Below are positions 1 to 64,000 of a stretch of DNA of 64,000 nt, one piece after another. Made by a program: the position numbers and the translations under genes. The stretch comes from a virus (Duplodnaviria > Caudoviricetes), in the IMG/VR virus record IMGVR_UViG_3300028805_000048. One strand, given 5' to 3'. The notes beneath the pieces were generated by a model. It ran no database searches. It saw only the letters and a list, made by a program, of their open reading frames with translations, and was not told where the DNA came from. Positions within the stretch are counted from its first letter, which is position 1. Every line of letters starts with the position of its first letter.

Positions 1-2774
1 CTATCATAAGTAATTTTACATTTTGTAGCACCTGTAATAGCTGTATTAGCATCTACTTTATCAGAATCTAATTCGTTTATTGCATCAACTAGATTGCTTT
101 TTTCTGTCGTAGATAAACTTGATAATGTTCCAATAGCATTTTTATTGGTTGTAATTTGAGCAACACTAGACGATGTAATTCCTGAATTTAAAGCAGCTAA
201 TTGTTCAGCTGTCATTGGTGTTTCATTTACTTCATATTCAACTTTCCAATTAGCTTTATCGTATGTTGTTGAAGATGAAGCATATTTATATCTCCAAGTT
301 CCACCGTCTTGTGTTTCATCTTCTTTGACAACTAGATAATTATTGTTTGTTGGAGCTTCGAATCCAGCATCTATAAATCCTTGTGCGGTTGTTGGAATAT
401 CAGCATATGTATTCCAAGAACCATCAAAAGTAGCAGTATTTGTTTGTATTGATGAGTTAACAAAGTTTTTATCTGCCAGTTGATTAGATGATGAAGCTTG
501 AGCTGGAATTTTACTATTTATAGTTGAAATGTCATTTTTGTTTGTTGTAACTTGATTTACAACTGTTGATGTAACGCCAGAATTTAAAGCATTTTGTTGT
601 GCGGTTGTAGTTAAATCGTTTATAGTTGTTGTATCTGGTAATGCATCTACGTCAGAATATGTAAGAGTGATATCTGTTGTTAAAGCTTTATTGTTTATTT
701 TACGAGATGTAGGAACGTAATCGGCTAAATTATTTTTAACAAAAGCAGTAGATGCAGCTTTTGTTGAGCTATCTGTTTTTGTTTGTGTTGCTACAGTTAC
801 TGTACCAGCTGTTCCAGTAAACGTAGAATTAGCAGGTATTGTTATACCATCTGTGAATGTCTTGATACCAGCAACATTTTCTACTCCAGTATTATGTACA
901 ACTTTAGCATCTTCTGTTGCTATAGCCCTTGTTACATAAGCTGTTGAAGCAGCACTTGTTGAATTATTATTTTCCGCTAATGTTCCAACAACTGGTGTTG
1001 TAGAAAACGTTTTTGTACCAGCTATCGTTTCATTACCGGTCTTATGAACGACATTAGAATCATCTGATTTAGTATTTAACTGATCTTGAATAGATGATGT
1101 AACACCACTTACATAACTTAATTCTGTCGAAGTCACATTTGATACAGCTACTTTACCATCGTTATTTGATATTAAAGCTCTATTGTTTGTCAAATTGTCA
1201 TCTACAATTGTTGTAGCTGCACCAGTTATTGTATCTTGTTTAGTATTTAATCCAGTATCAACATATTTTTTAGAAGTAGCATGTCCACCATTCGTAGGAG
1301 TTTCTGGAACAAATAAATCACCTGTTGAAGTTCTTTGTGGGATTTTATTAGCGACAGCTTCTTTTTGATAAGGTAATGTGGTTTGATTGCCATTATTATC
1401 AGTTCCATAAAGTATATTAGAGGTTGTTACTTTATCTACTTTATTACCTATAGCTTGATTTCTAGCACCGACTGTATCAATTTGAATAGAATCAGATGTG
1501 TTTTCTGTAGGAGTAGGAGCAGTAGCATAACTAGTACCATCTTTTTCTATATATAAACCTAATGTAGAATTAATGATTGTATCATCGGATTTTTTATTAC
1601 TTACATTTAAGATATTTCCTACTGTACCTTGTGTGTTGACTGATGCGTTGTTGCTTGCAAATTCAATACCATTTTTGTCTACAGTTTTATAACCAGAAAA
1701 ATGTTCTGTTGAAGGTGTATCACCGATTCCATAATCTATTGTTTGGAAATTAATTCTATTTTCAGATACACCTGTAGAAAATGTCTTTGTACCTGTAATA
1801 ATTTCATTACCCGCTTTATGAACAACAAGATCATCTTCTGCTTTAGTAGCTATAGCCGCTGTGTTTGCTGCAATGTTTATAGTATTTGTTTCTACTTGTT
1901 CTCTTAAATCTTCAAAATCATCATCTGGTTTAAGTTTAACTGGATAAATAAATGTAAAATCTAAAACATGTTTATATGCATCTGTTGTAAAGTCTGCTAA
2001 TTTAATAATATATTCTTTAGTTGCAGATCCGTTTAGTGAATAATACCAAAAATTTTCACTTTTTACATATTGATGACAATAATCAGTTAAATAAAGATTA
2101 TCAAGATTATCAACATCTTCTAAAAACATTTGTTGCTCTACTTCTTGCATAGAAGTCATATAAAGAGCACGATTATCTGAAGGAAATTGAGGTAATTCTC
2201 TAATAGAAACAGTATTATTTAATGATACTTGGAAAATACTTTGTGGATTATCATTGTCTTCTCTTATACCATCTGGAATTAAAACTTCTATTCCAGGTAA
2301 TACAAAAGCATGATGGCCTACAAAACCTATACCATTAAATATTAAATCATTACCACGTCTAGATTTTGTAAAATATGCAACATCACCAATAATATCTATT
2401 GAACAAAGAGGATATGTAACATGTATATCAGTAGTACCATTTTCATAATATAAAATTTCTTTTGTAGAAGTATTAAACCAAGCATGCTTGGTAATTCCTT
2501 CCATATCATCTGACATTCCAGATACTACATTTTCTTTTAAAACAGGAATAAGCGTTCCATTTGTTCTAGCGAATACAATCCATTGCGTATCTTCACCTGA
2601 AACATCGATTGTAACATGTTTGTCAGCATCAATTGTTATAGTATGATATGTATTTCCACTATCTGTTAAAACGCTTCCACTAACTAAAGTCAAAACGTTA
2701 CTTTCTAATGTCATATTAAGATTTTCTTGAATTTTTATAATAACGTTAGAAATTGTTACATTTTGAGTATCCAA
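1..2774 (-). CDS. Tail fibre protein, partial (runs off the left edge; absent from ORF track)
   Basis: Open frame from TTG at 2774 (ACAGGA upstream) to base 1. Begins MDTQNVTISNVIIK. Thr/Ser/Asn-rich, with three VVH(K/N)xGxExxxGxKTF tail-fibre repeats. Confidence 0.8.
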   Translation of the reverse strand, partial: MDTQNVTISNVIIKIQENLNMTLESNVLTLVSGSVLTDSGNTYHTITIDADKHVTIDVSGEDTQWIVFARTNGTLIPVLKENVVSGMSDDMEGITKHAWFNTSTKEILYYENGTTDIHVTYPLCSIDIIGDVAYFTKSRRGNDLIFNGIGFVGHHAFVLPGIEVLIPDGIREDNDNPQSIFQVSLNNTVSIRELPQFPSDNRALYMTSMQEVEQQMFLEDVDNLDNLYLTDYCHQYVKSENFWYYSLNGSATKEYIIKLADFTTDAYKHVLDFTFIYPVKLKPDDDFEDLREQVETNTINIAANTAAIATKAEDDLVVHKAGNEIITGTKTFSTGVSENRINFQTIDYGIGDTPSTEHFSGYKTVDKNGIEFASNNASVNTQGTVGNILNVSNKKSDDTIINSTLGLYIEKDGTSYATAPTPTENTSDSIQIDTVGARNQAIGNKVDKVTTSNILYGTDNNGNQTTLPYQKEAVANKIPQRTSTGDLFVPETPTNGGHATSKKYVDTGLNTKQDTITGAATTIVDDNLTNNRALISNNDGKVAVSNVTSTELSYVSGVTSSIQDQLNTKSDDSNVVHKTGNETIAGTKTFSTTPVVGTLAENNNSTSAASTAYVTRAIATEDAKVVHNTGVENVAGIKTFTDGITIPANSTFTGTAGTVTVATQTKTDSSTKAASTAFVKNNLADYVPTSRKINNKALTTDITLTYSDVDALPDTTTINDLTTTAQQNALNSGVTSTVVNQVTTNKNDISTINSKIPAQASSSNQLADKNFVNSSIQTNTATFDGSWNTYADIPTTAQGFIDAGFEAPTNNNYLVVKEDETQDGGTWRYKYASSSTTYDKANWKVEYEVNETPMTAEQLAALNSGITSSSVAQITTNKNAIGTLSSLSTTEKSNLVDAINELDSDKVDANTAITGATKCKITYD

Positions 2775-2883
2775 AGTTTTTATCCTGTAATTAAAAATAT
2801 TTAAAATTAATATAAATCAGATTCTTCTTCTGGTATTTTCTTTTCACCATAATTTTCTTGCACATCTTTCATAACATTGCTTA

Positions 2884-3501
2884 TTACCATTCTCCTATTT
2901 TTTTAATGTTTGTTATAGTCCAATTATCATGTTGTGGATCATCAAAACTATCACTTCCCCATGCAAAATCAAAAGAAATGAGAGAAGTCTCTCCTGTATC
3001 CAATTGATTGGTAACTTTTAATTCGTTATTACTATTCAGTACAATATAATTTTTACCTGGTTCCCCATAACCTGATTCATAAGTAAGACTTTGAGATGGT
3101 AGATAGAAAGCAGTTGTTATATATGGAAAACTAGAATTATCTGCACTAAACCATAAATTACCGTAATCATTGCCCATAATAAGAGCAATAGGAGTGTAAA
3201 CAACAATAGTATCTTGTGATACATTTTTAGCTTTTGCTATAATACCTCTAGTTGCTTCGGCAGAAAGAGTTAAACCTCCTAGTGTAGCTCCACTATCATA
3301 TCTTTCCATTCCTTCTCTATAAGTTGTTTCAACCCTCATTAAAGGCTCTTCAACTGATGTTCCATCTTGTATGCTTTCAATAGCTGCAGGAAGATTTGAT
3401 AAGTTTTGTGTAGCTGGTAATGTTCCACCTTTATTAGATATAGCTGTATAAGCTGCTGCTACTTTTGCTTGTGCATTTTGAATTGCGCTTGCTATAGACA
3501 T
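2884..3501 (-). CDS. Tail-associated protein
   Basis: N-terminus MSIASAIQNAQAKVAAAYTAISNKGGTLP resembles N-termini of phage tail appendage proteins; lies within the tail gene block. Confidence 0.55.
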   Translation of the reverse strand: MSIASAIQNAQAKVAAAYTAISNKGGTLPATQNLSNLPAAIESIQDGTSVEEPLMRVETTYREGMERYDSGATLGGLTLSAEATRGIIAKAKNVSQDTIVVYTPIALIMGNDYGNLWFSADNSSFPYITTAFYLPSQSLTYESGYGEPGKNYIVLNSNNELKVTNQLDTGETSLISFDFAWGSDSFDDPQHDNWTITNIKKIGEW

Positions 3502-3511
3502 TATTCACTCC

Positions 3512-4018
3512 TTATAACGCATTAATTAAGGTTTCAATATCGCCAATCAAATCATAAACGCATTTAGCACTAGGATACTGCGCATCAGTTGAAGAACTTG
3601 ACAAGCTAAATACTCTATTGCTCGTATTTTCTTTACCAAGCAATGCATCGTAAACTATTTTTGTATTTGGATATTTTGTTGTTGAAGCCAAATCAGCTAC
3701 CAAAGATGTTGACATATTTGATTTTAACTGCATTATGTTTCTAGCTTCTTCATCTTCGATTATATAAGTATTTGTACCGTTAGATAATTTACCAATATAT
3801 TCATAAGGTATCAATGTATAGGTTTCTCTATCAACAGTTGTTACTGTTTGTGACCAATAACCATCTGCAGAAATTGTAACTTGTCTACCAATACTAACAG
3901 CGGCTTCATATCGTTGATTTGATGCATCAGCTGTTATATACGCTGATGAAGTTCTTTCCATGACTTTAAGATTTGTTAAAGGATAAGGTTTTATATATAT
4001 ATTACCAGCTTGTGCCAT
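3512..4018 (-). CDS. Tail-fibre-associated protein
   Basis: Repeated STxxxYPxxKxVYD motif; GGAG RBS; tail context. Confidence 0.5.
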   Translation of the reverse strand: MAQAGNIYIKPYPLTNLKVMERTSSAYITADASNQRYEAAVSIGRQVTISADGYWSQTVTTVDRETYTLIPYEYIGKLSNGTNTYIIEDEEARNIMQLKSNMSTSLVADLASTTKYPNTKIVYDALLGKENTSNRVFSLSSSSTDAQYPSAKCVYDLIGDIETLINAL

Positions 4019-4036
4019 TTTATTGCTCCTTTATAA

Positions 4037-6940
4037 TTATGATATCGTGAGTGTTTTTGTTGCAGAATCATAAGACCAAGTAGAACTACCACCTCCAGCA
4101 TCAAGTGCAATAGTATCTCCAGTTGCTTGATTGAGTGTAAATGATCCTTTAGTTACCCCGCCTTGTGTAATAGTGATTGTCGGATTGTTAACAGTTGGAA
4201 TAAGTGTACTAACGTTAACCGTACCAGTATTATTAGCTGTTACTGTTGTTGTACCGTTTGTAATATTGACTGGAATATAGTAAGTTCCATTAGATGGTTT
4301 AGGGGCTACAATATTTATATTTGCCCAATATCTAAAACCTAACCAAGTAGTACCTGATTGAGATGTGTTAATATTCATCAAAGCATTACCACTTATTGTA
4401 TTAGGTCTATATTCAAATGCTGCAAGTTCTCCATTTGAATTATCGAATAATGTAAATCCTAATTTATCAGCTGCTGCACTTTGTTTAAAATGAATTTTCT
4501 TTTCACCAATAAATGTTTTTATTCCAGTAATATCTTGATCAGTATTAGATACAATCGTAGGACTTGTTACACTTACAACATTATTTGTGATATCAATACC
4601 TGTACCGGCCGTATATGATGAACCACCACCTACATCAACATATACATCATCAGAATCATCTGCTTCAAATGTTGCAACAGCTGTTCCATTTCGTGACATT
4701 ATCAGTTTTCCATTATTAGGATTGCTTGCTATTTTATTACTACCTAATGTTATACCATAATCTAATATATTATATAAAGTATTATTATCAAGTGCATCAA
4801 CTGATGTAGAAACTGAAGTATAAACTGTTTCTTGTCCTTCTGAACCAGTTATGCTCATTGCTATAACTCTATTACCGCCTTGACTTAAATTATACCAACT
4901 CAATTCAGTAGATTGATTAATTTGAGTAGGTGTTGTCCAAGTTATTCCATCTATAGAAGTTGAAATATAACCATATTCACTTATGGCTACAAATTTAGTA
5001 CCGTCATAAGTTATATTTTCCCAAACATATGAACTATCATCTAATACTTTTGTAGCTGCTGTCCAGGTTTCACCATCGGTAGATGTTGAAATTTCACCAT
5101 AATAGTTTAAAGTAACAAACTTTCCATCACCGAATGTTATTGGTGATTCCTCAATTTGTAAATGACTACTAGACTCTGTCCAATGTATACCATCTGTTGA
5201 TGTTGCATAATATCCATTTAAATAAGTAGCAATGAACTTTCCATTACCATAAGTAAGACCGAGTACTGGATAACTTAGACCAGTTTCACTACTATCATAC
5301 ACTTCTGTCCAATTTATACCATCACTTGAAACAAAAAGATATTCTGTATATTCACTAGATACATCATATACACAGATAAATTTACCAGCTCCATAAGTCA
5401 TTTTGTCTGGAACAGAACCTAATACATTACTAGTTTGAGTAGGTATAGTCCAAGTTATACCATCTGTTGATATTGCTGCTACACCACCACTACCAATCAT
5501 AACAAACTTAGTTCCATTCCAAACAGGATAACACCATGTTTTATTAGCTAAAGTAGCAACACTAGTTGCATTTGACCAAGTTAAACTAAAGAAAGCATCA
5601 TATTGAGCTTTAGTACCAGTCCACAATTTTAAAGCTGTAGTATCATCTCTAGAATTGATCACACCAACTACTTGTAATTCATTTGAAGAATTTTCTGTAA
5701 TTGACTTGTCATCATAACTAACAGAACCACTACCGGATGAATATGATGCAATTTTATTTTGACCTAAATATAATCCATTTTCTACAACATTATATAATGT
5801 ATTTTGATCAATTGATACTTCAGAAGTAGAAACGTAGCCAACGCCTCCAATGATTACAAATTTGTTTTGGCCATAGGCCATATCTTTCCAAGGATCATCT
5901 CCAACAGAAAGTTTATCATCATAGGTAGCCGCTGTCCAAGTAATACCGTCTGTAGATGTAGATATATAACCATAATCCCAACCACCAAACGCTACACACT
6001 TGACTCCATCATATATCAGTTTACACCAACTATTACTTCCTAAATCATTATTTTGTGTTGCTACTATCCAATTTATACCATCTGTGGAGGTTGAAATATA
6101 ACCAGAATAACCAAGAGCTATATATTTGGTACCATCCCAAACTACACTTTTCCACTCATTATCTCCCAAATTACTAACTTGTATAGATTGTGACCAAGTA
6201 GTACCATTTATAGAAGTTGATACATAACCACTATAACTTATAGCGATGAACTTTCCATTGCCATAACATAAAGCATACAAATAATCTTGATTATTTAAAT
6301 TACTATCAATAGTAGCTACTGTCCATGTAGTACCGTCTGTTGAAGTTGAGATATAAGTATCTTCTTCACTCAATGCTCCTATAGCAACAAACTTTCCATC
6401 ACCATAGGTTATAGTACACCACTCTCTATTACCAAGATTACTAATTTTAATAGCAGTACTCCAAGTAGTACCATCGGTCGAAGTTGAAATATAACCATCA
6501 TAACTAAGAGCTACAAACTTAGTACCGTCATAAGCTAGACAATTCATGTTTGTTAAATTTTGATTTATTGTTGCAGTATCCCAATTAAAACCAAAAAGAT
6601 TAGCATATTGTGCTTGTGTACCAGTCCAAGTTTTAATAGCTTTTGTATTATCATTAGAATCTATAACACCGACAGTTTGGATCTCATCAGATATATTTTT
6701 TGTAATAGATTTATCATCGCAATCAACTGAACCACCACCTTGAATATCAATGTTACCGCTACCTAAGATAGATTCATCGTTGATAGTCTTGATATTAGTA
6801 CCACTAACAAGAGTATCTTGCTTTGTATTAGCAATAGTATCAATATAAGTTTTTGTAGCTTTTTGTGATGGAATATATAAATCTGAATTTTCAGATAAAG
6901 TTGTATCTGTGTCGAGATTATAAAATTTACTTTTTAGCAT
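4037..6940 (-). CDS. Tail fibre/receptor-binding protein with two beta-propeller modules
   Basis: Many STDGxTW (BNR/Asp-box-like) and YGxGKFVA repeats arranged in two duplicated modules; tail-fibre motif ITGIKTF near the C-terminus. Confidence 0.75.
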   Translation of the reverse strand: MLKSKFYNLDTDTTLSENSDLYIPSQKATKTYIDTIANTKQDTLVSGTNIKTINDESILGSGNIDIQGGGSVDCDDKSITKNISDEIQTVGVIDSNDNTKAIKTWTGTQAQYANLFGFNWDTATINQNLTNMNCLAYDGTKFVALSYDGYISTSTDGTTWSTAIKISNLGNREWCTITYGDGKFVAIGALSEEDTYISTSTDGTTWTVATIDSNLNNQDYLYALCYGNGKFIAISYSGYVSTSINGTTWSQSIQVSNLGDNEWKSVVWDGTKYIALGYSGYISTSTDGINWIVATQNNDLGSNSWCKLIYDGVKCVAFGGWDYGYISTSTDGITWTAATYDDKLSVGDDPWKDMAYGQNKFVIIGGVGYVSTSEVSIDQNTLYNVVENGLYLGQNKIASYSSGSGSVSYDDKSITENSSNELQVVGVINSRDDTTALKLWTGTKAQYDAFFSLTWSNATSVATLANKTWCYPVWNGTKFVMIGSGGVAAISTDGITWTIPTQTSNVLGSVPDKMTYGAGKFICVYDVSSEYTEYLFVSSDGINWTEVYDSSETGLSYPVLGLTYGNGKFIATYLNGYYATSTDGIHWTESSSHLQIEESPITFGDGKFVTLNYYGEISTSTDGETWTAATKVLDDSSYVWENITYDGTKFVAISEYGYISTSIDGITWTTPTQINQSTELSWYNLSQGGNRVIAMSITGSEGQETVYTSVSTSVDALDNNTLYNILDYGITLGSNKIASNPNNGKLIMSRNGTAVATFEADDSDDVYVDVGGGSSYTAGTGIDITNNVVSVTSPTIVSNTDQDITGIKTFIGEKKIHFKQSAAADKLGFTLFDNSNGELAAFEYRPNTISGNALMNINTSQSGTTWLGFRYWANINIVAPKPSNGTYYIPVNITNGTTTVTANNTGTVNVSTLIPTVNNPTITITQGGVTKGSFTLNQATGDTIALDAGGGSSTWSYDSATKTLTIS

Positions 6941-7069
6941 GGTATAATTTATCCGTCAAAATTAAAAAATAATAAATAAAATGTACATACTCTATAGAAC
7001 TTTAATTTGTATTTACTAAAGTAAAGAATATGGTTTTACATATTATGAATTATATTTATGATAATCATT

Positions 7070-7228
7070 ATGACAAGAATAAATATGATATCAGTTAAAG
7101 AATTAAAAGACAAAAATCGAAATGGCTTTAAAGATTTATTTGTTCGTGAAAATATACTACTACACTATGCAATTTATGAAAAAATCCACTTTTATATGTC
7201 AAAAGAAATCCCACTATTGCCCCAATAG
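7070..7228 (+). pseudogene. Remnant of DenV-like pyrimidine-dimer glycosylase (N-terminus only)
   Basis: MTRINMISVKELKDK matches the T4 endonuclease V N-terminus (MTRINLTLVSELADQ); similarity is lost after about 15 codons; TTTACA-type promoter upstream. Confidence 0.5.
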
Positions 7229-7289
7229 ATAAGATTATGTTAAGAATTGTATCTAGTATTTCTAAAAATTCTTTAGTTGAGTCTTTCAT
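7128..7289 (-). CDS. Small single-TM membrane protein, 53 aa (not in ORF track)
   Basis: MKDSTKEFLEILDTILNIILSIGAIVGFLLTYKSGFFHKLHSVVVYFHEQINL; ATG lies 7 nt after the GTTCTA late motif. Confidence 0.55.
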   Translation of the reverse strand: MKDSTKEFLEILDTILNIILSIGAIVGFLLTYKSGFFHKLHSVVVYFHEQINL

Positions 7290-7330
7290 GATTAATTAGA
7301 ACTAAGATAATACCATCTTTCTATAAAAAT

Positions 7331-7360
7331 TGAGAGAGCTATAAAAATATAGCCCTCTCT
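7331..7360 (-). terminator. Intrinsic terminator after tail sheath gene
   Basis: GAGAGAGCTAT/ATAGCCCTCTC inverted repeat just downstream of the sheath stop codon. Confidence 0.6.
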
Positions 7361-7390
7361 AATATCAAATATTTATAAATTTGTATCTAT

Positions 7391-9373
7391 TTAACTTCCT
7401 GTTGAAACAGTAGTTGTTGCTATACCATTTTCTACAGTTGTTGTGAGAAGAATGAATTCTGCACAATATACTGGAGTTAAATAGATATCAATCTTCATCT
7501 GATTGTTTGCGATGACCTGCGCGGTATTATTTGTTTCATTACAAATAACACGATAAGATCCGATTCCATCGGCTGAAAGAACTTGATCCAAGAAAGCATT
7601 GAATTGCAAAGTAATCTGTTGACGCTCAGAAGCGGTATTATTTTCGAAAACATGATATCGCGCAGCGTCACGTAATACAGTCTCGATATAAATAACTGTT
7701 CTTGCAACATTGATTCTATCAAGTGCAGAAGGCTTCTGCTGTAATGTTCTTTGACCCCAGTTAACATAACCAGCACCTGGATTTCTTACAATGCAATTGA
7801 CTTGATTGTCTGTGTAAAGATTTCCACCTTGTGTTTCATTGTAGTACTGTGTCAATCCTGTAGGAGCAACAGCAGCTGCACTTAATACACCACGATTAAG
7901 ACCAGCTGGAGCTTTCCAAGGTTCATAAGCACCCATGATTTTTGCAACATATGCAGACGGACACATTACGAAGTTAGCACGTCCTTGAATTGAATCATAT
8001 GTCTTAATCCAAGGAGCACTCAAAGCACCACGATATGTGTTAAATCCTTGAATGTTACGTCTCCAATCAACTAAATCTTCATAATCTGTTTCAGTCATTG
8101 GGCAATCAAACAAACAGAAACAGTCACGTCTTGCTTCAGCTATTTCTAACATTTTAGCTTGATATGAAGTGTTTCCTTTTAATACATAACCGGAGTTAAG
8201 TAACAAAGAAACTGTTACTTGAGAACGATCACGGAATAATTCCCATGCTTCACAAAGTTTAGAATATTTTGTAGCAGCATCTGCGAATGTACCAGATTGT
8301 CCACCTGTTAATTGAACATTGGATACATAAGCAGGAACAACAATATTTTCTTCAATTAATTTTGTATTTGTGAAGACTTGAATATGCTCAGAAGAATCAT
8401 TGATTACATCTTCAATGAATGTAGAATTACCATATTGATCTTGTGCTTGATACAGTGTCAAGAATTCATAAGATTCAAGAGCTGTAATGACACGACCTAC
8501 TTTTTCATATAAAGTCAAAGAAAATGTAGTTTGATCATCTTCTGGATATAAACCAACACGTGCATTACCATCATTTATATCGTCTGTCGTTATTTCTGTT
8601 TCAGATTTTACAATATAAGTAATGATTGCTTGATCATTCGTATTTATTGTGATAGTTTTTATTTCAAAGATACCATTGATTGTTTCAGGTACCATTTTAG
8701 AAACAGCGATTTTATCACCTACTTGCGCATCTGAAAATTCACCACCCATATTATAACTACCGTCAGGATTTACTTGACAAGGTAATGTAACTGTTATGGT
8801 AGCTTCTTTTTTCGTGTTATTCCAAGTAGATGTCGTATCTGCAGAAACAGCATAAGCTTTATTTTCATTAATTGTACTATTTTCTATAGATACGTAGAAA
8901 TCACGATTGTTAGGATTTGTAGCAACTATTTTAAAAGCTGTATTTGTATCATTAGTAAATAAACCACTGTTATCACCAGCATCGCGTGAAACTTGTGCAG
9001 CTTTTACTTCTTCATAATACATTGGGGTAGCTGCAGAAGCTGTAGCACCATTCTTAGCAAAATTAGCTATAGCCCATTTAGCATCATTAGCTGTATGTTC
9101 ACCGGCTTCACCTGTTGGAACAACACGTACAAAATAATGCTGACTAATTGTTTCAGCAGCTACAGCGAGAGAATATCCAGCGTAACCATATCTTGAATTT
9201 AATTTACCAAATTTGTTTGTGTAATCTTGTAAGCCTGAAAGTAGAGTTGGTTTAAAAACAGGACCGTATTCACTTTCACCAACGTATGCAGCTGAAACAA
9301 TGGTATTATCAGCAACAACTTCACTGTTGTCTACGATAGTTGGAAATACGCCCGGGAATCTGTAGCCTGCCAT
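7391..9373 (-). CDS. Contractile tail sheath protein (T4 gp18-like)
   Basis: N-terminal FPGVF; C-terminal PWKAPAGLNRG, NWGQRTL, DRINVAR, VFENN and ICNETNNT sheath motifs. Confidence 0.92.
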   Translation of the reverse strand: MAGYRFPGVFPTIVDNSEVVADNTIVSAAYVGESEYGPVFKPTLLSGLQDYTNKFGKLNSRYGYAGYSLAVAAETISQHYFVRVVPTGEAGEHTANDAKWAIANFAKNGATASAATPMYYEEVKAAQVSRDAGDNSGLFTNDTNTAFKIVATNPNNRDFYVSIENSTINENKAYAVSADTTSTWNNTKKEATITVTLPCQVNPDGSYNMGGEFSDAQVGDKIAVSKMVPETINGIFEIKTITINTNDQAIITYIVKSETEITTDDINDGNARVGLYPEDDQTTFSLTLYEKVGRVITALESYEFLTLYQAQDQYGNSTFIEDVINDSSEHIQVFTNTKLIEENIVVPAYVSNVQLTGGQSGTFADAATKYSKLCEAWELFRDRSQVTVSLLLNSGYVLKGNTSYQAKMLEIAEARRDCFCLFDCPMTETDYEDLVDWRRNIQGFNTYRGALSAPWIKTYDSIQGRANFVMCPSAYVAKIMGAYEPWKAPAGLNRGVLSAAAVAPTGLTQYYNETQGGNLYTDNQVNCIVRNPGAGYVNWGQRTLQQKPSALDRINVARTVIYIETVLRDAARYHVFENNTASERQQITLQFNAFLDQVLSADGIGSYRVICNETNNTAQVIANNQMKIDIYLTPVYCAEFILLTTTVENGIATTTVSTGS

Positions 9374-9511
9374 TATTTGTTTTCCTTATAAAAGTTAAAT
9401 ATTAATATTTTAATAATTAGAACCTGTATTTTTGTATAACAAAAGAATAGTCTAATTTATACTTTGAACATTTAGACTATTTATTTTATATAATTTATAA
9501 ATTTAACAACT

Positions 9512-10426
9512 TTATATTTCAAAATTAGATTTTTCTGGAAACATTGCATCCAGGAATTTATTTAATTTAGGAAATTTTAAATAGTTTCCAATAACATTAT
9601 CAAAAACACTTATCCAATTTTCTTTAAAATAAGCATCAGTTAAATCATATCCAGAAGATATTTTTACATCTTTTATTTTATGTGGTGCTGGTAAATTACT
9701 ATCCTTAAACATATTTTTATATAAAGTTCTTTTATGTAAAACACCAGATTGATTCATGAAATTTTTAATTGGACGCGTTTCTATAAATTTTAAATAATTT
9801 TCTTTATTAACCACAATAGGTAAATGTGATTCATAGTTATAATCTGTTTTAATCATACATTTTTCTAATAATTTTTCAGCATGTATAAAACCTTCTTGCC
9901 ATCTAGATCTTTTACTTTTTGCTTTCCATCTTCTTGCTTCATCCGAAATATAACCTAAGCAAACGTTTAAAGAATCTTCCCAATCATATATTGGACGTAT
10001 CGCTATAAAATCATCATTCATCAAAATAAAATTATCAGATATATCTTTACATTCACAAGCAGTTTTCCAATTCAAACAACTGTTTTTCCATTTGCTACCT
10101 ATTTTTTGACTTGTATGAATATATTCTACGTTTTTTAACCAAGAAGGTTTATATCCAACAATCCAAATTTTTCTAAAATAACAAAATTTTTCAATAGATC
10201 GTAATGACATTTTCAAATCTAAATTGTCTTCTGATTCTTTTACTATATAAACTAAATCATATTGACTATCAGATTCGATTACATTTTCATCGTCATCTTT
10301 ATCATAATTATAACAAAATTTTATTAATTCTAAAGCTCTATCTGAAAGTATTGTTCGCTTTTTTGTTAATTCTAGCTGTCTTGTTATCGCTTTTATACTT
10401 CCTGCAGCCGGTATTAATCCACCCAC
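9512..10426 (-). CDS. Stealth-family-like sugar-phosphotransferase
   Basis: DLVY, LKMSLRSIEKF..RKIWIVG..PSWL and FILMNDDF resemble Stealth conserved regions. Confidence 0.55.
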   Translation of the reverse strand: MGGLIPAAGSIKAITRQLELTKKRTILSDRALELIKFCYNYDKDDDENVIESDSQYDLVYIVKESEDNLDLKMSLRSIEKFCYFRKIWIVGYKPSWLKNVEYIHTSQKIGSKWKNSCLNWKTACECKDISDNFILMNDDFIAIRPIYDWEDSLNVCLGYISDEARRWKAKSKRSRWQEGFIHAEKLLEKCMIKTDYNYESHLPIVVNKENYLKFIETRPIKNFMNQSGVLHKRTLYKNMFKDSNLPAPHKIKDVKISSGYDLTDAYFKENWISVFDNVIGNYLKFPKLNKFLDAMFPEKSNFEI

Positions 10427-10448
10427 TTCCTTTCTCCTTTTATATAGA

Positions 10449-11312
10449 TTAACCTATAAAACCTCTTTTTTGTTTATCTAAGCTATGATATTTTGGATTC
10501 CATCCAATATCACTAGATCCATCATATTCTATTTCTTCTAATTCTTTGATTAATCTTTTAACACGTTGTTGAGCAGCATATGTATTAAATTCATCTAATA
10601 AATCTTTAAGAGTATTAATATCATATTGTATATCATTTTTAAATTCTTTTATTCTATCACCTTTTGGATTATTTGCTTGATTTACTATCAATTGTTCTAT
10701 TTCTTCTTTTTCTTCTTGTGTAAATTCGTATTTGTTAGCCACATTGGCCAATCCCCTGTCAACATCCTCGGCAGAAAGTTCATTAGTAGAAAGAGGATCA
10801 AGTAAATTAATAATATCTTCATATTGTTCATCCGTCAGTGTGTATTTACTCGCAATTAATTGTGCTATATTTTCAGCATCATATGTTCTATCTTCTGGTA
10901 CATTTTCATCTAAATTAACACTTTCTGTCTGTAATTCTTTTTCTTCTGTTTTATCTTCTTCGTTGTCATTTTCTTTATCTTCGCCAGATTTAGCTTCTTC
11001 TACACCGTCTGCATATTTTTCTTTTAAATCAGGCGCTTGGCTTACCTTTTCATTTAATTGAGCAAGATGTTTGATTTCTTCATTTTTTATATCTATCAAT
11101 GTATCGTGAAATAAATTAACTAAATTTTTATTACTGATTTTAGATTCAATAGCAAGAATTTGTTCATATTCAACAATTGCACCGGTTTCACTAGCGATAG
11201 CTTTTAGTATTGCTTCAACATATTGTTTATCATGTGATAAATCTATTTGATTTACTTCTAACGGATTAGCATCTGTTTCAGTTAATAATTTTTTCTTTGG
11301 AATAAAACGCAT
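10449..11312 (-). CDS. Acidic protein with N-terminal ferritin-like domain, probably virion-associated
   Basis: AIASETGAIVEYE...IKNEEIKH four-helix di-iron pattern; late motif upstream. Confidence 0.55.
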   Translation of the reverse strand: MRFIPKKKLLTETDANPLEVNQIDLSHDKQYVEAILKAIASETGAIVEYEQILAIESKISNKNLVNLFHDTLIDIKNEEIKHLAQLNEKVSQAPDLKEKYADGVEEAKSGEDKENDNEEDKTEEKELQTESVNLDENVPEDRTYDAENIAQLIASKYTLTDEQYEDIINLLDPLSTNELSAEDVDRGLANVANKYEFTQEEKEEIEQLIVNQANNPKGDRIKEFKNDIQYDINTLKDLLDEFNTYAAQQRVKRLIKELEEIEYDGSSDIGWNPKYHSLDKQKRGFIG

Positions 11313-11450
11313 AATTTATTACTCTTATATAATGAAAGTTAAAACTTATTTATATAGAACTAAGATAAAAAATATGTTTGAGAATATAAAAAATCCCTAG
11401 ATTTATCTAGGGATTCATTCTTGCTATAATGGAGAAAAACAATAGCAAAA

Positions 11451-12365
11451 TTATTTAGCCAAAGGATTATACCAATTCAAAAATTGTTCCATATTAAAAA
11501 ATTCAATCCAATTAAGATTATTTTTCTTAGCAATTTCTCGTTTTAAAGGATCTTTGTAAACCCATGTATCTATTGCAGAATTATACTTTTTATATCCTAA
11601 GTGTAATTTATAATTCCATTCATTTAATATTTTTTGATGTCTCTTATTATTTTCATTATATGGACCAAGAATATCTTTTTCACTTATTTTACCATGTGTC
11701 CAATATCCTTGATATTCAATATAAAGATTTAATTCAGGAATGTAAAAATCACAGTGAAATGGATATAAATCAGATATATATTGTCGTTTAACTTCTTTAA
11801 ATACTTTTCTAAGTAAAAAATATATTTTTTCTTCATCTTTTGATGAATTGATTGTATTATTTATTTTTTCTGTTTCTATCTTTTTTCTTTTTATTTCTTC
11901 TAATTTACTTATATTATCTACACCATACTTTTCTATAATTTTAAGTTTTATTTTTTCATTTATTTCTTTACTAGCAAAACCTGTTCCACCATATTTCTTT
12001 AAATTTGTTTCTTTTACTTTTTCTTGTATCGATTTGAGTTTCGATGGTCTTTCAATTCCATAACGTTCTAGACAAGTTTGTTTAAGTTTTTTATCACATT
12101 CTAATATTTCTTCTTTTGTTCTATTTTTTCTTTTTTCTGAAAGATATCTTTTTCCTTCTTCTGTACAAGTATATGATTTGACACCATATTTCCTTAAACA
12201 AGTCTTTTTTATATTTTTTGCTACCAATTTTGGTGATTTCTTTATTTGCAATTCTTTCATTAATTTTTTAAATTTTTTTAAATTTATTCCAAGTATTTCT
12301 AGCATTTCATTTCTAGACTTGTTTTGTATGATATACAAATTATATATTTCTTCTTTCGTTAGCAT
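11451..12365 (-). CDS. Free-standing homing-endonuclease-like protein (PD-(D/E)xK/Vsr-like C-terminus)
   Basis: KxTCLxKYGV repeats followed by CDFYIPELNLYIEYQGYWTHG nuclease motif. Confidence 0.7.
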   Translation of the reverse strand: MLTKEEIYNLYIIQNKSRNEMLEILGINLKKFKKLMKELQIKKSPKLVAKNIKKTCLRKYGVKSYTCTEEGKRYLSEKRKNRTKEEILECDKKLKQTCLERYGIERPSKLKSIQEKVKETNLKKYGGTGFASKEINEKIKLKIIEKYGVDNISKLEEIKRKKIETEKINNTINSSKDEEKIYFLLRKVFKEVKRQYISDLYPFHCDFYIPELNLYIEYQGYWTHGKISEKDILGPYNENNKRHQKILNEWNYKLHLGYKKYNSAIDTWVYKDPLKREIAKKNNLNWIEFFNMEQFLNWYNPLAK

Positions 12366-12431
12366 TAAAAAAAACCTCTATAATTAATAGAACTACTATA
12401 GAGGTTTTTTAATAATTATTTTAAAGAAAAT

Positions 12432-13316
12432 TTATTGCGGTAATGGATAATTATCGCTCATTTTATCTTTATAATAAACGTTGTTATCACCTAATTTCAA
12501 TACAATTGTTTCAACTTTTAATTCTTTAGGTAATAATTTTTCATCAATTTGAGATACTTTATAAGCATCATTGTGATTTTTGTCATAAACTTGATCAACA
12601 TGAAGAGCTTCAGAACCTTCACCTATTTCTTTCTTCAAAGTAGTAAGAACATTAGAAGCGTTAATTCTAGTATCTGGATTCCAATCACGAGGACCAGCAT
12701 AATCAGATTCTGCTAAAAATTCATTGTGTTCTTTAATCCACTCATCAGCTTCTTCTTCAGTATCACAAATAGAAGCTATTTTACCGTCTTCACCAATAAT
12801 TTCATAATCACCAGAAGCATTACGTCTTGTTGTGTATTTTTTCGGTTTTTCACCTGATTCATTGAAAGCAATGAGATATTCTTCACATGTTTTACCGCCA
12901 AGAATCTTATCTACATATCTTCCTAAATAAGATTCACCAAATTCAAGAATATGTAATGCTTTCTCTTCTTCGTGCGGATGATGACAATGATGTTCATGAT
13001 CTTCTTGATTTTCTACATCGACAGAAATATCAACCATATCATCAGCCAAATCGTTCATCGTGTTGATTATAGAAGATGCGTCAGTTTGTGTTTCTTCTTT
13101 ACCTTCAAAATCAGTATCATTTGACATTGCTGCTGTATTCACAAGATTATTTTTGTCTGTGATTTCTTCAGGAGAAAATTCTCCAGGATTAGCGTTAGCC
13201 ATACCCATATCATCAAAAGATGATACGATATTATTAGCAAGCATTTCTTTACTACTGTCAATACCCTCAGATAAAACAGAAACGCCAGCATTAATCAATC
13301 GTTCACGTAAACTCAT
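12432..13316 (-). CDS. Acidic hypothetical protein, probably virion internal
   Basis: Highly acidic, late motif upstream, structural gene context. Confidence 0.45.
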   Translation of the reverse strand: MSLRERLINAGVSVLSEGIDSSKEMLANNIVSSFDDMGMANANPGEFSPEEITDKNNLVNTAAMSNDTDFEGKEETQTDASSIINTMNDLADDMVDISVDVENQEDHEHHCHHPHEEEKALHILEFGESYLGRYVDKILGGKTCEEYLIAFNESGEKPKKYTTRRNASGDYEIIGEDGKIASICDTEEEADEWIKEHNEFLAESDYAGPRDWNPDTRINASNVLTTLKKEIGEGSEALHVDQVYDKNHNDAYKVSQIDEKLLPKELKVETIVLKLGDNNVYYKDKMSDNYPLPQ

Positions 13317-13392
13317 TATATTATTTTCCTGTTAACATTTGAAATATATTTCTTTTATCATTAGAACTAACAATATTTATGTATAACTTTAT

Positions 13393-13671
13393 CTATTTAC
13401 TCGGAATAAATCCAGGACAAAGAGTTACTATTTTACCATCTTTAGATTTCGCATACATTGCGCATTGTGGTTTGCCATTCTTTATCCAATTTCTACAAAG
13501 ATTTATATGAAAATGACTATAACAATTATGTGATTCTGTAAAATATCTACAAGAGCATTTGTGTAAAGATTTATCTACAAAATGAGTTTCTATTAATACA
13601 CCAGATATTTTTTCATCAATTAAATATCCAACTAATTCTTCGTTTTCATATTTTTCACGTATCAAATACAT
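13393..13671 (-). CDS. SWIM-like zinc-finger protein
   Basis: CSC...C..H motif. Confidence 0.45.
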   Translation of the reverse strand: MYLIREKYENEELVGYLIDEKISGVLIETHFVDKSLHKCSCRYFTESHNCYSHFHINLCRNWIKNGKPQCAMYAKSKDGKIVTLCPGFIPSK

Positions 13672-13687
13672 TATTTTCCTTCAACAG

Positions 13688-14578
13688 TTATGATTTCTTA
13701 TTTATTGTATATATAAGATGTCCTTTGTTTACATACTTTTTATCAAGTAATATAAAATCAAAAACACGTCTTTTGAATTTTTTAAATACATTAATTCTTT
13801 GATTTATGTCTTTTAACTTATCTTGTGTTAAATTTTCTTTAGATAGCAAATTGTAAATTCCAAAATTCATCCAATATATTTTAAATTCAGTATATTTTAA
13901 TAAAGATTTATAATTTTTAAACATTTCTTTAATATCTTCAAATGTTTTACCTTCTAATAAAAGTGTATTTGCCAATTCTCTCGCTCTAGCATCTATTTCT
14001 TGATAACTAGCTAAATATTTTAAATTTTGATAACTAGTTTGTAATTCGTCAGGATTTATACCAGGTTGAATTTTTTCTTGTTTATTAAATTGATCAATGT
14101 GAGTTATTTCATGTGTATATATTTTATATAAATCTTCAATTAACTGATTAAATTGAATATCTGTTGATAAAATATTTAAATTTTTTACAATAAATATAAA
14201 TCTAGAATTTACGTATATACGAATTATTCCATCAGAATCAGCATCACTATTCAATATTCCAGAATTTGGATATCTAGGTTTACTATTATATGGTGAATTT
14301 GTTCCAAACTCAATATTAGCTTTTAAAAATTCAGAATTTAAATTATCTATTATATCTTCATCATCGATTTCGTTTAATTTTCTACAATTATATATAACTT
14401 TAATTATACTAGCTTTAATGTTTTCTGGGGTTAATTTTAATTCATTATAAGTTTCTTTCAAAATCATTGAATGAATAATCATATTTTCATATAAAGATTC
14501 TATTGTGTCTTCTATATATGATAGCACACTAATAGCTTCTCTATATTCAACTAATTTATTTTTTTCTTCTTCAATCAT
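13688..14578 (-). CDS. HExxH zinc metalloprotease-like protein
   Basis: THEITHIDQ with downstream Y..S.QEIDA glutamate. Confidence 0.55.
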   Translation of the reverse strand: MIEEEKNKLVEYREAISVLSYIEDTIESLYENMIIHSMILKETYNELKLTPENIKASIIKVIYNCRKLNEIDDEDIIDNLNSEFLKANIEFGTNSPYNSKPRYPNSGILNSDADSDGIIRIYVNSRFIFIVKNLNILSTDIQFNQLIEDLYKIYTHEITHIDQFNKQEKIQPGINPDELQTSYQNLKYLASYQEIDARARELANTLLLEGKTFEDIKEMFKNYKSLLKYTEFKIYWMNFGIYNLLSKENLTQDKLKDINQRINVFKKFKRRVFDFILLDKKYVNKGHLIYTINKKS

Positions 14579-14683
14579 TTTTTAATCCAGATAAAAAGTT
14601 ATATATTAGAACCTATAAAAAAGAAGAGTTAAGTATATAAACTCAACTCTTCTTAATGTATTTGGAAATTTTTTAATTAAATA

Positions 14684-15745
14684 TTAACCGAAAAATCTCT
14701 TTGTGAAACGATTTTCACCAGCTTCAGCAATGAAATTGTTTGCATCAACTGATTCTTTAAATACGGCAACAAATTTACCATATTTACTATCGAAAACTTT
14801 AACACATTCGTTAAGTCTCTTATCACCAAAGGTAGAAACGATCTTAGCAGCTTTTTCTTCTTTAACGCCAGCTTTTTCTAATGATTCAACCAATGTCATA
14901 TAATCTTTACCAGATTTAGTTGATTCTTCGTATTTACCTAAGCAAGATTCAACTTGATCCATATCAACTTCATCATCAAAAGTTTCATCTTCCATAGCCG
15001 GAACTGGAGTATCGTCAAAAGCATCAAAAGATTCTTCATCATCCCATTCTTCTTCAGGATAAATTTCACCAAGATTATCATCTTCATTGAAAGCACCCAT
15101 ATAATGACCTGCTTCATTTAAAGCATATTCTAATTTACCTGGTTTAATTGAACCTTTAAGAGAAGATACACGAGCAGCAAAATCTTTGTAATTATCAAAG
15201 CTTTCTTTCTTAACACCCATCAATTTAACGTTTGCCATATTAATTGGAGTAGCTTCTTCAGCAATCACAACAGATTCACAAGCTAACATTTTGTGAGCTT
15301 TAATTGTATTTTCTGCAAACTTTTTATATTTATCTTCAACAGATTCTTTCTTTTCATCATCCACAGAAACTTCAGCAACTTCAATGTTATCATCTTCAGT
15401 GTCACCCAAAGCATCAACAACATCGTCTACTTCCTCACCATCGAGAACAGCATCTAAAGCAGGTTTTTCTACAAAATCTACATCAGATAATTCGTCAGCA
15501 GAAGCAACAACATCTGCAACTTTTTGAGCAATTTCAGGATCAGAAATTACAACTACTGCAGCAGAACCATCGAGAACAAGATTACCTTCTTCATCACCGC
15601 CGACATCAACTGTTTCACCAGCGTCAAATTCTACATCGCCTTCATCTGTTTCACAAATTAATTTACGAGTCACAATCCAGTTTTTGGATTCTTGTAATTT
15701 AGCACGAGCTACTCTCGCTGCTAAACGATTTAAATATTTAGCCAT
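14684..15745 (-). CDS. Acidic prohead core/scaffold-like protein
   Basis: Very acidic, codon usage of a highly expressed gene, repeated xxES segments, late motif upstream. Confidence 0.45.
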   Translation of the reverse strand: MAKYLNRLAARVARAKLQESKNWIVTRKLICETDEGDVEFDAGETVDVGGDEEGNLVLDGSAAVVVISDPEIAQKVADVVASADELSDVDFVEKPALDAVLDGEEVDDVVDALGDTEDDNIEVAEVSVDDEKKESVEDKYKKFAENTIKAHKMLACESVVIAEEATPINMANVKLMGVKKESFDNYKDFAARVSSLKGSIKPGKLEYALNEAGHYMGAFNEDDNLGEIYPEEEWDDEESFDAFDDTPVPAMEDETFDDEVDMDQVESCLGKYEESTKSGKDYMTLVESLEKAGVKEEKAAKIVSTFGDKRLNECVKVFDSKYGKFVAVFKESVDANNFIAEAGENRFTKRFFG

Positions 15746-15844
15746 TTAAACACTTCCTATTAATTAATAAAAATTTAAACACCAAAAACTAGAACTTTTT
15801 AAAACATTGTATAAACTAGAAAATTATTTAAAATTTAGAACTAT

Positions 15845-17104
15845 TTATTTTTCAGAATTATTTATTTTCTTATATAACCTACCAATTTTCCATTCATCTC
15901 CGTCTGGAATAGTATATTTAAGTACAGATATTTTACCATTATTAAACCAGTGTTTACCTTTAGCGGCTTTTGACAATTTATTTCTGTATTCAGCAGTACT
16001 TGTAGCCTCTGTTCTTTTTTTATTCCATTCTTTTTTATTTAGCTCATTTGAAAGAAATTTACGTAAACCATCTTTTAGTTTTTGTTTTTCCTCTTTTTTT
16101 GTCATTCTTTCTTTCATTGAATTACTTATTTTTTCTCTATGCTCAGGATTTTTCCATGTTTCTTTTCTACATTTAGATATTTTTTCTCTATATTCTTCGT
16201 TTTTCCATAACTCTTTGGCATTTTTAGATCTTTTTTGTTTTAATTCTTCAGATATTTCATGTGGAATATATGCATCTATTCCTTGTATTCTTAATGTTAA
16301 ATTGTATCCATTTGGTGATAAAGTATTATATTTTTGTATATAAAATATTTCTTTTTCACTTAATTCTTTTTGTGAGCTAGCGTAATCTAATATTTCTCTT
16401 TTTAATATTGAAGTTCCATATTTTTTAACAATGTTTAAAATTAATTTTCCAGAACCATAATAATTATCATTTAATTTATAGCCACGATGCTGCCCGACAT
16501 ATTGTTTATTATGTAATATATCTGTAATTAAATAAATGTATCCAAATTTTCCATTTCCATTCCATATATATGTTCCTTGTCCTTTTTCATCTATTTTATA
16601 ATTCCAACCTTCACGTAACATTATTTTTTCATTATCAGTTCCCTTACCGTCGGTAGTTCCTATTAATTTATCTGGACCAAATTGACGAAGAAGATTATCT
16701 GTTATAAATTTATTATTTTTATACCAGATTTTACTACCTTTTGATACACGTAATAATTTAAAATTTAATTTATCATAAACATCGCCAGTAAAATAATTAT
16801 AATCACAGTATGAAATTATTGAACATGGCTTATAGTTATTTACAAAATAATTAAACATTTTCATTGCTCCTCCGATTATCCTATAATCTGGATGAAAACA
16901 CAACCTCAATAATTCCCATTGATATGTTTTATTATAGCGTGGATATCCAAAAGTCATTACTGCAATTAAAATTGAATTATATATCAAGCCTATATGATAT
17001 ATAGCTGTTACATTTTTTTGCCTATGATATTTATTTAAAAATTCAGATGTATCTTTTTCTGTTAATTCATTAATGATGCACTTTCTAGCGCCTATCTTAA
17101 TCAT
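15845..17104 (-). mobile_element. Free-standing GIY-YIG homing endonuclease with N-terminal GNAT-like domain and NUMOD-like tail
   Basis: GYIYLITDILHNKQYVGQH...YYGSG...E..YI.KYNTLSPNGYNL; N-terminal WELLRLC...IGGA.K domain. Confidence 0.75.
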
Positions 17105-17163
17105 TTCTTACTCCACAAGTTTCAGTTTATTATATTATATTAAATGTGTTTATTTGTAAAGCT

Positions 17164-18144
17164 TTAATTTATTATAATTCTATTTCCTCTTTCATCATTC
17201 TCAACGACAAGATGCATACGAATGTTTTCAATGAGTTTATTTGGAATAGGTTCATCTGTTATCGTTGCCCATGTATCAATAACAAAAGATGTTCCATATA
17301 TATAACCTTCTCCTTTAAGTTTATCTTTAGAAACTGGATAACGCTCTATATTAGGAATACCAAATACTGTAAATATTTGATTTTCATGATTGTCTATCGT
17401 CGGCGATTTATAAGTCCACCATATTTTACTATCCCAAACACGTAACATTAACTTATCACGTATGTATTGTAATTCGTCTTTATTGTCACACAGAATTACA
17501 GCACTATATTTACAAGTTATTGCTTTACCTTTGAATATTTTAGCTGTTTTTTCACCAGCTATTCTGAGGTCTGAAACAGGAAACCATACACGTGTCTTTT
17601 CTGTAATTTGATCAAACGAATCTTTAGTAATAGGTCTTCCATTTACAGCGATCGAACAAAGCGTAACCCCATTTTCTTGACGTATATCATCTATCTCACC
17701 ACTTAATCCACGATATTTGTTATTCATCGAAGCTATAACAACATGATCACCGATTTCCCAATCTTTATCTTCGTGAGGAATTTCGAATAACCATTGCTTT
17801 ACTCTGTTACCACTTCCCCAGAAAACCGTATCTACATCTTCTTGTTTATATGCTAATAAAGGATAAGAAATATCAGTATTCTTTTCACCGTTTATATTTT
17901 TTCTTAAAAGATAAACGTCAAATATTTCTTCCGTAGTCATTTCATCAACTTGAAATATTCTCGTTTTATCCCAAAGATAATTTGAATTTCCTTCTTTTAC
18001 AATATTGTTTTGTTCTCTAGATTTATCTCTTGGATCAGCAACACGCATTTGATGCATTAAAATTGATTTAAATGCAATATCTATTTCATTTAAAGAACTA
18101 TGAAATTTACTATTTGAAGGTATATCTAATGTGATGTCTGGCAT
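17164..18144 (-). CDS. Hypothetical late protein, possibly neck/tail completion
   Basis: Long ORF with late motif upstream; no decisive motif. Confidence 0.4.
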   Translation of the reverse strand: MPDITLDIPSNSKFHSSLNEIDIAFKSILMHQMRVADPRDKSREQNNIVKEGNSNYLWDKTRIFQVDEMTTEEIFDVYLLRKNINGEKNTDISYPLLAYKQEDVDTVFWGSGNRVKQWLFEIPHEDKDWEIGDHVVIASMNNKYRGLSGEIDDIRQENGVTLCSIAVNGRPITKDSFDQITEKTRVWFPVSDLRIAGEKTAKIFKGKAITCKYSAVILCDNKDELQYIRDKLMLRVWDSKIWWTYKSPTIDNHENQIFTVFGIPNIERYPVSKDKLKGEGYIYGTSFVIDTWATITDEPIPNKLIENIRMHLVVENDERGNRIIIN

Positions 18145-18207
18145 ATCATATTCTCACTATTTATAAAATATAATATTAGAACTTTATGAGGATTATTTAT
18201 TTCAGCA

Positions 18208-19095
18208 CTATTGTTTTCCAAATAATTCATCTGTTGAACTACAAAAGCATAATTTATTTGTTAGTTTACTAATTTCTTTTGCTTGATTTCTATCGCTTTC
18301 TATAAACAATTGTATATCTTTTAATTTTTTATAATTTTCAGCTTTAAATTTTGCATGTAAATTTAAACGCTTACGCTGTTCTGCTGTATAACCAGAAAGC
18401 ATAATCAAATGATCATATTGAACATTATTGTTTCTTAACCATTCTTCTGTTTCTTTTCTATATTTTTCTAAGCGTGATGTGATTATATATGGAATTTTAT
18501 ATTGTGGAATGAATAACGGCTTAGCATTTAATAAGAATTGTTTATAATTTTCTCCATCATCATTTTCTTTATTAGTAGGATCAAAACATAACACTCCATC
18601 GATATCAAATGCGGCGTCTTGTAAAAAACAGTGATTTAAATAATTCCATTGAAATAATCTAGGTGAAGATACCTTTTCGAAAGCTATATTTACAAAATCT
18701 TTGTAATTGTCGTTTTTGTAATATATTGCAAGATATTTTATATTATATTTTTTATCTATTCCATTATCAATGAGCAACTTTTTTGTTTCAGAAATAGCTT
18801 TACCTGACAAAATGGAATCATCGACGATCAAAACATCACTTGTTTCATTGGAAAATTTTATCCTATGCGTTGTTTTAGATTTATAATCTTCATTTATCAA
18901 TTCACGTAATGTACATACTTGTTTAGATAGCATCATTCCTAACATATTGGCTGGTATCATACCACTTCTTGGAATTCCAACAATAAGATCTATTTTATTT
19001 GGTAATTTATATAAGTTTTTCTTTAAATCAAGTGATAGATCTTGATATGTTTTATAATTTAATGATTTTGTGTTTATGTTAAATGTGTTATACAT
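18208..19095 (-). CDS. Phosphoribosyltransferase fused to HAD-like phosphatase
   Basis: IVGIPRSG and VLIVDDSILSG (PRPP-binding loop); AFDIDGVLC (HAD motif I). Confidence 0.75.
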   Translation of the reverse strand: MYNTFNINTKSLNYKTYQDLSLDLKKNLYKLPNKIDLIVGIPRSGMIPANMLGMMLSKQVCTLRELINEDYKSKTTHRIKFSNETSDVLIVDDSILSGKAISETKKLLIDNGIDKKYNIKYLAIYYKNDNYKDFVNIAFEKVSSPRLFQWNYLNHCFLQDAAFDIDGVLCFDPTNKENDDGENYKQFLLNAKPLFIPQYKIPYIITSRLEKYRKETEEWLRNNNVQYDHLIMLSGYTAEQRKRLNLHAKFKAENYKKLKDIQLFIESDRNQAKEISKLTNKLCFCSSTDELFGKQ

Positions 19096-19106
19096 TTTAT
19101 CCTTCT

Positions 19107-20045
19107 CTAAAAGAAATCTGTGTGTTTTCTTGTAGTATATGTTTTTTCAGTTTTGTGTTCGTTGTAGATATTATAATATAACTCATCAGATAGCATTTCT
19201 TTTGCTAAAACTTTTCTATGTTTTAAATCATTTAATGAGCATTCTTTTTTACCGCAGTTAAAAGATATTATTGCTTTTGAAATAAATGTTTTTTTAAAGG
19301 TGTCATAAATTTTTAATTTTTTTAATTTGTTTTCTAGTTGATTAAGCGCATGTAAAACGGCATCGAAATTAGCATTTCTATTTGATGTTAAATTATTCTT
19401 TTGACATATTCTATAATGTACAAATATTTTATTTAAAATGCTAATTTTGTTAGCTAAACACATAGCCAAGCACACACAAGTTAAATCATTACAACATATA
19501 CAATTTTCAAATGTTAAATTGTTTTCAATGAAAAATTTTCTATTAAATAGTTTTGTCCATGGATTTGGTTTACATATATCTAATAATCTATTACGTATTT
19601 TAAAAGGCTTAAATGGAGACATTTTTTCATATTTTTCTTTGATTTTAAATTCTTTTACTTTTTCATTTGTTAATGTGTTATAACTTTCCCAAGCACAAAT
19701 TACTATATCAGAATTATCAGATTTAGCTTTCTCATACATTTCTTCTAGCATATTCGGTTCAAAGAAGTCATCTGAATCCAAAAAGCTTAAATATTCCCCT
19801 TTTGCTTGCGACAAACCTGCATTACGAGCAACACCAGCATAGAGGTTTTTCTGTGTAATAACAGTTATCCTCTTATCTTTCTCAGCGTACTCCTTTAAGA
19901 TATCCAAAGAAGCATCTGTTGATCCGTCATCAACGCAGATGATTTCAATTTCTTTTAGTGTTTGATTGACTACAGAATCTAAGCACTGTCTTAAATATGG
20001 TTCAACATTATAAATTGGCATAATAACAGATACTTTTGGTAACAT
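19107..20045 (-). CDS. Glycosyltransferase family 2
   Basis: VSVIMPIYNVEPYL, VDDGSTD, ARNAGL, FLDSDD. Confidence 0.92.
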   Translation of the reverse strand: MLPKVSVIMPIYNVEPYLRQCLDSVVNQTLKEIEIICVDDGSTDASLDILKEYAEKDKRITVITQKNLYAGVARNAGLSQAKGEYLSFLDSDDFFEPNMLEEMYEKAKSDNSDIVICAWESYNTLTNEKVKEFKIKEKYEKMSPFKPFKIRNRLLDICKPNPWTKLFNRKFFIENNLTFENCICCNDLTCVCLAMCLANKISILNKIFVHYRICQKNNLTSNRNANFDAVLHALNQLENKLKKLKIYDTFKKTFISKAIISFNCGKKECSLNDLKHRKVLAKEMLSDELYYNIYNEHKTEKTYTTRKHTDFF

Positions 20046-20048
20046 TTT

Positions 20049-20795
20049 TTATTTCTCACTTAAAATAGGTAAACAAGATATATCTAAATTTCCATAATTT
20101 TCTTTTATTAAATATTTTTTCATATCATGATAATTTAAAGTAAATGTTTTTAATTTACTTTTAGATTTAAAAGAATTTGCAACGTTATAATTGTTGATCA
20201 CTTGCAATCCTCCATTCCCATTTAAAACTTTAATTTTAAATCTCTTAGGTATTAATTGATGCTGTCCTAAATTCATTATACTTTTATCATTGGTAGAAAG
20301 ATACGCTAAACCCATCGAATTAGAAACAATGTTAAATGATGCTATTTTATATTCATTTTCTGATATTCTACATATCTTATTTGCGTGTGATATACTAATT
20401 ACTACATCTTCTTCATAATTGTCTTGTAATTTTTGTATAAAATCTACAGCTATTCCATCATCGTTATCTATTCTAAACGTATAAAGTTTTTCAGTTTTTA
20501 ATTCTTCTGGAATATACATATTCATATCATCTATATAGATATTTTTTACAAAAGAATACGTTTTTTCAATATTATCAAAAAGTTTTTTCTTGTGTAGTGG
20601 AATTAAATTTGTATGATACACAAGTAGTTTAAAGTCTTTACATGTCTGTTGATTGAAGGATTCTAATGTTATGTTTTTAAAAATATTAAACCTTGTTGAA
20701 AAATATGGTTCTTCATATAATTGAATTAAATTTCTTGAATTTTCACTATTACCAAAAAAATTTGGAATACTATATCTAATCATACCAATTATCAT
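20049..20795 (-). CDS. Putative GT-A glycosyltransferase (rhamnosyltransferase-like)
   Basis: RFNIF..IT..SF.QQT.KDF and TFRIDNDD motifs. Confidence 0.6.
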   Translation of the reverse strand: MIIGMIRYSIPNFFGNSENSRNLIQLYEEPYFSTRFNIFKNITLESFNQQTCKDFKLLVYHTNLIPLHKKKLFDNIEKTYSFVKNIYIDDMNMYIPEELKTEKLYTFRIDNDDGIAVDFIQKLQDNYEEDVVISISHANKICRISENEYKIASFNIVSNSMGLAYLSTNDKSIMNLGQHQLIPKRFKIKVLNGNGGLQVINNYNVANSFKSKSKLKTFTLNYHDMKKYLIKENYGNLDISCLPILSEK

Positions 20796-21268
20796 AATAC
20801 AAATCCATTTTCTTGAAGATAATTAACAAATTCTACTAAATGACTACAAAAACCCATGAGATCTTTTGGATTGTTTGGTTTACGATTTGTTTTACGCCTA
20901 TAATATCTAAATCTTGGACCAGCTCCAACTCCACGTATTCTATTTGCTTGATCAAATCTAAATTGATAGTTTGGACATGAGCATCTTCCCATTATTTCAT
21001 GTTCACCGAGAGTAGGTTTTGGTTTAAATCCATTCATGATTTCTTCTTCTGTTAAACCATCATTTGGTTCAACGTCTTTGAAAAATATCATTGCTGAATA
21101 ATGACCAATTCTCTTATTTGAAGCAACTGTTGCTGTAAATGTCAATATTTTTGATGATTCATCATAAGATAAATCCAAATTGTCTATTCTTGGATTAGAA
21201 GATACAGATGATAATGTTTTTGGACTCACTTTTGGAGTAGATCTCAACACGGCTCTATATAAAGGCAT
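20792..21268 (-). CDS. SWIM zinc-finger protein
   Basis: CSCPNY...FCSHL. Confidence 0.6.
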   Translation of the reverse strand: MPLYRAVLRSTPKVSPKTLSSVSSNPRIDNLDLSYDESSKILTFTATVASNKRIGHYSAMIFFKDVEPNDGLTEEEIMNGFKPKPTLGEHEIMGRCSCPNYQFRFDQANRIRGVGAGPRFRYYRRKTNRKPNNPKDLMGFCSHLVEFVNYLQENGFVL

Positions 21269-21271
21269 AAA

Positions 21272-21712
21272 TTATTCCTTAATTTGTTCAATAATCCATT
21301 TTTCACAATCTTCTAACATACGCCATTCAAGAACTTCATAACCTTGATCTATTAAATTTTTAGTCCATACTTCTTGTTCTGGTGATTTTTTACCTTTTTT
21401 CCATTTAAATTCAACAAAAGTACATTTACCTTTATTTATGATAATCAAATCAGGAAAACCTACACTACCTCCCATTTTTATCATATGTTGTTTATAGATT
21501 GCTTTACTTCTTATATCTCTCATAAAAGATATGGCATTGAAAACATCAGTACAACTACATATCATATTATGATTTCGTAATTTCATAACACAAGCTTTTT
21601 GTAAATCATGTTCTGAATCTATATTATCAAACAAATCACTTGTTATTTTACGTTTAACTTTTATTTGACTTTTTTGTTTTTTTGTTGCTAAACTTAATGT
21701 TCTTAAAGCCAT
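21272..21712 (-). CDS. VRR-NUC nuclease
   Basis: EHDLQ, GFPDLII, FVEFK, KSPEQ. Confidence 0.8.
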   Translation of the reverse strand: MALRTLSLATKKQKSQIKVKRKITSDLFDNIDSEHDLQKACVMKLRNHNMICSCTDVFNAISFMRDIRSKAIYKQHMIKMGGSVGFPDLIIINKGKCTFVEFKWKKGKKSPEQEVWTKNLIDQGYEVLEWRMLEDCEKWIIEQIKE

Positions 21713-22080
21713 TATTTGTTTTCCTCTTCTTCATATAAATCCATAACTTCACATGCTAATAATGCAATTGATATTTTAGCCTGTTGCCAAATTTGAATAG
21801 CTGAAGATAAATTTAATTTTTCTGCATTGGTTTTTGTAATTTGTAATTTTTTTATAATTTCACCGACTTCATTAAGCAATGTAACTAATGAACTATATTT
21901 TTCATATAACTTTTTTTCAACTAAATATTTATGTAATACAAAACCATCTTCAATGATTGTATTTAATGATTTTAGTGAAATTTCTGTTGTTACTATTTTA
22001 CCATCATTTGTTGTATAGTTTTTAGAATATTCTTCTATTTCTTTAAGTATTTTGTCAGATAATTGATATGCTTTTTCCAT
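21712..22080 (-). CDS. Hypothetical protein
   Basis: ORF coupled to neighbours in the operon. Confidence 0.6.
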   Translation of the reverse strand: MEKAYQLSDKILKEIEEYSKNYTTNDGKIVTTEISLKSLNTIIEDGFVLHKYLVEKKLYEKYSSLVTLLNEVGEIIKKLQITKTNAEKLNLSSAIQIWQQAKISIALLACEVMDLYEEEENK

Positions 22081-22386
22081 TTACTTTTCCTCACTTTCAA
22101 ATAAATTAGCTAAATCATTTAAATTTTCATTTTTATAATATTGATTTAAAATTATACTAAGAATTAAAGCTTCTTCTTTATCACAAACAATTTTATAATC
22201 GTTTGTTAATTCTTTTAACATAATTGCTGTTTTATTACCATCTATAATTGTACTTATTTCTATATTTTGATTATATAAATCTTTGAAATATATACAGTTT
22301 TGTTCTATATTTTTATGATTAACATTTTTGTTTTTTGAAAAAAACCTTTTTAGCTTTTGGAACATTATTTTCTCCTTTTTTAACAA
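22081..22386 (-). CDS. Hypothetical protein
   Basis: ORF with AGGAG RBS before the internal ATG; late motif upstream. Confidence 0.6.
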   Translation of the reverse strand: MLKKEKIMFQKLKRFFSKNKNVNHKNIEQNCIYFKDLYNQNIEISTIIDGNKTAIMLKELTNDYKIVCDKEEALILSIILNQYYKNENLNDLANLFESEEK

Positions 22387-22439
22387 TTATTTATTAGAAC
22401 TAAAGAGTATTTGGATTCTATTAAAATAAAATAAAGTTT

Positions 22440-24020
22440 TTGGAGATAAAGATGCCAATAATATCAACTAATCAATTTTGGAATTATGTTATAAATGAAC
22501 CATTATCTATAATTGCAAATATAAAAAAATTACTAACCAAACGTTATTATGATTATGATTTAAAAAAAGATATAAATACTATTTATTGGCAAACTGTTTC
22601 TAAATTTATAGATGAAAATGATATCTTATATGAAACGATACGCTTTCCAAGCGGTTTAACAAATTTTATTTTAAAAAATATCAGTGTTGTAATAGAATAT
22701 AAACCTTTTTCACAACACGAGTTTGATGATGAAGAAGTTTTAAATGTTTGTAAAGAAGTTGCAGCAATAAACAAAGACTTTGAAATTCGTGAATATCAAA
22801 TAGAAGGCGCGTTGGCATCACTTAATGATTTTAAAAGTTTAATTTATGCAAGTGTTGGTTCTGGTAAATCATCAATTATGTCTATTGTGTGCAAATGCTT
22901 AATGCAACAAAATGAAAAAATACTCATTTTGAATGGTAATAATATTATTTTAAGTCAGATAGCTGAAAGATTAGAATCCTTTGGAATAACTGATATTTCA
23001 TGGAATCCTAGTAAAGAACCAGATTATACAAAACAAATTGTCATATTAAATATAGCAGGATCAAATTCTAGATTAGACAAACAAGATAAAAAATATATAG
23101 ATTTTTTAAAAAATGATGTAAATACAATAATTTACGATGAAGCACATCACTTACAATCAATAACAGCAATTGAACCAATACTATATACATCACCTGACAA
23201 CTTACATCATTTGATTGGTTATTCAGGAAGTCCATTTAGAGATAAAGACAAGCCATATGATAACCCAGATGATTTTAGAACAATTGCGATTATAGGTGAA
23301 CCAGCATTTACATATGAAATGAAAACAGCAATAAAAGAAGGTAGTATAGCTCAACCTTATGGATATTTTATAAACTATAAGAATAAAGAAGCTTATGTAA
23401 TGCCACAATTTAAAGATAATTATTTTATGCAATACAGAGCAAATATAATATATAATAAAGAAAGAAATAAAGCTGGAATAGAAATGCTAAAGTTTTTAAA
23501 TAAATATAACATAAAAACGTTCGTGTCATTTAATAATACAAAACCAGCGCAAAATCGTATGAAGGAATTGAAACAACAAGGAATAAAATCTTTATTGATA
23601 TGCGGTAACGAAACTCTATATGAATGGGTATCTGGAAAAAGAGGTGGTTTGGTTTTAGAGAAAAGGAAGGGAAGTAAAAAAGAAGTATTAAAAGCGTTAA
23701 CTGAATATAATTATAATATAATTTTTGGTACTTCTGTATTAGATGAAGGTGTAAGTATTGATATTTTTCAAGCGGCTGTTTTATTTTCAGCTGGAAAAAC
23801 AAATATAGCAGGAATCCAAAGACTCGGACGAGCTAGTCGTAAAAGATTAAAAGGAAAAAACGTATCATTCATAATTGACTTTAAAGATGTTGGTGGTAAT
23901 TATATATTTGCATCTCAATATGAAAAACGTAAAAAAATGATGATAGATTCAGGAATTAAAATATTCAACAATGTGATAGATTTTATAAACTTCATAAAAG
24001 AAATAGCAGAAGAAAAATAA
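22440..24020 (+). CDS. Superfamily 2 DNA helicase (UvsW-like)
   Basis: REYQ, VGSGKS, DEAHH, SGSP, LDEGVSI, QRLGRASR. Confidence 0.88.
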   Translation: MEIKMPIISTNQFWNYVINEPLSIIANIKKLLTKRYYDYDLKKDINTIYWQTVSKFIDENDILYETIRFPSGLTNFILKNISVVIEYKPFSQHEFDDEEVLNVCKEVAAINKDFEIREYQIEGALASLNDFKSLIYASVGSGKSSIMSIVCKCLMQQNEKILILNGNNIILSQIAERLESFGITDISWNPSKEPDYTKQIVILNIAGSNSRLDKQDKKYIDFLKNDVNTIIYDEAHHLQSITAIEPILYTSPDNLHHLIGYSGSPFRDKDKPYDNPDDFRTIAIIGEPAFTYEMKTAIKEGSIAQPYGYFINYKNKEAYVMPQFKDNYFMQYRANIIYNKERNKAGIEMLKFLNKYNIKTFVSFNNTKPAQNRMKELKQQGIKSLLICGNETLYEWVSGKRGGLVLEKRKGSKKEVLKALTEYNYNIIFGTSVLDEGVSIDIFQAAVLFSAGKTNIAGIQRLGRASRKRLKGKNVSFIIDFKDVGGNYIFASQYEKRKKMMIDSGIKIFNNVIDFINFIKEIAEEK

Positions 24021-24100
24021 ACTATTTGGAAAAAGATATTATTAGAAAAGTGTAATTGTTAATATTCTATAGATGAGTAATTTTTTATAAAGAGGCAAAA

Positions 24101-25060
24101 ATGGAACAGCAAACACAATCTACTTTTGATGAAGATTTTAATTTGACAGAACAAAAAAAATTTCTTAGTCTATTAATTTATGATCCACAATGGGCATTAC
24201 TTAATGGATTAGAAGTAATACGTCCAGAGTATTTTGATAGTAATTATCTAAAAAATATATGTAAATGGATTAAACAATATGCGAAAAAATATAAAAATAT
24301 ACCAACAAAGTTAGTATTACAACAAAAAGCACAAACATTGATAAATGATAATCAATTATCTACAAAGGAATATTATAGATATCAAGAAATTTTAGATGAG
24401 ATTTTTACATTAGAACAATCTGATGAACTTGAATATTTTAAAGAAAAGGCTATAGAATTTGCAAGAACAGCAACTTGGAAAGCAGCTTTATTTGATGCTA
24501 CGAATACACTAAAAATACATAATTATGAAGAAGCTCTTGCTAAATTTAGAGAAGTTTTAGATCTAGGTTCAGAAAAAGATCTTGGAACAGATTTTAAAGA
24601 GCAAACACCTGATGAATTTTTAAAATTGTTAAATGAAAAATACGATAAAGCGAATATGATTCAGACAGGTATAGAAGGCTGGGATAAAGCTTTAGGAGGT
24701 GGATTTGCTAGAAATAATATACATATCATCGCAGCGTGTTTTTTAGGAAAAACAAAAATAAAAACAAATAAAGGAAAATTGAGTTTTGAAGAATTATCTA
24801 AATATACGAATTATGATGATTTAGAAATATATAGTTTTGATGGATCAAATAAAATTAAAACAAAAATAAAAAATGTTTTTGAAACAAAAAAAGTTAAAAA
24901 ATTAATGTATTTAAAATTTAATAATGGAAAATCTTTACAATGTACACCAGACCATTTATTTGTAATTAAAAATCCAACAAAAAACGATCCTTATATAATA
25001 TATGAAAATGGAATAGCTTATAAGCAGGCTCAATATTTAGGAGAAAATGATGAATTCTGA
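24101..25060 (+). CDS. Replicative helicase (DnaB/gp41) N-half fused to intein N-fragment
   Basis: IQTGIEGWDKALGGG...HIIAA then CFLGKTKI (intein block A, Cys at 24737) and CTPDHLF (block B); ORF ends at YLGENDEF. Confidence 0.88.
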   Translation: MEQQTQSTFDEDFNLTEQKKFLSLLIYDPQWALLNGLEVIRPEYFDSNYLKNICKWIKQYAKKYKNIPTKLVLQQKAQTLINDNQLSTKEYYRYQEILDEIFTLEQSDELEYFKEKAIEFARTATWKAALFDATNTLKIHNYEEALAKFREVLDLGSEKDLGTDFKEQTPDEFLKLLNEKYDKANMIQTGIEGWDKALGGGFARNNIHIIAACFLGKTKIKTNKGKLSFEELSKYTNYDDLEIYSFDGSNKIKTKIKNVFETKKVKKLMYLKFNNGKSLQCTPDHLFVIKNPTKNDPYIIYENGIAYKQAQYLGENDEF

Positions 25061-26915
25061 TACTTTTTGCGGTTATGTATACAAGATAACGAATATACTA
25101 AATAATAAGAGTTATGTCGGACAAAAATTCTCTCCTGTATTTATAGATAAATATTGGGGTAGTGGAGTTTATATTAGAAAAGCTATTAAAAAGTATGGTT
25201 TAGAAAATTTTAAACGTGAAATTTTATGTTGGTGCAAAACAAGAGATGAATTAGATGATCGAGAATTATATTATATAAAACAATATAATACCCTTTCACC
25301 AAATGGGTACAATTTAACATTAAATGTCTTTAAGTCTGGTAGAAAACAGAAACATTCTACTATAACAAAAATGAAAATGAGTCAAACACGATTAAACTAT
25401 TCAGACGAAAAGAAAAAAGAGATTTTAGATAAGTTTCATATGACATGTGAAAATAGAACTGAAGAAGAAAAATTAATTATACATAACAATAGAAGTAAAG
25501 CCATAAGATTTTCAGAAAAATTTCAAAATACTGTACATTCTGAAGAATATAAAGAAAAACAAAGACAAAAATCGATTGTTGTTATGCAGAATCCAGAAAT
25601 TAGAAATAAATTATCTATTACCTCAAAGGAAAATTGGAAAAATGAAGATTATAGAAATATGTGTATAAAAAATTTAAAACATAATGATTCAGAAATACAA
25701 AGTAAGAGGAGTATAAAAGGCAATATTATTAGAAAAACAAATGGATTTGATCAATATAATAAATCAGAAAGAGCTAAAGAGATAAGTAAAAGGAACGCCG
25801 AATATATGAGAGAATTGAAAAATAATATGTCTGAAGAAGAGAAGTATATATGTAGTTTAAAAAGTAAAATTAAAGTTTTATTAAGAAATGAAAAGCTTAA
25901 TAAAGAAGAAATAATGACTTTATTTGAAATCATAAAGAATCATGAACCAACTTATGATTTATATGATTCACCGAAAGACAGACTTTTAAACAAAAAATTT
26001 CCAAAAATAAAATTAGTTAAAAAAGAAATTATAGAACTCGATAAAGAAATACCTGTCTATGATTTAACTGTTGATGGAAATATACCTAATTTTCAATTAG
26101 ATGCTCAAGTTTTTGTACATAACTGTCCAGGAGGGGGCAAATCAAGAATTATGGCTTTTCTTACAAAACAAGCTGTTATGGCTGGAAAGCGTGTAATTTT
26201 TATATCGTGTGAACTTGATGAAACTGAGACCATGGCAAATATAAATTCTTCTATTACTGGTTTAAGTATGTATGATATATTAAAACCTGAAAATAGAGAA
26301 GAATTTATCAAAAGAATAACAAATTTTAAAAATACTTTCGGTGGTAATTTGAAAATCAAATTTTATGGACCAAAAACGGTTAATTGTGATACTATTCATA
26401 ATTACATACGAAAAGTCATGCAAGAAGAAAAAGAAAAATTGAATGGAATAGAATGGAAACCTGATTTTATTGTTGTTGATTATATGGATAATTTATTGCC
26501 GATACAGAAAATGAAAGGTAGTTTATATGAAGACGGTGGTGCTGTTGCTAACGATTTAAAAAATTTAGCAATAAGTTTTGATTGTCCGATTGTTACTGGT
26601 TCACAGCTTGGTAAATTTTCTTGGAATATAAAAGAAGGCGATGTGATAAGTATGGATTCTATTGCTGAATCTGCTGCAAAAGTACATCTTGCCCATTCAA
26701 TGACAACAGTAAATTCAAATCCTGGTGAAAAAGCGTTAGGAAGAGCTCGTTTATTTTTAGCTAAATCACGTTCAGGTAGTGCAAATTCTGTTGTTTGGGT
26801 AGAAAATGATTTACCAAGATGTCGTTTACGAGAAATAGATGAATGGAGTCCAAAAGATGTAGAAAATGAGTTTGGCGCGTTTAGTGTTAAATCAAGTAAC
26901 AATAATCGTAAATAA
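25047..26915 (+). CDS. GIY-YIG endonuclease, intein C-fragment and helicase C-half
   Basis: GYVYKITN...YVGQ; VYDLTV...VFVHN/C (blocks F/G, ending 26123); then CPGGGKS Walker A, FISCE, VVDYMD, TGSQ, AKSR. Confidence 0.88.
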   Translation: MMNSDTFCGYVYKITNILNNKSYVGQKFSPVFIDKYWGSGVYIRKAIKKYGLENFKREILCWCKTRDELDDRELYYIKQYNTLSPNGYNLTLNVFKSGRKQKHSTITKMKMSQTRLNYSDEKKKEILDKFHMTCENRTEEEKLIIHNNRSKAIRFSEKFQNTVHSEEYKEKQRQKSIVVMQNPEIRNKLSITSKENWKNEDYRNMCIKNLKHNDSEIQSKRSIKGNIIRKTNGFDQYNKSERAKEISKRNAEYMRELKNNMSEEEKYICSLKSKIKVLLRNEKLNKEEIMTLFEIIKNHEPTYDLYDSPKDRLLNKKFPKIKLVKKEIIELDKEIPVYDLTVDGNIPNFQLDAQVFVHNCPGGGKSRIMAFLTKQAVMAGKRVIFISCELDETETMANINSSITGLSMYDILKPENREEFIKRITNFKNTFGGNLKIKFYGPKTVNCDTIHNYIRKVMQEEKEKLNGIEWKPDFIVVDYMDNLLPIQKMKGSLYEDGGAVANDLKNLAISFDCPIVTGSQLGKFSWNIKEGDVISMDSIAESAAKVHLAHSMTTVNSNPGEKALGRARLFLAKSRSGSANSVVWVENDLPRCRLREIDEWSPKDVENEFGAFSVKSSNNNRK

Positions 26916-26942
26916 AAACGGGAGTAATAATTTTACTCCCCC
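26916..26942. terminator. Intrinsic terminator hairpin
   Basis: GGGAGTAA/TTACTCCC stem with an A-run on the left (U-tail on the minus strand). Confidence 0.6.
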
Positions 26943-27107
26943 TTAGTCATTAACCGCTCAGATCGCAAGATACTCTATAACTTTTCTTATAATTTCATTC
27001 AATCTTATTATAACGGAGGTTTAACACTAAATTCACCTTATTAAATAGAACTTATAAAAAAAAAACGGTTTTACAATTTTTAATTTTCAAAATATGAAAG
27101 GAAATAA

Positions 27108-27299
27108 ATGATTAATTTATATGAAAAATCTTACAAAGACTTAGAAGATGATTATGAATCTCAGCAATTAAACGAATTCTATAATCAAGAAGACAATAAA
27201 GAGAAAAAAGAAAGATTAAAAAAGATGCGTGATGATTATTATTTAAAACAATCTGTTTTAAAAATGAAAATGAAGGAGAAAATTGTATGCAATTTGTAG
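27108..27299 (+). CDS. Hypothetical protein
   Basis: TGAAAGGA RBS and TTTACA promoter upstream. Confidence 0.6.
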   Translation: MINLYEKSYKDLEDDYESQQLNEFYNQEDNKEKKERLKKMRDDYYLKQSVLKMKMKEKIVCNL

Positions 27300-28405
27300 G
27301 TGATACGCAACTAGATTATAGTGATGTTTTAATTTTACCTCAAACAACAACTATCAATCATAGAGGTGAAGTAGAAGTAGAAAGACATTTTAAGCAACTT
27401 GAACCAGATTTAGGTATGGGATATATTCGTGAATTCAAATGTTGCCCTGTCATGAATGCTAATATGACACAAACTGGTACTTTTGAAATGGCTAGTCAGT
27501 TGCGTTTACATCATATGATAGCTTGTATTCATAAGTTTTATACAGCGGAAGAAATTAACAATTATTTTGAAAATAATGGTTGGGAAGGAGTTACATTTTT
27601 CATTACAATTGGTTTACGCAATCAAGCAGAAGAAATTCAAAAATTAAGAGATTGTAAGAATCACATGTGGTCTATTTTAATCGATGTACCTAATGCTTAT
27701 ATTCCAGATGTAGAAGAGTTTGTTAAATTTGTTCGTTTAGAATTTCCAGATAGAATCATAGCGGTTGGTAACGTATGTACAGGTGATCGTACTCAAGAGC
27801 TTATTAAAGCTGGTGCAAACATTGTAAAAGTTGGAATTGGTCCATCTCAGGTTTGTCGCACGCGTCATACTACTGGTTGTGGTCGTCCTCAATTGTCTGC
27901 TGTTATTGAATGTGCTAATGCTGCTCATCAAGTAGGTGGATTAATCATTGCCGACGGTGGATTTAATAATACTGGTGATTTGTGTAAAGCGTTTGTTGCT
28001 GGAGCTGACATTTGTATGTCAGGTTGTATGTTTGCTGGATGTGATGAAGCAGCTGGTGAAATAATTAATAAAATGTATAGAACAAATGAATATACTTATG
28101 ATAATGAACCAGAAGATGAGTCTAATTATGTTAATCCAGATAGACCAATATATGAAATGAAAAAATTTAAAGAATATTATGGCATGTCATCTTTTCGTGC
28201 TCAAAAAGAAAATTATGGTAAAAAAACAACTACTGGAACTTCAGAAGGTGTTGAAAGCAAATTAATTCCATATACAGGACCTGTTATTGATACTATTAAT
28301 AATATAAAAGGTGGATTACGTAGTTGTGGAAGTTATATTGGTGCTAAAAACATAAAAAGTTTTAGTAGACAAGGTAGTTTTTATAGAGTAAATAGAGTGC
28401 AATAA
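27287..28405 (+). CDS. guaC: GMP reductase
   Basis: LDYSDVLILP, ANM..TGTFEMA, IDVPNAY, VKVGIGPSQVCRTR, IADGG, YYGMSS, TSEG, GGLRSCGSYIGA. Confidence 0.88.
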   Translation: MQFVGDTQLDYSDVLILPQTTTINHRGEVEVERHFKQLEPDLGMGYIREFKCCPVMNANMTQTGTFEMASQLRLHHMIACIHKFYTAEEINNYFENNGWEGVTFFITIGLRNQAEEIQKLRDCKNHMWSILIDVPNAYIPDVEEFVKFVRLEFPDRIIAVGNVCTGDRTQELIKAGANIVKVGIGPSQVCRTRHTTGCGRPQLSAVIECANAAHQVGGLIIADGGFNNTGDLCKAFVAGADICMSGCMFAGCDEAAGEIINKMYRTNEYTYDNEPEDESNYVNPDRPIYEMKKFKEYYGMSSFRAQKENYGKKTTTGTSEGVESKLIPYTGPVIDTINNIKGGLRSCGSYIGAKNIKSFSRQGSFYRVNRVQ

Positions 28406-28409
28406 ATAA

Positions 28410-28736
28410 ATGATGGAGATGAAAATGCTAGTGTTAGTAAATGATACATTGTTAACTTCTGATCAATATGATTTTATTATTGGATTTGAAGGTAATGAAA
28501 ATGATTTAATACATAAAATAGATAAAGACGCCAATACATTTTCTATTTTCAATGAAAAGAAAAAAGATGCACAAGAAGTTCATAAAAAGCGTTTACAAAA
28601 CATAAAAAATTTGATAGATAAGAGAGAGAAGAATAAAAAATTATTAGCTTTAACAAAAGCTATTCAAAATGAAGAAAAATTAGATTTGATAAAATCTTAT
28701 GCTAAACAATTAGAAAAACTTTTGAAAGGAATGTAA
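28410..28736 (+). CDS. Hypothetical protein
   Basis: ORF in operon. Confidence 0.55.
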   Translation: MMEMKMLVLVNDTLLTSDQYDFIIGFEGNENDLIHKIDKDANTFSIFNEKKKDAQEVHKKRLQNIKNLIDKREKNKKLLALTKAIQNEEKLDLIKSYAKQLEKLLKGM

Positions 28737-28737
28737 A

Positions 28738-29094
28738 ATGAGACCAGATCAGATGAAAACAATTCATAGAGTAATTAGCACTTTTGGTGAACGTAACCAA
28801 AAGATGCAAACCTTAGAAGAATTATTAGAATTACAATCAGCTTTATTTGAAAATGTACATCGTGGTACAGATAATCGTGCAAATATTGTTGAAGAAGTAG
28901 CAGATGTTGAAGTGATGTTAATTCAATTGAAACAAATGTTTGATATAACACCAGAAGAGATTCAAGAAGTACAGGATGCTAAATTGACAAGACTTAATCG
29001 TACAATTGAAAAGTATATAGCGAAACAAGCACAAGAAGAACAAACTGCTCAAAAATTAGTTCAAATAGATAGAACAACGTCAAATGGAAAATAA
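28738..29094 (+). CDS. MazG-like nucleotide pyrophosphohydrolase
   Basis: FG..NQ...TLEELLEL...IVEEVADV. Confidence 0.75.
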   Translation: MRPDQMKTIHRVISTFGERNQKMQTLEELLELQSALFENVHRGTDNRANIVEEVADVEVMLIQLKQMFDITPEEIQEVQDAKLTRLNRTIEKYIAKQAQEEQTAQKLVQIDRTTSNGK

Positions 29095-29118
29095 TTTTGT
29101 TTAAATAGGAATTTTTAT

Positions 29119-29337
29119 ATGCTTAATTATTATGTAGACAATGATATTCAATGTGATATTTTAAATAACGAAAACAATTATTTATTTTTTGATATAGCTG
29201 AAAATACTATAGATAGATTAAATAAAAAATGTGAATTTATTCTTTCTAAACAATCACTTAAATGGTTGCCATACAAATTAGAATATAAAGAATCTGTTCA
29301 TATTTATATAAAGACATTTTATTTTAAAAAATTCTAG
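29119..29337 (+). CDS. Hypothetical protein
   Basis: ORF with AGGA RBS. Confidence 0.45.
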   Translation: MLNYYVDNDIQCDILNNENNYLFFDIAENTIDRLNKKCEFILSKQSLKWLPYKLEYKESVHIYIKTFYFKKF

Positions 29338-29361
29338 TTCAATATAATATCTTAATATTAT

Positions 29362-29865
29362 ATGAGGATTAGGATGCGAATATATACTGATGCTAGTACT
29401 AGATCTAAAATTTCTGGTTTAGGATATGTAGCTACAACTAGTAAACATCAAATAATCAAAAAAGATGGTATAGCTATAAATCAAAATGATAATAACACTG
29501 CTGAATTACAAGCTATAATTTATGCAATAGAAGAAACACAGTATAGTTTACAAGATAATGAAAAAATAATAATATTTACAGATTCTACTTATGCAATAAA
29601 TGCTATTAGAAATAATCATTATAGATCTGAAGAAGAACCATTGGTTAAAAAAATTCAAAATATGATAGAGTATAGTGATTATAAGCTTTTTCACGTTAAA
29701 GGTCATTGCCAAGATGGTACTATTTTATCACATTTCAATAAAAAAGCAGATAAAATGTCGAAGTTTGTTAGAAAAGAATATGAAAAAGAATTAGAAGAAA
29801 CTAAAAAACAAAAGAAATTATTAGCTATAGCGAAATCAAAACTGTTAAAAGATAATAATTTATAA
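29362..29865 (+). CDS. rnhA: Ribonuclease HI
   Basis: IYTDAS, NNTAELQAI, IFTDSTY, HVKGH, N.KAD. Confidence 0.88.
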   Translation: MRIRMRIYTDASTRSKISGLGYVATTSKHQIIKKDGIAINQNDNNTAELQAIIYAIEETQYSLQDNEKIIIFTDSTYAINAIRNNHYRSEEEPLVKKIQNMIEYSDYKLFHVKGHCQDGTILSHFNKKADKMSKFVRKEYEKELEETKKQKKLLAIAKSKLLKDNNL

Positions 29866-29938
29866 TTTTAAATAAAAAATGACTTTACAAAATTCATTTA
29901 ATATTTTATTTATATAATCAATTTGAAAGGTTAATTAC

Positions 29939-30169
29939 ATGAATAATTTATATTACATAAAATTAGAAAATGATACGATTGTTAACATGTATATCGCTAA
30001 AAATTTAAATGATGCTATTTTAAAATTTTTACATGATAATATATCTCATATTGGATTATTACAACTATTAGAAAATCATTTAACTTTAGATTTATGGATT
30101 AGAAAAGAGAATGAACAATCTAAAAAGATTAATGTTGATATAGACTATAACGTTAATATTAGGAGTTAA
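29939..30169 (+). CDS. Hypothetical protein
   Basis: TGAAAGG RBS and TTTACA promoter upstream. Confidence 0.55.
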   Translation: MNNLYYIKLENDTIVNMYIAKNLNDAILKFLHDNISHIGLLQLLENHLTLDLWIRKENEQSKKINVDIDYNVNIRS

Positions 30170-30171
30170 TT

Positions 30172-30639
30172 ATGTCTAATTTGAAAGAAAATTTGAAAAT
30201 CATAAAAGAATTAACAAAAATTATAAAAGATAATCCAGATTGGCGTTTTCAACAATTGTTATGGAATTGTGGAATAATTGGTAGAAATTATAATGATCAA
30301 GATAAATTAGAAATAGAAGATAAATTTTATGAAAATTCAGATACTACATTAAAAATAATTAAAAATTTTTTACAAAATAGTGAAGATAGGCGTTTAGAAT
30401 ATTTACATTCGCATTCTTTGATGAATCGTGAAGAATTAGAAAAAGGAATAAAATGTCATTGTTTTTGTTGTTGTACAGAATTTAATTTTTCAGAAATTAA
30501 AGAATGGACTGATAATAATAAGACAGCAATTTGTCCATATTGTAAAGTAGATGCCATTCTTTCAGCAAATTTAAATATAACAAAAAATGAAATAAATAAA
30601 TTAAATAAAAAATATTTTAAGAAATCAACAGTTCTATAG
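30172..30639 (+). CDS. Two-domain hypothetical protein with C-terminal Cys cluster
   Basis: PDWRFQQLL N-terminal domain; CHCFCC...CPYC. Confidence 0.6.
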   Translation: MSNLKENLKIIKELTKIIKDNPDWRFQQLLWNCGIIGRNYNDQDKLEIEDKFYENSDTTLKIIKNFLQNSEDRRLEYLHSHSLMNREELEKGIKCHCFCCCTEFNFSEIKEWTDNNKTAICPYCKVDAILSANLNITKNEINKLNKKYFKKSTVL

Positions 30640-30643
30640 AATT

Positions 30644-30706
30644 ATGATGAAAAACTTTGAAATTACATATTCAGATTCCTATAATCAACCTGAAAGTTTA
30701 GGTTGA
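30644..30706 (+). CDS. Attenuator leader peptide 1 (MMKNFEITYSDSYNQPESLG)
   Basis: 20-codon ORF starting 7 nt after GTTCTA; its residues match the downstream tRNA set; overlaps the 1:2 and 2:3 pairing segments. Confidence 0.78.
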   Translation: MMKNFEITYSDSYNQPESLG

Positions 30707-30736
30707 TAGGTTTTTGTATACAAAGTTTTTAATCAC

Positions 30737-30780
30737 AAAAGCCTGTCAAAAAAAAAATAAAAATGACAGGCTTTTTATTT
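30737..30780 (+). terminator. Attenuator terminator of tRNA operon 1
   Basis: AAAAGCCTGTCA...TGACAGGCTTTTTATTT; the left arm can alternatively pair with 30704-30716. Confidence 0.8.
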
Positions 30781-30868
30781 TAAGGCTTTACAAAAAAGAA
30801 ATTACATGTTAAAAATAATTTTGTTTGTAAAGAGTTATAAAGACATTGTAAATAGGAAACAATATTAT

Positions 30869-30960
30869 GGAGGATTGCTAGAGAGGCTTAATAGAGCGGT
30901 TTTGAAAACCGTCGTGGATGAAATATGCCACCGAGTGTTCGAATCACTCATCCTCCGCCA
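30869..30960 (+). tRNA. tRNA-Ser(TGA)
   Basis: Cloverleaf with long variable arm, loop TT-TGA-AA, GCCA end. Confidence 0.92.
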
Positions 30961-31194
30961 ATAAGCTGCTGAGAGGGTTGTAGTAACTGTAGTTAAGAGA
31001 TTTAGAGCTCCTTAACAAAGCAGATTCCCATAACGGACAATGCTCAGTAGAATCTCTAAATGGATCGTTATAAAAACTACAAATTTTGGGGTGTCATATA
31101 TTGTAAGATACATGTCGGTCAGGCCTAGGGTACAAATAGAGGAAAGCTATATGCTGTGAATGTTTACCGTCACCTACCCCAAACATTTTTAAAA

Positions 31195-31268
31195 GCCGAA
31201 TTAGTATAATGGTATTACGACTGACTTGTAATCAGTTTATGGGAGTTCGATTCTCTCATTCGGCACCA
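31195..31268 (+). tRNA. tRNA-Thr(TGT)
   Basis: Loop CT-TGT-AA, TTCGA, ACCA end. Confidence 0.92.
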
Positions 31269-31273
31269 TTTTT

Positions 31274-31350
31274 TGGAATGTAGCTCAGTTGGTTAGAGCG
31301 CTTGACTGTTAATCAAGATGTCGTGGGTTCGAATCCCACCTTTCCAGCCA
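31274..31350 (+). tRNA. tRNA-Asn(GTT)
   Basis: Loop CT-GTT-AA, GCCA end. Confidence 0.93.
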
Positions 31351-31355
31351 ATCAC

Positions 31356-31433
31356 GGTGTTTTCGTTCAGTTGGTCTAGGACATCGCCCTGTCACGGCGA
31401 AGATCACGGGTTCAAATCCCGTAAACACCGCCA
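31356..31433 (+). tRNA. tRNA-Asp(GTC)
   Basis: Loop CT-GTC-AC, GCCA end. Confidence 0.93.
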
Positions 31434-31539
31434 TTTAAGGTTGAAAAGTTTGGTTTATGGAACCTACTATCTAATAAACTATATACCTTTATTAGCATCA
31501 TGATTGTGTAGTAGGTATGCTAATATAAAACTTTTTCAT

Positions 31540-31614
31540 GCGACCATCGACTAATGGTTAGGTCATCACCCTTTCACGGTGGTAATAGGGGTTCAAATCC
31601 CCTTGGTCGTACCA
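31540..31614 (+). tRNA. tRNA-Glu(TTC)
   Basis: Loop CT-TTC-AC, ACCA end. Confidence 0.92.
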
Positions 31615-31618
31615 ATAT

Positions 31619-31694
31619 CCTCAGGTAGTTAAAGTGGTTATAACGGGGGTCTTATAAACCTCTATTCCTGGTTCGAGTCCAGGCCAGAGGACCA
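31619..31694 (+). tRNA. tRNA-Ile(TAT)
   Basis: Stem GGGGT/ACCTC, loop CT-TAT-AA, ACCA end. Confidence 0.88.
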
Positions 31695-31707
31695 ATTTAT
31701 TTTTAAT

Positions 31708-31784
31708 CGGGAGTTAGCTCAGCCTGGTAGAGCGCTTGCTTTGGGAGCAAGATGCCGTTGGTTCGAATCCAATACTCCCGACCA
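31708..31784 (+). tRNA. tRNA-Pro(TGG)
   Basis: Loop TT-TGG-GA, ACCA end. Confidence 0.93.
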
Positions 31785-31790
31785 ATTTAT

Positions 31791-31876
31791 GCAAGGTTAT
31801 ACCGTAGGAGTAGCGGGACAGACTGTAAATCTGTTGTCTTTGGACTCGGGTAGTGCGACTCTATCACCTTGCACCA
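31791..31876 (+). tRNA. tRNA-Tyr(GTA)
   Basis: Loop CT-GTA-AA, variable arm, ACCA end. Confidence 0.88.
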
Positions 31877-31883
31877 GTTTTAT

Positions 31884-31963
31884 GGGGCGTTAAATCTGGT
31901 TCTAGAACAGATTGCTTAGGATGTAGATCCAAGATAACATGTGAAAATCATGTGGCCCCGCCA
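31884..31963 (+). ncRNA. Aberrant tRNA-like RNA
   Basis: GGGGC/GCCCC acceptor with GCCA end and three arms, but non-canonical D, anticodon and T loops. Confidence 0.55.
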
Positions 31964-32104
31964 AGTTAGGGAGTTTCTTGTAGTTCTTCTCCGTGGATAG
32001 GACAATTAGTGATGAACTAGTTTGTCAAAAAGAGCTGCTTTTGTGGGAACAATACACTGAGATTACATCATACGGTCCATGTTCCCTTCTCTTTTTTTTT
32101 TATT

Positions 32105-32178
32105 TAGGGTGTCTTCTAAGGGTCGGAAAGTGGAATTTGACTCCATTAATCGAGGTTCGAATCCTTGCACCCTAGCCA
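32105..32178 (+). tRNA. tRNA-Gln(TTG)
   Basis: Stem GTGGA/TCCAT, loop AT-TTG-AC, GCCA end. Confidence 0.9.
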
Positions 32179-32377
32179 CAGTTCAAAAATTGTCAGAAAT
32201 GGAGATTTTTTTGCTATTTTACAAGCATGTAAGTTAATTCAAAGATAAATATATTTTGAAGGTTAGTTTTACAATAACTTAGCTATGTGAAAAATTAAAT
32301 TAGTAATAAAATAAGTTGAATTTATGAATTATCTATACTTTAATAATTGGAACTAGATTATTACTAGGAGTAATATA

Positions 32378-33169
32378 ATGACTGTAAACAAATATAAAGA
32401 TATCATTATCAATAAATATACAGAATATGATGAAGATACTCGTTTGGTTAGTGATAGAGGACATAATTTAGAATATTTAACCACTATGCGTTATATTCAA
32501 AAATTCCTAAAACCAGGTGCTAAAATATTAGAAATCGGTGCAGCAACTGGACGTTATTCTATTACTTTGGCTGAGATGGGGTATGATGTTACTGCTGTTG
32601 ACCTTACTCCTAAAAATATTGAAGTAATGAAATCTAAAAGTAAAAGATTAAAGAATTTTAATTGTATGATTGGCGATGCTTTGGATTTGAGCATGTTTGA
32701 TGATAAAACTTTTGATATGGTTTTAAATTTAGGACCTATGTATCATTTATTTAACAAAAAAGATAAAAACAAAGCAGTAAGTGAAACTTTACGTGTTGCT
32801 AAAAGAAAAGCGATATGTATGTTTGCGTATCTTCCTTGTGCTTCATTAATGACTAGTTATGGTTTACGACACCAAGCAGTTTCTCATTTAGACGAGTTAA
32901 TGGATAATGTCGGACGTTTTAAGGATACACCTGAAGAAATATTTAATACTTTTCATATTGAAGATTTTAAGAAGCTATTTAATAAAACAAATACAAAATA
33001 TATTACTAATGTAGCTACTGATGGTATAGCATATGCTATGAAAGAATGGGTAGAACAATTATCTAAAAAAGATTATGATGCTTTTATAAAATGGCATTTT
33101 TTAACTTGTGAGCGTATTGATCAACAAGGATATAGTGCGCATTTGTTATATATTTGTAAGAAAAAGTAG
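32378..33169 (+). CDS. Class I SAM-dependent methyltransferase
   Basis: ILEIGAATGRY, VTAVDL, GDALDL, FDMVLNLGPMYHL. Confidence 0.88.
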   Translation: MTVNKYKDIIINKYTEYDEDTRLVSDRGHNLEYLTTMRYIQKFLKPGAKILEIGAATGRYSITLAEMGYDVTAVDLTPKNIEVMKSKSKRLKNFNCMIGDALDLSMFDDKTFDMVLNLGPMYHLFNKKDKNKAVSETLRVAKRKAICMFAYLPCASLMTSYGLRHQAVSHLDELMDNVGRFKDTPEEIFNTFHIEDFKKLFNKTNTKYITNVATDGIAYAMKEWVEQLSKKDYDAFIKWHFLTCERIDQQGYSAHLLYICKKK

Positions 33170-33343
33170 TTTATTTATCTTGAGAATTATAAGCTCACTT
33201 TAGCTAATTTATGTAAAGAATTGTCCCAGTAATCCTATGACATCTTAGTAATGTTATGATCTGTTCTATGCAATAACATAGAGTTTTAAAAATTCCTAGG
33301 TTCTATTTTTAAAATGGACAAATGATATTTTTAATTATTTTAT

Positions 33344-33447
33344 GGGAAGCGTATATAGCTATGGAGACTATGGCAAGGACTAGTACCCTTGTCCTCGTAA
33401 GTACTAGTTAAAGAGACGGATGGTTCGATTCCACAAACTTCCCACCA
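33344..33447 (+). ncRNA. Aberrant, enlarged tRNA-like RNA (104 nt)
   Basis: GGGAAG/CTTCCC acceptor with ACCA end and GGTTCGATTCC T-arm; ambiguous anticodon region. Confidence 0.6.
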
Positions 33448-33457
33448 TATTTACTAA

Positions 33458-33549
33458 GGAACAGTGGCTGAGTGGTTTAAAGCAGCGATCTACTAAATCG
33501 TCGAGGGCAGAAATGTCTTCCAATCGTTCGAATCGATTCTGTTCCGCCA
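33458..33549 (+). tRNA. tRNA-Ser(ACT)
   Basis: Ser-type body with long variable arm and G73; stem GCGAT/ATCGT, loop CT-ACT-AA. Confidence 0.88.
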
Positions 33550-33645
33550 ATTTTAAAAATGTTGTTTCCTATAAAAAAATGACTTTACAAAATAAAAAAT
33601 TTGTTTTATATATAAAAATATAAAATGAGAAAGGTTCTAATAAAT

Positions 33646-33723
33646 ATGATGAATAGATTAGTTAAAAAATGTTGGCACATGTTTGGATTCGCAGGTAAAA
33701 CTGACGGAGGTGTTAACTATTAA
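33646..33723 (+). CDS. Attenuator leader peptide 2 (MMNRLVKKCWHMFGFAGKTDGGVNY)
   Basis: 25-codon ORF starting 6 nt after GTTCTA (GAAAGG upstream); the run KKCWHMFGFAGK matches all 8 downstream tRNAs. Confidence 0.85.
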   Translation: MMNRLVKKCWHMFGFAGKTDGGVNY

Positions 33724-33752
33724 CTAAAATCTTTTCTAAAGTTAATTTAAAT

Positions 33753-33799
33753 AAAAACCTCCGAAAAAGTAAAAAGTTTCGGAGGTTTTTCTTATTTTT
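33753..33799 (+). terminator. Attenuator terminator of tRNA operon 2
   Basis: AAAAACCTCCGAAA...TTTCGGAGGTTTTTCTTATTTTT; the left arm is complementary to CGGAGGT at 33705-33711 in the leader. Confidence 0.85.
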
Positions 33800-33819
33800 A
33801 TGTATATATTATGAAGATT

Positions 33820-33898
33820 GGGGAATGGGACTGCTTGGGGTGGTCATCTCGTTTGCACCGAGAAATTCAGGTGAGTTCAAAACTCACATTCTCCACCA
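33820..33898 (+). tRNA. tRNA-Ala(TGC)
   Basis: G3:U70 pair, loop TT-TGC-AC, ACCA end. Confidence 0.9.
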
Positions 33899-33900
33899 AT

Positions 33901-33976
33901 GGATATCTGGTATAGCTGGTGCGTACGTCTGTCTGAAGAACAGAAGGACCGAGTTCGATTCTTGGGGTATCCACCA
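33901..33976 (+). tRNA. tRNA-Phe(GAA)
   Basis: Loop CT-GAA-GA, ACCA end. Confidence 0.9.
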
Positions 33977-33980
33977 TTAC

Positions 33981-34056
33981 GGAGCTATAGTATAAATGGT
34001 TATTACTTGCGACTTTTAATCGTAAAATCAAGATTCGAGTTCTTGTGGCTCCACCA
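33981..34056 (+). tRNA. tRNA-Lys(TTT)
   Basis: Loop CT-TTT-AA, ACCA end. Confidence 0.9.
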
Positions 34057-34059
34057 AAT

Positions 34060-34135
34060 GGCAACATATTTCAATCGGTAGAAAGCATCTCTCATAAGGA
34101 TGTAGTTACTTGTTCAAGTCAAGTTGTTGCCACCA
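34060..34135 (+). tRNA. tRNA-Met(CAT), elongator (Ile2 not excluded)
   Basis: Paired G1:C72, loop CT-CAT-AA. Confidence 0.85.
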
Positions 34136-34138
34136 TGT

Positions 34139-34212
34139 GGACCGTTGACAGAGCGTTTATGTGTTCGGCTGCAACCCGAATTAGATGGGTTAGACTCCCT
34201 TACGGTTCTCCA
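34139..34212 (+). tRNA. tRNA-Cys(GCA)
   Basis: Loop CT-GCA-AC, U73 discriminator. Confidence 0.88.
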
Positions 34213-34214
34213 AT

Positions 34215-34289
34215 GCGATTCTCGTATAATGGTTATTATGTTAGTCTTCCAAACTAAAGATATGAGTTCAATTCTCATGAATCGCTCCA
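34215..34289 (+). tRNA. tRNA-Gly(TCC)
   Basis: Loop CT-TCC-AA, U73 discriminator. Confidence 0.9.
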
Positions 34290-34291
34290 AA

Positions 34292-34365
34292 GGAGGTTTA
34301 GTTCAAAGGTAGAACACTGGTCTCCAAAACCAAAAATGATTGTTCGAGTCAGTCAACCTCTGCCA
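34292..34365 (+). tRNA. tRNA-Trp(CCA)
   Basis: Loop CT-CCA-AA, GCCA end. Confidence 0.9.
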
Positions 34366-34415
34366 TTTCAAAATTTTACGCATAGAAGTATATATCAGTG
34401 ACTTGGTTTATACTT

Positions 34416-34492
34416 GTGTGCGTAGCATAAATGGATAATGCACTGGTTTGTGGTACCAGATCATGTGGGATCATACCCCACCGTACACCCCA
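34416..34492 (+). tRNA. tRNA-His(GTG)
   Basis: Stem CTGGT/ACCAG, loop TT-GTG-GT, C73; genomic base at -1 is T rather than G. Confidence 0.85.
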
Positions 34493-34628
34493 ATAAAATT
34501 TTTATTTATGGCTTTACTTTTACAAAACATTATTTTATTTTAAATTTGTTTGTTAAATATATACAAACGTTGTATTAACCGTGGAATTTTTCAGAAACCA
34601 CATTAAATAAACTGAAGAGGATAATGAA

Positions 34629-34850
34629 ATGTCAAAAAGTCAAATGATAGATAGACGTATAAATAAAATAGATGATAATTTTGTATATGTTGAATATACT
34701 TATTTATATGTCGATGAAAAAGAAAATATAGAAAAACAAAAAGGTGATTTTAAAGGTTTTCATCCAATTGGTAAAACTATCCATAAAAATATTAAGATGC
34801 ATGGAAAATATACTGGTTGGGTATGGGGACAAATGTATCAAAAAAATTAG
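34629..34850 (+). CDS. Hypothetical protein
   Basis: GAGGA RBS; TTTACT promoter at about 34514. Confidence 0.6.
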   Translation: MSKSQMIDRRINKIDDNFVYVEYTYLYVDEKENIEKQKGDFKGFHPIGKTIHKNIKMHGKYTGWVWGQMYQKN

Positions 34851-34876
34851 AAATATTTTTAAATAAAATAGTTCTA

Positions 34877-35197
34877 ACATCAATGTCGTTTGAGCCGCGA
34901 CTTTAAAATAATGACGGATGAAAAATTCCAAGCTCAATTGGAGTGCTGTATCCATAGTCAAAAAATTAACAGCTATAGTAGTAAACTACTGGTGTTTGAA
35001 TATTTAACCTATAGAAATAATATTCAGTTCTGCAACTTAAGATTTATCTTATCTATAAAGTTGTTCGGTTTAAGAGTAATCGATTGAATACGTATGGAGT
35101 ATAGTGCACGAAACATACGATACGATAAAGACTTAATCAAACTCTTCGTTATCTATTGACAGATTGTTGTTGACTACGTTAATGTCAACTTTTATTT
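34877..35197 (+). ncRNA. Candidate structured RNA (about 310 nt) leading into tRNA-fMet
   Basis: Nested long-range stems and at least five internal hairpins; GTTCTA motif at 34871. Confidence 0.5.
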
Positions 35198-35199
35198 AT

Positions 35200-35275
35200 A
35201 GCAGGGTAGAGCAGTAGTAGCTTACTTGGCTCATAACCAAGAGGTCGTGGTGTGCAATTCCCACCCCTGCAACCA
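35200..35275 (+). tRNA. tRNA-fMet(CAT), initiator-like
   Basis: Unpaired 1:72, TAGAGCAG D-stem, loop CT-CAT-AA, AACCA end. Confidence 0.85.
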
Positions 35276-35278
35276 ATC

Positions 35279-35579
35279 AAATTTGGTTTTACTCGAATAA
35301 TTAGTTGATGGCTAATAAGAGTACATATATAAATACTGAAAAGTTTTATGTGTGGTTGGATGTAACAAGAAGCATAAAGTTGAATTAGCATAGGTTGGCC
35401 AACCTATAGTGACGTAAGAAATGGACAAATCGTGTTGAACAATACTGACATCTGTATCCATTTGGAGGTAAACAATCCTCTCATCTATTAAACAAAAGAT
35501 TAGCTACCTTTTGTAGATGTGACTGAATAATGTGCTTGTTAATAACTTGGAGGTAGTCAGGAGTCCTTCAACCAAATTT
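35279..35579 (+). ncRNA. Candidate multi-hairpin ncRNA (about 300 nt)
   Basis: Closing stem AAATTTGGTT/AACCAAATTT with many internal hairpins; no plus-strand ORF in the track. Confidence 0.55.
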
Positions 35580-35603
35580 TTAATTAAGTAAAAGGAATAG
35601 AAT

Positions 35604-35777
35604 ATGAAAAAGAAAAAACGAATAAAAACAGGTGAAGAAAGAATAATTCTATTTAATCTTTATCACAATAAAATATATCGACACAAGGTAATAAAAAATA
35701 AAAAAAGAGAACAAAAGAAGTTCAATATAAATAAAGAGATTGGTTATTATTCAAGTTGTTATCTATTAACTGTTTAA
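35604..35777 (+). CDS. ArfA-like alternative ribosome rescue factor, 57 aa (not in ORF track)
   Basis: AAAGGA RBS; LYHNKIYRHKVIKNKK aligns by eye with ArfA LLHDPLFRQRVEKNKK; long hairpin over the 3-prime end; hydrophobic tail. Confidence 0.6.
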   Translation: MKKKKRIKTGEERIILFNLYHNKIYRHKVIKNKKREQKKFNINKEIGYYSSCYLLTV

Positions 35778-35839
35778 ATAATAACCAATTTTCTTTTATT
35801 AAATTTGTTTTTTTTTGATTATTATATGGTGTTAAAATA

Positions 35840-36214
35840 ATGATTTATAAACATTTTCTAGATTTCACAAAAAATTCTCCTTTTGATAAATTATCAGGTG
35901 ATCAAAAAAGAGCTGTAGAAACACAAGCTAACATAGATTTAGAAGCACATAAACTGTCAAGATATTATAAAAAAGCTATAAAAGATGAAGAAATAGAGAA
36001 TGAATTGTTTAAAGCTTTATGCAAACAATATGCAAAAAAATCTGAAAATGAGTTAAAGAAAATGGTAATATTAGATTCAAAAGCTTTATACTATTATCCA
36101 TTAACAAAAGATAGAATTGAATATTACGAAAAATTAGCAAAAGAAAAAGCTGATGCCATGGATAGAAATATATATGCTCAAACAAAATTACATTTTAAAA
36201 ACTTCGATAGATAA
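35840..36214 (+). CDS. Hypothetical protein
   Basis: ORF track. Confidence 0.6.
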   Translation: MIYKHFLDFTKNSPFDKLSGDQKRAVETQANIDLEAHKLSRYYKKAIKDEEIENELFKALCKQYAKKSENELKKMVILDSKALYYYPLTKDRIEYYEKLAKEKADAMDRNIYAQTKLHFKNFDR

Positions 36215-36285
36215 AAAGGTTTTACAAAAATAATAATTTGAAATATATAAAAAATGTAATAAAAATAATTCTCGGAGATATTAAT

Positions 36286-36579
36286 ATGAAAAAAATTTTA
36301 TGTTTGTTTAGTGTTTTGTTTTTATTTGCTTGTACATCTACACCGGAAGTAACAGAAAATAAAAATGTAACTTTACGAAATTCTAATGAGATGAAGTATA
36401 ACTCTTATAGTAAAACAGAATGTAATACTTGTACATCATCATATACAGTTCGTAAACCAGTTGAAGTTATCTATGAAAATACTACATACACAACAGTTTA
36501 TGAACCAAAAGTATACACAACAATAACACATGAAAGAAAACCTTATAATAGATGTGAAAATTCTGATTTGTGTTATTAG
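36286..36579 (+). CDS. Lipoprotein
   Basis: GGAGA RBS; MKKILCLFSVLFLFAC signal peptide with lipobox Cys. Confidence 0.75.
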   Translation: MKKILCLFSVLFLFACTSTPEVTENKNVTLRNSNEMKYNSYSKTECNTCTSSYTVRKPVEVIYENTTYTTVYEPKVYTTITHERKPYNRCENSDLCY

Positions 36580-36593
36580 TTTTTAGAGTTTTT

Positions 36594-36630
36594 AAAAAAA
36601 GAGATGCTTTTAAACATCTCTTTTTTTTAT
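36594..36630 (+). terminator. Intrinsic terminator (bidirectional)
   Basis: AAAAAAAGAGATG/CATCTCTTTTTTT. Confidence 0.75.
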
Positions 36631-36684
36631 TTATGGCTTTACTTTTCATTTTGTATAGTTTATAATTAAATTATAAATTTTTAT

Positions 36685-36774
36685 GGGAAGGTGACTGAGA
36701 TAAACAAAGGTGATATAGAATAACTATATTGTCAAGAAATTGACTGTTCAGGTGAGATTCCTGACCTTCCCCCA
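36685..36774 (+). ncRNA. Aberrant class II tRNA-like RNA
   Basis: GGGAAGG/CCTTCCC acceptor then CCA; variable arm GTCAA/TTGAC; T-arm TCAGG/CCTGA; no U33 in the anticodon loop. Confidence 0.6.
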
Positions 36775-36805
36775 CGTTTATAAATCTAATTTATGAAAGA
36801 ACAAA

Positions 36806-37750
36806 ATGTCTTATAAAAACTACTATAGTATACTTGAACTAGGATATGATTGTACACAAGATGATATAGAAAGAGCATATCATTATTATGCTAGAATATA
36901 TCATCCAGAAATAAATCCAAAAGGTGGTAATTTATATAGAGAAATAGTTAATGCTTATAATATCTTAAAAGATCCTATAAAGCGTGAAAAATATGATTTG
37001 CAACATAAAATACACTCTAGAGCTATATTAGAAGATTTAAAAGAAAAAGCAAAATTTACAGTACAGATTAGAGATGATATTGGAGAAAGAATAGAACAAT
37101 TATATGATAAATATAAGAATAAATATTCTAATGATGAAATAATTGAAAAAATATCTAATAGAGTAGCATTAGTATGTGAAGAAATAATACCATCTATAAA
37201 GCAATTTGTTTTTTATAGAAAAAAAGAAGATGAATTTATAAAAAATGATAAAATTGATAGATCTATAGATTTTCCATTTGATTGGTATGAAGATAATCAA
37301 TATTTTGCTATAATAGATAAACAACCGATATTTGATATTTTATACAATATAAACGATTATAGATTTGAAAATGTATGTTCTGGAATTTATAATAGAAGTA
37401 TAATTTCTATAATTTTTTCTTGTTTGATTTATATTTTAGCTTTACCTGTTATACTTATTTCTAAAATAATTAGAAAATTTAATATTGATTTTGAAAAAAT
37501 AGATGATAAAAATACACCAAAGTGGATAAAATATTACATATACATGATATATAAAAATAATTTTTGTGAAGTTTTAGGAAGTGTTATTTTTTTACTTGGA
37601 TTTATAGTTATAAAAACATTAGATAAAATTTTATATTCTTTATACTGGATTTTCGATAGAATATTAAAAGTCTTTATTTTACCTTTTGCATATGTGTTTA
37701 AATGGATAATATTAGGTTTTACAATTTTATGGATATTATCTATACTATAG
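36806..37750 (+). CDS. J-domain (DnaJ-like) membrane protein
   Basis: NYYSILEL..C.QDDIERAY...YHPEIN...EIVNAYNILKDPIKREKYD; hydrophobic C-terminal segments. Confidence 0.8.
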   Translation: MSYKNYYSILELGYDCTQDDIERAYHYYARIYHPEINPKGGNLYREIVNAYNILKDPIKREKYDLQHKIHSRAILEDLKEKAKFTVQIRDDIGERIEQLYDKYKNKYSNDEIIEKISNRVALVCEEIIPSIKQFVFYRKKEDEFIKNDKIDRSIDFPFDWYEDNQYFAIIDKQPIFDILYNINDYRFENVCSGIYNRSIISIIFSCLIYILALPVILISKIIRKFNIDFEKIDDKNTPKWIKYYIYMIYKNNFCEVLGSVIFLLGFIVIKTLDKILYSLYWIFDRILKVFILPFAYVFKWIILGFTILWILSIL

Positions 37751-37753
37751 GAT

Positions 37754-38086
37754 ATGGATAAATCGATGAATGAAGATTGGGAAAATTTTGAAACGACATG
37801 TAAATTGTTTGGCTATACTACAACTAATAAATCTAAGGCACATAATACATTAACTGCTTTAGATTTTTATTTAACAAAAATAATAAAATGCAAAACCAAG
37901 TGTTATAATAATTATCATATACACTATTTAGATTATATATTAAATCAAGAACATATATTAACAATAACACATGAAAAAAGTAAGTATAACAGAAACATAA
38001 TAGTGAGATTTATTGATAAATATAATCATTCAATACCATCAAAAATACATGTTTTAAAATATTTAAAAGAAAATGATTTGTTATAA
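37754..38086 (+). CDS. Hypothetical protein
   Basis: ORF track; coupled to the upstream gene. Confidence 0.5.
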   Translation: MDKSMNEDWENFETTCKLFGYTTTNKSKAHNTLTALDFYLTKIIKCKTKCYNNYHIHYLDYILNQEHILTITHEKSKYNRNIIVRFIDKYNHSIPSKIHVLKYLKENDLL

Positions 38087-38146
38087 ATGGCTTTACAAAA
38101 TAAAAAAATATTATATATTAATGTTGTTAATTTAACTGTACATATT

Positions 38147-38417
38147 ATGTAGATAATCGTGGCGGAAGTATAGACGCTAGATGGAATATAGAGAGACATT
38201 ATAAGACCGGATATTATCAATGTCGTAAATTTAATGAAAAGGGTATGATAATTTTTTACAAATTTATTATACTTAAACGGAGATCATAGTGGAATGCGAA
38301 CTGTCCATTAGTTTGATAGGCCATCAAATACGATATGATCCAAAACAAAGACTATATGTCCTGTGGGATAGATTTAAGATTAAGAGTTTTGTCTTGGCCA
38401 TAGGCGATTATCTACAT
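38147..38417 (+). ncRNA. Candidate structured ncRNA (about 270 nt)
   Basis: 14-bp closing stem ATGTAGATAATCGT/GCGATTATCTACAT; TTTACA promoter at 38092. Confidence 0.6.
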
Positions 38418-38439
38418 TTTATCTTGAAAGTTCATAAGA

Positions 38440-38808
38440 ATGAAAATAGATCCACATCCATATCGTAAATTAGAAAAAAGAATTTTAATTTATTGTATTA
38501 ATCAAACATCAAATGATATACATAAAAAAATATTAAAAAATTCTATAAAAACTAGTAAAAGGTTAAAAGGTGGATTTACTGAAATAAGTATGCCTGCTAA
38601 AATGAATTATAAATTATTCATTGAATATACAGAAAATTTTATAAAAACAAATTTTAATGATATAATAAAATGTGAATATATATCATTAGTTGATAAAAAT
38701 ACACGTCATGCTTATGATGCATATAATAAAATAAGATTATCAATTAATTATTCTAAAGCAAATTCAGAAGATATAGAAACATATCTAAGGATATTACTGC
38801 ATGAATAA
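38440..38808 (+). CDS. Small hypothetical protein (C-terminal T-x-L-R motif family)
   Basis: Ends DIETYLRILLHE. Confidence 0.55.
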   Translation: MKIDPHPYRKLEKRILIYCINQTSNDIHKKILKNSIKTSKRLKGGFTEISMPAKMNYKLFIEYTENFIKTNFNDIIKCEYISLVDKNTRHAYDAYNKIRLSINYSKANSEDIETYLRILLHE

Positions 38809-39154
38809 TATTGTAGAATCTTTATTAAAAATAATATTTAATTTAATAAATTGTAGAATAATATCTATAAACGTCATTAATAAAAATGAAAATAATAATA
38901 CAGAGATAGATTTCTTGATAGCTCTTCATGATAATAATTTAAAATATATTCCTCTTATGTTGGACTTGTGTAAAGAATTAGACGTCTCAATAAAAATTCA
39001 ACACGATTTTAAAAACAATTTTAATAGTTTAGAAATAGAGTTTAATCAAAATATTCTAAATACCAACGTCTCTAAATTAAATGAATTTGAAACAGTATTA
39101 AGATTACAAGGATTATATAATCCAGAAGCAAAAATATTTGTATGTGATCTTTAG
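38801..39154 (+). CDS. Small hypothetical protein (C-terminal T-x-L-R motif family)
   Basis: Contains EFETVLRLQGLY near the C-terminus. Confidence 0.55.
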   Translation: MNNIVESLLKIIFNLINCRIISINVINKNENNNTEIDFLIALHDNNLKYIPLMLDLCKELDVSIKIQHDFKNNFNSLEIEFNQNILNTNVSKLNEFETVLRLQGLYNPEAKIFVCDL

Positions 39155-39850
39155 AAAAAAGAATAAAAAAATAAGATTAGTAATATAAAGCGACACGACT
39201 AATAAATAGACTTTTGTCGCTAGATAAAAAAGAAGCGGAATAGGAATAGAACAGGAAGGAAGAAAACGAGAACAAGATAAGGAATGATCAAGACTTTTAT
39301 ATGATCTAAACAGATCGAATAAAGGTCTGTTAAAGGTTAGTTAGTATGAAATCAATCAAGACGGTTGAATCCGACCTACTGAAATTAGAATATTGTCTAC
39401 TTTGTTATACGTAAACGGCGTGGGGCCGGCGGCGTGGTGGGCGGCCACGTCGTAAAAAATCACTTTGTTTTTTATAAATATGTACGTTGTATTTTTTATA
39501 TATTATTATAAAAACATAAAATAAATAAAATAAAACATATATAAAATTTATATTTATTTATTTTAATTCAAAAAATCAAAATAAAATATATAAAAAACAA
39601 CTTTGCAAATTTTATTATAAAAAATCAAATTTAACTTTGCAAAAATAAAATATCTACTTTGTTTTTAAAATATTTATAATAAAATTATAAATTAAATAAT
39701 AAAATATATATAAAATTTATATATTTAATTTATCAAAAATAATAAAATAAAAAATATATTATATAAGCTTTATATTAAAATAAATAAAGTTTTTATAATA
39801 TATTATTATACTCAACTTTAACATTAACTTTAACGTCATGAAAGGAGTAA
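39155..39850. other. Long non-coding region: GC-rich hairpin followed by an almost pure A/T tract (candidate origin, terminus or early control region)
   Basis: No ORF; GC island at 39415-39453; A/T tract at about 39460-39830. Confidence 0.5.
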
Positions 39851-39854
39851 AGCC

Positions 39855-40226
39855 ATGACAACACGTAAATCTGTAAAATCAATCGAAACATCTGCAACTG
39901 AAGCTAAAGGCTTCGACTTATCTGCGGCTTTAGCTGCTGCAGCTGAAGCTCCTAAGTCTTCGCGTACTCGTACCAGCTCTGGCGAAAGCGATAGACTCAA
40001 TGTCATCACTCAAATACTCGATGCAGCTGGTCCTTCTGGTTTAGCTATGCCACAAATAAAAGCTGCATACTTTGCTGGTAAAGGTATTGTGCCTACAAAG
40101 AAAGAAGAAAAGCAGGTATATGAGACTGTATTCCAACACAGCGACGCTTGCCACAATAAAACGTGGAAAGAAAGTAAAGTAGTCTTTACACGTGATGAGA
40201 GCGGGGCTTACAGCTTAAAGAAGTAA
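39855..40226 (+). CDS. Early protein, possible winged-helix DNA binder
   Basis: TGAAAGGAG RBS; higher GC than neighbours; C-terminal helix-rich domain ending in a beta hairpin. Confidence 0.6.
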   Translation: MTTRKSVKSIETSATEAKGFDLSAALAAAAEAPKSSRTRTSSGESDRLNVITQILDAAGPSGLAMPQIKAAYFAGKGIVPTKKEEKQVYETVFQHSDACHNKTWKESKVVFTRDESGAYSLKK

Positions 40227-40247
40227 GCGGCCCAGCCTACCCCCGGC

Positions 40248-40299
40248 CTAAGCACTGAAGATTGCCCTGCTATCGAGCAGGGCTTTCTTGAATGCTTAG
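40248..40299 (+). repeat. Conserved intergenic hairpin, copy 1
   Basis: CTAAGCACTGAAGATT...TTTCTTGAATGCTTA. Confidence 0.75.
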
Positions 40300-40319
40300 C
40301 TTTGTGAGCGGCGTTCAGT

Positions 40320-40505
40320 TTGATAATCAATATTTTTAAAGGAGTAAAGCAAATGATTATTGTAAAAAATGAAAACGGCACTTATACGTTACGTGATAAA
40401 GATTTTAATATGGATATTGCAAACGGCACTCTTATGCAAATGAAGCAATTAAAAGCACAAATCGATGCTTGTGGTCGTGAGCAGAACTTAACATTAGCGG
40501 CATAA
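40320..40505 (+). CDS. Hypothetical protein (likely true start at the internal ATG)
   Basis: AAAGGAG RBS before MIIVKNENG. Confidence 0.65.
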   Translation: MIINIFKGVKQMIIVKNENGTYTLRDKDFNMDIANGTLMQMKQLKAQIDACGREQNLTLAA

Positions 40506-40523
40506 CAGTTCGAGCCCCGCTTT

Positions 40524-40579
40524 CTAAGCACTGAAGATTCTATCGAGCGTCGTTTGCTCGGTAGTTTCTTGAATGCTTA
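40524..40579 (+). repeat. Conserved intergenic hairpin, copy 2
   Basis: CTAAGCACTGAAGATT...TTTCTTGAATGCTTA with a different apical stem. Confidence 0.75.
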
Positions 40580-40704
40580 TGAAATTTTTTGAAAGGAGGC
40601 ATATTATGAAAAAAGTTTTATAAAATTTCTGTGTTTTTAAAAATATAAATATTTGAAATCACTAATTTTAATTTGTTTTTTAATATGTAACTGAAAGGAG
40701 TAAT

Positions 40705-41076
40705 ATGGAAGCAGCAAATGTTCAACCGTTGACAGCTGAAGAAATCGAACAAAGACGAAAAGAAAACATTAAACGTGTATGTAATTTCGTCGGCGTTAAA
40801 CAATCAGTTGTTCAAACAACAAGTGTAAACAATTCTGTGTCTACAAACAATGGACAGACTGCTGCAAGAAGCTGTAGTCTTAAAGAATTTGATACACAAA
40901 TAATCGATATCTTAAATGCATCAGATGGACCGCAGAGTCCTAAACAGATACATGCTATTCTGGAAAACAATGGTGTAACAAGATATACAACAAAAAATGT
41001 ATGTGATAAGTGCTGGAATCTTAAAAAGAAAGGTCTTATCGCAAAAGCTGGCAAAGGTCAGTATTCAAAATTATAA
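40705..41076 (+). CDS. Winged-helix-like protein
   Basis: QIIDILNASDGPQSPKQI...L.KKGLI.KAGKGQY. Confidence 0.6.
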   Translation: MEAANVQPLTAEEIEQRRKENIKRVCNFVGVKQSVVQTTSVNNSVSTNNGQTAARSCSLKEFDTQIIDILNASDGPQSPKQIHAILENNGVTRYTTKNVCDKCWNLKKKGLIAKAGKGQYSKL

Positions 41077-41082
41077 AAAAAA

Positions 41083-41156
41083 TGACCGTAGAATGCTAAT
41101 AATTAGAAAAAACGATAAACTAATCATGAAATTATAAAAAGTGCATTCTACGGTCA
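41083..41156. repeat. CCGTAGAAT inverted-repeat element, copy 1
   Basis: TGACCGTAGAATGC...GCATTCTACGGTCA. Confidence 0.7.
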
Positions 41157-41204
41157 AAAAAAGTATGTTAAAATCGATTCATTTAGTTTTGAAAGGATAA
41201 AGTC

Positions 41205-41498
41205 ATGTTTATTTATATCATAAAATCTGAAGTTAATGAGTATGGTGAACGTCATATTGATAAAGTCGTAAAAGATGTTGCTATTCATCATAAAAGTGGT
41301 ATTTATGTAACAGAAAAGAATGGATTTGTAAAAGATAGAGATGTAATGCTTGCTTATACAGCTGAAAAATTGAAAGAATTAGTATTGTCAAATGCTTGGA
41401 ATGGCTATTTCAGTAAAGATTTGTGTCATCAATATAAAGCACAAACTTTAGTTGAACAAACCTTGCTAAGAAATGCAAAAGCTAGACAAGTCGCATAA
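41205..41498 (+). CDS. Hypothetical protein
   Basis: TGAAAGGA RBS. Confidence 0.65.
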   Translation: MFIYIIKSEVNEYGERHIDKVVKDVAIHHKSGIYVTEKNGFVKDRDVMLAYTAEKLKELVLSNAWNGYFSKDLCHQYKAQTLVEQTLLRNAKARQVA

Positions 41499-41623
41499 AA
41501 TAGACAAGAAATTATTATTGTGTCTATTTTTTGTCTAAAAGTTAAGTCATTGATTTTAAACAATTTAGACAAAATTTCCCGAAGGAAAAAATAAAAAGTT
41601 TGTTGATTAAAAATAGACAAAAA
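41498..41623. repeat. About 125-bp dispersed repeat (TAGACA boxes and TAAGTCATTGATTTTAAACAAT), copy 1
   Basis: Collinear with 62793-62920. Confidence 0.8.
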
Positions 41624-41627
41624 TTTT

Positions 41628-44600
41628 ATGGAAGGAAGGTATAACATGAAACAAAAATTGATTAAGATTGTTAAAGTTAGTTGTTTAACAATCATGTTAA
41701 TGTTATTATTACTTGTTGTTGCATTTTTAATATCATCCATCGCATATTTTTTATCAAGTGATTATATAGGAATAATATTCTTTTTCTGTTGTGTATTTGC
41801 ATTTCTTTTTTGGTTGATTTGGAATGATATTTTATCCAATCCATCAAATGATAAAGAATCAAAGTAATATGGAACATGTTATTCTTATAGCACTTTTTTG
41901 TATGATTGGTTATCTTGTATCTGAGATATCTAGATTACATAAGAAGTTTGATCTTGCTGTTCATGGATTAATTGAAGGTATAGGCAACAATGATAGAATG
42001 ATTTATGAAAAACTTAATGATATTGAAAGGGAGATTTATGATGAAAAAGCAAACAGAAACTAATGAAACAGAATTACATTTTGTAAATACACTTACGCAT
42101 GACAAACATAATCCATTAACTTGTGGATTTTGTTTGAGTTATTCTGGTGCTGGAAATGTAAAGCTTGTTCAACACAATGGATTCGATAATATAACTGATG
42201 AAGACATTGAAAAATTTGAGCAAGTCGTTGCTATGCTGAAACTTATGAAATTCGCCAAAGAAAAGGAGCTAAAGAAATGAGTAAATCAACACTTGATAAA
42301 TTAGCAAAGTTAATATCACACTATTGTGAAATACATAATATTATATCAGATGAAAAATTTAAAAACGATATAGAAAAACTTAGCCTTGGTGAAGAAAATT
42401 TACAGGCTTTAGACATTGGAGCTGATGCTGCAATAACGTTAATAACACAAATAAGGAGTAAATGTTATGACAAAGATATTACCTGAAGTTGCTATTGCCT
42501 TGGTTGTAGTTAAACCAGGCAGTGCAAACAGTCAAATGATTTTAGTCGATAACACTGAAGGGTAGGTGTAATTATGTATATAGTAGAAGTAATTGAACAT
42601 GATATGCTATTGACTAATGACTCCAATGTTGTACAAACATATGATGGAGTTCATTTGGTTGAAAGTAGTACTAATGTAGAAAGACGTAAAGTTGTTGGTG
42701 TATTTCACGATAAAGATAAAGCGGAAAAATGTCGTCGTCTTCAACCAGAATTTAAAGAAGATAACGAATATCAAGATTGGGAACCTAAAGTTGTTATACG
42801 TGAAATAGATTCAGATATATAGGAGGTATGAAATGATTAAAGAGTTATAATTTGATAGTCTAATTTAATTGTTTACTTTTTAGAATTTATAGTTTATATT
42901 TTGGATTAACTAACTGATAGGAGTGGTCATGTAAGAAAGACATATTACGTCTGTTTATTATTAAGTATTTGTTTTAATTTAACTTTTTGAAAGGAGATAA
43001 ACAATGAAATATTATTTATTTGCTATGCTACCTAATATTAAAACACTATTTGAAGTTATAATAGCGTTTTTATTTGTGTTTGCTGTGATTGGTTTTATCG
43101 CAACCGCTGAAGATGAAAATACGTTAATTAAAGAAAAAGATAAAGAGTCAGATTTTAGAGCAATTAAATTATCTTTTGTTCTTGGTTGTATATTTTCTTT
43201 AATTATAACATTTATTCCTAATCAAAAGCAGTTAGCTTTTATTATAGCTGCACCATATATCGTAGAGAACCAACAGCTGCAAGAAGCTGGTAAGAACTCT
43301 GCAGAGATTATAAAACTTGGTACAGAATATCTTAAACAAAGTTTGTCAAATGAAATAAAGGAAGGAGGTATGAAATGACAATAATATGGAAACTCAAATG
43401 TTTATTAAGTCGTTTAAACTTTATAAACAAAGTAACTGTAGTTAAATTTCCATATGTATGTTTGTATGGTAAAAATAAAAGCAATCTATTATTTACTGTT
43501 CATTATTTTGAAGGCTTTAATCCATTAAGTTGCTATTTGGATATAGAAATTTCACAACAAGGATCAACTAATACATATAATATTTATGCTGGAGGTATAG
43601 AAGGTGATGAAGATTATTATAAAAAGGTAATGGATAACAATACATATTCTAGCGTATTGAATGCATTAATGAAACAATTTAATTTAAACTTAATTAAGTT
43701 TGATAAAACTGCTTATAAAGAAACAGTAGTTAAAAGTTGGCGAACTACTTGGGAAAGCAAATATAAAATAGGTACTATCGATAAGGTCGAAGTACAGAAA
43801 CTTATAACCCGTTTGAAAAATAAAGAATTTCCTTGTTTAATAAGTTGATAAAAGAAAGGAGTAAAGCTATGACTAGATCACACATAACAGCAAATGAGCT
43901 TAAGAAAGCTGCAGACCATATAGCTGAGACTAAAGGAAAAAGTGGTTATTATCATTGGAAAATACCTAATAAATACCATAAAGACATATCTATTGTTCTT
44001 GACTGGGTAAGTATTTTTGACTGGGAAAATGGTTATGATAGGAATGGTTCTTTTAAAGATAAATATCATGATGGTATCCGGAGACTTGCTTTTAAAGTTG
44101 GTTATCAACCAGACGATACAAGTGAATATTATGATTATCATATAGACTTAGATCATGAGTATTGGCAGTATGGTATATATGAAACAACAGACTTTAAAGC
44201 GTTAGCTAAAATGATTAACCAGCATGTTGATGAGAAAATTGAACATTGGAAATTGGTAAGCAGCGAGTAATATTAAATATTTTAACCTAATGTTTTAAGG
44301 AGAATAAGTGATGAAACAAAAGATTATAGAAAAGTTTGTAGAAGGTGTTGCAGAGGCAAGTGGAATTGTATTCACAATCCTTATTGTAGCAGCTGTTGTA
44401 AAATTATTTCAGTGAGGTAAATAATAATAAATAAGAATTATTTTGTTTACTTTTTAGAAAATATAGTTTATATTTCTAATTTGATATGAAAGGAGTAAAG
44501 CGATGATTAAAATTGTAAGAAATCTTGGAAAGATATATGCTTATTGCTACAAAAATAGTAATAAGCACATGATTGCACATAAATTATCTTATAGACGTAG

Positions 44601-47600
44601 AGCAATAATTGATAAAGACGAAGTTGTTCTTGAATGTGAAGTCATAGGAATATATTATGATCGTGGGAATAGTTTTGTTGGACTAGAATATGAAAAAGTT
44701 TTAGAAATGCTTAACATAAAACCTGAAAAACCAGAATATGCAAATGTAGCATTAGAATATATTAAATGCCCATATGATTCACAGCATCCATATGGAATGG
44801 AAACAATAACTATTGATGGTATTACATATGATAAATATGCATTGGTTATTACTGGTAAAGAACTTGAAAGATCTGAAAAAGATTTTGAGCAGCTTAAAAA
44901 ACTTGTAGATAAAGATGCTGAACATAAATTGAATAAAGTATTTGTTGAACAATCAGTGAATACTGTATTGTCTAAATATGGTATGAAATTTAATGCTTTA
45001 GAACATGAGGTTAGTTGGGATCAAAGTAAATTAAGTGATTTGATTATTGATTATCTTAATAATACCATGATTAAAGAGCTTAAAGAAATTGGTATTGATG
45101 CAGAATTGAATACAAATATTCTTGGTCAATACAGTGGTCATCCACTACTGAATGTACCAATCTATAAACGTAAATTTAAAATCAACCTTAAATCTGAAGG
45201 AGAATGAACATGACTACTAAATATATTTTGATATATACTGACTTTGGCGATACTTGTGATGGTCTTGCTAGAGAAGCTGGTGTATTCAATTCACAAGATG
45301 AAGCGTATGAGGAAATGCGTGCTGATGTTGAGCTGTATCTTCAAGAAAATCACAATAATCCAAATGCAGAAGTAACTGAAGAAAATGATGAATATATCTT
45401 GGTTGGTGATAATCAAGATGGTTGTCAATGGCAAATCTTAGAAGTGGAGGTGTAATATGCTGAAAACATTAAATAATGTTGAAATAATTATAATAGAAGA
45501 TAAAGTTTATTATAATTATAATGGTACACTATATACCAAAGAACAATTTGAAGATACATATTTTCAGCATACAGATACGTCTTCAAAACAACAGAAAGAG
45601 ATTGAAGATTTGTTTGATGATGATGGTAATATCCGTATTAAACTACAAGCAAATGATTATGTCAAATTCAGTTTTTATAACGAATATGATGAACATGTTT
45701 GGGATGAAGGTATAATTGTATATGCTGAATATGATGACAATGATAGAATGAGAGATTTTTATAAAGTTAAAACGCGTGATAATTCTAATGAAGTTATTAG
45801 CATCTATGGTCGTGACATTGATGAAGCATGGAGGTAAGTAATGTGGTTTATAATGTTTTTGATACTCATAAGTGATTTAGATGATAGGATAATACTTGCT
45901 TGTTTTATATGTTGTTGCTTAACACAGGCTTATATAAATCATCTAGATCATAAAAGGCAGTCAGTTTTAGATACTGTTATAGTAAGAGCATCTGAAACTA
46001 ACGATAAATTAATTCAACGTTTACAAGAAAGGATAAACAGTGATGACTAATTATGAATTATATATAGACACGCTGAAATCTTTAGCATCTAGTCAAGGAT
46101 GTTATGCTAGAGCTTTAGATGAGTTTAATAAAATGTCTGATGAAGAAAAAGAACGCCTTGAAAAAGAACTAAACCAATTGCATCAAATGAAAGATCAAGC
46201 TGAAATGTGTATGTTTCTTGAAGATGGGTTATCTTCTGAAGATGATGAAACTGAAAAGAAATATGGTAAAGATGTTTTAGCTTGGACTTCATATGATATT
46301 AATGGTGACATATACGAATGCTATGTTTTAGATGATGGAGATTATTATAACATTCATGTAATAAGTCCAGATTATAGAGATGATGAAACGAATACTTTAA
46401 GACTTCAAGAACCTAAAGATGTAGCTAATCTTGAAACACTTAAAAGTAAAGCTTATATGTTATCTAGAATATTTGAGTTTGCTTTATGGCATGAATGTTA
46501 TGGTGATAATGGTAAACATTATGACTTTAACATAACTTATGAAGAGACTGATTTATAAAAATATTTTTTGTGTATAAGATTATTTGTTAACTATTTATTA
46601 ATAATTATAGGATATAAACAAACCGTTGTTAATTTAATTTTTTAACCGGGAGGTGTAAACATGAGCAGAAAGAAGTATAAAGATTATACTATTGAAGAGA
46701 TTAAAGCTGAACTTGCTGAATTCGATAAGACATATGATCGTCAGCATGGTCGTGCTGGTATTGAGCTAGACGATCCTGAAGCTGAAAAGAGACGTCTATG
46801 GAATAATCTCGTATCAAGACGTTCAAGAAAAGCTCGTAAAGAAGCTCATCAGCGTCATGATAAAGCAGTGAGAGAAGCTCTTCATCTTCATGATGGTGAA
46901 GATGAATGGGGAATAGCTCCTGTAGATGAAAGACGTTATAGAAGCAAATTCAAGTCTGGATATATTGGAGCACCTGTTAAAGTTGAATACATTCGTAGAA
47001 TGACAGGACTTAAGTTATTTCAAATGTATCAACTTCAAGAAAGAACAGGTCTTATTCCTACACCAAGAATTACCAAAGAACAAGCGGATGCAGATTATCA
47101 AAGATGCATAAGAACAGGAGATATATACTAAGTATTATTCTAAAGAACACGTTTCCTTCCGTGGTTAGAGGGATGTCCTGAATATGACATTAAACTATTC
47201 AATTTGTAGAAAGGTAAGTGATTGATTTGATTTATGCTTTACTCCCATTTCAATCACTTATCTGCTTCTAAATGTATAACACCTAAATATGAAAGGAAGG
47301 TCAATTATGACAAATGAAGTAAGAGAACTAACAGAAGACGAAATCAAAGCATTGGCAGCTGCACAATCAGATTACAAAGCTGCTGAAGTAAGATTTAAGC
47401 TTCTTAAAGATACATTAACTGCTAACATTACAATTGGTAAGCATATCGGTAAATCAGGTATTGTTACCAAAGCAATGGTTAAAAGACAAGTAATAGATTA
47501 TAAGAAATTACTTGCTGATCATCCAGAGATTGATGTATCTGAATATACCACGGATACTGAATATCCTATGGTTACTGTTACACCTCTCGTCGAAGAAAGC

Positions 47601-48882
47601 AAAAAGTTTTCTTTGTTCAAATAAACCTGTAACCAAGGAGAATGGAGGCTGGTTGTCTTAGTCTAGATAATCAGCCTCTAAATGTATTAACTCAAGTTAT
47701 TGAAAGGAAACGAAAATGTTCGATAAATTTAAAGAATATTGGGATACGTTAAACATAAAACAAAAGAATGCATTATACGCTAGATATGGAGGTTCATCTT
47801 TTATCTATAAAAAAGATTCATACGATCGCTATGAAGAACCCGAATTAAGATTTCCAACAGCATTTGCTACATTGGATCCAGAAAAGTATAAAGAAGAAAT
47901 AGCTGCTGTTGAATTAGCTCATAGCGATGATCGATATGCTGATGCAATGAACTTTGATAAAATAATGTATATTACAAATTTTATGTGTAAGAATACAAAT
48001 TTTATATCAAAAGAACAATATGAAGCTGAACTAAATAATTATCTTGAGAAAGGCTGTGGTGAATTAAACTTCAATAGATATTCTAAAATATTTACTGAAG
48101 AGCAATTCATGACGTTCTTGAAAGCATTTTTTGTAGAACACGCTAATGATCTTAGTTCTATGGCATCTATTCAGTTTTCTTTATTAATGTCTGATGATCC
48201 CAAAAGCTTTGATTATACACAGATTGGAGATTGTAATTGGAAATACTTATTTTATACTAAAGATCAGTTAAAAGCCGATGTCATTAAAGATCCAGATAAT
48301 CTTAGAAAGATTGAAGATGTTTTCTGTAGAGGTGGAAATACTGAACTTGATCAGATGTATACAAATATGTATAATAATATCACAGAAGGAAGTTTCAATT
48401 ATAAAGATGAAACAGAAAAAGCCTTACGTGATGCACTCATTATACAAAAATATAAGTATGCACCATTACATGACTTCATACAAGACATATTAACTATAGA
48501 TATCCAGTTTGGTAGGTTACTTGTACCTTTATTAAAAGCAGCTAATCGTACTGAATATCATATTAAAACATCAGTTAATGATGTAGTTAATAGTAAGAAA
48601 TGCATTCGTGATTGGATCAGCATATCTGGTATTGATGATAAAGAGATATCAGAAGAAACATATCTTGGTCGTGAACTAACAGATATAGAGAAAAACGAAT
48701 ATAGATATAGTAAGACAATACGTCAAATGTGTTATCTTGCTAGGTGCTGTATGCTAAGACGTATACCAACATCAAAAATGTCTTTTGTTGGTAATGGTTT
48801 AGCTATCGTACAATTGTTCGATTATGATTGGGATAAAATATGGGATTCGATGTACGGACATCTTACAAATGAAGATGTCTAA
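41628..48882 (+). other. Run of about 18 small co-oriented early hypothetical genes (41628, 41824, 42005, 42277, 42574, 43004, 43375, 43833, 44503, 45204, 45457, 45841, 46040, 46661, 47289, 47716, plus 34-aa TM ORF 44311-44415)
   Basis: Strong GAAAGGA/GGAGG RBSs, overlapping stop/start codons and GTTTAC promoters; several are membrane proteins. Confidence 0.7.
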
Positions 48883-48961
48883 AAAATAGCTTTACAAATT
48901 AGAATTATTATGTTATTTTGTTTTTTAATCTAACCACATTTTCTATGAAAGGAAAAATATC

Positions 48962-50179
48962 ATGTCTAAAAACGAATTCAAAATGCCAACTTTTTCTATT
49001 GACACTATCAAAAAAGATGGTCACGAAATTCCAGGTATTAAAAGAATGTATGACATTGCTCTTGCAGTGAAAGATTCTATTATGCAATGGGGTGGTCCTG
49101 GTATTGGTAAATCTCAAGCCGTTCAACAGTGGAATGCTGAAAAGGTTGCTGAACTTAATAAGCGTATTGCAGCTGGTGAAAAGGTTAAACCTTGGGATCC
49201 AACAGTATGTGATATCCGTTTAAGTATGAAGGAGCCAGTTGATATGGTTGGTGTTCCTATGCCTTCTAAGGATGAACATGGTAACGTAGTTACTGTTTGG
49301 GCTACACCATCTGTATGGCCAAAAGGTGATAAGTTTTCTGGTGGTACAATCCACTTGGATGAAATGAACCAAGGTCAAGCAGCTATTCTTAATGCAGCTT
49401 TCCAGCTGATTCAAGATAGACAGCTTGGTGAATACAAAGTACCTGAAGGGTATTTGATTATTGCATCATCTAACCCTCCAGCTTTCAATAACACAGTAAC
49501 AGAATTATCTATTCCGTTATCAAACAGATTCAGTCACTTCAACATCGCTCCAGATTTTGATTCTTGGTTGAATTACAGAATGAATAACGGTGGTAATCTT
49601 GATGTTATGACATTCTTAAAGACTCAAGGGTCACAGATGTTATACGACAATGATACCATGAAACAAAGAATTGGTTCTGAAGCTGATGCTTTGTATACAG
49701 ATATTGCTGTTACACCAAGATCTTGGGAAGTAGTTGAAAAGGTATTAGCTTTGCCTGATGGATCTAAAGAAACAGGTGGATTCAGTATCGATGAAAAACA
49801 AAGATATTGTACAGGTCGTTTAGGTCTTATATTGACAGCTAAAGTCTTTAACTATATTAAAGAGAAAGCTAAATATCAAGATTGGCGTGAAATCTTGGTT
49901 GAAGGTAAAGACTTCAAATCTGAGGATATGAATGTATTCTGGGCTGTTCAGATGGCTTGTATGTCAGCAATGATTAACGAAAAGGATAATGATAAATGTC
50001 GTCAATATATCTTGAACTTCATTAAGGCTACAAGAAATCTTAAGTCTGATGCAAACAAGGTAATTAATGTATCAAGCTTAGCTAGAGCTGATAGAATTAC
50101 TTCAACTCCAGGTTTATTCGCTCCTCTTAAGGATTGCTTAGACTTGATTCAATTAGCTACAAAGGCTATTAAATCATAA
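48962..50179 (+). CDS. MoxR-like AAA+ ATPase
   Basis: WGGPGIGKS, DIRLS, HLDEMN, SSNP, PLSNRFSH, TPRSWE. Confidence 0.9.
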   Translation: MSKNEFKMPTFSIDTIKKDGHEIPGIKRMYDIALAVKDSIMQWGGPGIGKSQAVQQWNAEKVAELNKRIAAGEKVKPWDPTVCDIRLSMKEPVDMVGVPMPSKDEHGNVVTVWATPSVWPKGDKFSGGTIHLDEMNQGQAAILNAAFQLIQDRQLGEYKVPEGYLIIASSNPPAFNNTVTELSIPLSNRFSHFNIAPDFDSWLNYRMNNGGNLDVMTFLKTQGSQMLYDNDTMKQRIGSEADALYTDIAVTPRSWEVVEKVLALPDGSKETGGFSIDEKQRYCTGRLGLILTAKVFNYIKEKAKYQDWREILVEGKDFKSEDMNVFWAVQMACMSAMINEKDNDKCRQYILNFIKATRNLKSDANKVINVSSLARADRITSTPGLFAPLKDCLDLIQLATKAIKS

Positions 50180-50276
50180 TCAATAAATAAGTCTTTATGT
50201 TAAAACGTGAAGAGATTGGATACATCGTCTAATCTCTTCACATACTTTCTAACCACAAAACGAAAGGAACAAAATC

Positions 50277-50699
50277 ATGTATATGGATGTTAATCAAGAT
50301 GAATATGTTGTAAGACAGAATGATCATCTTCTAATCTTTCAGTGCTATATAAATGACATGACACTGGAGGAGAATACATTTACGCGACCATGTGCATCTA
50401 TTTATAAAGCAACTAAGTTTAGTTCTGTTGAAGAAGCTAAAAACGAAATAAACAAAGTAAAAGCACAAGATTTATCTGATATTGAAGTTGTGCAGATAAA
50501 AGATATTGTTGCTGAACAAAAAGCTAAAGCTGATAAAGAGTCAGATGAAATGATTAAGAATGCTTGGCGAAATACTTCTAGAGCTAAACAAGAAGAAATG
50601 CTTGAAAACCTTAGAAATAATAAAGGTGAAGAAGCAGTTCAAGAATGGCTTGATAAATATGGTCCATTAAATGAAATCGATGATTCAGAAACAGTATAA
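50277..50699 (+). CDS. Hypothetical protein
   Basis: GAAAGGA RBS; lies between the AAA and VWA genes. Confidence 0.65.
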   Translation: MYMDVNQDEYVVRQNDHLLIFQCYINDMTLEENTFTRPCASIYKATKFSSVEEAKNEINKVKAQDLSDIEVVQIKDIVAEQKAKADKESDEMIKNAWRNTSRAKQEEMLENLRNNKGEEAVQEWLDKYGPLNEIDDSETV

Positions 50700-50713
50700 G
50701 AAAGGAGGTTACA

Positions 50714-52141
50714 ATGAGTGGTAATGTATCTAAACTCGTTAATGATGCTATGATTGAAATGATTGTATTGTTTCCAACATTAGCATATACAATGTCAAGA
50801 ATAGGTATTAACGTTGTAAACAAACCAGAAATAAATGCTTGTGCTTATACTGATGGTACAGGAATTTATATCAATGAGTATGCTATTGAAAAGATGAATG
50901 AAATGGGAACTGAAGTTGGTAATAACGGTAAAACATATAATGTTACTATCAACAAAGGTAATGTCATCTTCATATTAGCTCATGAATTGATGCACTTGTT
51001 GAATAATACTTGGTCAAGAGGTGAAGCAATTGGTGTTTATTCAGATGACTTTAGTGCTAAAGGTAAAGCTAGAAATGAATTATGGAATATAGCTACAGAC
51101 TATGAAATTAATTCATTGCTTTATCATAATCAATCTACTGATAGTTTAGGTAGAAGTTCGAGTAAACCTGTTGGTAATAAACCAGAATGGTGTTTGTATG
51201 ATGATAAATATAGAGATGTTCCTGCTGAAAAGATTTTTGCTGAACTTCTTAATAACATGCAAACTAACAGTAATGGTTCAATGTCATTAGAATCTGGTGG
51301 GATGTCATTTACGTTTGATGATGATCAGAACAATGGTCAAGGTCAATCTAACAGTCAATCTGGTCAAGGTCAAAATAATAACGGTCAACAAGGTAATGGT
51401 AAAAAGCAATCTAATGGTTTAACATATGGTCTTGATAAGCACATGCCTTACGTTGATGAACAGACTAAAGCTGAAGTTGCTGCTAAGATTGGTGATGCTT
51501 TAGCTCAATCTGGAAATGGTCAAGGAACAGGTATGTCTGCTTTTGATAGAGCATTAGAGATTCTGTTTAAACCACAACCATTCAATTGGAGACGTGCTCT
51601 TACAAGATATATGAAGTCTTTTGTTAAAGATAATTATACTTGGAATAAACCTTCAAGAGCTGGTATTGCTAATAACCTTATCTTGCCTTCATCTTCAAAG
51701 ATGCCTAAATTACATGTTGCGATAGCAGTTGATACTTCTGGTTCAATTGGTAATCCTGAATTAACATTGTTGTTAAATCATGTATTTACAATCTTAAATC
51801 AATTCAAAGCATTTCAAGTAGATGTATGGTGTTGTAGTACACAGGTTCATGAAGAAACCTTTACAACATATACATCTGCTAACAAGAATGAATTAAGGAA
51901 TTTCAAGATGGCATCAGATGGTGGTACAGATATGTCTGCAAATCTTCCGTTCATTAAGAAGAAATATTCTGGACAAATGCCTGATGTTGTAATGATATTT
52001 ACGGATGGGTTCGATGATTTATCTGGTGATACAACTACTAGAACAAATTATCCAATCTTATGGTTGATTGTTGATAACAAAAACTTCAAGAAACCAGCAT
52101 TGATTCCAGGTGCTGTTTATGAATTCAACACCGATGCTTAG
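50714..52141 (+). CDS. Metallopeptidase-like plus VWA-domain protein (DUF2201 type), MoxR partner
   Basis: AYTDG, LAHELMH, WNIATDYEIN; VDTSGS MIDAS, GGTD, IFTDG. Confidence 0.88.
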   Translation: MSGNVSKLVNDAMIEMIVLFPTLAYTMSRIGINVVNKPEINACAYTDGTGIYINEYAIEKMNEMGTEVGNNGKTYNVTINKGNVIFILAHELMHLLNNTWSRGEAIGVYSDDFSAKGKARNELWNIATDYEINSLLYHNQSTDSLGRSSSKPVGNKPEWCLYDDKYRDVPAEKIFAELLNNMQTNSNGSMSLESGGMSFTFDDDQNNGQGQSNSQSGQGQNNNGQQGNGKKQSNGLTYGLDKHMPYVDEQTKAEVAAKIGDALAQSGNGQGTGMSAFDRALEILFKPQPFNWRRALTRYMKSFVKDNYTWNKPSRAGIANNLILPSSSKMPKLHVAIAVDTSGSIGNPELTLLLNHVFTILNQFKAFQVDVWCCSTQVHEETFTTYTSANKNELRNFKMASDGGTDMSANLPFIKKKYSGQMPDVVMIFTDGFDDLSGDTTTRTNYPILWLIVDNKNFKKPALIPGAVYEFNTDA

Positions 52142-52201
52142 GATAAACAAGAAGGTATCAGGTTTAATGCTTGATACCTTCTAACTTTAAACTGAAGGAG
52201 A

Positions 52202-55200
52202 ATGGTTATGACGTCAGAAGTTAAAGAAGTAGTTTTAAGTACATGGAAAAGAATATATGAAGCTTGGAAAAACCATAATCTTAAATCATTAGATGAATAT
52301 GATTTAAGATATCGTATTATTGCTTTTCATACTTTCCATGAGATAGTAGATTCTTATGCTGATTGGATAGCACACAATGGTAAGAAAATAGATTGTGCTC
52401 CAGATACTCAGAAGATATATAAAGATTGTTATGAATGTACATATCGTACTCTCAAAATAGAGAAAGAAGAAAAGATGCGTCAAGTTATCTGTCAGTACAA
52501 TAATTCCATGGATGAAGTCCTTGAAGAATTTGGTATAGGTCGTATTACTTATGGTAATAACATATCTTATAGAGTAACAAATCTAAATAAGTTTTTCTTA
52601 AAAGTATGGGATGAGTATTTAGACAAACGTATCCAAGAACTTGGTATCAAAGGTCTTAAACTTAAAGATAGAAAGAAAGTAACTTGTAATTCACACGAGT
52701 TATTTGATTTCAAAGATGCTGAATTTGGTGTAACTGAAACTAAGGAGGAATGACTATGGAAAATAATTCCGATATAGAAAAGCTTAAAAATTATCTTGAA
52801 AAAAGAATTAACAATGAACTTCGTGACCTTCATGCTAGTTATTTTGTTAAAATTGAAAAAAATTTATATAATAAGTTTTGGCGTATTAAAGTATATCCTG
52901 TAATAAATGAAAGACAAAATGTTGAATTTGGTTATTGTGCATTAGAAGATATATTAAGTGAAAACAATGTGACTAAAATGTTAGGTGAGTTTACTGTTGA
53001 TGAATTGAATAACTATATAACTCTATTAAAAATGAAAGGAGAAATTTAATAATTAGAAATTAATGGCTTTACTTTATCTAATAAGTAGTTTATTTTAATA
53101 ATCATTGAAAGGAGAAAACATATGGCTTTAAGCGATGAAATAGAAGCAAAGCAAAGAGCTAAAGATCTTTTTAATAGTCTTTGGGATAAAGCTTCTGAAG
53201 ATGAACGTAGATATTTAATACAGCATACTCTAGATACAGAAGGTCCTGATGCTGTTAAAGAATTATTTAGTCCAGCGTTTGTAGGAATAGTTGAAAGTAT
53301 GATTACTGCTGTTCCAGCTAAAGAAGAAGTAAAAGAAAATGAACCTAAAATATCATTGAATGGGATACCTGTAACTCTTGATCAATTGAAAGAAATATTA
53401 CCTTCTCATGAATGTGATGAAGATGGTAATGAAATCTATGTCAAAGAAGAATATCTTAAAGTAGATGATTCTGTTGACAAAGACAATACTTATGTTGTTC
53501 TTGGTTGGATGGATTGGCCAGGTGGTGAATCATTCATTAAAGATATAGATTTAAATAATCTTAAAGCTCAAATTGACAATGGAATTCGTGATTCAGAAGT
53601 TTTAATAGCTAACATTGAATTAACTGATGAAGCTTCTGATGGAGGTTTCTTACAAGCTAAACATTTTACAAAAAATGAAGCAGAAGATATTGTCAATCTT
53701 TTGAATAGTGTAACATGTACTGACACAGCAAATCCAATAATGCTTGGTGAAAATGATAACGCTGCTATTAGTATAGCAGATTATCTTAAAGAAGCCAATA
53801 GTATTTAGATATTGTTTATTATTATGTTTTTGTTTTAATTTAATTTTATTGAAAGGAAATATATCATGTTTAATGTAATTCGTAAAAATGGTTCTCAAAT
53901 CAAAGCTTCTTTTAAAACAGAAGATGAAGCTAAACAGTTTTTAGCTGATATGGGAATGCAGCGTAACTTCTTTAAAGTCGAAGAAGTAAAAGAACCTGTA
54001 TCCACAAAGAAAAAGATTTCAGTATCTTCTATAAGCGATGATGTATTCACAGATGCTGTAGAGATTACAAGAGCTAACGTTAAATACTTTTATAAGAAAG
54101 AAGGTCTTATTCGCGTTGTAAATCAGAATGGTAAAGTACTACATACTGGTAAGACAACTAATATGGGTAAGGTCTTTAGTAACTACGTAAATTGTGCAAG
54201 ATATAATCAATCATATGATTTTAATCTTGAAGGTGGAGACAGATTATTCTTTAAAGAAATGTCTCTTGAATCATAATTTAAGATAATAAAATTTAACCGT
54301 AGAATAGTCAAGTTTGGTTTTATGTAGGTTTTAACATGGAAATCAAATAAGATTATTCTACGGTAAAAAAAAATCTAATTCTTAGAAAGGAGTTTATCAT
54401 GGCACTTTTAGATACATATAAACCAATGCAAGAATACATTACAAATTATCTTAATTCAAAGACTGGTTTTAATTTTAAGATTGTTGTTTTTAGTAAACTT
54501 AATCGAATTGCGATATGTATTGATTGTTATGATTCTAACAAGCCTTTTAACTATTTTATAGAGAAACTTCAAGAATTAAAAATAGACTTTGTAATTGAAC
54601 CAAACAATGGTTTTGAAGATGAGTATATTACATTAACAGAAGATGAATATCTTAAACTATATACTTCATGTAGTTTACAAAATAAACTTTAAAAAAGAGA
54701 GGTGATGATCATGTGGCTTACATATACTACTGGTTTACGTGAAGAAGATAGATTATGTAGATCTGCTAATCAATTATTCTTTAATGTTACAAATATGCCA
54801 ACAGATGTTTTTAGACGTGGTACAAGATATACTGATTGTATTAGTAATCCAAATATGTTTGTGATCATACCTGGTTATTGTAGTACAGAAACAATGAAAA
54901 TCTGTGCTGTTCAGCAATTAAGAAGCAGAATATATAATGAGTGTGGAATGCTTCTTGGAGGAAGTGAAACAGCTTTTCTTGAATGTACAAAAGAACAGCT
55001 TGAAGAAATATTAACTGTCTTTAAAATGAAAGGATACTGATATGGATGACAAAGATTATGTTATAAAGAAATGGTATCTTAATAATGATGGTATTTCTTT
55101 AACAATATATTTTAGAAGAAACGATATATTTTATGGATTTAATTGGTCAATGAAATTAGGCTTTGATTACTTATCAGGTAATATTATATTTCCTGCATCT

Positions 55201-58200
55201 AATTTTGGTTGTGTTTCTTCTGAAGCTGGAACATATAGAAAACATCACACTAAAGAAGAAACTGAAAATTTCTATAAAGAATTATTAAATCATATGGATA
55301 TTACCGAATACGAATATCATGATGGAGATAAACCTTATTGTATTATAAGTACAGATGTTTATAAAAATCTTTTAACTATCTGGAAAATGAAAGGAAGGTG
55401 TTGATATGACTGGTAAAGAATTTGAAGCTTGTGTTTTGTTAGAAAATGTTTTTCATCAAACACTGCGCACTATATGTCCCGATATTTCTCAACATCATTA
55501 TGATATACTTACAGACGATTGTGATGAATACATAAAATTTAAACTTTATGTTAGTGGAGGATTTAAACAAGTATGGTATTCACGAAAATTAATTCAATAT
55601 TTAAATAAAGAATTAAGTGGTATACATATGGATTATGATAAAGATAATTATCTCAAAGGATTTCTCATTAAAAGAAAAGATATTTATAATGTTGTAACAT
55701 ATTACAGAATGCGAGATGTAATATGAATATATATAAATTTAAAATGAGTATTAATAAAACCATTTGTGCTGTTGTAAGCCATCGCATATTATCTTTTTAT
55801 ATACAAAAGAGCTTTGATGATATTGGATATTTAACTTGGGATAATAATATTCGAGGTTTTAAATTATATTATCAAAACGAAGATAATAAAATGGATTTGT
55901 TAGCTTTTTTAGAAACAATTTGTGGTATACAAACTAAATATGATTCATACAACGTATGGATTACTTACGAAGATTATTTAAATCTTTTAACATTTCTTAA
56001 ATTGAAAGGAGAATAGAGATGGCTATTTGGATTGTAAATGGAAGTGAAAAGAAAAGATTAATTCAATGTAAGCGTAATGATATTGTTAATCGCAGTGATT
56101 CCAATATCGGAACTAGATTATGTTATTCTATATCAAGTATTTATGACAATGGGATATCTTATGGATCTGCTTATTTTAAAGATGACGCGTCAGAAGATGA
56201 AATGACTTATGGAAAATATGATTTTTTCGAATGTCAACAAATTGAATTAAAATTTAGTGATGAAGAATATTATAAGATTGGTACTAGTCAAAATGGATTA
56301 GGTGAATATGCTAATGTGCTAAATTATATATCGAAATCTGTTGGTAAAGATTTACTTTGTATTTATACAGAAAATACATTTGGGATGTTTATAGGTTTTT
56401 ATAGAGAACATGGTTTGAAAAGAAAACATAGGATTTTCGGTATCATTAAGGATTCTGTTAAATTTATACCCAATAAAAATAACAATGTTCCTGTAATAAC
56501 AAAAACACATAACCATAAGACATTTAAAGAATTCATTGCTCCAACCCTTTTAAATGATTTAAATTTGTTTAATGTGATTAATCACTCAGATGTTTCTAGA
56601 TTTAAATTTGAAAATGAGAATTTTATAAAAATTTATGTTGGAGGTAATAATGTTTGGCCACATGAAATACAAAAAGCTATCATTGAATGTTTACCAATGA
56701 TTAAAGAAAAATTATTTGCTGGTAAATTTAAGAAATTCTGTGAAGATTATAACGTCACTGATATTTCTTTATTAAAGAATATCATTGGCGAAGATAGAGA
56801 TCTAGAATTTGATATTTCAAATCTTGGAAAGGAGGAAGAAAATGAATCATGATGTTTTAATGTTTGTTGAATTAAATCAAAGAATTAACTTTAATAATGA
56901 TTCATATAAACCTGGTATCATTTTAGATAAAGGTATATATGAAGTTATGGAATGGTCGCATCATAACCAAACACACGGTGAATATAAATATGATTATGTA
57001 GATCTTATTAAGGTTGATACTCGTGAACGTATTCACTTCATGTTATATCATCCAGAAAACTATAGTAATCTATTTACAGTTCATACAGAGTTTGTACCTG
57101 TATGTAGTTAAATGCTTGATATTATTATGTTTTTTTTAATTCTAACCACGTTTGAGAGGAGAAACACTATGGGACAAAGAACACAACTCGTTGTAAAAGT
57201 TACTGAATGTATCGTATCTTATAACAATCCTAAACCAGAATTTAAAACACATACTGCATCATATCATAATCAATGGGGATTAGCTAAGATGCAACTTAAA
57301 GATATCATTAATCTCTTAAATAGTTATATAGATTACAATGAGTATAAATTTCCTGATAAATTACATAAAGGATGGAAGTTAGATGAAGATGAGAAATGTA
57401 CTGATCTTACTCCAGAAGGTGTAGCAGAATATCTATCTCATCAAGATAATAATGATGGAGGAGCTTTCTTAGAAATAAATGTTAAACAAGGTGAAATTGT
57501 AAACGGTAATCTTATCTTATATTCAGATCCAGAATCTGAAAGAAGTTGTAAAATATATGGAGATAATATAGTACCTTATGTATCTCTTAAAAATTATATT
57601 AAGTTTCATCCTCATTATTATGATAAAGGATTTTATATGATGTTTCTTACAACATTAAAATATCATAACATCAAAATCATTACAAAACCTATTGACGAAG
57701 GAGAATAGACATGAGTTATGAAATCTATAAATCAGTAAAGCAATTAGTAGATGGTACTTTTGAAGTTGTATCTTCTTCTAGCAATGTGTATCCAAAAGAT
57801 TTTAGACAATGGAATATGAATTATTTCAACAAAGAATTTCCAACAGTTACTAATGAAGAGAAAAGAGCTCTTTGGATGCTTTTTTCAAGACATTGGGGTG
57901 ATAAGTTTTATCAATCTAATTGGAAGAATGATCAGAAACTTGCTAGTAAATTCTGTCAAGAAAAAGGATATGATACCTGGGAAGTAGCTCGTACAGATAA
58001 AGATCTATTTCTCAAATATGCTCAAGAGTTTATCGAATGGAAAAAAGATAAAGCTAAAATAAAGAAGCATGAATATGTTGTATCCATGATATTTGGCTTT
58101 TCTAGAGAATATGTTGGTAAGAAATCATCTAGACGTGTATGGCCTTCTTATAGCAAGAATGGTGCTAAAGTATTTAAAGCTGAAACATCTCAAGATGTTT

Positions 58201-61096
58201 TAAATCTTTTTTCTGGATATAGTTTATATGAACCACAAGTTGAGGAGATTTAATATGACAAACAATATATTTTCTGGATATGATGAGAAAAGAATCAAAT
58301 ATGCTTTGTATTTTCATCGTGAAGGTCTTCGTGGAATAAACCAAGATGATCAATCGTTATATCGTGCTTTAGCTTTACACGTTGCTAAATCCCTTAATAG
58401 TAATTCAATATATACTTCTTCTGCTAATCCTGATTATAGAAGTGGTGAAGACGGTTTTGTATTCGAAGCTGTTCGTCTTAATATAGATAGAGAATATACT
58501 AAAACTTTACTTAAGAGTAATTATATGTCAGATTTTAGATCTAATCTAAAAAGTGTGTTAGATGAAGCCAAAAAAATTAATCCTAATATCATAGCTGTTG
58601 TATTAAAAAGTGATTGCGATATTTGTGATCTAAATGATATAGAAAACAAAGTGATTTATAGTAAAAGACCTTCTATTGTTTATGGAATTCTTGATACACC
58701 AGCGAAGTATTTAGAATCAAATGATAAGAATATAAAACCTGCAATATCTACATTTTCTAATATAGAAATGTATAAATCTTTAGTTTTATCTTCATTAGTA
58801 AACGATTTAAATAAATACAATGTATTTAATGAAAATTCATTTCAGCTAAAAGATGAAGATCTTAAACCTGAAGATATAGATATTGGTCAAGATAAATATG
58901 GTAATTTATATTTTCCTTTAGCTATGTCTGAAGAAATGCACAATGCTATACGTAATTATCTTAAAGATCAATTAAATACATTTATACGTTTATATAAAGA
59001 AGGTGAACTTTGTAATATCTTAGATAGACAAGGAATAGATGTTGAAAGATTTATATCTGACATTAGTAATTGCTATATACACAACAGACACTGTTGCGTA
59101 TCTCTTTTTATAGATATAAATAAAGTAATCAATAACTAAGGCTTTACTTTATCCCAAGTATAGTTTATTATTAGTATATCAAAAGATATGATATAATCTC
59201 CAAACAATTATTATGTTATTGTTTTAATTTAATTTTTTAGAAAGGAAGGTATTAATATGAGAAGAAAACAATCAGCTAGAATGACATTTTTAAAAGCCAT
59301 GATTAAAGTTAAAGGCGGAAAATAATCATTCTTATTTTTTTCATTAATTTATTAAAAAAGGAGGATAAAATGTATTGGGTTGTAATGAATGGATATACTT
59401 TACCGACACCGTATTTAACAATGGATGATGCTGTAGCAGCAATGAATAAATTACGTGCTGAAAATGGTCCAAGTATTTTCGATATTATTCACGATTAATA
59501 AATGAAACGAAACTATAATTCTAGGGATAGATTACTTTCTGTCCCTAGAATGATTTTGAAAGGAGATTGAAATGCATAAAATAGTTGTTACAAATATAAA
59601 TACAAACGAAGAACATGTTTTTTATGATATATGTAACCCGAATGGTACAGTTAAAGAATCTGCTTTAGATCAAGCAAGAAAGAAATATAACGAATTAAGA
59701 CATAAGAATAAAGTAACCATTACTCATGTGTATCCTGATTATAAACACGGTTTAATTAAATCAGATCTTATAGAATGTAATGTGTGATCAAGGAGAATGA
59801 GATATGAAAACTAAAGATCAAATAGCTGAAATCTTTTTAAGAGAAGCAAAGAATGTAATAGATTCTAAGTTCGATGAACTATCTGCTTTATCAGATAAAA
59901 TTCTCAACAAAGACCAAGATGCTAGCGAAGAATATAAAAAGATTTTCAATGATCTATCTAAGATTTTACCTAGTAAAGGTATAACTGAAGAAGAAATGAA
60001 ATCCTTTTTACCATACATAAAAGAATATCAAAGTGAAATAGCTTTTTATATTATGTCAAAGATATTTAAACCTGGAGGTGATTAAAGTGTCTTTTATTAA
60101 TAGTGACGATGAAAATTATGTTGCTAATCTTATATCTGAAATGACTTCGTTAGAATGTCAAATTGGATATTGGAATAATTTATACTTTATAGCCATTCCT
60201 CATGTCATAGCATTTGATAAAGAAACAAATAAAGTGATTAATAATGTTCTTGATATGTTTCAAAAGTGTTGTATTCACAAAGAATTAATGAAGAATTATA
60301 AAACTACTAAAGTATTATTTACATTAACAGCATCTGAATTAGAAGCGTTTGTTTTATTTCATAAGATGAAAGGAGCTTAAAATGGAAACAGTACAAGATG
60401 TTTATGAGGTAGAAAAACGTTTAAGAAAATTTATTGAAAAATGTTTGAATATCCATCGTAGTCATAGAATAAAATGCTACGTAAATATAAATGATATTAA
60501 TAAAAAAAATAATACTTGTAAATGTCATGTAGAATTTTATTTTATAAATCCATATTCTTCAGAGAGTGTAGATCCATTTTACAAACAATTACTGTTTATA
60601 TTAACTAAAGCTGGAATAGAAATTTTATCTGAAAATTATAATGATTTTTATTTTAAACTTCCAGTTAAACAAAGTGATATAGAAAACTTATTTACAATAT
60701 TTAAAATACAAAATGATTTTCAATGAAAGGAGCTTGATTATGGATTACTTACAGAAAATAATGATTATGAGTAGAATTCCTAAAGAAATGTTTTGGGCAT
60801 ATGAATCAGTAAGACAATCTGGATTATATAATATGTGTTGTATTATTCCAGCTGTTGGAAGATATGCTGAAACTAGTTTTAACGAAATGCTAAAACTGAT
60901 GGATGACGTGTATATAAGATACTGTGTATATAACGAAGTAGATCTTGATGATGCTAATAACAAGGATATATACAAACATGTCACGTTATACCACGCTAGA
61001 TTAATTCAAGAATTATACTCAGACTTGCTTGAATTACATGGGATGCCACCTAAAGACGTCGTTAAAATTAAAAAAGAAATTAAAATCGATTTTTAA
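52202..61096 (+). other. Run of about 19 co-oriented hypothetical genes including paralog families (52202, 52750, 53122, 53866, 54399, 54702, 55042, 55406, 55723, 56019, 56809, 57169, 57711, 58228, 59572, 59804, 60078, 60382, 60713)
   Basis: Tightly packed ORFs with RBSs; shared C-terminal motifs described in findings. Confidence 0.7.
54296..54364. repeat. CCGTAGAAT inverted-repeat element, copy 2
   Basis: ACCGTAGAATAGTC...GATTATTCTACGGT. Confidence 0.7.
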
Positions 61097-61216
61097 AAAT
61101 GGAAATTTAATAAGGTAGAATCTATATTTAATATTGGTTCTATAAATGCAACAAAAAACTATTTACAAATAAAATTAAATAGTTTATATAACTTTCGCTT
61201 TTGGAGAAAATATAAA

Positions 61217-61546
61217 ATGAGTACCGTAAATATTAAAACTGCTAAACTTTCAACATTGATAGAAAACCTTCAGCAAATTCTCGATACAGAAGGTGATCTT
61301 CCAGTGGTTGCTTCCGTAGATGAAGAAGGTAATCACTTTAATACATTCGATCATACAGGATCTAATACATATGGAGTAGAAAACGGTTTACTTATTTTAT
61401 ATCCTTCTTCAGAACGAAATGATCTAGATGATATTGAAGGATTTCGTGATGAAGATGAAGATGATGAAGATGATAATCCTTTCAACGATGATTATGACGA
61501 AGATAATCCTTTTGATGATTATGATTTAGATAATGATTGCTATTAA
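61217..61546 (+). CDS. Hypothetical protein with acidic tail
   Basis: EGDLPVVASVDEEGNHF and a Asp-rich C-terminus; both promoter types upstream. Confidence 0.7.
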   Translation: MSTVNIKTAKLSTLIENLQQILDTEGDLPVVASVDEEGNHFNTFDHTGSNTYGVENGLLILYPSSERNDLDDIEGFRDEDEDDEDDNPFNDDYDEDNPFDDYDLDNDCY

Positions 61547-61568
61547 CATTAAACTCCATTTAAATAAA

Positions 61569-61604
61569 AAGGGTATGTAGTGAAAGGAAAAAAGCTACAT
61601 ACCC
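61569..61604. terminator. Terminator between convergent transcription units
   Basis: AGGGTATGTAG/CTACATACCCT. Confidence 0.7.
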
Positions 61605-61670
61605 TAAATTTTATAATAATATATACGTCAATTATTCAAATTTTTATTTATGACGTATTTTATAGAACTA

Positions 61671-62048
61671 TTAAAATTCATAACGTAAGTTACAAATTGC
61701 ATTAGCTGCACCATTATGCATGAAAGCTTTCATCTTACAAGATTTCATAGCAACAGGCTCTTCCAATGTAACATCACTGTGACCATTAATACCAGGAACA
61801 ACGAGTTCACCAGCCATTTCTTCGATCTCAGCAAATGTCCATGCATTAACAGGCATAGAATCAGCATTCATCTGTTTAACATATAAAGATACAATATACT
61901 TTTCAACAGCAGCAGATCCAGATTCTTCAATCATAGATCCTGATTCATTACCATCTGCATATACAGCAGCTACTTCTGCAGATACCAGCAAATCTTCAGT
62001 ATCTACAATTTTACCAGAAGCAATAATTTCACTTGACATAGTAATCAC
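61671..62048 (-). CDS. Late hypothetical protein, probably virion
   Basis: AAGGTG RBS; late motif at 62131. Confidence 0.6.
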   Translation of the reverse strand: MITMSSEIIASGKIVDTEDLLVSAEVAAVYADGNESGSMIEESGSAAVEKYIVSLYVKQMNADSMPVNAWTFAEIEEMAGELVVPGINGHSDVTLEEPVAMKSCKMKAFMHNGAANAICNLRYEF

Positions 62049-62204
62049 CTTATTCTATTTATTAGACGCATTGTTAAGGATTATTCCAAATAAAGTTATT
62101 CGGCGTCTTTAAAATAACTTTACAATTTTATAGAACTATTAAAAAAAGCTTTACTTTTATAAAAACATGTAATACATTTAATAATGTTAAATTTTAAATT
62201 ATAA

Positions 62205-62430
62205 AAGGCGACCACTCCTTTCGGGATATAAGCTATAAACAAATATCCTTGTCGGAAGACTAAATGCTATGATGCACTTTTATGGTTGGGGTGTTAACAT
62301 GATCTGAGGTCGCCAGTGTAGTTTTCTGCATGGACAGACGTGAATCATAGAATTGTTTATAAATTTTGTCATATGTAATATAGAAGATAGCTATCTCTTT
62401 TCCCTCTGTGATAGCTATCTTCTTTTTTAA
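62205..62430 (+). ncRNA. Candidate pseudoknotted sRNA with its own promoter and terminator
   Basis: GGCGACC/GGTCGCC crossing TATAAACAA/TTGTTTATA; terminator AGAAGATAGCTATC/GATAGCTATCTTCT followed by T-run. Confidence 0.5.
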
Positions 62431-62441
62431 GGAGTAGAGAA

Positions 62442-62792
62442 ATGATAGGATCTTCATTCTTCAAACAATACATAGAACAGCAATACTTTATTTGGATGTT
62501 ATTTAAAGCATATAGTGGTTGGTCTAAATCTCTTGACAAAAACAATCTTCCTATGTATACAGACACAAAAGAAGGATACATAAGATATCACATATGTGCT
62601 AATAAGAATTGGGATTGTGCAAATCTCATAGACTTACTAAACTTCTACGATGATTTACTGAATAAATTAAACATACCACATGAATTAAAAACGTTTGCTA
62701 TAGTATTTCATATACCAAGATCAATCGATCTAGAAGATAGAATAACAGCGTTAAAACTCCTAGGTATTGACGAAGGAGAACCAGATGATTAG
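62442..62792 (+). CDS. Small hypothetical protein (C-terminal T-x-L-K motif family)
   Basis: AAGGAG RBS; RITALKLLG near the C-terminus. Confidence 0.6.
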   Translation: MIGSSFFKQYIEQQYFIWMLFKAYSGWSKSLDKNNLPMYTDTKEGYIRYHICANKNWDCANLIDLLNFYDDLLNKLNIPHELKTFAIVFHIPRSIDLEDRITALKLLGIDEGEPDD

Positions 62793-62920
62793 AAATAGAC
62801 AAAAAAGTCATCATTGTGTCTATTTTGTCTAAAAAATTAAGTCATTGATTTTAAACAATTGTGTCTCGATTTTCCCAAAGGAGAAATAAAAAATTTTCAA
62901 TTAAAAAATAGACAAAAAAT
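62793..62920. repeat. About 125-bp dispersed repeat, copy 2
   Basis: Collinear with 41498-41623. Confidence 0.8.
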
Positions 62921-63310
62921 AAATTTAAAAAATAGGCTTTACATTTAAAATTTTCATGATATAAATATATATGTTTTAAATCCTTTGTAAATCAATTAAG
63001 AAGCTTAGGTAATTTTATCCTAAGCTTTTTTATTCATCAGAAAGTCTAATAATTAGATTAAAAAGCGATAAATTGATTCTAGCATATCTTTTTTGACCAA
63101 AGAAATATCATGAAGCTTTTTAACGACTAACTTATCAAGAAAACTAAATAAGCATGCTAGAAAATGATTCTATTTTCATTCATTTATTCCTTATTTATTA
63201 GAATTTATATTTCGTTATTACATTGACAGAACACAAATGTTCTGTAAACAATCGTTTTTCCATTTCTAATAAGTAGACTCTCATTAGATTTTAGTCTAAT
63301 TAGTAGAATA

Positions 63311-63341
63311 AAAAAGACCCCAGATTTCTCTGAGGTCTTTC
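63311..63341 (-). terminator. Terminator after major capsid gene
   Basis: AAAAAGACC.CAGA/TCTGAGGTCTTT with U-tail on the minus strand. Confidence 0.7.
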
Positions 63342-63366
63342 TAAAGCCTTGAAAAGACTTAATTTA

Positions 63367-64000
63367 TTACGCAACGTTGAAGTTCGTAATAACACCTTTG
63401 CACAAATAATCTGCTTTGTTAACAAATAAATCGTAGAAAGACAAAGCACCTTTGTGATTTCTCAAGTTCGGAGCTTGGAATGTAGGAGTGAAATATAATG
63501 ATACCCACTCAGCCAGAACTATCGCGGAATCACCAAGCTGGAATCCTTTGAAACCGAAGATTACGTGATCTTCCGGTAAAGTCTTGGTGTAAGGAACAGC
63601 AATAACAGCAATTGTACCTTCACGCAATGTACCAGCTAAGTACGGACCAATTGGTTTCTTAGATTCAGGGGCAGCTTTGAAGCCTTCGATTTGTTCGATA
63701 ACAGGCAAACCAACGCGAGCAGAACAAATAATGAATTCTACTGTACCACGACCAGCAACTTCTTGGATATAACCACGAGCGCTTGAAATAGTCGTTGTAT
63801 AAGAAGAATATCTTTGTTGTAATGTCAAGTTAGTACCGTTAGCAGCACAGTCAAATGTCAAATCCGGAACAAGAATTGAAGCAGCATCAACAGTCTGAAT
63901 CAATGTCAAGTCACGTTCCCAACGAATTGTACCAGCAATCTGATTAGAAATTAACTCATCTGTGTCAATAGCCAAGTGAGCATTCATAACCAAACCAGCA
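63367..64000 (-). CDS. Major capsid protein (T4 gp23-like), C-terminal part
   Basis: RG..EFIICS, GPYLAGTL, VIFGFKG...DSAIVLAEWVSL match the gp23 C-terminal pattern; frame runs off the right edge. Confidence 0.8.
   Translation of the reverse strand, partial: AGLVMNAHLAIDTDELISNQIAGTIRWERDLTLIQTVDAASILVPDLTFDCAANGTNLTLQQRYSSYTTTISSARGYIQEVAGRGTVEFIICSARVGLPVIEQIEGFKAAPESKKPIGPYLAGTLREGTIAVIAVPYTKTLPEDHVIFGFKGFQLGDSAIVLAEWVSLYFTPTFQAPNLRNHKGALSFYDLFVNKADYLCKGVITNFNVA

Follow-up and report, generated by a model that had tools for sequence, protein, structure and literature searches.

How can a phage obtain an intact replicative helicase from a gene that an intein has broken into two open reading frames (ORFs), and why does a homing endonuclease stand at the head of the second one? 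This question is raised by positions 24,101 to 26,915 of a 64,000-nucleotide stretch of DNA from an uncultured large phage (IMG/VR record IMGVR_UViG_3300028805_000048), the whole of which is called the window here. We consider it probable that a gp41/DnaB-type helicase is interrupted by a split class 1 intein with a GIY-YIG nuclease fused to its C-terminal piece; translational coupling, trans-splicing, DNA cleavage and homing are the activities that we infer for this arrangement.

The locus consists of two ORFs on the positive strand. [quoted passage not shown] The 212-aa N-extein (24101..24736) ends in ...NNIHIIAA, adjoining the Walker A motif, and is followed by the 107-aa IntN (24737..25057), which begins with Cys1 (CFLGKTKI), contains TPDH as its block B motif and ends in ...AQYLGENDEF. 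ORF2 opens with the GIY-YIG catalytic domain (aa 1-100, 25047..25346), which is followed by a helical basic region (aa 101-299, net charge +15, 25347..25943), a putative DNA-binding arm. A conserved leader (aa 300-320) and the IntC core (aa 321-359, 26007..26123) occupy 25944..26123, with blocks F and G reading ...IPVYDLTVDG...VFVHN. The C-extein (263 aa plus stop, 26124..26915) starts with the +1 Cys of CPGGGKS and contains the RecA-like core. The ORF that adjoins the locus (22440-24020) encodes another helicase, of a different superfamily.

The junction between the two ORFs is compact. A Shine-Dalgarno sequence, AGGAG, was read directly at 25039..25043 on the positive strand, with ATG codons 3 nt and 6 nt downstream, at 25047 and 25050. 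Both ATGs fall within the 14-nt overlap ATGATGAATTCTGA (25047..25060), which is made up of the last codons of ORF1 and its TGA stop (25058-25060), where the frame changes into that of ORF2; counted from the second ATG, the overlap is 11 nt. The ends of two related proteins (..DDEF followed by a stop in P0065; MNFK.. in P0004) could, judging from the protein sequences, be encoded by the same type of overlap. A GC-rich hairpin lies directly 3' of the ORF2 stop (26920..26940). No terminator was found between ORF1 and ORF2, and a promoter scan gave no enriched signal there, with fewer matches than in shuffled sequence. The overlap is likely a translational-coupling junction. An earlier note on this DNA had described an ORF1 ending in a 107-aa IntN, an ORF2 overlapping it by 14 nt in another frame behind its own AGGAG, and the order nuclease, helical region, IntC (...VFVHN) and CPGGGKS; the ORF reading, the positions read directly and Pfam agree with it on each of these points.

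A single uninterrupted frame from N-extein through intein to C-extein is absent from the window, and the two-ORF break is kept in relatives. At least three other lineages share the layout, with 46-60% extein identity and with N-halves that end at the same residue. Three fused C-halves (P0002, P0003 and P0004; 617-618 aa) are 52-57% identical to ORF2 over 98-99% of the length, and five N-halves of 317-321 aa (P0060, P0061 and P0063-65) share the same aligned end, with ...AQYL.E.DEF-like tails. When the N- and C-halves of the relatives were assigned to common contigs by matching sizes in base pairs, the layout proved to be assembled on at least seven further contigs (78942, 40518, 32282, 4830, 51589, 4730 and 7387 bp), and both window proteins are recorded on two contigs each. 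The recurrence of the two-ORF layout is far beyond chance. An indel from sequencing or assembly that artificially splits a cis intein is conceivable solely as an a priori possibility in metagenomic assembly, and its probability here is negligible: an identical break point appears in five diverged N-halves and on at least seven other contigs, and an ATG and a Shine-Dalgarno sequence are placed exactly at the junction. We rejected the artefact because the break point recurs in diverged N-halves and on other contigs.

Other collections yielded little beyond these relatives. The GenBank phage collection contained two short nuclease-only matches and nothing more. In IMG/VR, no close relative was found beyond the window's own record, the other matches being generic intein block F/G matches in other genes. 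P0004 alone spans through IntC in the representative library, and a search for longer proteins with the nuclease-IntC module found none (weak evidence).

The two exteins are halves of one replicative helicase. The N-extein matches the DnaB-like helicases of PHROG 19 over aa 12-212, and the C-extein matches PF03796 (DnaB_C) with 47.8 bits; the top Foldseek matches of the latter are T4 gp41 (8gao, E 4e-12) and DnaB. Compared with the contiguous helicase P0005, the N-part is 100% and the C-extein 99.2% identical. The predicted spliced product comprises 212 + 263 = 475 aa, and intein-free relatives have 467-483 aa. The claim that splicing would rebuild HIIAA-CPGGGKS at the Walker A motif is borne out to the extent that P0005 and P0007 contain HIIAACPGGGKS uninterrupted, as predicted for the spliced protein.

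Both intein pieces carry the residues expected at the splice sites. The Cys1 codon, TGT at 24737, directly follows ...HIIAA, and Cys occupies this position in all six aligned N-halves. Block B has the form TxxH with an invariant His; it reads TPDH in the window, and the relatives have T(P/L)(D/E)H. At the other end, PVYD...VHN is invariant in six relatives, and the +1 residue is Cys in five of them and Ser in one. Cys1, TxxH, the terminal HN and a +1 Cys or Ser are found in all relatives. The Pfam profile Intein_splicing (PF14890) matched IntN over profile positions 9-74 (24.8 bits, E 2e-5) and IntC over positions 124-155 (16.9 bits); these scores are below the 35.8-bit cut-off, as expected because each piece is a half. 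IntN, which is conserved in five relatives and ends at the canonical point of endonuclease insertion or splitting, also has weak sequence matches in the PDB to the Pho RadA, gp41-1 and NrdJ-1 inteins. The net charges are +6 for IntN and -3 for IntC. IntC was disordered, with pLDDT of 31-37, in an AlphaFold2 (AF2) model of ORF2 made without IntN. We read these features as those of a real, naturally split class 1 intein, inserted in the helicase at Walker A, for which trans-splicing is predicted.

Conservation of this kind bears on whether the locus might be a decaying remnant that no longer splices, with a broken helicase replaced by another helicase of the phage. The neighbouring gene at 22440-24020, with its helicase of a different superfamily, would fit such a replacement, but we judge it extremely unlikely. 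Lineages that are about 50% identical have kept all the splicing residues and the two extein halves, the 157-kb record showed no second gene of the DnaB/gp41 type and no other intein, and an allele that carries a different intein matches the window exteins at 99-100% identity.

We turn to the protein that precedes IntC. The GIY-YIG domain scored above the cut-offs of both PF01541 (29.8 bits; cut-off 22.6) and PF19835 (32.3 bits; cut-off 25), was modelled by AF2 with pLDDT of 86-94 over aa 11-80 of ORF2, and matches the catalytic domain of I-TevI (1LN0) weakly. All four full-length alleles share the motifs GYVY and SYVG, the Glu of (R/K/G)E, and NGYN; a catalytic Arg equivalent to R27 of I-TevI could not be placed with confidence in the alignment. 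The arm, predicted to be helical (AF2 pLDDT 65-83), contains repeated motifs of the S-x-E-x-K and W-K-N-E-x-Y-R types, and free-standing GIY-YIG and HNH-intein relatives have repeats like these. NUMOD3 had no Pfam match in the arm of ORF2, and relatives do carry it. Over the whole of ORF2, AF2 was confident only for the nuclease and helicase domains. PHROG 314 (homing endonuclease) covers aa 9-290 (E 4e-28) and no stop intervenes before IntC, in agreement with the roughly 320-aa nuclease that the earlier note had placed in frame ahead of IntC. The data support a complete phage GIY-YIG homing endonuclease, with predicted activity, fused in frame ahead of IntC.

Among the fused relatives, the GIY-YIG domains are 60-66% identical and the C-exteins 54-60%, which points to a nuclease under constraint. 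Intein-bearing alleles are scattered on the tree of C-exteins, each beside intein-free alleles, and the well-supported branches force at least four changes. The GC content of the cassette is 20-25%, against 27.5-31.8% for the exteins. Together, the scatter and the low GC content resemble the signature of a mobile element; for homing, the scatter is indirect evidence. However, divergence in the intein and nuclease parts is about equal to that in the exteins, so the scatter could also reflect old vertical descent with repeated loss instead of ongoing homing.

Where does translation of the essential C-half start? In the window as in P0002-4, the frame runs from the nuclease into IntC with no stop codon, and no conserved Met was found just upstream of IntC among the aligned relatives. 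Three variants carry deletions (P0015, 379 aa; P0229, 533 aa; P0006, 395 aa), and all three read in frame into IntC. Since the nuclease deletions are in frame and a conserved Met is missing before IntC, translation of the C-half most likely begins at the start codon of the nuclease. The internal start at the Met near 25914 (Met290) that the earlier note had brought up was rejected, as this codon has no Shine-Dalgarno sequence upstream and the Met is not conserved.

A stronger candidate for an internal start is Met254 (25806) or Met261 (25827), from which the working C-half might mainly be made, the full chain being a minor product. Both residues are conserved in P0002, P0003, P0004 and P0006, and AAGGA is found about 11 nt upstream of 25806. 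This spacing is poor for a Shine-Dalgarno sequence, however, and the conserved Met residues may be mere structural ones. Moreover, the deletion variant P0015 lacks the region of Met254 and Met261 and keeps only the N-terminal start of the nuclease, and a C-half with a start of its own predicts out-of-frame decay of the nuclease, the opposite of the three in-frame deletions out of three. Such an internal start is therefore unlikely.

Alternatively, a programmed +1 frameshift at ...GAA TTC TGA could join ORF1 and ORF2 into a precursor that splices in cis. ORF2 is in the required +1 frame, ribosomes might pause at the stop codon of the shift site, the last codon of the N-halves encodes Phe or Leu, and a fully in-frame homologue exists in L038, a contig described below. 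Yet tRNA-Phe on UUC would meet UCU after a +1 slip, making re-pairing impossible, and AGGAG is well spaced for the ATGs, whereas its distance to the presumed shift codon is 11 nt. ORF2 begins with a Met near the GIY motif in every relative. The junction also lacks a stimulatory structure, and no hairpin that could sequester the ribosome-binding site was found there: the fold of 24985-25085 had a z score of +1.4, with 188 of 200 shuffled sequences folding at least as well. We regard frameshifting as very unlikely and retain initiation of ORF2 at its own ATGs.

With initiation at the head of the nuclease, the locus might work as follows. A homing endonuclease would have lost its own stop codon and become fused in frame to the intein C-piece. 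Both ORFs would be carried on one transcript, from which ORF1 would give the 319-aa N-extein-IntN chain. AGGAG would direct initiation of ORF2 at the ATGs within the last codons of ORF1, probably by termination-reinitiation coupling, to give one 622-aa chain of nuclease, DNA-binding arm, IntC and C-extein. The basic IntN and the acidic IntC would associate and trans-splice, yielding the 475-aa helicase with its native ...HIIAA-CPGGGKS... junction. The by-products, IntN and nuclease-IntC, would stay associated as the two-chain equivalent of a nuclease-bearing intein, and the nuclease would cut intein-free helicase alleles of co-infecting relatives, so that the 1387-nt cassette spreads. As the nuclease ORF provides the only conserved start of the C-half, a frameshift or nonsense mutation in the nuclease would kill the helicase, and this loss would shield the selfish gene from decay.

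If this scheme is correct, only in-frame deletions can remove the nuclease, an "addiction" design for a homing endonuclease, and an essential replication protein is coupled to a selfish nuclease at translation initiation. Each helicase subunit would entail the synthesis of one nuclease molecule, whereas phage homing endonucleases are, on the contrary, usually under tight repression. Coupling at the start may also account for a nuclease frame that is still open after the sequences have diverged by roughly 50%. In practical terms, the locus offers a predicted new Cys1/Cys+1 split-intein pair (107 + ~39 aa), whose IntC naturally takes a 320-aa N-terminal cargo, and a candidate new GIY-YIG homing specificity.

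Related forms were also found. L038, a contig from a human-gut metagenome, encodes a GIY-YIG intein that is fully in frame, in cis, and L039 is its mini-intein allele. The intein of L038 scored 66 bits with PF14890, and no published description of it was found in the literature; its AF2 model was too poor for use (mean pLDDT 54.7). L038 and the window are homologous in IntN (36% identity), in the GIY-YIG domain with its helical arm and in IntC, and the alignment of L038 with ORF2 is colinear over 581 columns (E 6e-23). Both inteins interrupt the P-loop of a DnaB-like helicase, but that of L038 is inserted three residues further into the loop (APPG|CGKS), and the helicases are only ~26% identical. 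P0082 is the mirror form. In this terminase-like N-half, hence in a different host gene, IntN rather than IntC is fused in frame to a GIY-YIG nuclease with NUMOD3, after which comes a stop. Its nuclease belongs to the same Seg-like GIY-YIG subfamily as that of the window (47% identity) and likewise is in frame with one split-intein half.

The origin of homing-endonuclease domains in inteins is a long-standing question. In the model of Dassa 2009 (PMC2677866), the flanks of a free-standing nuclease gene inside a split intein can be lost, so that the nuclease comes into frame. In terms of this model, the window locus has lost exactly one flank, the 3' one, and with the mirror and fully fused forms the pathway becomes testable on real sequences. 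The window layout is conserved and appears to stand half-way from fractured genes to ordinary nuclease-bearing inteins, with no order of evolution implied; the earlier note's reading of it as an intermediate in split-intein formation is one possible direction. It is an even call, in our view, whether GIY-YIG nucleases become intein domains with all steps kept: fused to IntC only (window), to IntN only (P0082) or fully (L038), and lost again to leave a mini-intein (L039). The nuclease of the window would then have captured the sole start of an essential helicase half, and these forms would represent the first inteins of the GIY-YIG type as well as natural cases of fusion step IIIa, which Dassa 2009 proposed.

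In the closest known systems, the fractured genes of Dassa 2009 (PMC2677866), a split intein breaks up gp41, NrdA/J, IMPDH, DnaE and others, and its halves flank a free-standing gene for a GIY-YIG or Vsr-like endonuclease. The same paper states that GIY-YIG is not known in inteins, and PMC1564403 that it does not occur in them; the contrast that the earlier note drew with published fractured genes and their free-standing nuclease ORFs holds. Like these loci, the window has a phage replication gene, a gp41-type helicase, broken at the canonical endonuclease-insertion point, with a GIY-YIG endonuclease coding region between the halves and all parts on one strand at one locus. Its basic IntN and acidic IntC recall gp41-1 and gp41-8 (PMC2677866). 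However, the loci of Dassa 2009 consist of three ORFs as opposed to two, and have a 27-51-nt spacer and an RBS-sequestering hairpin before the nuclease, where the window has its overlap and no hairpin. Their nuclease has its own stop, whereas that of the window reads into IntC, and their IntC ORF has its own Met and overlaps the 3' end of the nuclease out of frame by 6-69 bp, an arrangement missing here. The insertion site also differs, being at Walker A here and at position 356 of P-SSM2 gp41 for gp41-1 to gp41-7.

AceL NrdHF (PMC7891396), also a split intein of phage-like metagenomic origin, likewise has a GIY-YIG homing endonuclease where its two parts separate. It is naturally split, belongs to class 3, has a separate nuclease gene and interrupts a gene for the beta subunit of RNR (PMC7891396). 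The window intein is of class 1 (Cys1), and its nuclease is fused to IntC. The excised product of the window would join splicing and nuclease functions, with the nuclease between blocks B/N4 and F, as in canonical nuclease-bearing inteins. Canonical bifunctional inteins, such as PI-SceI, nest a LAGLIDADG or HNH homing endonuclease in one polypeptide encoded by one ORF. Unlike them, the window intein has its chain broken between IntN and the nuclease, and the nuclease is of the GIY-YIG type.

The helicase gene of the phage (24101-26915) is divided between two overlapping ORFs on the plus strand. ORF1 (24101..25060, 319 aa) comprises the 212-aa N-terminal part of a replicative helicase and a 107-aa intein N-piece (IntN), whose first residue, a Cys encoded at 24737, immediately follows ...NNIHIIAA and which carries the block-B motif TPDH. 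ORF2 (25047..26915, 622 aa) is read in the +1 frame relative to ORF1. Its two ATGs, at 25047 and 25050, fall within the last codons of ORF1, 3 and 6 nt downstream of an AGGAG (25039-25043), and the TGA of ORF1 lies at 25058-25060, leaving an overlap of 14 nt. ORF2 encodes, in order, a GIY-YIG domain, a helical, basic arm of about 200 aa, and the intein C-piece (IntC; blocks F and G, ending ...VFVHN), followed by CPGGGKS and the DnaB_C core. The GIY-YIG domain matched both PF01541 and PF19835 above the cut-off, and PHROG 314 ("homing endonuclease") covered residues 9-290 of ORF2 (E = 4e-28), indicating that the first ~300 aa constitute a complete phage homing endonuclease. In the AF2 model of ORF2, the GIY-YIG domain (pLDDT 86-94) and the helicase core were confidently predicted, the arm was helical, and IntC, when alone, was disordered (pLDDT 31-37); the core structurally best matched T4 gp41 and DnaB. 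ORF calls, Pfam, PHROG, and AF2 bore out every item of the earlier note's description of the ORFs, their overlap, the AGGAG, and the order of parts. A GC-rich hairpin (26920-26940) directly follows the ORF2 stop, with a T-run on the minus strand only. The window is AT-rich (28.9% GC), contains 17 tRNA genes, and belongs to a 157-kb IMG/VR virus record with an estimated completeness of 66%.

The two-ORF layout recurs in other lineages. A search of 5.8 billion proteins returned three fused C-halves besides that of the window (P0002, P0003, and P0004; 617-618 aa, 52-57% identity over 98-99% of the length), whose parts are ordered as in ORF2 without a stop between them. Searching with ORF1 yielded five separate N-halves (P0060, P0061, and P0063 to P0065; 317-321 aa, 49-61% identity), all of which stop at one aligned residue with tails like ...AQYL.E.DEF. 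It marks the end of block N4, where inteins are canonically split or interrupted by an endonuclease. Judged by identical contig sizes among cluster members, N- and C-halves pair on contigs of 78942, 40518, 32282, and 4830 bp in the P0065/P0004 lineage, on contigs of 51589 and 4730 bp in the P0063/P0003 lineage, and on a 7387-bp contig for P0060/P0006. The protein ends of the P0065/P0004 lineage (..DDEF stop; MNFK..) could be encoded by an ATG-inside-stop overlap of the window type. Given the three fused C-halves, the common end point of the five N-halves, and the paired contigs, we rejected an indel artefact as the origin of the ORF1/ORF2 break. The split helicase intein with a GIY-YIG homing endonuclease fused to its C-piece is a genuine, conserved, natural arrangement.

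We infer that the products of ORF1 and ORF2 are spliced in trans. The predicted product has 475 aa (212 + 263), a size that fits the intein-free relatives (467-483 aa), and the relatives P0005 and P0007 carry an uninterrupted ...HIIAACPGGGKS..., in agreement with the earlier claim that splicing would rebuild the native helicase junction. All relatives possess Cys1, TxxH, the terminal His-Asn, and a Cys or Ser at position +1. The net charges, +6 for the basic IntN and -3 for the acidic IntC core, match the pattern that Dassa et al. (PMC2677866) described for gp41-1 and gp41-8. The pair is a candidate new split-intein tool.

The fused nuclease most likely supplies the translation start of the C-half. 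Among the aligned relatives, no conserved Met was found immediately upstream of IntC, and the internal start proposed earlier at the Met near 25914 was not upheld: this Met lacks a Shine-Dalgarno sequence and is missing in the relatives. Three natural variants have independently lost part of the nuclease region, each by an in-frame deletion. In P0015 (379 aa), the first ~26 nuclease residues are joined directly to the end of the arm; P0229 (533 aa), which shares a 90%-identity cluster with P0004, is missing 85 arm residues; and P0006 (395 aa) has no catalytic domain. Only in-frame deletions are expected when the essential C-half relies on the nuclease initiation site. The variants look like steps in a decay of the nuclease that has to preserve the frame. 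RNA structure at the junction was lower than in shuffled controls (z = +1.4), which suits efficient initiation. ORF2 is presumably coupled translationally to ORF1, and an additional internal start at conserved Mets of the arm (aa 254 and 261) is possible.

In a maximum-likelihood tree of 31 C-exteins, intein-bearing alleles were scattered. P0002 clustered with the intein-free alleles L034 and L035 (support 100/99), P0003 with L036 (95/97), and the window allele with P0005 and P0007; the well-supported branches force at least four gains or losses. The nuclease would be expected to cleave intein-free alleles and home into them. Position +1 of the empty alleles is mostly Pro, with a few Cys, Ser, Ala, or Lys. 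The 1387-nt cassette has a GC content of 20-25%, as opposed to 27.5-31.8% in the exteins. Identities were 60-66% for the GIY-YIG domain, 38-48% for the arm, and 52-75% for IntN, compared with 42-60% for the exteins; the intein and nuclease have diverged to roughly the same degree as the exteins. The element is therefore old, and its loss may have shaped the scattered pattern no less than homing.

The N- and C-exteins of P0005 (832 aa, from a 10,419-bp ENA contig) share 100% and 99.2% identity, respectively, with those of the window. The split intein is absent from P0005, where AACPGGGK is continuous, and a contiguous LAGLIDADG intein with a class-3-like Trp/Cys/Thr signature is inserted five codons further on (GGGK|S). 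The alternative inteins of these near-identical phages thus lie 15 bp from each other, and each probably disrupts the target site of the other (for neighboring inteins, compare PMC10643990). Elsewhere in the window, among structural genes, a 419-aa protein (15845-17104, minus strand) combines a Mom-family-like N-terminal domain (a weak match below the Pfam cut-off) with a GIY-YIG domain sharing 50% identity with that of the intein, and has similar W-K-N-x-E-Y-R repeats. It is a resident paralogue from which the intein nuclease may have originated.

Related elements display other arrangements of the same parts. L038, a human-gut metagenome contig, encodes (2-2029) a DnaB-like helicase whose P-loop is interrupted, at APPG|CGKS, by a GIY-YIG intein lying fully in frame. 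This intein aligns colinearly with IntN (36% identity) and, from the GIY-YIG domain through IntC and on into the extein, with ORF2 (E = 6e-23); the AF2 model of L038 was of poor quality. L039 (745-2664) contains the mini-intein counterpart. The L038 helicase is broken again after ...ESARKVH by a ~1.3-kb insert (2030-3304) with two ORFs of 184 and 135 aa, possibly another free-standing element or an intron within the gene, and resumes at 3305 (MSADIVITIGR...). P0082 (948 aa, from a 134,610-bp contig) is a terminase-like N-half in which IntN continues in frame into a GIY-YIG and NUMOD3 nuclease, 47% identical to that of ORF2, and then a stop; judging from its sequence, this arrangement mirrors that of the window locus. 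An LAGLIDADG intein lies in the Walker A motif of P0082, upstream of the nuclease-fused IntN. Both directions of change, the fusion of a free-standing gene and the splitting of a cis intein, are compatible with the window locus, L038, L039, and P0082. The metagenome contigs L043, L045, L047, L056, L061 (which has two), and L082 encode contiguous inteins, in genes for gyrase B/topoisomerase, DNA polymerase, and other proteins, that carry an HNH nuclease and, after it, a helical repeat arm and an IntC like those of ORF2. This suggests that the DNA-binding arm and IntC are common to different nuclease heads.

The window locus should clearly interest researchers who specialize in inteins and homing endonucleases. 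According to a 2006 survey (PMC1564403), GIY-YIG enzymes are not found in inteins, and Dassa et al. 2009 (PMC2677866) stated that GIY-YIG and Vsr-like nucleases were not known there. Among the non-canonical intein nucleases listed in a 2025 preprint, none is an in-frame GIY-YIG enzyme, and our literature searches found no publication on a GIY-YIG nuclease within a contiguous intein. The GIY-YIG gene of the AceL NrdHF split intein is separate (PMC7891396). In the fractured genes of Dassa et al., including gp41, a free-standing GIY-YIG or Vsr-like ORF lies between the split-intein halves, preceded by a 27- to 51-nt spacer, usually with an RBS hairpin, and its 3' end overlaps a separately initiated IntC ORF by 6-69 bp; in their proposed step IIIa, a nuclease gene losing its flanks could come in frame (PMC2677866). 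The window locus, in contrast, has neither a free-standing nuclease ORF nor a spacer with a hairpin, and, unlike a canonical intein, it is not a single ORF. Its layout thus represents a new form between the fractured gene and the canonical intein.

Follow-up and report, generated by a model that had tools for sequence, protein, structure and literature searches.

Leader peptides that list their own tRNAs: putative transcription attenuators ahead of phage tRNA operons

Short ORFs ahead of tRNA arrays in a rumen jumbo phage and its relatives list the amino acids of the tRNAs behind them. From sequence comparison and folding models, it is likely that ribosome-mediated leader-peptide transcription attenuators gate these tRNA operons. 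The most likely reading is attenuation of the trp/ilv type applied to tRNA genes, by which the phage would probably make more tRNAs when decoding slows. Phage tRNA arrays are usually viewed as constitutive cargo for codon usage or counter-defence, and to our knowledge the regulation of phage tRNA genes is essentially unknown. No published description of such attenuator control of tRNA genes was found in the literature. If the reading is true, these would be the first attenuators known to govern tRNA genes, and their leader peptides, listing as many as 13 amino acids, would be the most multivalent described. It would also provide a simple annotation rule for spotting regulated tRNA operons in phage genomes and, for synthetic biology, compact sensors for the availability of chosen tRNAs.

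Two leaders and their tRNA arrays

The window, a stretch of 64,000 nucleotides, belongs to a 157-kb record with a G+C content of about 28%. The architecture described in the first-pass annotation, in which a GTTCTA motif is followed by ATGATG, a short ORF, a terminator and a tRNA array, is present twice in the window. Its features are as follows.

30631-30636, + strand: GTTCTA motif upstream of leader 1, phage promoter-like, with ATGATG 7 nt downstream
30644-30706, + strand: leader ORF 1, 20 codons, core EITYSDSYNQPES
30684-30707, + strand: 1:2 hairpin within the end of leader 1, a predicted anti-antiterminator that would sequester segment 2 without a ribosome
30704-30714, + strand: segment 2, the putative antiterminator strand of leader 1, overlapping the stop codon and copying the terminator 3' arm
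30737-30783, + strand: intrinsic terminator 1, arms 30737-30748 and 30764-30775, then a T tract
30786-30859, + strand: promoter-like CTTTACA-N18-AAAAAT and a conserved block, both past terminator 1 and ahead of the first tRNA
30869-32178, + strand: tRNA array 1, Ser(TGA), Thr, Asn, Asp, Glu, Ile(TAT), Pro, Tyr(GTA), Gln
33458-33549, + strand: tRNA-Ser with anticodon ACT, downstream of array 1 and a methyltransferase gene
33583-33612, + strand: sigma-70-like promoter candidate upstream of leader 2 (CTTTACA, 17 nt, TATATA)
33634-33639, + strand: GTTCTA motif upstream of leader 2, with ATGATG 6 nt downstream
33646-33723, + strand: leader ORF 2, 25 codons, core KKCWHMFGFAGK (codons 7-18)
33703-33714, + strand: putative antiterminator strand of leader 2, within codons 20-23, copying the terminator 3' arm
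33753-33799, + strand: intrinsic terminator 2, arms 33753-33766 and 33777-33790, then a T tract
33820-34492, + strand: tRNA array 2, Ala, Phe, Lys, Met, Cys, Gly(TCC), Trp, His

Terminator 1 is predicted to fold into a 12-bp stem of -15.3 kcal/mol (30737-30775) and terminator 2 into a 14-bp stem of -16.8 kcal/mol (33753-33790); both folds lie well below shuffled sequences in energy (z = -7.5 and z = -3.5, respectively). The own 2:3 duplexes were computed as -13.9 kcal/mol for leader 1 and -13.3 kcal/mol for leader 2. Only about 30 nt separate terminator 2 from the first tRNA of array 2. Leader 1 sits directly after a protein gene. Sixteen short ORFs in the whole 157-kb record start 4-11 nt past a GTTCTA, and just two of them, leaders 1 and 2, combine a length of 10 or more codons with a terminator behind. 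The leaders were thus not picked from many candidates.

As the earlier reading had it, each leader core lists the amino acids of its own array, nine of nine for leader 1 and eight of eight for leader 2. They are packed into 11 residues in the former and into 9 in the latter. Random peptides of phage composition are equally compact in 77 of 200,000 cases for leader 1 and in 0 of 200,000 for leader 2. At the codon level, 10 of the 14 in-set codons of leader 1 are strictly cognate to the array anticodons. The AGT codon in leader 1 has its cognate in the separate tRNA-Ser(ACT), and no terminator is predicted from 30775 to 33753. One member of array 1, tRNA-Tyr(GTA) at 31791-31876, is called by ARAGORN only at a relaxed threshold and reaches 28.5 bits with Rfam. 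Arrays 1 and 2 have no amino acid in common, which also agrees with the earlier reading; its remark that the two leaders jointly use all 20 amino acids is true and carries little weight.

A cmscan search of 29500-37000 at E <= 1 returned tRNAs and chance-level matches only, with no match to T-box or to the Rfam leader families (Trp_leader, His_leader, Thr_leader, Leu_leader and others). Further downstream, the ORF at 35604-35777 had been called ArfA-like; it has no ArfA family match in Pfam (E <= 0.1) or NCBIfam (E <= 10), and we drop this label.

Leaders follow their tRNA sets in related phages

Together with 13 leaders from eight related IMG/VR phages, the two leaders of the window form a set of 15 in nine phage records of one clade. 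Homologous leaders were expected in the first-pass annotation to co-vary with their downstream tRNA sets. They do, and the true pairing is the best of 720 permutations. The leader covers all amino acids of the array in 10 of 13 untruncated arrays, G001 being counted among these once its Rfam-detected tRNA-Thr is added. One amino acid is missing in each of the other three, Arg in G005 and G003 and Asp in G007. Across leaders, strict cognates of the array anticodons make up about 85% of the in-set codons, and every leader also holds a few residues without a matching tRNA in its array. For seven different sets, random peptides as compact as the leader number 0 to 5842 per 200,000 each, with a summed log10 P of -25.8. 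Three arrays are found in G002, each behind a leader listing its own set, and they are given here with those of G006 and G009.

G002, array Met Leu Pro Glu Ala Thr Asn Asp: own matching leader
G002, array Tyr Ile Phe Lys Met Arg: leader core KMMFKYIRFYK
G002, array Cys His Trp: leader core HCWCHH
G006, array His Pro Phe Trp: leader core FWHHFP
G009, array Pro Phe Cys Trp: leader core CFWPCFP

The leaders of G006 and G009 are homologous, and His and Cys are exchanged between them in step with the tRNA. The swap in the leader accompanies the swap of the tRNA, which shows that leaders are updated as arrays reshuffle. Four phages carry type-A leaders, leader 2 among them, in which four columns of the 12-codon core and six of the flanks vary; every change in the core is synonymous, and every one in the flanks alters the amino acid. 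The GGAGGT of the antiterminator is invariant across these four leaders. tRNA genes for the same amino acid are swapped for unrelated sequences between relatives. The operon ends used for the long arrays are inferred. Leaders are absent from many of the clade's small arrays and from every array of G012, and no such element was found in the T5 tRNA region. For a regulatory element known from sequence only, such clean co-variation is unusual.

A predicted terminator and antiterminator switch

All 15 leaders are followed by terminators with stems of 8-14 bp and a T tract, with energies of -12.6 to -16.8 kcal/mol (computed for 12 of the 15). A copy of the terminator 3' arm is found inside every leader and co-varies with the terminator, a signature of terminator/antiterminator competition. 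When the leader 3' end is paired with the terminator 5' arm, own pairs have a mean of -11.75 kcal/mol versus -7.41 kcal/mol for cross pairs, and 0 of 100,000 random leader-terminator pairings reach the observed total. In a stall scan with a modelled ribosome, an A site on the core codons gives an antiterminator gain of -8 to -17 kcal/mol, and positions at the last codons and the stop codon give mostly -4 kcal/mol or weaker. Without a ribosome, the modelled gain falls to 0.0 kcal/mol in leaders 1 and 2 and in that of G006, and reaches -2 to -5.3 kcal/mol in other leaders.

Based on these models, a working cycle can be proposed. Transcription would begin upstream of or at the leader, and a ribosome would translate the ORF of 17-28 codons. 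Every amino acid that the downstream tRNAs serve has one or two codons in the middle of this ORF. With fast decoding the ribosome would reach the last codons and cover the 3'-arm copy, so that the terminator folds and the tRNAs are left untranscribed. When one of the cognate aminoacyl-tRNAs runs short, the ribosome would linger on the core and the copy segment would pair with the terminator 5' arm, and RNA polymerase would read into the tRNA array. Without translation, the upstream segment would sequester the copy segment, giving termination by default. The outcome would be a negative feedback that tops up exactly the tRNA set being read slowly. Both the response of read-through to tRNA supply and its physiological trigger are predictions of this model. 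Metatranscriptome contigs containing this phage were uninformative on the leaders.

The central proposal of the first-pass annotation, that multi-codon leader attenuators sense the supply of their own tRNAs, is thus supported by two kinds of co-variation, that of leaders with arrays and that of leader 3' ends with terminators. Its further idea of an OR gate is not supported. A timer that sums decoding delays would describe the leaders better than a clean OR gate, because each amino acid has only one or two codons. For the same reason the stall at a single hungry codon would be far briefer than at the tandem codons found in trp and his leaders.

Promoter-like elements and additional input to array 1

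Judged by its genomic distribution, GTTCTA behaves as a phage promoter-like element. Genome-wide, an ORF begins in the same orientation 15-60 nt past 25 of its 98 sites, versus 1-6 sites for each of five control hexamers. As this promoter-like motif lies at a fixed distance of 6-7 nt from the ATG, the leader mRNAs are probably leaderless or nearly so. The sigma-70-like promoter arrangement of leader 2 is also seen upstream of the leaders in G001 and G002. Elsewhere in IMG/VR, 15 chance matches to the combination of promoter, GTTCTA and ATGATG have neither terminator nor tRNAs behind them.

The L1-type operons, array 1 included, carry a CTTTACA box and a conserved block between the terminator and the first tRNA, and the block at 30834-30859 is kept in seven related phages. 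Because this promoter-like element lies past terminator 1, leader 1 would not be the sole input to array 1. Transcription independent of the attenuator may start from 30786-30859, and part of the transcription of L1-type operons may in this way bypass the switch.

Alternative explanations

The trigger of the switch can be seen differently. The first-pass annotation had named host anticodon nucleases, to which no tested evidence points; feedback on decoding speed fits equally well. In the rival view the same switch serves mainly counter-defence: it would remain silent while host anticodon nucleases (PrrC, RloC, VapC-like, PARIS or retron effectors) spare the tRNAs, and would turn on a replacement cassette once they destroy one tRNA species. 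We regard this as possible and rather unlikely. The modelled switch would indeed react if whichever tRNA the core reads were lost, and the replacement of same-amino-acid tRNA genes by unrelated sequences could reflect an arms race. However, nothing in the window or the relatives connects the leaders with a nuclease, and some amino acids covered by the leaders have tRNAs that nucleases are not known to attack. A phage of such low G+C content (~28%) plainly needs a tRNA supply matched to its own codon use, and simple feedback accounts for every observation. The recent literature that links phage tRNAs to tRNA-cleaving defences, PMC13462974 being an example, speaks in favor of the counter-defence role.

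Two further explanations would do without attenuation. Leader translation might control the arrays via RNase processing, RNA stability or Rho access, with the hairpins as processing or insulating signals. The shape of the hairpins, which are canonical intrinsic terminators with T tracts, makes this improbable, as do the 3'-arm copy that co-varies with the terminator in every leader and the dependence on stall position, which fits the terminator/antiterminator model. It gains something from the need to excise the tRNAs from the same transcript, from the extra conserved block in L1-type operons and from the chance that the terminators also end upstream transcription units. It is very unlikely that the ORFs arose by chance or encode small peptides with no tie to the tRNAs, and that the terminators simply close upstream genes. 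AT-rich intergenic DNA is rich in short ORFs, the record holding 919 junk ORFs of 15-35 codons, and leader 1 does come straight after a protein gene. Nevertheless, the random-peptide and junk-ORF controls and the pairing permutation argue against chance frames, and so do the synonymous-only change in the core, the His/Cys swap tracking the tRNA swap and the rarity of the architecture in the genome.

Comparison with known attenuators

The leader-peptide attenuators of amino-acid operons, such as the enterobacterial ilvGMEDA, ilvBN, thr, trpL, hisL, leuL and pheL, share with the phage leaders a short leader ORF, regulatory codons, an intrinsic terminator and an antiterminator that depends on ribosome position, which is predicted here. 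Without translation, termination is the default in those operons and may be so in the phage leaders, most clearly in the models of leaders 1 and 2 and that of G006. Enterobacterial attenuators control biosynthetic genes, whereas the phage leaders precede tRNA genes, outside the classical scope of amino-acid biosynthesis, transport and synthetase genes. Enterobacterial leaders use runs of one to three amino acids; the phage leaders use 3 to 13 different ones, once or twice each. The phage switch, unlike those of enterobacteria, would restore the tRNA itself, and there is no sequence relationship between them. T-box elements bind one uncharged tRNA directly, without a ribosome, and control synthetase, transport or biosynthesis genes. 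Their logic is shared, in that a shortage of charged tRNA opens a terminator and genes for translation supply are made. The T-box senses the tRNA itself, whereas a translating ribosome is the proposed reader of the signal in the phage leaders.

In mycobacteria, leaderless polycysteine short ORFs are reported to serve as cysteine-responsive attenuators (bioRxiv 10.1101/834739). These too are short regulatory ORFs, probably at the transcript 5' end, that report amino-acid supply via ribosome stalling. They differ from the multi-amino-acid phage leaders and their tRNA genes in sensing a single amino acid, in controlling cysteine-related genes and in lying on a bacterial chromosome.

It is an evenly balanced question whether roster-type leader attenuators are a general phage invention that has arisen repeatedly. 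Each would keep a cargo list in a tiny ORF (here probably leaderless and behind a phage-specific promoter), use the host ribosome as a decoding meter, regulate each block separately and update the list as tRNA genes are gained, lost and shuffled. It could also act as a built-in alarm for tRNA-cleaving defences. The same design is found in Caulobacter phage phiCbK (JX100813, 51341-51502) ahead of Phe Val Ile Ile Val Gln Gln. There, too, an ORF of the block's amino acids with a copy of the terminator 3' arm inside it is followed by the terminator and then the tRNAs. phiCbK belongs to an unrelated, GC-rich clade, with no sequence similarity and no GTTCTA motif, and neither attenuation nor leaders come up in the paper on its genome (PMC3556154). 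As phiCbK is in culture, bench tests of the idea are already within reach.

Architecture of the two tRNA leaders

The window belongs to a 157-kb IMG/VR virus record, which is 66% complete (CheckV), has a G+C content of about 28% and carries tail sheath, helicase and homing-endonuclease genes. The DNA runs containing the record originate from sheep and bovine gut. Its tRNA genes are confined to 30869-35272 and include two arrays, each preceded by a short ORF. Both leaders and their architecture are confirmed, with a GTTCTA motif, ATGATG, the ORF and a terminator arranged in the described order ahead of the tRNAs:

30631-30636, GTTCTA motif of leader 1, 7 nt before ATGATG
30644-30706, ORF of leader 1, 20 codons
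30737-30775, terminator of leader 1, about 90 nt before the first tRNA
Downstream of leader 1, array 1: Ser, Thr, Asn, Asp, Glu, Ile, Pro, Tyr, Gln
33634-33639, GTTCTA motif of leader 2, 6 nt before ATGATG
33646-33723, ORF of leader 2, 25 codons
33753-33790, terminator of leader 2, about 30 nt before the first tRNA
Downstream of leader 2, array 2: Ala, Phe, Lys, Met, Cys, Gly, Trp, His

The tRNA-Tyr of array 1 (31791-31876) is detected at relaxed thresholds only. The first-pass annotation stated that each leader core lists the amino acids of its own array, and this is indeed so: all of them are present in EITYSDSYNQPES of leader 1 and KKCWHMFGFAGK of leader 2, the latter containing array 2 amino acids exclusively. 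Random peptides of phage composition match this compactness in 77 of 200,000 cases for leader 1 and in none of 200,000 for leader 2. Besides leaders 1 and 2, no ORF in the whole record combines a length of at least 10 codons, a start 4-11 nt after GTTCTA and a terminator behind it. A third GTTCTA is observed at 34871-34906, followed 6 nt on by a 7-codon ORF (MSFEPRL) about 290 nt before tRNA(CAT); a third leader is not established here, as the scan finds no terminator behind this ORF.

Leader content follows array content in related phages

No close relative is found in GenBank, where the nearest tail sheath shows 23-33% identity and only tRNAs match at the DNA level. Three queries of IMG/VR, the neighbouring GMP reductase, the tail sheath and a content-blind DNA pattern (promoter box, GTTCTA, ATGATG), identified eight further records with leader-bearing tRNA islands and one without leaders. 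The neighbouring 155-aa protein and the methyltransferase gave no IMG/VR relatives. A GMP reductase profile run over metagenomes added a single new close contig of 2.7 kb, and its distant matches carry no tRNA arrays. The tRNA sequences were unusable as search anchors, because between relatives the tRNAs for one amino acid have diverged too far or are non-orthologous. In total, 13 more leaders of the same design are observed in the relatives, each with a terminator and tRNAs behind it; they start 6-7 nt after GTTCTA, or 10 nt in one case.

In these phages the tRNAs are grouped differently and each leader matches its own group, so the prediction that leader content tracks tRNA content is borne out. 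Three related records serve as examples:

tRNA arrays of related phage records and their leaders (record; array; leader)
G002, 98% complete; Met, Leu, Pro, Glu, Ala, Thr, Asn, Asp; contains all eight
G002; Tyr, Ile, Phe, Lys, Met, Arg; core KMMFKYIRFYK
G002; Cys, His, Trp; core HCWCHH
G006; His, Pro, Phe, Trp; core FWHHFP
G009; Pro, Phe, Cys, Trp; core CFWPCFP

G006 and G009 evidently carry homologous leaders, which differ by the same exchange of His for Cys as their arrays. Similarly, in the leader-1 family, Val, Leu and Arg codons are found in leaders whose array gained the corresponding tRNAs (record G001), and are missing from the core of leader 1, whose array has none of the three. Array amino acids are fully covered in 10 of 13 untruncated arrays, and a single one is missing in each of the other three. 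A random-peptide test over seven different sets yields a summed log10 P of -25.8, and when six leaders are permuted against six arrays, the true pairing scores best of 720.

At the codon level, the four type-A leaders, which include leader 2, have four variable columns within the twelve core codons (codons 7-18 of leader 2), all synonymous, versus six in the flanking codons, all amino-acid-changing. Hence it is the choice of tRNA being called, and not the peptide, that is under selection. Co-variation of individual glycine codons (GGA to GGC with anticodon TCC to GCC, window versus record G005) is ruled out, since record G007 has GGC with TCC.

A predicted translation-dependent RNA switch

The co-variation supports leader-peptide attenuation of the tRNA arrays, which was the core of the first-pass interpretation. 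A near-copy of the terminator 3' arm is found at or near the last codons of every leader. Pairing of this leader segment with the terminator 5' arm has a mean energy of -11.75 kcal/mol for own pairs compared with -7.41 kcal/mol for cross pairs, and none of 100,000 random re-pairings reaches the observed total duplex energy. Thus, the antiterminator co-varies with the terminator.

To simulate stalling, the nascent transcript was folded up to the terminator loop with the ribosome-covered nucleotides masked and the A site placed on each codon successively. With the ribosome on core codons, the antiterminator gain for the 5' arm is -8 to -17 kcal/mol. On the last few codons and the stop, the gain in most leaders is no stronger than about -4 kcal/mol, and in several it is zero. 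In a transcript free of ribosomes, both window leaders show a gain of 0.0, and the others one of 0 to -5.3 kcal/mol. Leader 1 has a clear 1:2 hairpin at 30684-30707, which would sequester the antiterminator strand. In the proposed mechanism, a stall on the regulatory codons would lead to read-through, and completed translation of the leader, or no translation at all, would lead to termination. The sheep-gut metatranscriptome covers 67% of the sampled record words, as assembled contigs only, which cannot reveal transcript ends, and gives no usable cover over either leader.

The leaders were previously described as an OR gate over tRNA species. A leader sensing many codons is retained from this proposal, but given one or two codons for each amino acid, the switch probably adds up delays along the core instead of working as a strict OR gate. 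Depletion of tRNAs by host anticodon nucleases is a reasonable idea for the selective reason behind the switch, not a finding; nothing we examined links the two.

Transcription start and operon types

Genome-wide, 25 of 98 GTTCTA sites have a co-oriented ORF start 15-60 nt downstream, compared with 1-6 for control hexamers. This enrichment indicates that GTTCTA behaves like a phage promoter element. A role as ribosome-binding site is rejected; at these 25 sites a Shine-Dalgarno sequence lies between motif and ORF start. An A directly precedes the motif in 21 of the 25 ORF-associated sites. Across the whole record, A-GTTCTA-WWWW is also observed 22-46 nt before co-oriented ORF starts, including those of structural genes (for example at window 9418, 11355 and 22395), and probably marks a class of phage promoters. 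The fixed distance of 6-7 nt between GTTCTA and ATG, from which we infer the transcript start, suggests a leaderless, or almost leaderless, mRNA. G006 has a canonical TTGACT-N17-TATAGT box that likewise stops 6 nt short of the leader ATG, and a sigma-70-like promoter candidate (CTTTACA-N17-TAnAAT) precedes several leaders, lying a further 45 nt or so upstream.

At window 30834-30859, past the leader-1-type terminator and ahead of the first tRNA, lies a conserved block, GTTATAAAGACATTGTRAATAGGAAA. It is shared by seven related phages, its loci besides the window being L005, L006, L007, L029, L030 and L154, and may act as a second promoter or as a processing signal. A CTTTACA promoter-like box lies just ahead of it in five of the seven. 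Array 1 may therefore have a basal input independent of the attenuator. In operons of the leader-2 type, terminator and first tRNA lie close together, 9-34 nt apart (about 95 nt in G009), and the switch is probably the sole gate. Many small arrays and single tRNAs of the clade have no leader, nor does any array of the complete genome G012.

Comparison with known systems

The window leaders share the mechanism of classical leader-peptide attenuation, with the logic of trp and ilv, but differ in that the target is tRNA genes and the leader is roster-like and highly multivalent. Rfam leader and T-box models do not match the leader region. We found no description of attenuators on tRNA operons in the full-text literature, a coverage that excludes older subscription papers; as far as this search shows, a known mechanism with a new target and a new roster-like leader is unpublished.

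The same design of leader, terminator-arm copy and tRNA block is present in phiCbK, a phage unrelated to the window clade. There, a 32-codon ORF (core QFVRQIQVV) containing a terminator-arm copy lies ahead of Phe, Val, Ile, Ile, Val, Gln and Gln tRNAs, and its stall scan shows the same behaviour as the window leaders. The phiCbK genome paper is silent on attenuation and leaders. Elsewhere in phiCbK (JX100813 49540-49769, locus L160), the annotated 45-aa gp083 has a high content of Ser, Leu, Pro and Lys. Behind it come an annotated terminator and, after this, tRNAs for Pro, Pro, Lys, Lys, Leu, Leu, Leu, Ser and Ser; gp083 is probably no protein gene but a leader peptide. Phage T5 was considered as a precedent and rejected: its tRNA region contains small ORFs, none of them part of a leader-terminator-array match.

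Other features of the tRNA island

Same-amino-acid tRNAs are unrelated in sequence between clade members, as observed for tRNA-Phe (33901-33976) against the G002 island (L006) and likewise for Trp and Cys. The tRNA genes thus appear to be replaced, not inherited, although the amino acid stays listed in the leaders. All these clade tRNAs encode the CCA end. The tRNA-Ser at 33458-33549 has an unusual anticodon, ACT, with A at position 34. It is conserved in the clade, also in G002, G004, G005 and G009; the matching leaders contain AGT codons. In G007 (L154, reverse-complement island 9480-9568), ARAGORN gives a weak call at a relaxed threshold for a tRNA whose anticodon, TTA, would decode the stop codon TAA, making it a possible suppressor tRNA.

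The gene at 35604-35777 proposed to be ArfA-like matches neither an ArfA family nor any other Pfam or NCBIfam entry. This ORF is small and very basic, carries the motif KVIKNKK..KKFN and is conserved beside tRNAs in G002, where it lies upstream of a tRNA-Ser(ACT)/Ile(TAT) pair (island in reverse complement of L006).

Three long spacers of array 1 (30961-31194, 31434-31539 and 31877-32104; 234, 106 and 228 nt) match no Rfam family and are covered by RNA contigs. The non-coding stretch 34508-35577 around tRNA(CAT) (35200-35272) likewise matches no Rfam family. Its sheep-gut metatranscriptome contig depth is 50-236 versus 0-10 in neighbouring bins, with low depth in the DNA run; this stretch may hold abundant stable RNAs, though contig depth is a weak measure.

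Follow-up and report, generated by a model that had tools for sequence, protein, structure and literature searches.

A short leader ahead of a block of tRNA genes in an uncultured phage, called leader 1 below, is probably a trp-type, ribosome-mediated transcription attenuator that gates these genes and that, by means of many different codons, senses decoding capacity. The leader 1 open reading frame (ORF), its three alternative pairings and the conservation and covariation of these pairings are shown, as is the agreement of the leader codons with the tRNA genes that follow. That the leader is translated, that transcription terminates, that the switch operates, that the mRNA starts leaderless and which physiological signal is sensed are all inferred from sequence alone, without expression data. 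A first-pass annotation, made from the sequence alone, had proposed a trp-like attenuator at this place; this reading is supported in that its sequence-level predictions were met, less clearly so for the hiding of segment 2 by an untranslated leader in the relatives, and the function remains an inference. The phage has a 157 kb genome with 28% GC. The window referred to below is the whole stretch of DNA that was analysed, 64,000 nucleotides long, and all positions are given in it.

The elements of leader 1 and its immediate surroundings are as follows:

30172-30639: upstream gene of 155 aa, whose TAG stop overlaps the GTTCTATA motif
30631-30638, + strand: GTTCTATA motif, candidate promoter specific to the phage (late-type), whose end is 5 nt ahead of the leader ATG
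30644-30706, + strand: leader 1 ORF of 20 codons, encoding MMKNFEITYSDSYNQPESLG
30645-30693, + strand: segment 1, widely defined as the coding region that pairs with 30698-30735 in the untranslated leader
30680-30685: TATAAT-like box inside the leader 1 ORF
30684-30693, + strand: inner arm of segment 1, ATCAACCTGA
30698-30707, + strand: segment 2, TTAGGTTGAT, the 3' arm of hairpin 1:2
30704-30706, + strand: leader 1 stop codon TGA, inside segment 2 (30698-30716)
30704-30716, + strand: extended segment 2, TGATAGGTTTTTG, the antiterminator strand
30736-30748, + strand: segment 3, CAAAAGCCTGTCA, the 5' arm of the terminator, with segment 2 as the alternative partner
30764-30775, + strand: segment 4, TGACAGGCTTTT, followed by the T-tract TTTTTATTTT (30764-30781 for both)

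The ORF encoding MMKNFEITYSDSYNQPESLG and the 1:2, 2:3 and 3:4 pairings had all been placed at these positions by the first-pass annotation; all of them held, and each of its coordinates that was checked agreed with the sequence. The motif [AG]GTTCTA was found 22-47 nt ahead of the ATG of many structural genes, with a Shine-Dalgarno sequence in between, and the arrangement of GTTCTA, 6-7 nt and ATGAT was invariant in all 12 leaders examined, which include leaders of the leader 1 type and of a second type, leader 2. From this distribution before genes and leaders, GTTCTATA is inferred to be a promoter. No Shine-Dalgarno sequence precedes the leader 1 ATG, while other genes of the same phage have one, and we infer that an mRNA starting at the GTTCTATA motif would probably be leaderless.

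The intrinsic terminator consists of a 12-bp stem (30737-30748/30764-30775) followed by TTTTTATTTT, and its A-rich loop of 15 nt is unusually long. The folding energies of the 1:2 (inner hairpin), 2:3 and 3:4 structures are -10.8, -16.1 and -15.9 kcal/mol, each far below those of its own shuffles, so that the 2:3 and 3:4 structures are isoenergetic. The 2:3 duplex comprises 13 bp; its energy of -16.4 kcal/mol in the window compares with -6.0 +/- 1.8 kcal/mol for shuffled sequences, none of which (0/2000) reached it. The region 30644-30736 folds with -28.3 kcal/mol (z -5.5) into an untranslated leader hairpin that sequesters segment 2. A reading as tandem terminators, based on the 1:2 hairpin with GGTTTTTG, which a scan flagged as terminator-like, was rejected, since the relatives lack the T-run and the 2:3 covariation would be left unexplained.

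In a ribosome-mask folding model of the window's leader, segment 3 paired upstream with P of 0.88-1.0 when the A site was on any of codons 2-16, and with P of 0.37 when the ribosome was on the last three codons or the stop, or when there was no ribosome. By this model, codons 2-16 are the sensing window of leader 1. The drop near the stop codon was obtained in 6/8 leader variants from the window and its relatives; without a ribosome, antitermination was low in 5/8 variants and was predicted for two, those of relatives G001 and G002.

The putative attenuator would work in the following way. A transcript starting at the GTTCTATA motif or further upstream would carry the 20-codon ORF. If untranslated, this ORF would fold onto 30698-30735 and hide segment 2, the 3:4 hairpin would form, and transcription would stop near 30776-30781. 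A fast ribosome would reach the TGA at 30704 and cover segment 2, and 3:4 would form again. A ribosome slowed anywhere between about codons 2 and 16 (at N, E, T, Y, S, D, Q, P and others) would cover segment 1 and leave segment 2 free; segment 2 would then pair with segment 3, no terminator would form, and RNA polymerase would enter the tRNA array. The fresh tRNAs would quicken the decoding of the leader, closing a negative feedback loop. The quantity sensed would be the decoding capacity for the codons that the phage prefers, and its shortage might arise from an ill-fitting host pool, from host shut-off, or from tRNA cleavage by a defence system.

Seven further variants of leader 1 were found in rumen-type viral and metagenome contigs, giving, with that of the window, eight distinct ones. 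In all eight, the ORF is retained together with its start context (GTTCTA, 6-7 nt, ATGAT), and a stop codon adjoins segment 2. Relative to the segment 2 start, this stop codon (TGA, TAA or TAG) is found at 0, -6 or +7 to +10 nt. The terminator stems are of three sequence types (GCCTGTCA, CCCGCTAA and CTCGTC), and segment 2 changes in step with them. Across the eight variants, 95% of cells are paired in 2:3, with three compensatory pairs, compared with 27-45% in slid controls, and 97.5% are paired in 3:4, with five compensatory pairs. In the seven relatives, at most 46 of 2000 shuffles reached the 2:3 duplex, and the inner 1:2 hairpin contains an A.C mismatch in five variants. A lack of conservation of 2:3 in homologs had been set beforehand as an outcome that would refute the attenuator; the pairing was examined and is conserved, so the reading survives.

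Leader 1 is followed by these elements:

30787-30816, + strand: sigma70-like promoter candidate downstream of the terminator, with TTTACA (30787-30792), 17-18 nt and TAAAAAT
30834-30859, + strand: conserved box GTTATAAAGACATTGTAAATAGGAAA just ahead of the first tRNA, present in the window and in relatives G001, G002, G003 and G004
30869-31876, + strand: array 1, with tRNA-Ser(TGA), Thr(TGT), Asn(GTT), Asp(GTC), Glu(TTC), Ile(TAT), Pro(TGG) and Tyr(GTA)
30961-31194 and 31434-31539: spacers in array 1 that are not tRNA
32105-32178, + strand: tRNA-Gln(TTG)
33458-33549: tRNA-Ser(ACT)

ARAGORN detected eight of the nine tRNAs after leader 1; tRNA-Tyr(GTA) at 31791-31876 required a relaxed threshold, and its Rfam score was 28.5 bits against a cut-off of 29. 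A hairpin with a T10 run (about 32046-32100) separates array 1 from tRNA-Gln, which makes their co-transcription uncertain.

The amino acids of the nine tRNAs after leader 1 (set 1) make up 54% of the phage's protein residues. The first-pass annotation had counted 14 of 15 core residues of the leader peptide as belonging to this set, with all nine represented, and this composition is weaker evidence than was implied. In leader 1 alone, set-1 residues account for 14/19, an enrichment that is not significant (P = 0.066, binomial test). The presence of all nine is rarer, with 3 cases among 919 small ORFs and a share of 1.4% among protein windows of 20 residues; the 157 kb, translated in six frames, contain two uninterrupted runs with all nine set-1 amino acids. 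Among codons 3-17, 12 have a cognate downstream tRNA gene, ten of these by standard pairing, and TCC and CCT need four-way reading by U34. Three codons within the sensing window, AAA (K), TTT (F) and ATT (I), have no cognate tRNA in array 1. For Ile, this had been noted as a caveat at first pass, and it held, since the anticodon TAT does not read ATT. The AGT codon had been matched to a distal tRNA-Ser(ACT) at 33458, and ARAGORN located this tRNA there (33458-33549).

The correspondence between codons and tRNA genes extends to the relatives. Nearly every core codon of the G001, G002 and G003 leaders has a cognate tRNA gene, and the Ile codon at the core positions of the relatives is ATA, which fits the anticodon TAT. 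The window has no tRNA-Val, tRNA-Leu or tRNA-Arg, and its sensing codons likewise lack V, L and R. The codons GTA (Val) and AGA (Arg) are restricted to leaders with tRNA-Val(TAC) or tRNA-Arg(TCT) in the array. Where a leader contains TTA (Leu), tRNA-Leu(TAA) is present in every contig that reaches that far; the G004 and L039 contigs stop short of its position. Several relatives have tRNA-Arg or tRNA-Val without the matching leader codon, and the roster is therefore incomplete.

A sister element with its own leader and tRNA array lies further downstream:

33634-33800, + strand: leader 2 element, with GTTCTA, ORF, antiterminator strand and terminator
33646-33723, + strand: leader 2 ORF, MMNRLVKKCWHMFGFAGKTDGGVNY, containing KKCWHMFGFAGK
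+ strand, in the same element: antiterminator strand CGGAGGTGTT and terminator AAAACCTCCGAAA/TTTCGGAGGTTTT
33820-34492: array 2, after leader 2, with tRNAs for Ala, Phe, Lys, Met, Cys, Gly, Trp and His

Apart from KKCWHMFGFAGK, no run in the 157 kb, translated in six frames, covers seven or more of the eight array 2 amino acids. The ribosome-mask model gave the same switch for leader 2, with the end of the sensing window coinciding exactly with that of the cognate run. The two leaders are unrelated in sequence, and the amino-acid roster matches the tRNAs in both.

As had also been cautioned at first pass, the TTTACA promoter candidate at 30787 follows the terminator. It belongs to a promoter-like family, GCTTTACAAA, seen before many genes. 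The array can thus be transcribed independently of the switch, and gating would be limited to transcripts initiated upstream. This bears on a rival explanation, an ordinary operon end, in which the hairpin at 30736-30781 terminates the 155-aa gene, the array is driven solely by the TTTACA site, and neither the small ORF nor the complementarity of segments 2 and 3 plays a part in regulation. In its favor, the terminator sits about 100 nt past the stop of the gene at 30172-30639, a promoter-like site is conserved between the terminator and the first tRNA in 7/8 variants (the window and six relatives), and leader 1, taken by itself, is only slightly unusual in composition. However, the ORF, its start context and the position of its stop are retained in all eight variants even though the upstream genes differ among them, compensatory change maintains the 2:3 pairing, and the leader codons track the tRNA gene content. 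Moreover, in G001 the promoter is located upstream of the leader, and the leader 2 element has the order of promoter, leader, terminator and tRNAs in 4/4 genomes. We consider an ordinary operon end unlikely.

The second rival is an RNA switch independent of translation, in which the binding of a protein, a small RNA or a tRNA would toggle between 2:3 and 3:4, and the ORF would be a by-product of sequence constraints such as the TATAAT-like box at 30680-30685. In support of that, the AATCAACCT core is invariant at the nucleotide level, the Shine-Dalgarno sequence is absent, and a site inside the window's ORF (TTGAAA, 17 nt, TATAAT) scores 11/12 as a promoter. This promoter-like site was itself considered as the reason for the conservation of the ORF and rejected, as its -35 is not kept in the relatives. 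Against a translation-independent switch, the only indel within the shared ORF core is of 3 nt, which keeps the sensing codons in frame; a 1-nt insertion in the G003 leader, near its 3' end, affects only the 3' tail and shifts the stop to a TAG 10 nt later. The changes in leader 2 are mostly synonymous (4/5 differences between the window and G002, compared from two Lys codons to GGAGGT), the roster fits the tRNAs in two unrelated leader sequences, and the stop codon always adjoins segment 2. The conserved frame and the largely synonymous differences in leader 2 are also the sole, indirect hints of leader translation. A search of 29000-36000 against Rfam gave no match to a T-box or another known riboswitch at E up to 1. 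This rival appears very improbable to us.

At least as remote, in our view, is a functional micropeptide or a translational-coupling device whose likeness in composition to the tRNA set is accidental. At the peptide level, there is indeed conservation of the T-Y-S-x-x-(Y/D)-N-Q-P core. However, both the N-terminal and the C-terminal part are free to vary, and lengths range from 17 to 22 residues. This explanation would also leave unexplained the conserved alternative pairings, the second leader with its complementary roster, and the loss of the V, L and R codons together with their tRNAs.

Attenuation by leader 1, which remains the preferred reading, can be set beside known systems. Leaders such as trpL, hisL, pheL and leuL sense a single amino acid, while the ilvGMEDA leader contains Ile, Leu and Val codons and the thr leader Thr and Ile codons (see PMC1183508, PMC3082878). 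Leader 1 shares with these enterobacterial attenuators a short ORF with regulatory codons, the 1:2, 2:3 and 3:4 pairings, an intrinsic terminator, and a stop at a position where a terminating ribosome would block the antiterminator; the multivalent ones likewise sense more than one amino acid per leader. It differs in that the genes regulated are tRNA genes and not those of biosynthetic enzymes, and in that it has one or two codons for each of at least nine amino acids instead of runs of one to three kinds. The shortage would accordingly be relieved by tRNA and not by an amino acid. In contrast to the enterobacterial leaders, leader 1 is phage-borne, lacks a Shine-Dalgarno sequence, and is probably leaderless from a phage promoter motif.

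The pheM leader of the E. coli pheST operon is chromosomal, controls an aminoacyl-tRNA synthetase and senses one amino acid; like leader 1, it represents leader-peptide attenuation of a component of the decoding apparatus and not of a biosynthetic pathway. To our knowledge, no leader-peptide attenuator has been described with targets beyond amino-acid biosynthesis or aminoacyl-tRNA synthetase genes, and the full-text literature searched contained no report of leader-peptide control of tRNA genes. The E. coli pheU and pheV genes were considered as a precedent of attenuated tRNA genes and rejected from the MG1655 sequence, where their promoters abut the genes and neither a Phe-rich ORF nor an attenuator was found. 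The T-box riboswitches of Firmicutes resemble leader 1 in tying the choice between terminator and antiterminator to the state of a specific tRNA, but they bind uncharged tRNA through a specifier codon and the T-box sequence, without translation and for one tRNA each. The tRNA clusters of large phages (T4, T5-like) are like that of the window in having tRNA blocks with interspersed small stable RNAs and small ORFs, whereas those of the T5-like Salmonella phage S124 are scattered among protein genes, one to three tRNAs at a time. A roster-type leader is not known to have been described for T4 or T5-like phages.

It has long been asked why phages carry tRNA genes, and little is known of how these genes are controlled. 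If true, the attenuator would extend leader-peptide attenuation from amino-acid and synthetase genes to tRNA genes, and a leader that lists its own block's amino acids would demonstrate direct gauging of decoding capacity by the phage. The codons sensed could be read from the leader, and the roster should shift with the gain and loss of tRNA genes, as was observed here. Such control would be relevant to the contest between phages and defence systems that cleave tRNAs, and the leader might offer a compact multi-input sensor for synthetic biology. A bolder reading, which we find tempting but are slightly more inclined to doubt than to accept, is that large phages carry a self-tuning decoding homeostat with a leaderless "roster" peptide gating each tRNA block, which would poll codon by codon whether the infected cell is able to decode what that block serves, co-evolve with tRNA gene gain and loss, and automatically answer defences that cut or deplete tRNAs with a higher output of replacement tRNAs from the phage.

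No cultured relative of the phage was found, its tail sheath protein being at most 33% identical to that of any cultured phage. Megablast of the region against cultured phages returned matches to tRNA-Pro alone, and a search of viral contigs for close relatives, with two neighbouring proteins as queries (from the upstream ORF of 155 aa and a methyltransferase-like ORF of 263 aa), gave no hits. Distant blastn of array 2 found nothing beyond a tRNA-Ala type shared with T5-like and PVP-SE1-like phages; the window's unusual tRNA-Ala is 83-85% identical to the tRNA-Ala of these phages.

The first-pass annotation had proposed a trp-like leader (leader 1) before nine matching tRNA genes. All of its coordinates for leader 1 held when checked against the sequence, and the observation itself, that is, a leader, its pairings and the tRNAs at their positions, was confirmed. 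ARAGORN called eight of the nine array tRNAs, tRNA-Tyr appearing only at a relaxed threshold.

Elements of leader 1
30644-30706, leader 1 ORF, encoding MMKNFEITYSDSYNQPESLG
30684-30693 with 30698-30707, hairpin 1:2, -10.8 kcal/mol
30704-30716 with 30736-30748, pairing 2:3 (antiterminator), 13 bp, two of them G:U pairs, -16.1 kcal/mol
30737-30748 with 30764-30775, then TTTTTATTTT, terminator 3:4, -15.9 kcal/mol

As judged by folding energies, 1:2, 2:3 and 3:4 were each much more stable than shuffled sequence. The best duplex of segment 3 with the 90 nt upstream reached -16.4 kcal/mol, as compared with -6.0 +/- 1.8 kcal/mol for shuffles (0/2000 as strong). Untranslated leader 1 folded into a long hairpin (-28.3 kcal/mol) between the coding region and 30698-30735, which sequesters segment 2; this predicted structure would represent the wider '1:2' required by a trp-type model.

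The leader 1 peptide alone is less unusual than its appearance suggests. As many as 14 of its 19 residues come from the set of nine array amino acids, but P is 0.066, because these nine already account for 54% of the protein residues of this phage. The presence of all nine is rarer, in 3 of 919 small ORFs and in 1.4% of 20-residue protein windows, and translating the full record in six frames gave two uninterrupted runs that cover the complete set, one of them leader 1. What makes the case strong, as inferred from sequence alone, is a sister element, leader 2:

33646-33723, leader 2 ORF, MMNRLVKKCWHMFGFAGKTDGGVNY, directly before the tRNAs Ala, Phe, Lys, Met, Cys, Gly, Trp and His (array 2, 33820-34492); with its terminator and antiterminator, leader 2 spans 33646-33800

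No run in the record other than KKCWHMFGFAGK of leader 2 includes as many as seven of the eight array 2 amino acids. Leader 2 has its own terminator downstream and an antiterminator strand at the end of its ORF; three relatives retain it, most of the changes being synonymous.

A degenerate pattern of leader 2 led to three viral contigs, whose records were searched, and leader 1 pattern scans of viral and metagenome contigs then yielded seven more distinct leader 1 variants, with the peptides MMIMIETYLNSYNQPRIVRLRV, MIKMIVTYSSLDNQPEN, MMIKTIVTYSDLYNQPREQG, MMTYVITYSNLDNQPENLG, MMTYVITYSNLYNQPENLG, MINTIITYLDSYNQPENIG and MMIKSIITYSNLYNQPRE. The shared core of the ORF contains a single indel of 3 nt; the leader of one related contig, G003, has a single extra nucleotide close to its 3' end, which alters only the tail and displaces the stop 10 nt downstream. 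In all variants the stop codon (TGA, TAA or TAG) lies no more than about 10 nt from the start of segment 2. Three types of terminator stem occur: the window has GCCTGTCA, G003 has CCCGCTAA, and the remaining variants have CTCGTC-like stems. Segment 2 varies in step with them (TGATAGGTTT, GAGGGTTT, TGACGAGTTT). In an alignment of the eight variants, 95% of cells of the 2:3 helix were paired, with three pairs altered on both sides, against 27-45% in slid controls; for the 3:4 helix, 97.5% of cells were paired, with five compensatory pairs. Lack of conservation of 2:3 in homologs, which the first-pass annotation had itself named as refuting the attenuator reading, was clearly not observed, even though the sample is small and includes two independent switches of stem type.

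The arrays of relatives are fuller, with some or all of tRNA-Val(TAC), tRNA-Ile(GAT), tRNA-Leu(TAG), tRNA-Arg(TCT) and tRNA-Leu(TAA); G003 lacks the first three of these, and its leader core lacks V. GTA, AGA or ATT leader codons occurred in relatives only where the matching tRNA gene exists, and the TTA codon followed the same rule in every contig reaching the tRNA-Leu(TAA) position (contigs G004 and L039 end before it). The window has lost the Val, Leu and Arg tRNAs and has no V, L or R among its sensing codons. Core Ile positions in relatives are ATA, suiting anticodon TAT, and the window's ATT, noted as a caveat in the first-pass annotation, is a true mismatch. Leader codon content follows tRNA gene content in this direction. 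The converse rule fails, since not every tRNA is represented by a leader codon, and the codons AAA and TTT of the window's leader 1 match array 2, not array 1. Leader 2 offers a separate observation: the tRNA-Gly(TCC) of the window (34215-34289) is replaced in G002 by tRNA-Gly(GCC) (locus L016, 12273-12347), and the leader 2 Gly codons are GGA/GGT in the window vs GGC/GGT in G002. As G003 pairs tRNA-Gly TCC with a GGC codon, this link is not strict.

To model translation, we masked, for each codon in turn, the stretch that a ribosome would cover (A site -15 to +12) and folded the transcript as far as the loop of the terminator; the model assumes equilibrium and this footprint. For leader 1 of the window, the probability of upstream pairing of segment 3 was 0.88-1.0 with the A site on codons 2-16, and went down to 0.37 on the last three codons, at the stop or without a ribosome. 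The non-cognate tail (L, G) is therefore outside the modelled sensing window. A drop near the stop was predicted for 6/8 leader 1 variants, and the sensing window of leader 2 ended exactly after ...FGFA. The model agrees with an attenuation mechanism, which is consistency, not proof.

The motif [AG]GTTCTA occurs upstream of many late-type genes, 22-47 nt from the ATG and with a Shine-Dalgarno between. In 12/12 leaders the ATG (ATGAT in every leader 1 variant) is just 6-7 nt past GTTCTA, with no good Shine-Dalgarno. This distribution and spacing suggest that the motif is a phage-specific promoter giving leaderless or nearly leaderless leader mRNA. Promoters of a second class, GCTTTACAAA and, ~17 nt after it, a TATAAT-like box, precede many genes. 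A promoter of this kind follows the terminator of leader 1 in the window and in six relatives, and precedes leader 1 in G001; in the window, therefore, gating would apply only to transcripts starting at GTTCTATA or farther upstream. Transcription of the host type from 30787 would avoid the switch, and this is what chiefly restricts the reach of the attenuator here. Upstream of leader 2, the second class is found in the window, G002 and G003, and a TTGACT-type site takes its place in G001.

Leader 1 shares its logic with the multivalent enterobacterial attenuators (ilvGMEDA, thr) and with pheM-pheST; in contrast to these, it would regulate tRNAs, and it forms a roster that covers many amino acids. 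An Rfam search detected no T-box and no other family matching the leader, and the full-text literature searched held no description of leader-peptide control of tRNA genes. An attenuated E. coli tRNA-Phe gene, considered as a precedent, was ruled out by the MG1655 sequence. Taken as far as sequence analysis reaches, the attenuator interpretation of the first-pass annotation is supported, with tRNAs as the regulated genes; that the ORF is translated, that transcription ends at the hairpin and that the system responds to tRNA supply are inferences from sequence alone.

The window represents bases 61805-125804 of a 157-kb IMG/VR record (28% G+C, estimated completeness 66%) of a contractile-tail phage with genes for tail sheath, helicases and homing endonucleases. 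Its tail sheath protein shares at most 33% identity with that of any cultured phage, and tRNA-Pro was the only stretch of the region's DNA to match cultured phages. The tRNA genes of the record are confined to 30869-35272 of the window.

Several other elements accompany the arrays. Between tRNA-Ser(TGA) and tRNA-Thr, a spacer of 235 nt (30961-31194) is ~90% identical in G001, G002 and G003, a conservation exceeding that of the leader, and has two conserved folded domains with eight compensatory pairs; it matched no Rfam family. It has the look of a stable RNA of unknown kind within the tRNA array, similar to the small stable RNAs found among the tRNAs of T4. In G001, a ~450-nt ORF-bearing insert separates tRNA-Ser from this spacer. 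Two tRNA-like elements (31884-31965 and 33340-33453), uncalled by any tool, may be aberrant or intron-bearing tRNAs: GGGGCG...GCCCCGCCA has a CTTAGGA loop with a possibly Leu(TAG)-like anticodon, and GGGAAGCG...CTTCCCACCA carries a ~40-nt insert, its T arm (GGTTCGATTCC) being normal. Directly 5' of tRNA-Gln(TTG), a hairpin (GGGAACA...TGTTCCC, 32046-32100) is followed by a T10 run, so that Gln is perhaps its own unit, despite the CAA codon in every leader 1 variant. Two further GTTCTA motifs, within 34870-34912 and 33299-33325, precede by 6-8 nt the mini-ORFs MSFEPRL (stop at 34904) and MDK (stop at 33323), which may be additional leaderless mini-ORFs near tRNA(CAT) (35200-35272) and tRNA-Ser(ACT); no terminator switch was seen downstream of either. 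A conserved box, GTTATAAAGACATTGTAAATAGGAAA (30834-30859), shared by the window, G001, G002, G003 and G004, stands immediately 5' of the first tRNA and in G001 comes straight after the terminator; its function is unknown, processing or promoter activity being possibilities. Finally, tRNA-Ala(TGC) (33820-33898), with its unusually long D region, shows 83-85% identity to tRNA-Ala of T5-like (S124) and PVP-SE1-like enterobacterial phages, as if it belonged to a phage-specific lineage common to very different phages.

Follow-up and report, generated by a model that had tools for sequence, protein, structure and literature searches.

A putative leader-peptide attenuator upstream of a phage tRNA operon, with sensing codons that match the eight tRNAs behind it

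Results

Organisation of the tRNA region

The window analysed here is a stretch of 64,000 nucleotides from the record of an uncultured phage (157,473 bp, 28% GC). Every tRNA gene of this genome falls between positions 30869 and 34492 of the window, in two groups called below block 1 and operon 2, and a short leader ORF followed by a terminator lies upstream of each. Coordinates are reported in Table 1. For operon 2, the elements follow each other in the order promoter, Shine-Dalgarno (SD) sequence, ORF, antiterminator, terminator and tRNA genes; the terminator stem is placed 30 nt past the stop codon, and tRNA-Ala 29 nt past the terminator. With the Rfam tRNA model, the seven genes from Phe to His scored between 43 and 64 bits, and tRNA-Ala was absent from the Rfam table.

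Table 1. Position of the leaders, predicted switches and tRNA genes, counted from the first nucleotide of the window
Feature	Position	Strand	Description
Leader ORF 1	30644-30706	+	Run EITYSDSYNQPES; every residue is one of the nine block 1 identities, and none of the nine is missing
Leader-1 switch (predicted)	30704-30781	+	Antiterminator 30704-15 (stop codon included), arms 30737-48/30764-75, U-tract
Sigma70-like promoter 3′ of the leader-1 terminator	30787-30816	+	Route that would bypass attenuator 1
tRNA block 1	30869-32178	+	Ser-TGA, Thr, Asn, Asp, Glu, Ile-TAT, Pro, Tyr-GTA, Gln; conserved non-tRNA RNA stretches between genes
Tyr-GTA of block 1	31793-31871	+	Rfam 28.5 bits; ARAGORN only at a lowered threshold
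Sigma70-like promoter	33584-33612	+	TTTACA (33584-89), 17 nt, TATATA (33607-12); conserved in relatives
SD-like sequence overlapping GTTCTA	33627-33639	+	GAGAAAGG (33627-34) and GTTCTA (33634-39), the latter 6 nt before the ATG at 33646
Leader ORF 2	33646-33723	+	25 codons and stop (33721-23); start, frame and stop kept in three relatives
Sensing run	33664-33699	+	12 codons (KKCWHMFGFAGK), codons 7-18 of the ORF; only Lys, Cys, Trp, His, Met, Phe, Gly, Ala
Segment 1 (anti-antiterminator, possible pause hairpin)	33671-33694	+	Pairs with segment 2 in the absence of a ribosome, in minimum-free-energy folds
Segment 2 (antiterminator strand)	33705-33714	+	CGGAGGT(G)TT, within Gly-Gly-Val codons of the ORF tail
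Intrinsic terminator	33753-33799	+	GC-containing 14-bp stem (33753-66/33777-90), 10-nt loop, U-rich tail
tRNA operon 2	33820-34492	+	Ala-TGC, Phe-GAA, Lys-TTT, Met-CAT, Cys-GCA, Gly-TCC, Trp-CCA, His-GTG (ARAGORN)

Upstream of block 1, the 13-codon run of leader 1 encodes each of the nine identities Ser, Thr, Asn, Asp, Glu, Ile, Pro, Tyr and Gln and no other residue, and the predicted antiterminator duplex of this leader has 12 bp and an energy of −13.9 kcal/mol. The promoter located downstream of the leader-1 terminator is found in the window and in two of the relatives described below (G002 and G003); in a third one, G001, it stands upstream of leader 1 instead. Given this downstream promoter, block 1 cannot be gated exclusively by attenuator 1. 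As a separate observation, the Tyr-like tRNAs encountered here are an example of divergent tRNAs that escape gene finders.

Related leaders in other viral contigs

Relatives of the region were sought among cultured phages and among viral contigs. A blastn search of the region against GenBank phages returned only generic tRNA matches, at about 75% identity; tblastn with the helicase returned distant matches only, and tblastn with the leader peptide against cultured phages gave no match. No cultured phage was thus found to be closely related. No match was obtained when viral contigs were searched with two neighbouring proteins, one protein at a time. Relatives were recovered with a degenerate pattern of the core peptide, then with the motif GTTCTA-N3-AATATGATGA, and larger stretches were then fetched. 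For leader 1, a degenerate pattern of the exact peptide found no match, and relatives were found instead via a shared GTTCTA...ATGATGA motif. A pre-tRNA pattern, ACATTGTRAATANGAAA, produced mostly random matches, with at least three new useful loci among the matches listed. Related viral contigs carrying such leaders are seven in number and contribute 12 leaders, which makes 14 in total with the two of the window. A profile of the 121-aa ORF that is conserved inside the tRNA region added one contig, L180, where the tRNAs are scattered and no recognisable leaders of this type were found.

Transcription and translation signals of leader 2

The promoter of leader 2 fits a motif that recurs in this genome, (A/G)GCTTTACA-N17-TATAAT-like, with about 15 occurrences before genes, and transcription is expected to start near 33620. 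This promoter, the SD-like GAGAAAGG and the ATG at 33646 are all kept in three relatives. The distance between the SD-like sequence and the ATG is 11 nt, versus 7 to 8 nt in other genes of the genome, and this counts against the assignment. An in-frame ATG further upstream, at 33625, was considered as a start and rejected, as it is not conserved in the relatives. Translation of the leader remains an inference, as neither RNA nor ribosome-footprint nor expression data are available.

A second signal, GTTCTA, is located 6 to 7 nt 5′ of the start codon in all 14 leaders; in one of them (G004-La) this spacing is counted from the second in-frame ATG. Of the 30 sites of the form [AT]AGTTCTA[AT] in the genome, 27 are intergenic, and 20 are placed 22 to 61 nt before a long ORF. 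Because of this mostly intergenic position before long ORFs, the motif looks like a phage promoter. If transcription started 6 to 7 nt downstream of GTTCTA, the leader mRNAs would be leaderless, and this inference would explain that leader 1 has no SD sequence.

The sensing run matches the tRNA genes of operon 2

The first-pass annotation, made on the sequence of the window alone, had described leader ORF 2 and, inside it, twelve consecutive codons restricted to the eight amino acids of the next eight tRNAs, a coincidence that it held to be unlikely. All the statements that this annotation makes on the sequence were confirmed: translation and positions were found to be correct, the identities of the eight tRNA genes were recovered by ARAGORN, and the residues of the run are the identities of these genes. 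When all six frames of the 157,473-bp genome were scanned, a single 12-codon window with only, and all, the eight residues was found, which is the leader 2 run; under relaxed conditions (windows of up to 18 codons, four foreign residues tolerated), the run was still the sole locus in the genome. Calculated from the six-frame residue frequencies, the chance of such a window is 4×10−9 per window, and the expectation 0.001 in the genome and 1.2×10−6 in the 300 nt upstream of the tRNA cluster. On these residue statistics, a chance origin of the run is excluded, in line with the initial judgement. The further claim that the isoacceptors match (GCA/TGC, GGA/TCC, AAA/TTT) was likewise confirmed; 13 of the 15 in-set codons of leader 2 are read by phage anticodons under strict wobble, and both GGT codons require four-way reading by U34 of Gly-TCC.

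Leader 2 is present in G001, G002 and G003, where the 12-codon core varies at four sites, all in third position and all synonymous (AAA/AAG, CAC/CAT, GGA/GGC and GCA/GCC). The codons flanking the core show amino-acid-changing differences in the same three relatives. One of the core variants, the GGC of G003, does not fit the phage isoacceptor either, nor does GGT fit Gly-TCC. The leader 2 element is an ORF under coding-type selection.

A predicted switch between antiterminator and terminator

According to the first-pass annotation, a segment just after the run would be complementary to the left arm of the terminator, would be left free by a ribosome stalled in the run, and would be masked by a ribosome that reaches the stop codon. 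The complementarity was verified: CGGAGGT at 33705-11 is the complement of ACCTCCG at 33757-63 in the left arm, and the predicted energy of the duplex between segment 2 and the left arm is −13.3 kcal/mol, versus −3.9 +/− 2.0 for shuffled sequence. The terminator of G003 has undergone a compensatory two-sided change (CCTCTG/CAGAGG), and its antiterminator pairing is kept via G-U. Segment 1 is part of the sensing run, and in the absence of a ribosome it is predicted to form a long hairpin with the antiterminator strand.

The effect of ribosome position was then computed on nascent RNA ending at 33779, a stage at which the right arm has not been made, with 28 nt around each A site forced unpaired; pairing of the left arm (33756-64) with segment 2 was recorded as a mean probability per nucleotide. 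This probability was 0.23 without a ribosome, 0.71 to 0.77 with the A site anywhere from 33652 to 33691, and 0.00 from 33694 through the stop codon, where the strand is masked by the ribosome. The antiterminator thus stays free when any of the first ten codons of the run, through the GCA at 33691, occupies the A site. The single Ala codon is the final position that leaves it free, and the codons that follow in the run, Gly and Lys, have already been tested upstream. The proposed unmasking and masking are supported by these values, albeit in silico and on nascent RNA only, and the direction of the switch remains inferred.

It had also been stated that the proposal would fail if the terminator formed regardless of ribosome position. 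In full-length RNA at equilibrium this condition is fulfilled: the terminator forms with a probability of about 1 whatever the position of the ribosome. As the terminator is always favoured at equilibrium, the switch could only be kinetic, and equilibrium folding of the full-length leader neither opposes nor supports such a switch. In the trp attenuator, the 3:4 terminator is likewise more stable than the 2:3 hairpin, and control is kinetic. The other situation that would have been fatal, transcription of operon 2 only from a promoter downstream of 33790, received no support, as the 29 nt that separate the terminator from tRNA-Ala showed no promoter-like site. With no promoter in this gap, the tRNA genes must be reached via read-through of the terminator.

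The leader RNA is strongly structured (z = −4.1), as would also be expected if the triplets, or the leader RNA as a whole, interacted directly with tRNAs or with a protein, in T-box fashion and without translation. Such a switch is highly improbable in our opinion, because the triplets share one frame with a conserved ATG and stop codon, substitutions in the core are only synonymous, and across leaders the composition tracks amino-acid identity rather than nucleotide sequence (see below). Moreover, no T-box or other switch family of Rfam matched between 30400 and 34800 at E≤1, a chance-level OmrA-B match aside. The latter, at 33703-33793 and the sole Rfam family match to the leader itself, was taken as fortuitous, as it is below threshold (23 bits versus a cutoff of 40, E=0.36).

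Leader residues track the tRNA genes downstream

The tRNA content behind the leaders differs between relatives, and the leaders differ with it. In G001 and G002, Val, Leu and Arg tRNAs have joined the block behind leader 1, and the leaders carry Val and Leu codons; an Arg codon is present as well in G001, and absent from G002 although an Arg tRNA is present there. Leader 1 of G003 has Leu and Arg codons. In G007, the run YQSSYQYQPS precedes only Ser, Pro, Tyr-like and Gln tRNAs. The 237-kb phage G004 groups its tRNAs differently and has three leaders. One of them, containing Met, Leu, Pro, Glu, Ala, Thr, Asn and Asp among other residues, precedes those eight tRNAs; the second starts with MMKMMFKYIRFYK, has a run made only of M, K, F, Y, I and R, and precedes Tyr, Ile, Phe, Lys, Met and Arg tRNAs; the third contains HCWCHH and precedes Cys, His and Trp tRNAs.

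These correspondences were examined statistically, with the reservation that composition tests ignore the kinship among some leaders; they were restricted to clearly different leaders. Over nine leader/cluster pairs, every downstream identity is named in 7 of 9 leaders, and the remaining two lack one identity each. When residues were classified by presence in the cluster and in the leader, counts of 38/0/36/46 were obtained (Fisher p=6×10−11), and with six distinct leaders and six clusters the true pairing had the top score among the 720 permutations. Composition follows amino-acid identity and not nucleotide sequence. At the level of isoacceptors, roughly 75 to 100% of the in-set codons per leader, and about 85% overall, match phage anticodons under strict wobble, and the choice between ATA and ATT tends to follow the presence of Ile-TAT or Ile-GAT, with an imperfect fit. 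The position of the codons inside the ORF was also scored in 12 leaders: where a stall leaves segment 2 free, 135 codons are in the set and 38 out of it, versus 35 in and 44 out in the ORF tail, which the ribosome must cover for termination.

Covariation is also seen in the RNA part of the element. A terminator lies downstream of all 14 leaders. Among the nine units with distinct terminators, the best pairing partner of the strand around the stop codon is the left arm of the same unit; each cognate duplex has a predicted energy of −10.4 to −14.2 kcal/mol, versus about −4 to −6 for shuffled strands, and the cognate sum is −110.7 kcal/mol, versus −61.6 +/− 7.8 for permuted pairs (0 of 200,000 permutations were as good). 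In three paralogous leaders (leader 2, G004-Lb and G004-Lc), variation in the two bases preceding GAGGT is accompanied by variation in the bases that follow CCTC in the left arm.

These data bear on two further explanations. Coupled ribosomes can suppress terminators generally, as textbooks have it, and the control could in principle be positive: with plentiful cognate tRNAs the leader would be translated efficiently, and the trailing ribosome would block the terminator hairpin and permit read-through. We hold this to be very unlikely, because the strand covered by the ribosome complements the terminator left arm in 14 of 14 leaders, and the stop codon is 30 nt before the terminator stem, which leaves a terminating ribosome out of reach. 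It could also be argued that leader 2 is simply a small gene that has a terminator of its own, or an ORF that arose by chance, the tRNA genes being expressed independently and the match being a coincidence; short ORFs are common in DNA of 28% GC, and block 1 does possess a promoter past its terminator. This is hardly conceivable in view of an expectation of 10−6 at the position of leader 2, the recurrence of the match in 13 other leaders with different tRNA sets, and the shortness of the gap ahead of tRNA-Ala, in which no promoter would fit. In addition, the leader peptides have no motif in common other than those imposed by the tRNA sets and the RNA pairing.

Discussion

We conclude that the element upstream of operon 2 is very probably a transcription attenuator of the ribosome-mediated, leader-peptide type, which would control entry into this phage tRNA operon. 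The predictions that such an attenuator makes for the sequence are all fulfilled, which supports this assignment; its parts, their conservation and their covariation can be read directly from the genomes compared.

The mechanism that we propose is as follows. Transcription would start at the promoter 33584-33612; a GTTCTA-type phage promoter immediately at the ATG may be used as well. A ribosome would translate the 25-codon leader as RNA polymerase approaches the terminator, and the first ten codons of the run would probe the decoding of all eight amino acids, one or two times each. If all were decoded fast, the ribosome would reach the tail or the stop codon of the ORF and cover 33705-14, the hairpin 33753-90 would form, and transcription would stop 29 nt before tRNA-Ala. 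If any one of the eight aminoacyl-tRNAs were scarce, the ribosome would stall in the run, the hairpin between segments 1 and 2 would be broken, and the free antiterminator would pair with ACCTCCG before the right arm is made, leading to read-through into the eight tRNA genes. The tRNAs produced would then relieve the stall. Because the products are the molecules sensed, this would amount to negative feedback on tRNA supply, with the logic of an eight-input OR gate. The kinetics and timing of these steps are inferred.

In leader 2, each amino acid is represented by only one or two codons, and classical leaders use codon runs. With so few codons per identity, sensitivity to a mild shortage may be low, and the element would perhaps respond to severe depletion only.

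The natural signal is also an inference. The same hardware might respond to general amino-acid starvation, that is to tRNA charging, and not to tRNA abundance or integrity: a stalled ribosome cannot distinguish an uncharged tRNA from a missing one, and the architecture is of the amino-acid attenuator type. We nevertheless regard this as unlikely, since extra tRNA cannot cure amino-acid starvation and the wiring would be wasteful, and since the leaders match the tRNA gene content block by block, even for the three-member set, which fits feedback by the product.

Resemblance to known attenuators is extensive. Among the enterobacterial multivalent attenuators, the ilvGMEDA leader senses Ile, Leu and Val, and the thr leader Thr and Ile. 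They have, like the phage element, a short translated leader, four segments pairing as 1:2, 2:3 and 3:4 and an intrinsic terminator; several amino acids are encoded, and shortage of any one leads to read-through. The phage leader differs in the number of amino acids that it names, eight here and between three and 13 in the relatives, mostly with one or two codons and without runs, and in having as targets tRNA genes, whose product is itself sensed, rather than enzymes. In trpL and hisL of E. coli and Salmonella, the end of the ORF, stop codon included, similarly lies on or next to the antiterminator strand, which is hidden when a ribosome sits at the stop codon and free when it stalls upstream, and the terminator is the more stable structure, with kinetic control; only one amino acid is sensed there, and the targets are biosynthetic. 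The pheM leader of pheST in E. coli, also a leader-peptide attenuator, stands ahead of a translation-apparatus gene and senses via decoding of the cognate codons, but it controls a synthetase and not tRNAs, and responds to one amino acid. In the T-box riboswitches of Gram-positive bacteria, the status of a tRNA switches terminator and antiterminator before translation-related genes; these bind uncharged tRNA directly, without a ribosome, whereas the phage leader has no T-box match and is a coding-selected ORF.

A parallel may exist for the position of the ORF in the transcript. In mycobacteria, leaderless polycysteine short ORFs are reported to be Cys-responsive attenuators of operonic gene expression (bioRxiv 10.1101/834739). 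As in that case, a short sensing ORF would stand at the 5′ end of the transcript if the phage leaders are leaderless from GTTCTA, which is inferred; the mycobacterial ORFs reportedly sense a single amino acid and have protein-coding targets, not tRNA genes (10.1101/834739).

The genes behind the leader-2 terminator are eight tRNA genes, and neither biosynthesis nor synthetase genes. To our knowledge, all the leader-peptide attenuators described control genes of amino-acid biosynthesis or synthetase genes. Given this tRNA-gene target, we class the element as a variant of leader-peptide attenuation and not as an ordinary member. A full-text search of open-access papers and preprints, which did not cover subscription journals, brought up no paper in which tRNA genes are controlled by a leader peptide.

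The tRNA genes of phages are usually taken to be cargo expressed constitutively, with a role in adjusting codon usage or in making up for host tRNAs that have been cleaved, and as far as we know their regulation is essentially unknown. A tentative and wider proposal, which we consider possible but doubtful at present, is that the tRNA blocks are inducible, self-limiting rescue modules, whose leaders would detect the loss of any replaceable host tRNA and switch on the corresponding block, and that attenuation is widespread in large phages as a means of sensing tRNA supply and countering host defences. The loss of host tRNAs might then stem from anticodon nucleases, from other tRNA-targeting defences or from decay late in infection.

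If the attenuator is real, it would constitute a direct, product-sensing feedback, in which the ribosome gauges decoding speed for each tRNA identity and the matching block is transcribed only when decoding is slow. Leader-peptide attenuation would be extended to a new class of targets, with a number of inputs that has no precedent (eight here, three to 13 in the relatives). The leader would in effect be a list of the tRNAs behind it, and could help to predict the tRNA content of phage genomes, the boundaries of tRNA operons and divergent tRNAs that have been missed.

A promoter-like motif

The sequence [AT]AGTTCTA[AT] falls in intergenic DNA at 27 of its 30 sites genome-wide, mostly 22–61 nt upstream of a long ORF; examples from the window are listed in the table below. 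In the leaders, an ATG lies 6–7 nt downstream of the motif. Because of the intergenic bias and the usual spacing ahead of long ORFs, the motif looks like a phage-specific promoter, as far as can be judged from sequence.

Features located in the window
Feature	Coordinates
DnaB-type helicase gene, seemingly split	24101-26915
[AT]AGTTCTA[AT]	30631
Stretch between tRNA-Ser and tRNA-Thr	30961-31139
Inter-tRNA stretch	31434-31539
tRNA-Ile(TAT)	31619-31694
Inter-tRNA stretch	31877-32104
SAM-dependent methyltransferase gene	32378-33169
Inter-tRNA stretch	33330-33457
tRNA-Ser(ACT)	33458-33549
[AT]AGTTCTA[AT]	33634
Inter-tRNA stretch	34366-34415
[AT]AGTTCTA[AT]	34869
Weak tRNA-Met-like sequence, past block 2	35201-35271

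Individual tRNAs and leader codons

The tRNA-Ser gene at 33458-33549 has an unusual anticodon, ACT (A34), and is also found in relatives G002, G004 and G005. One AGT codon in leader 1, the short ORF ahead of tRNA block 1, would be an exact match for this tRNA. The anticodon of tRNA-Ile(TAT) decodes ATA. The sole Ile codon of the window's leader 1 is ATT, whereas in the leaders of relatives with Ile-TAT, the Ile codon is ATA. The tRNA-Met-like sequence was called by ARAGORN at a lowered threshold, as was a comparable weak one after tRNA-His in relative G003.

Conserved stretches between tRNAs

Separating tRNA-Ser from tRNA-Thr is a stretch whose identity is 80–91% across four relatives. Roughly 135 nt within this stretch fold into a structure with nine compensatory base pairs, and no match was found in Rfam. 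The stretch probably represents a small structured RNA co-produced with the tRNAs. The four other inter-tRNA stretches are conserved at 77–98% in relatives, mostly above 86%. One of them, 33330-33457, ends in a T-arm-like sequence followed by CCA; neither ARAGORN nor Rfam called a tRNA there.

Protein genes

The DnaB-type helicase is seemingly split between two successive ORFs. The first contains an intein splicing signal, and the second opens with a GIY-YIG endonuclease domain and runs on into the DnaB C-terminal domain. The methyltransferase, recognised by generic Pfam methyltransferase domains, is encoded within the tRNA region, with block 1 on one side and tRNA-Ser(ACT) on the other, and may be a tRNA-modifying enzyme.
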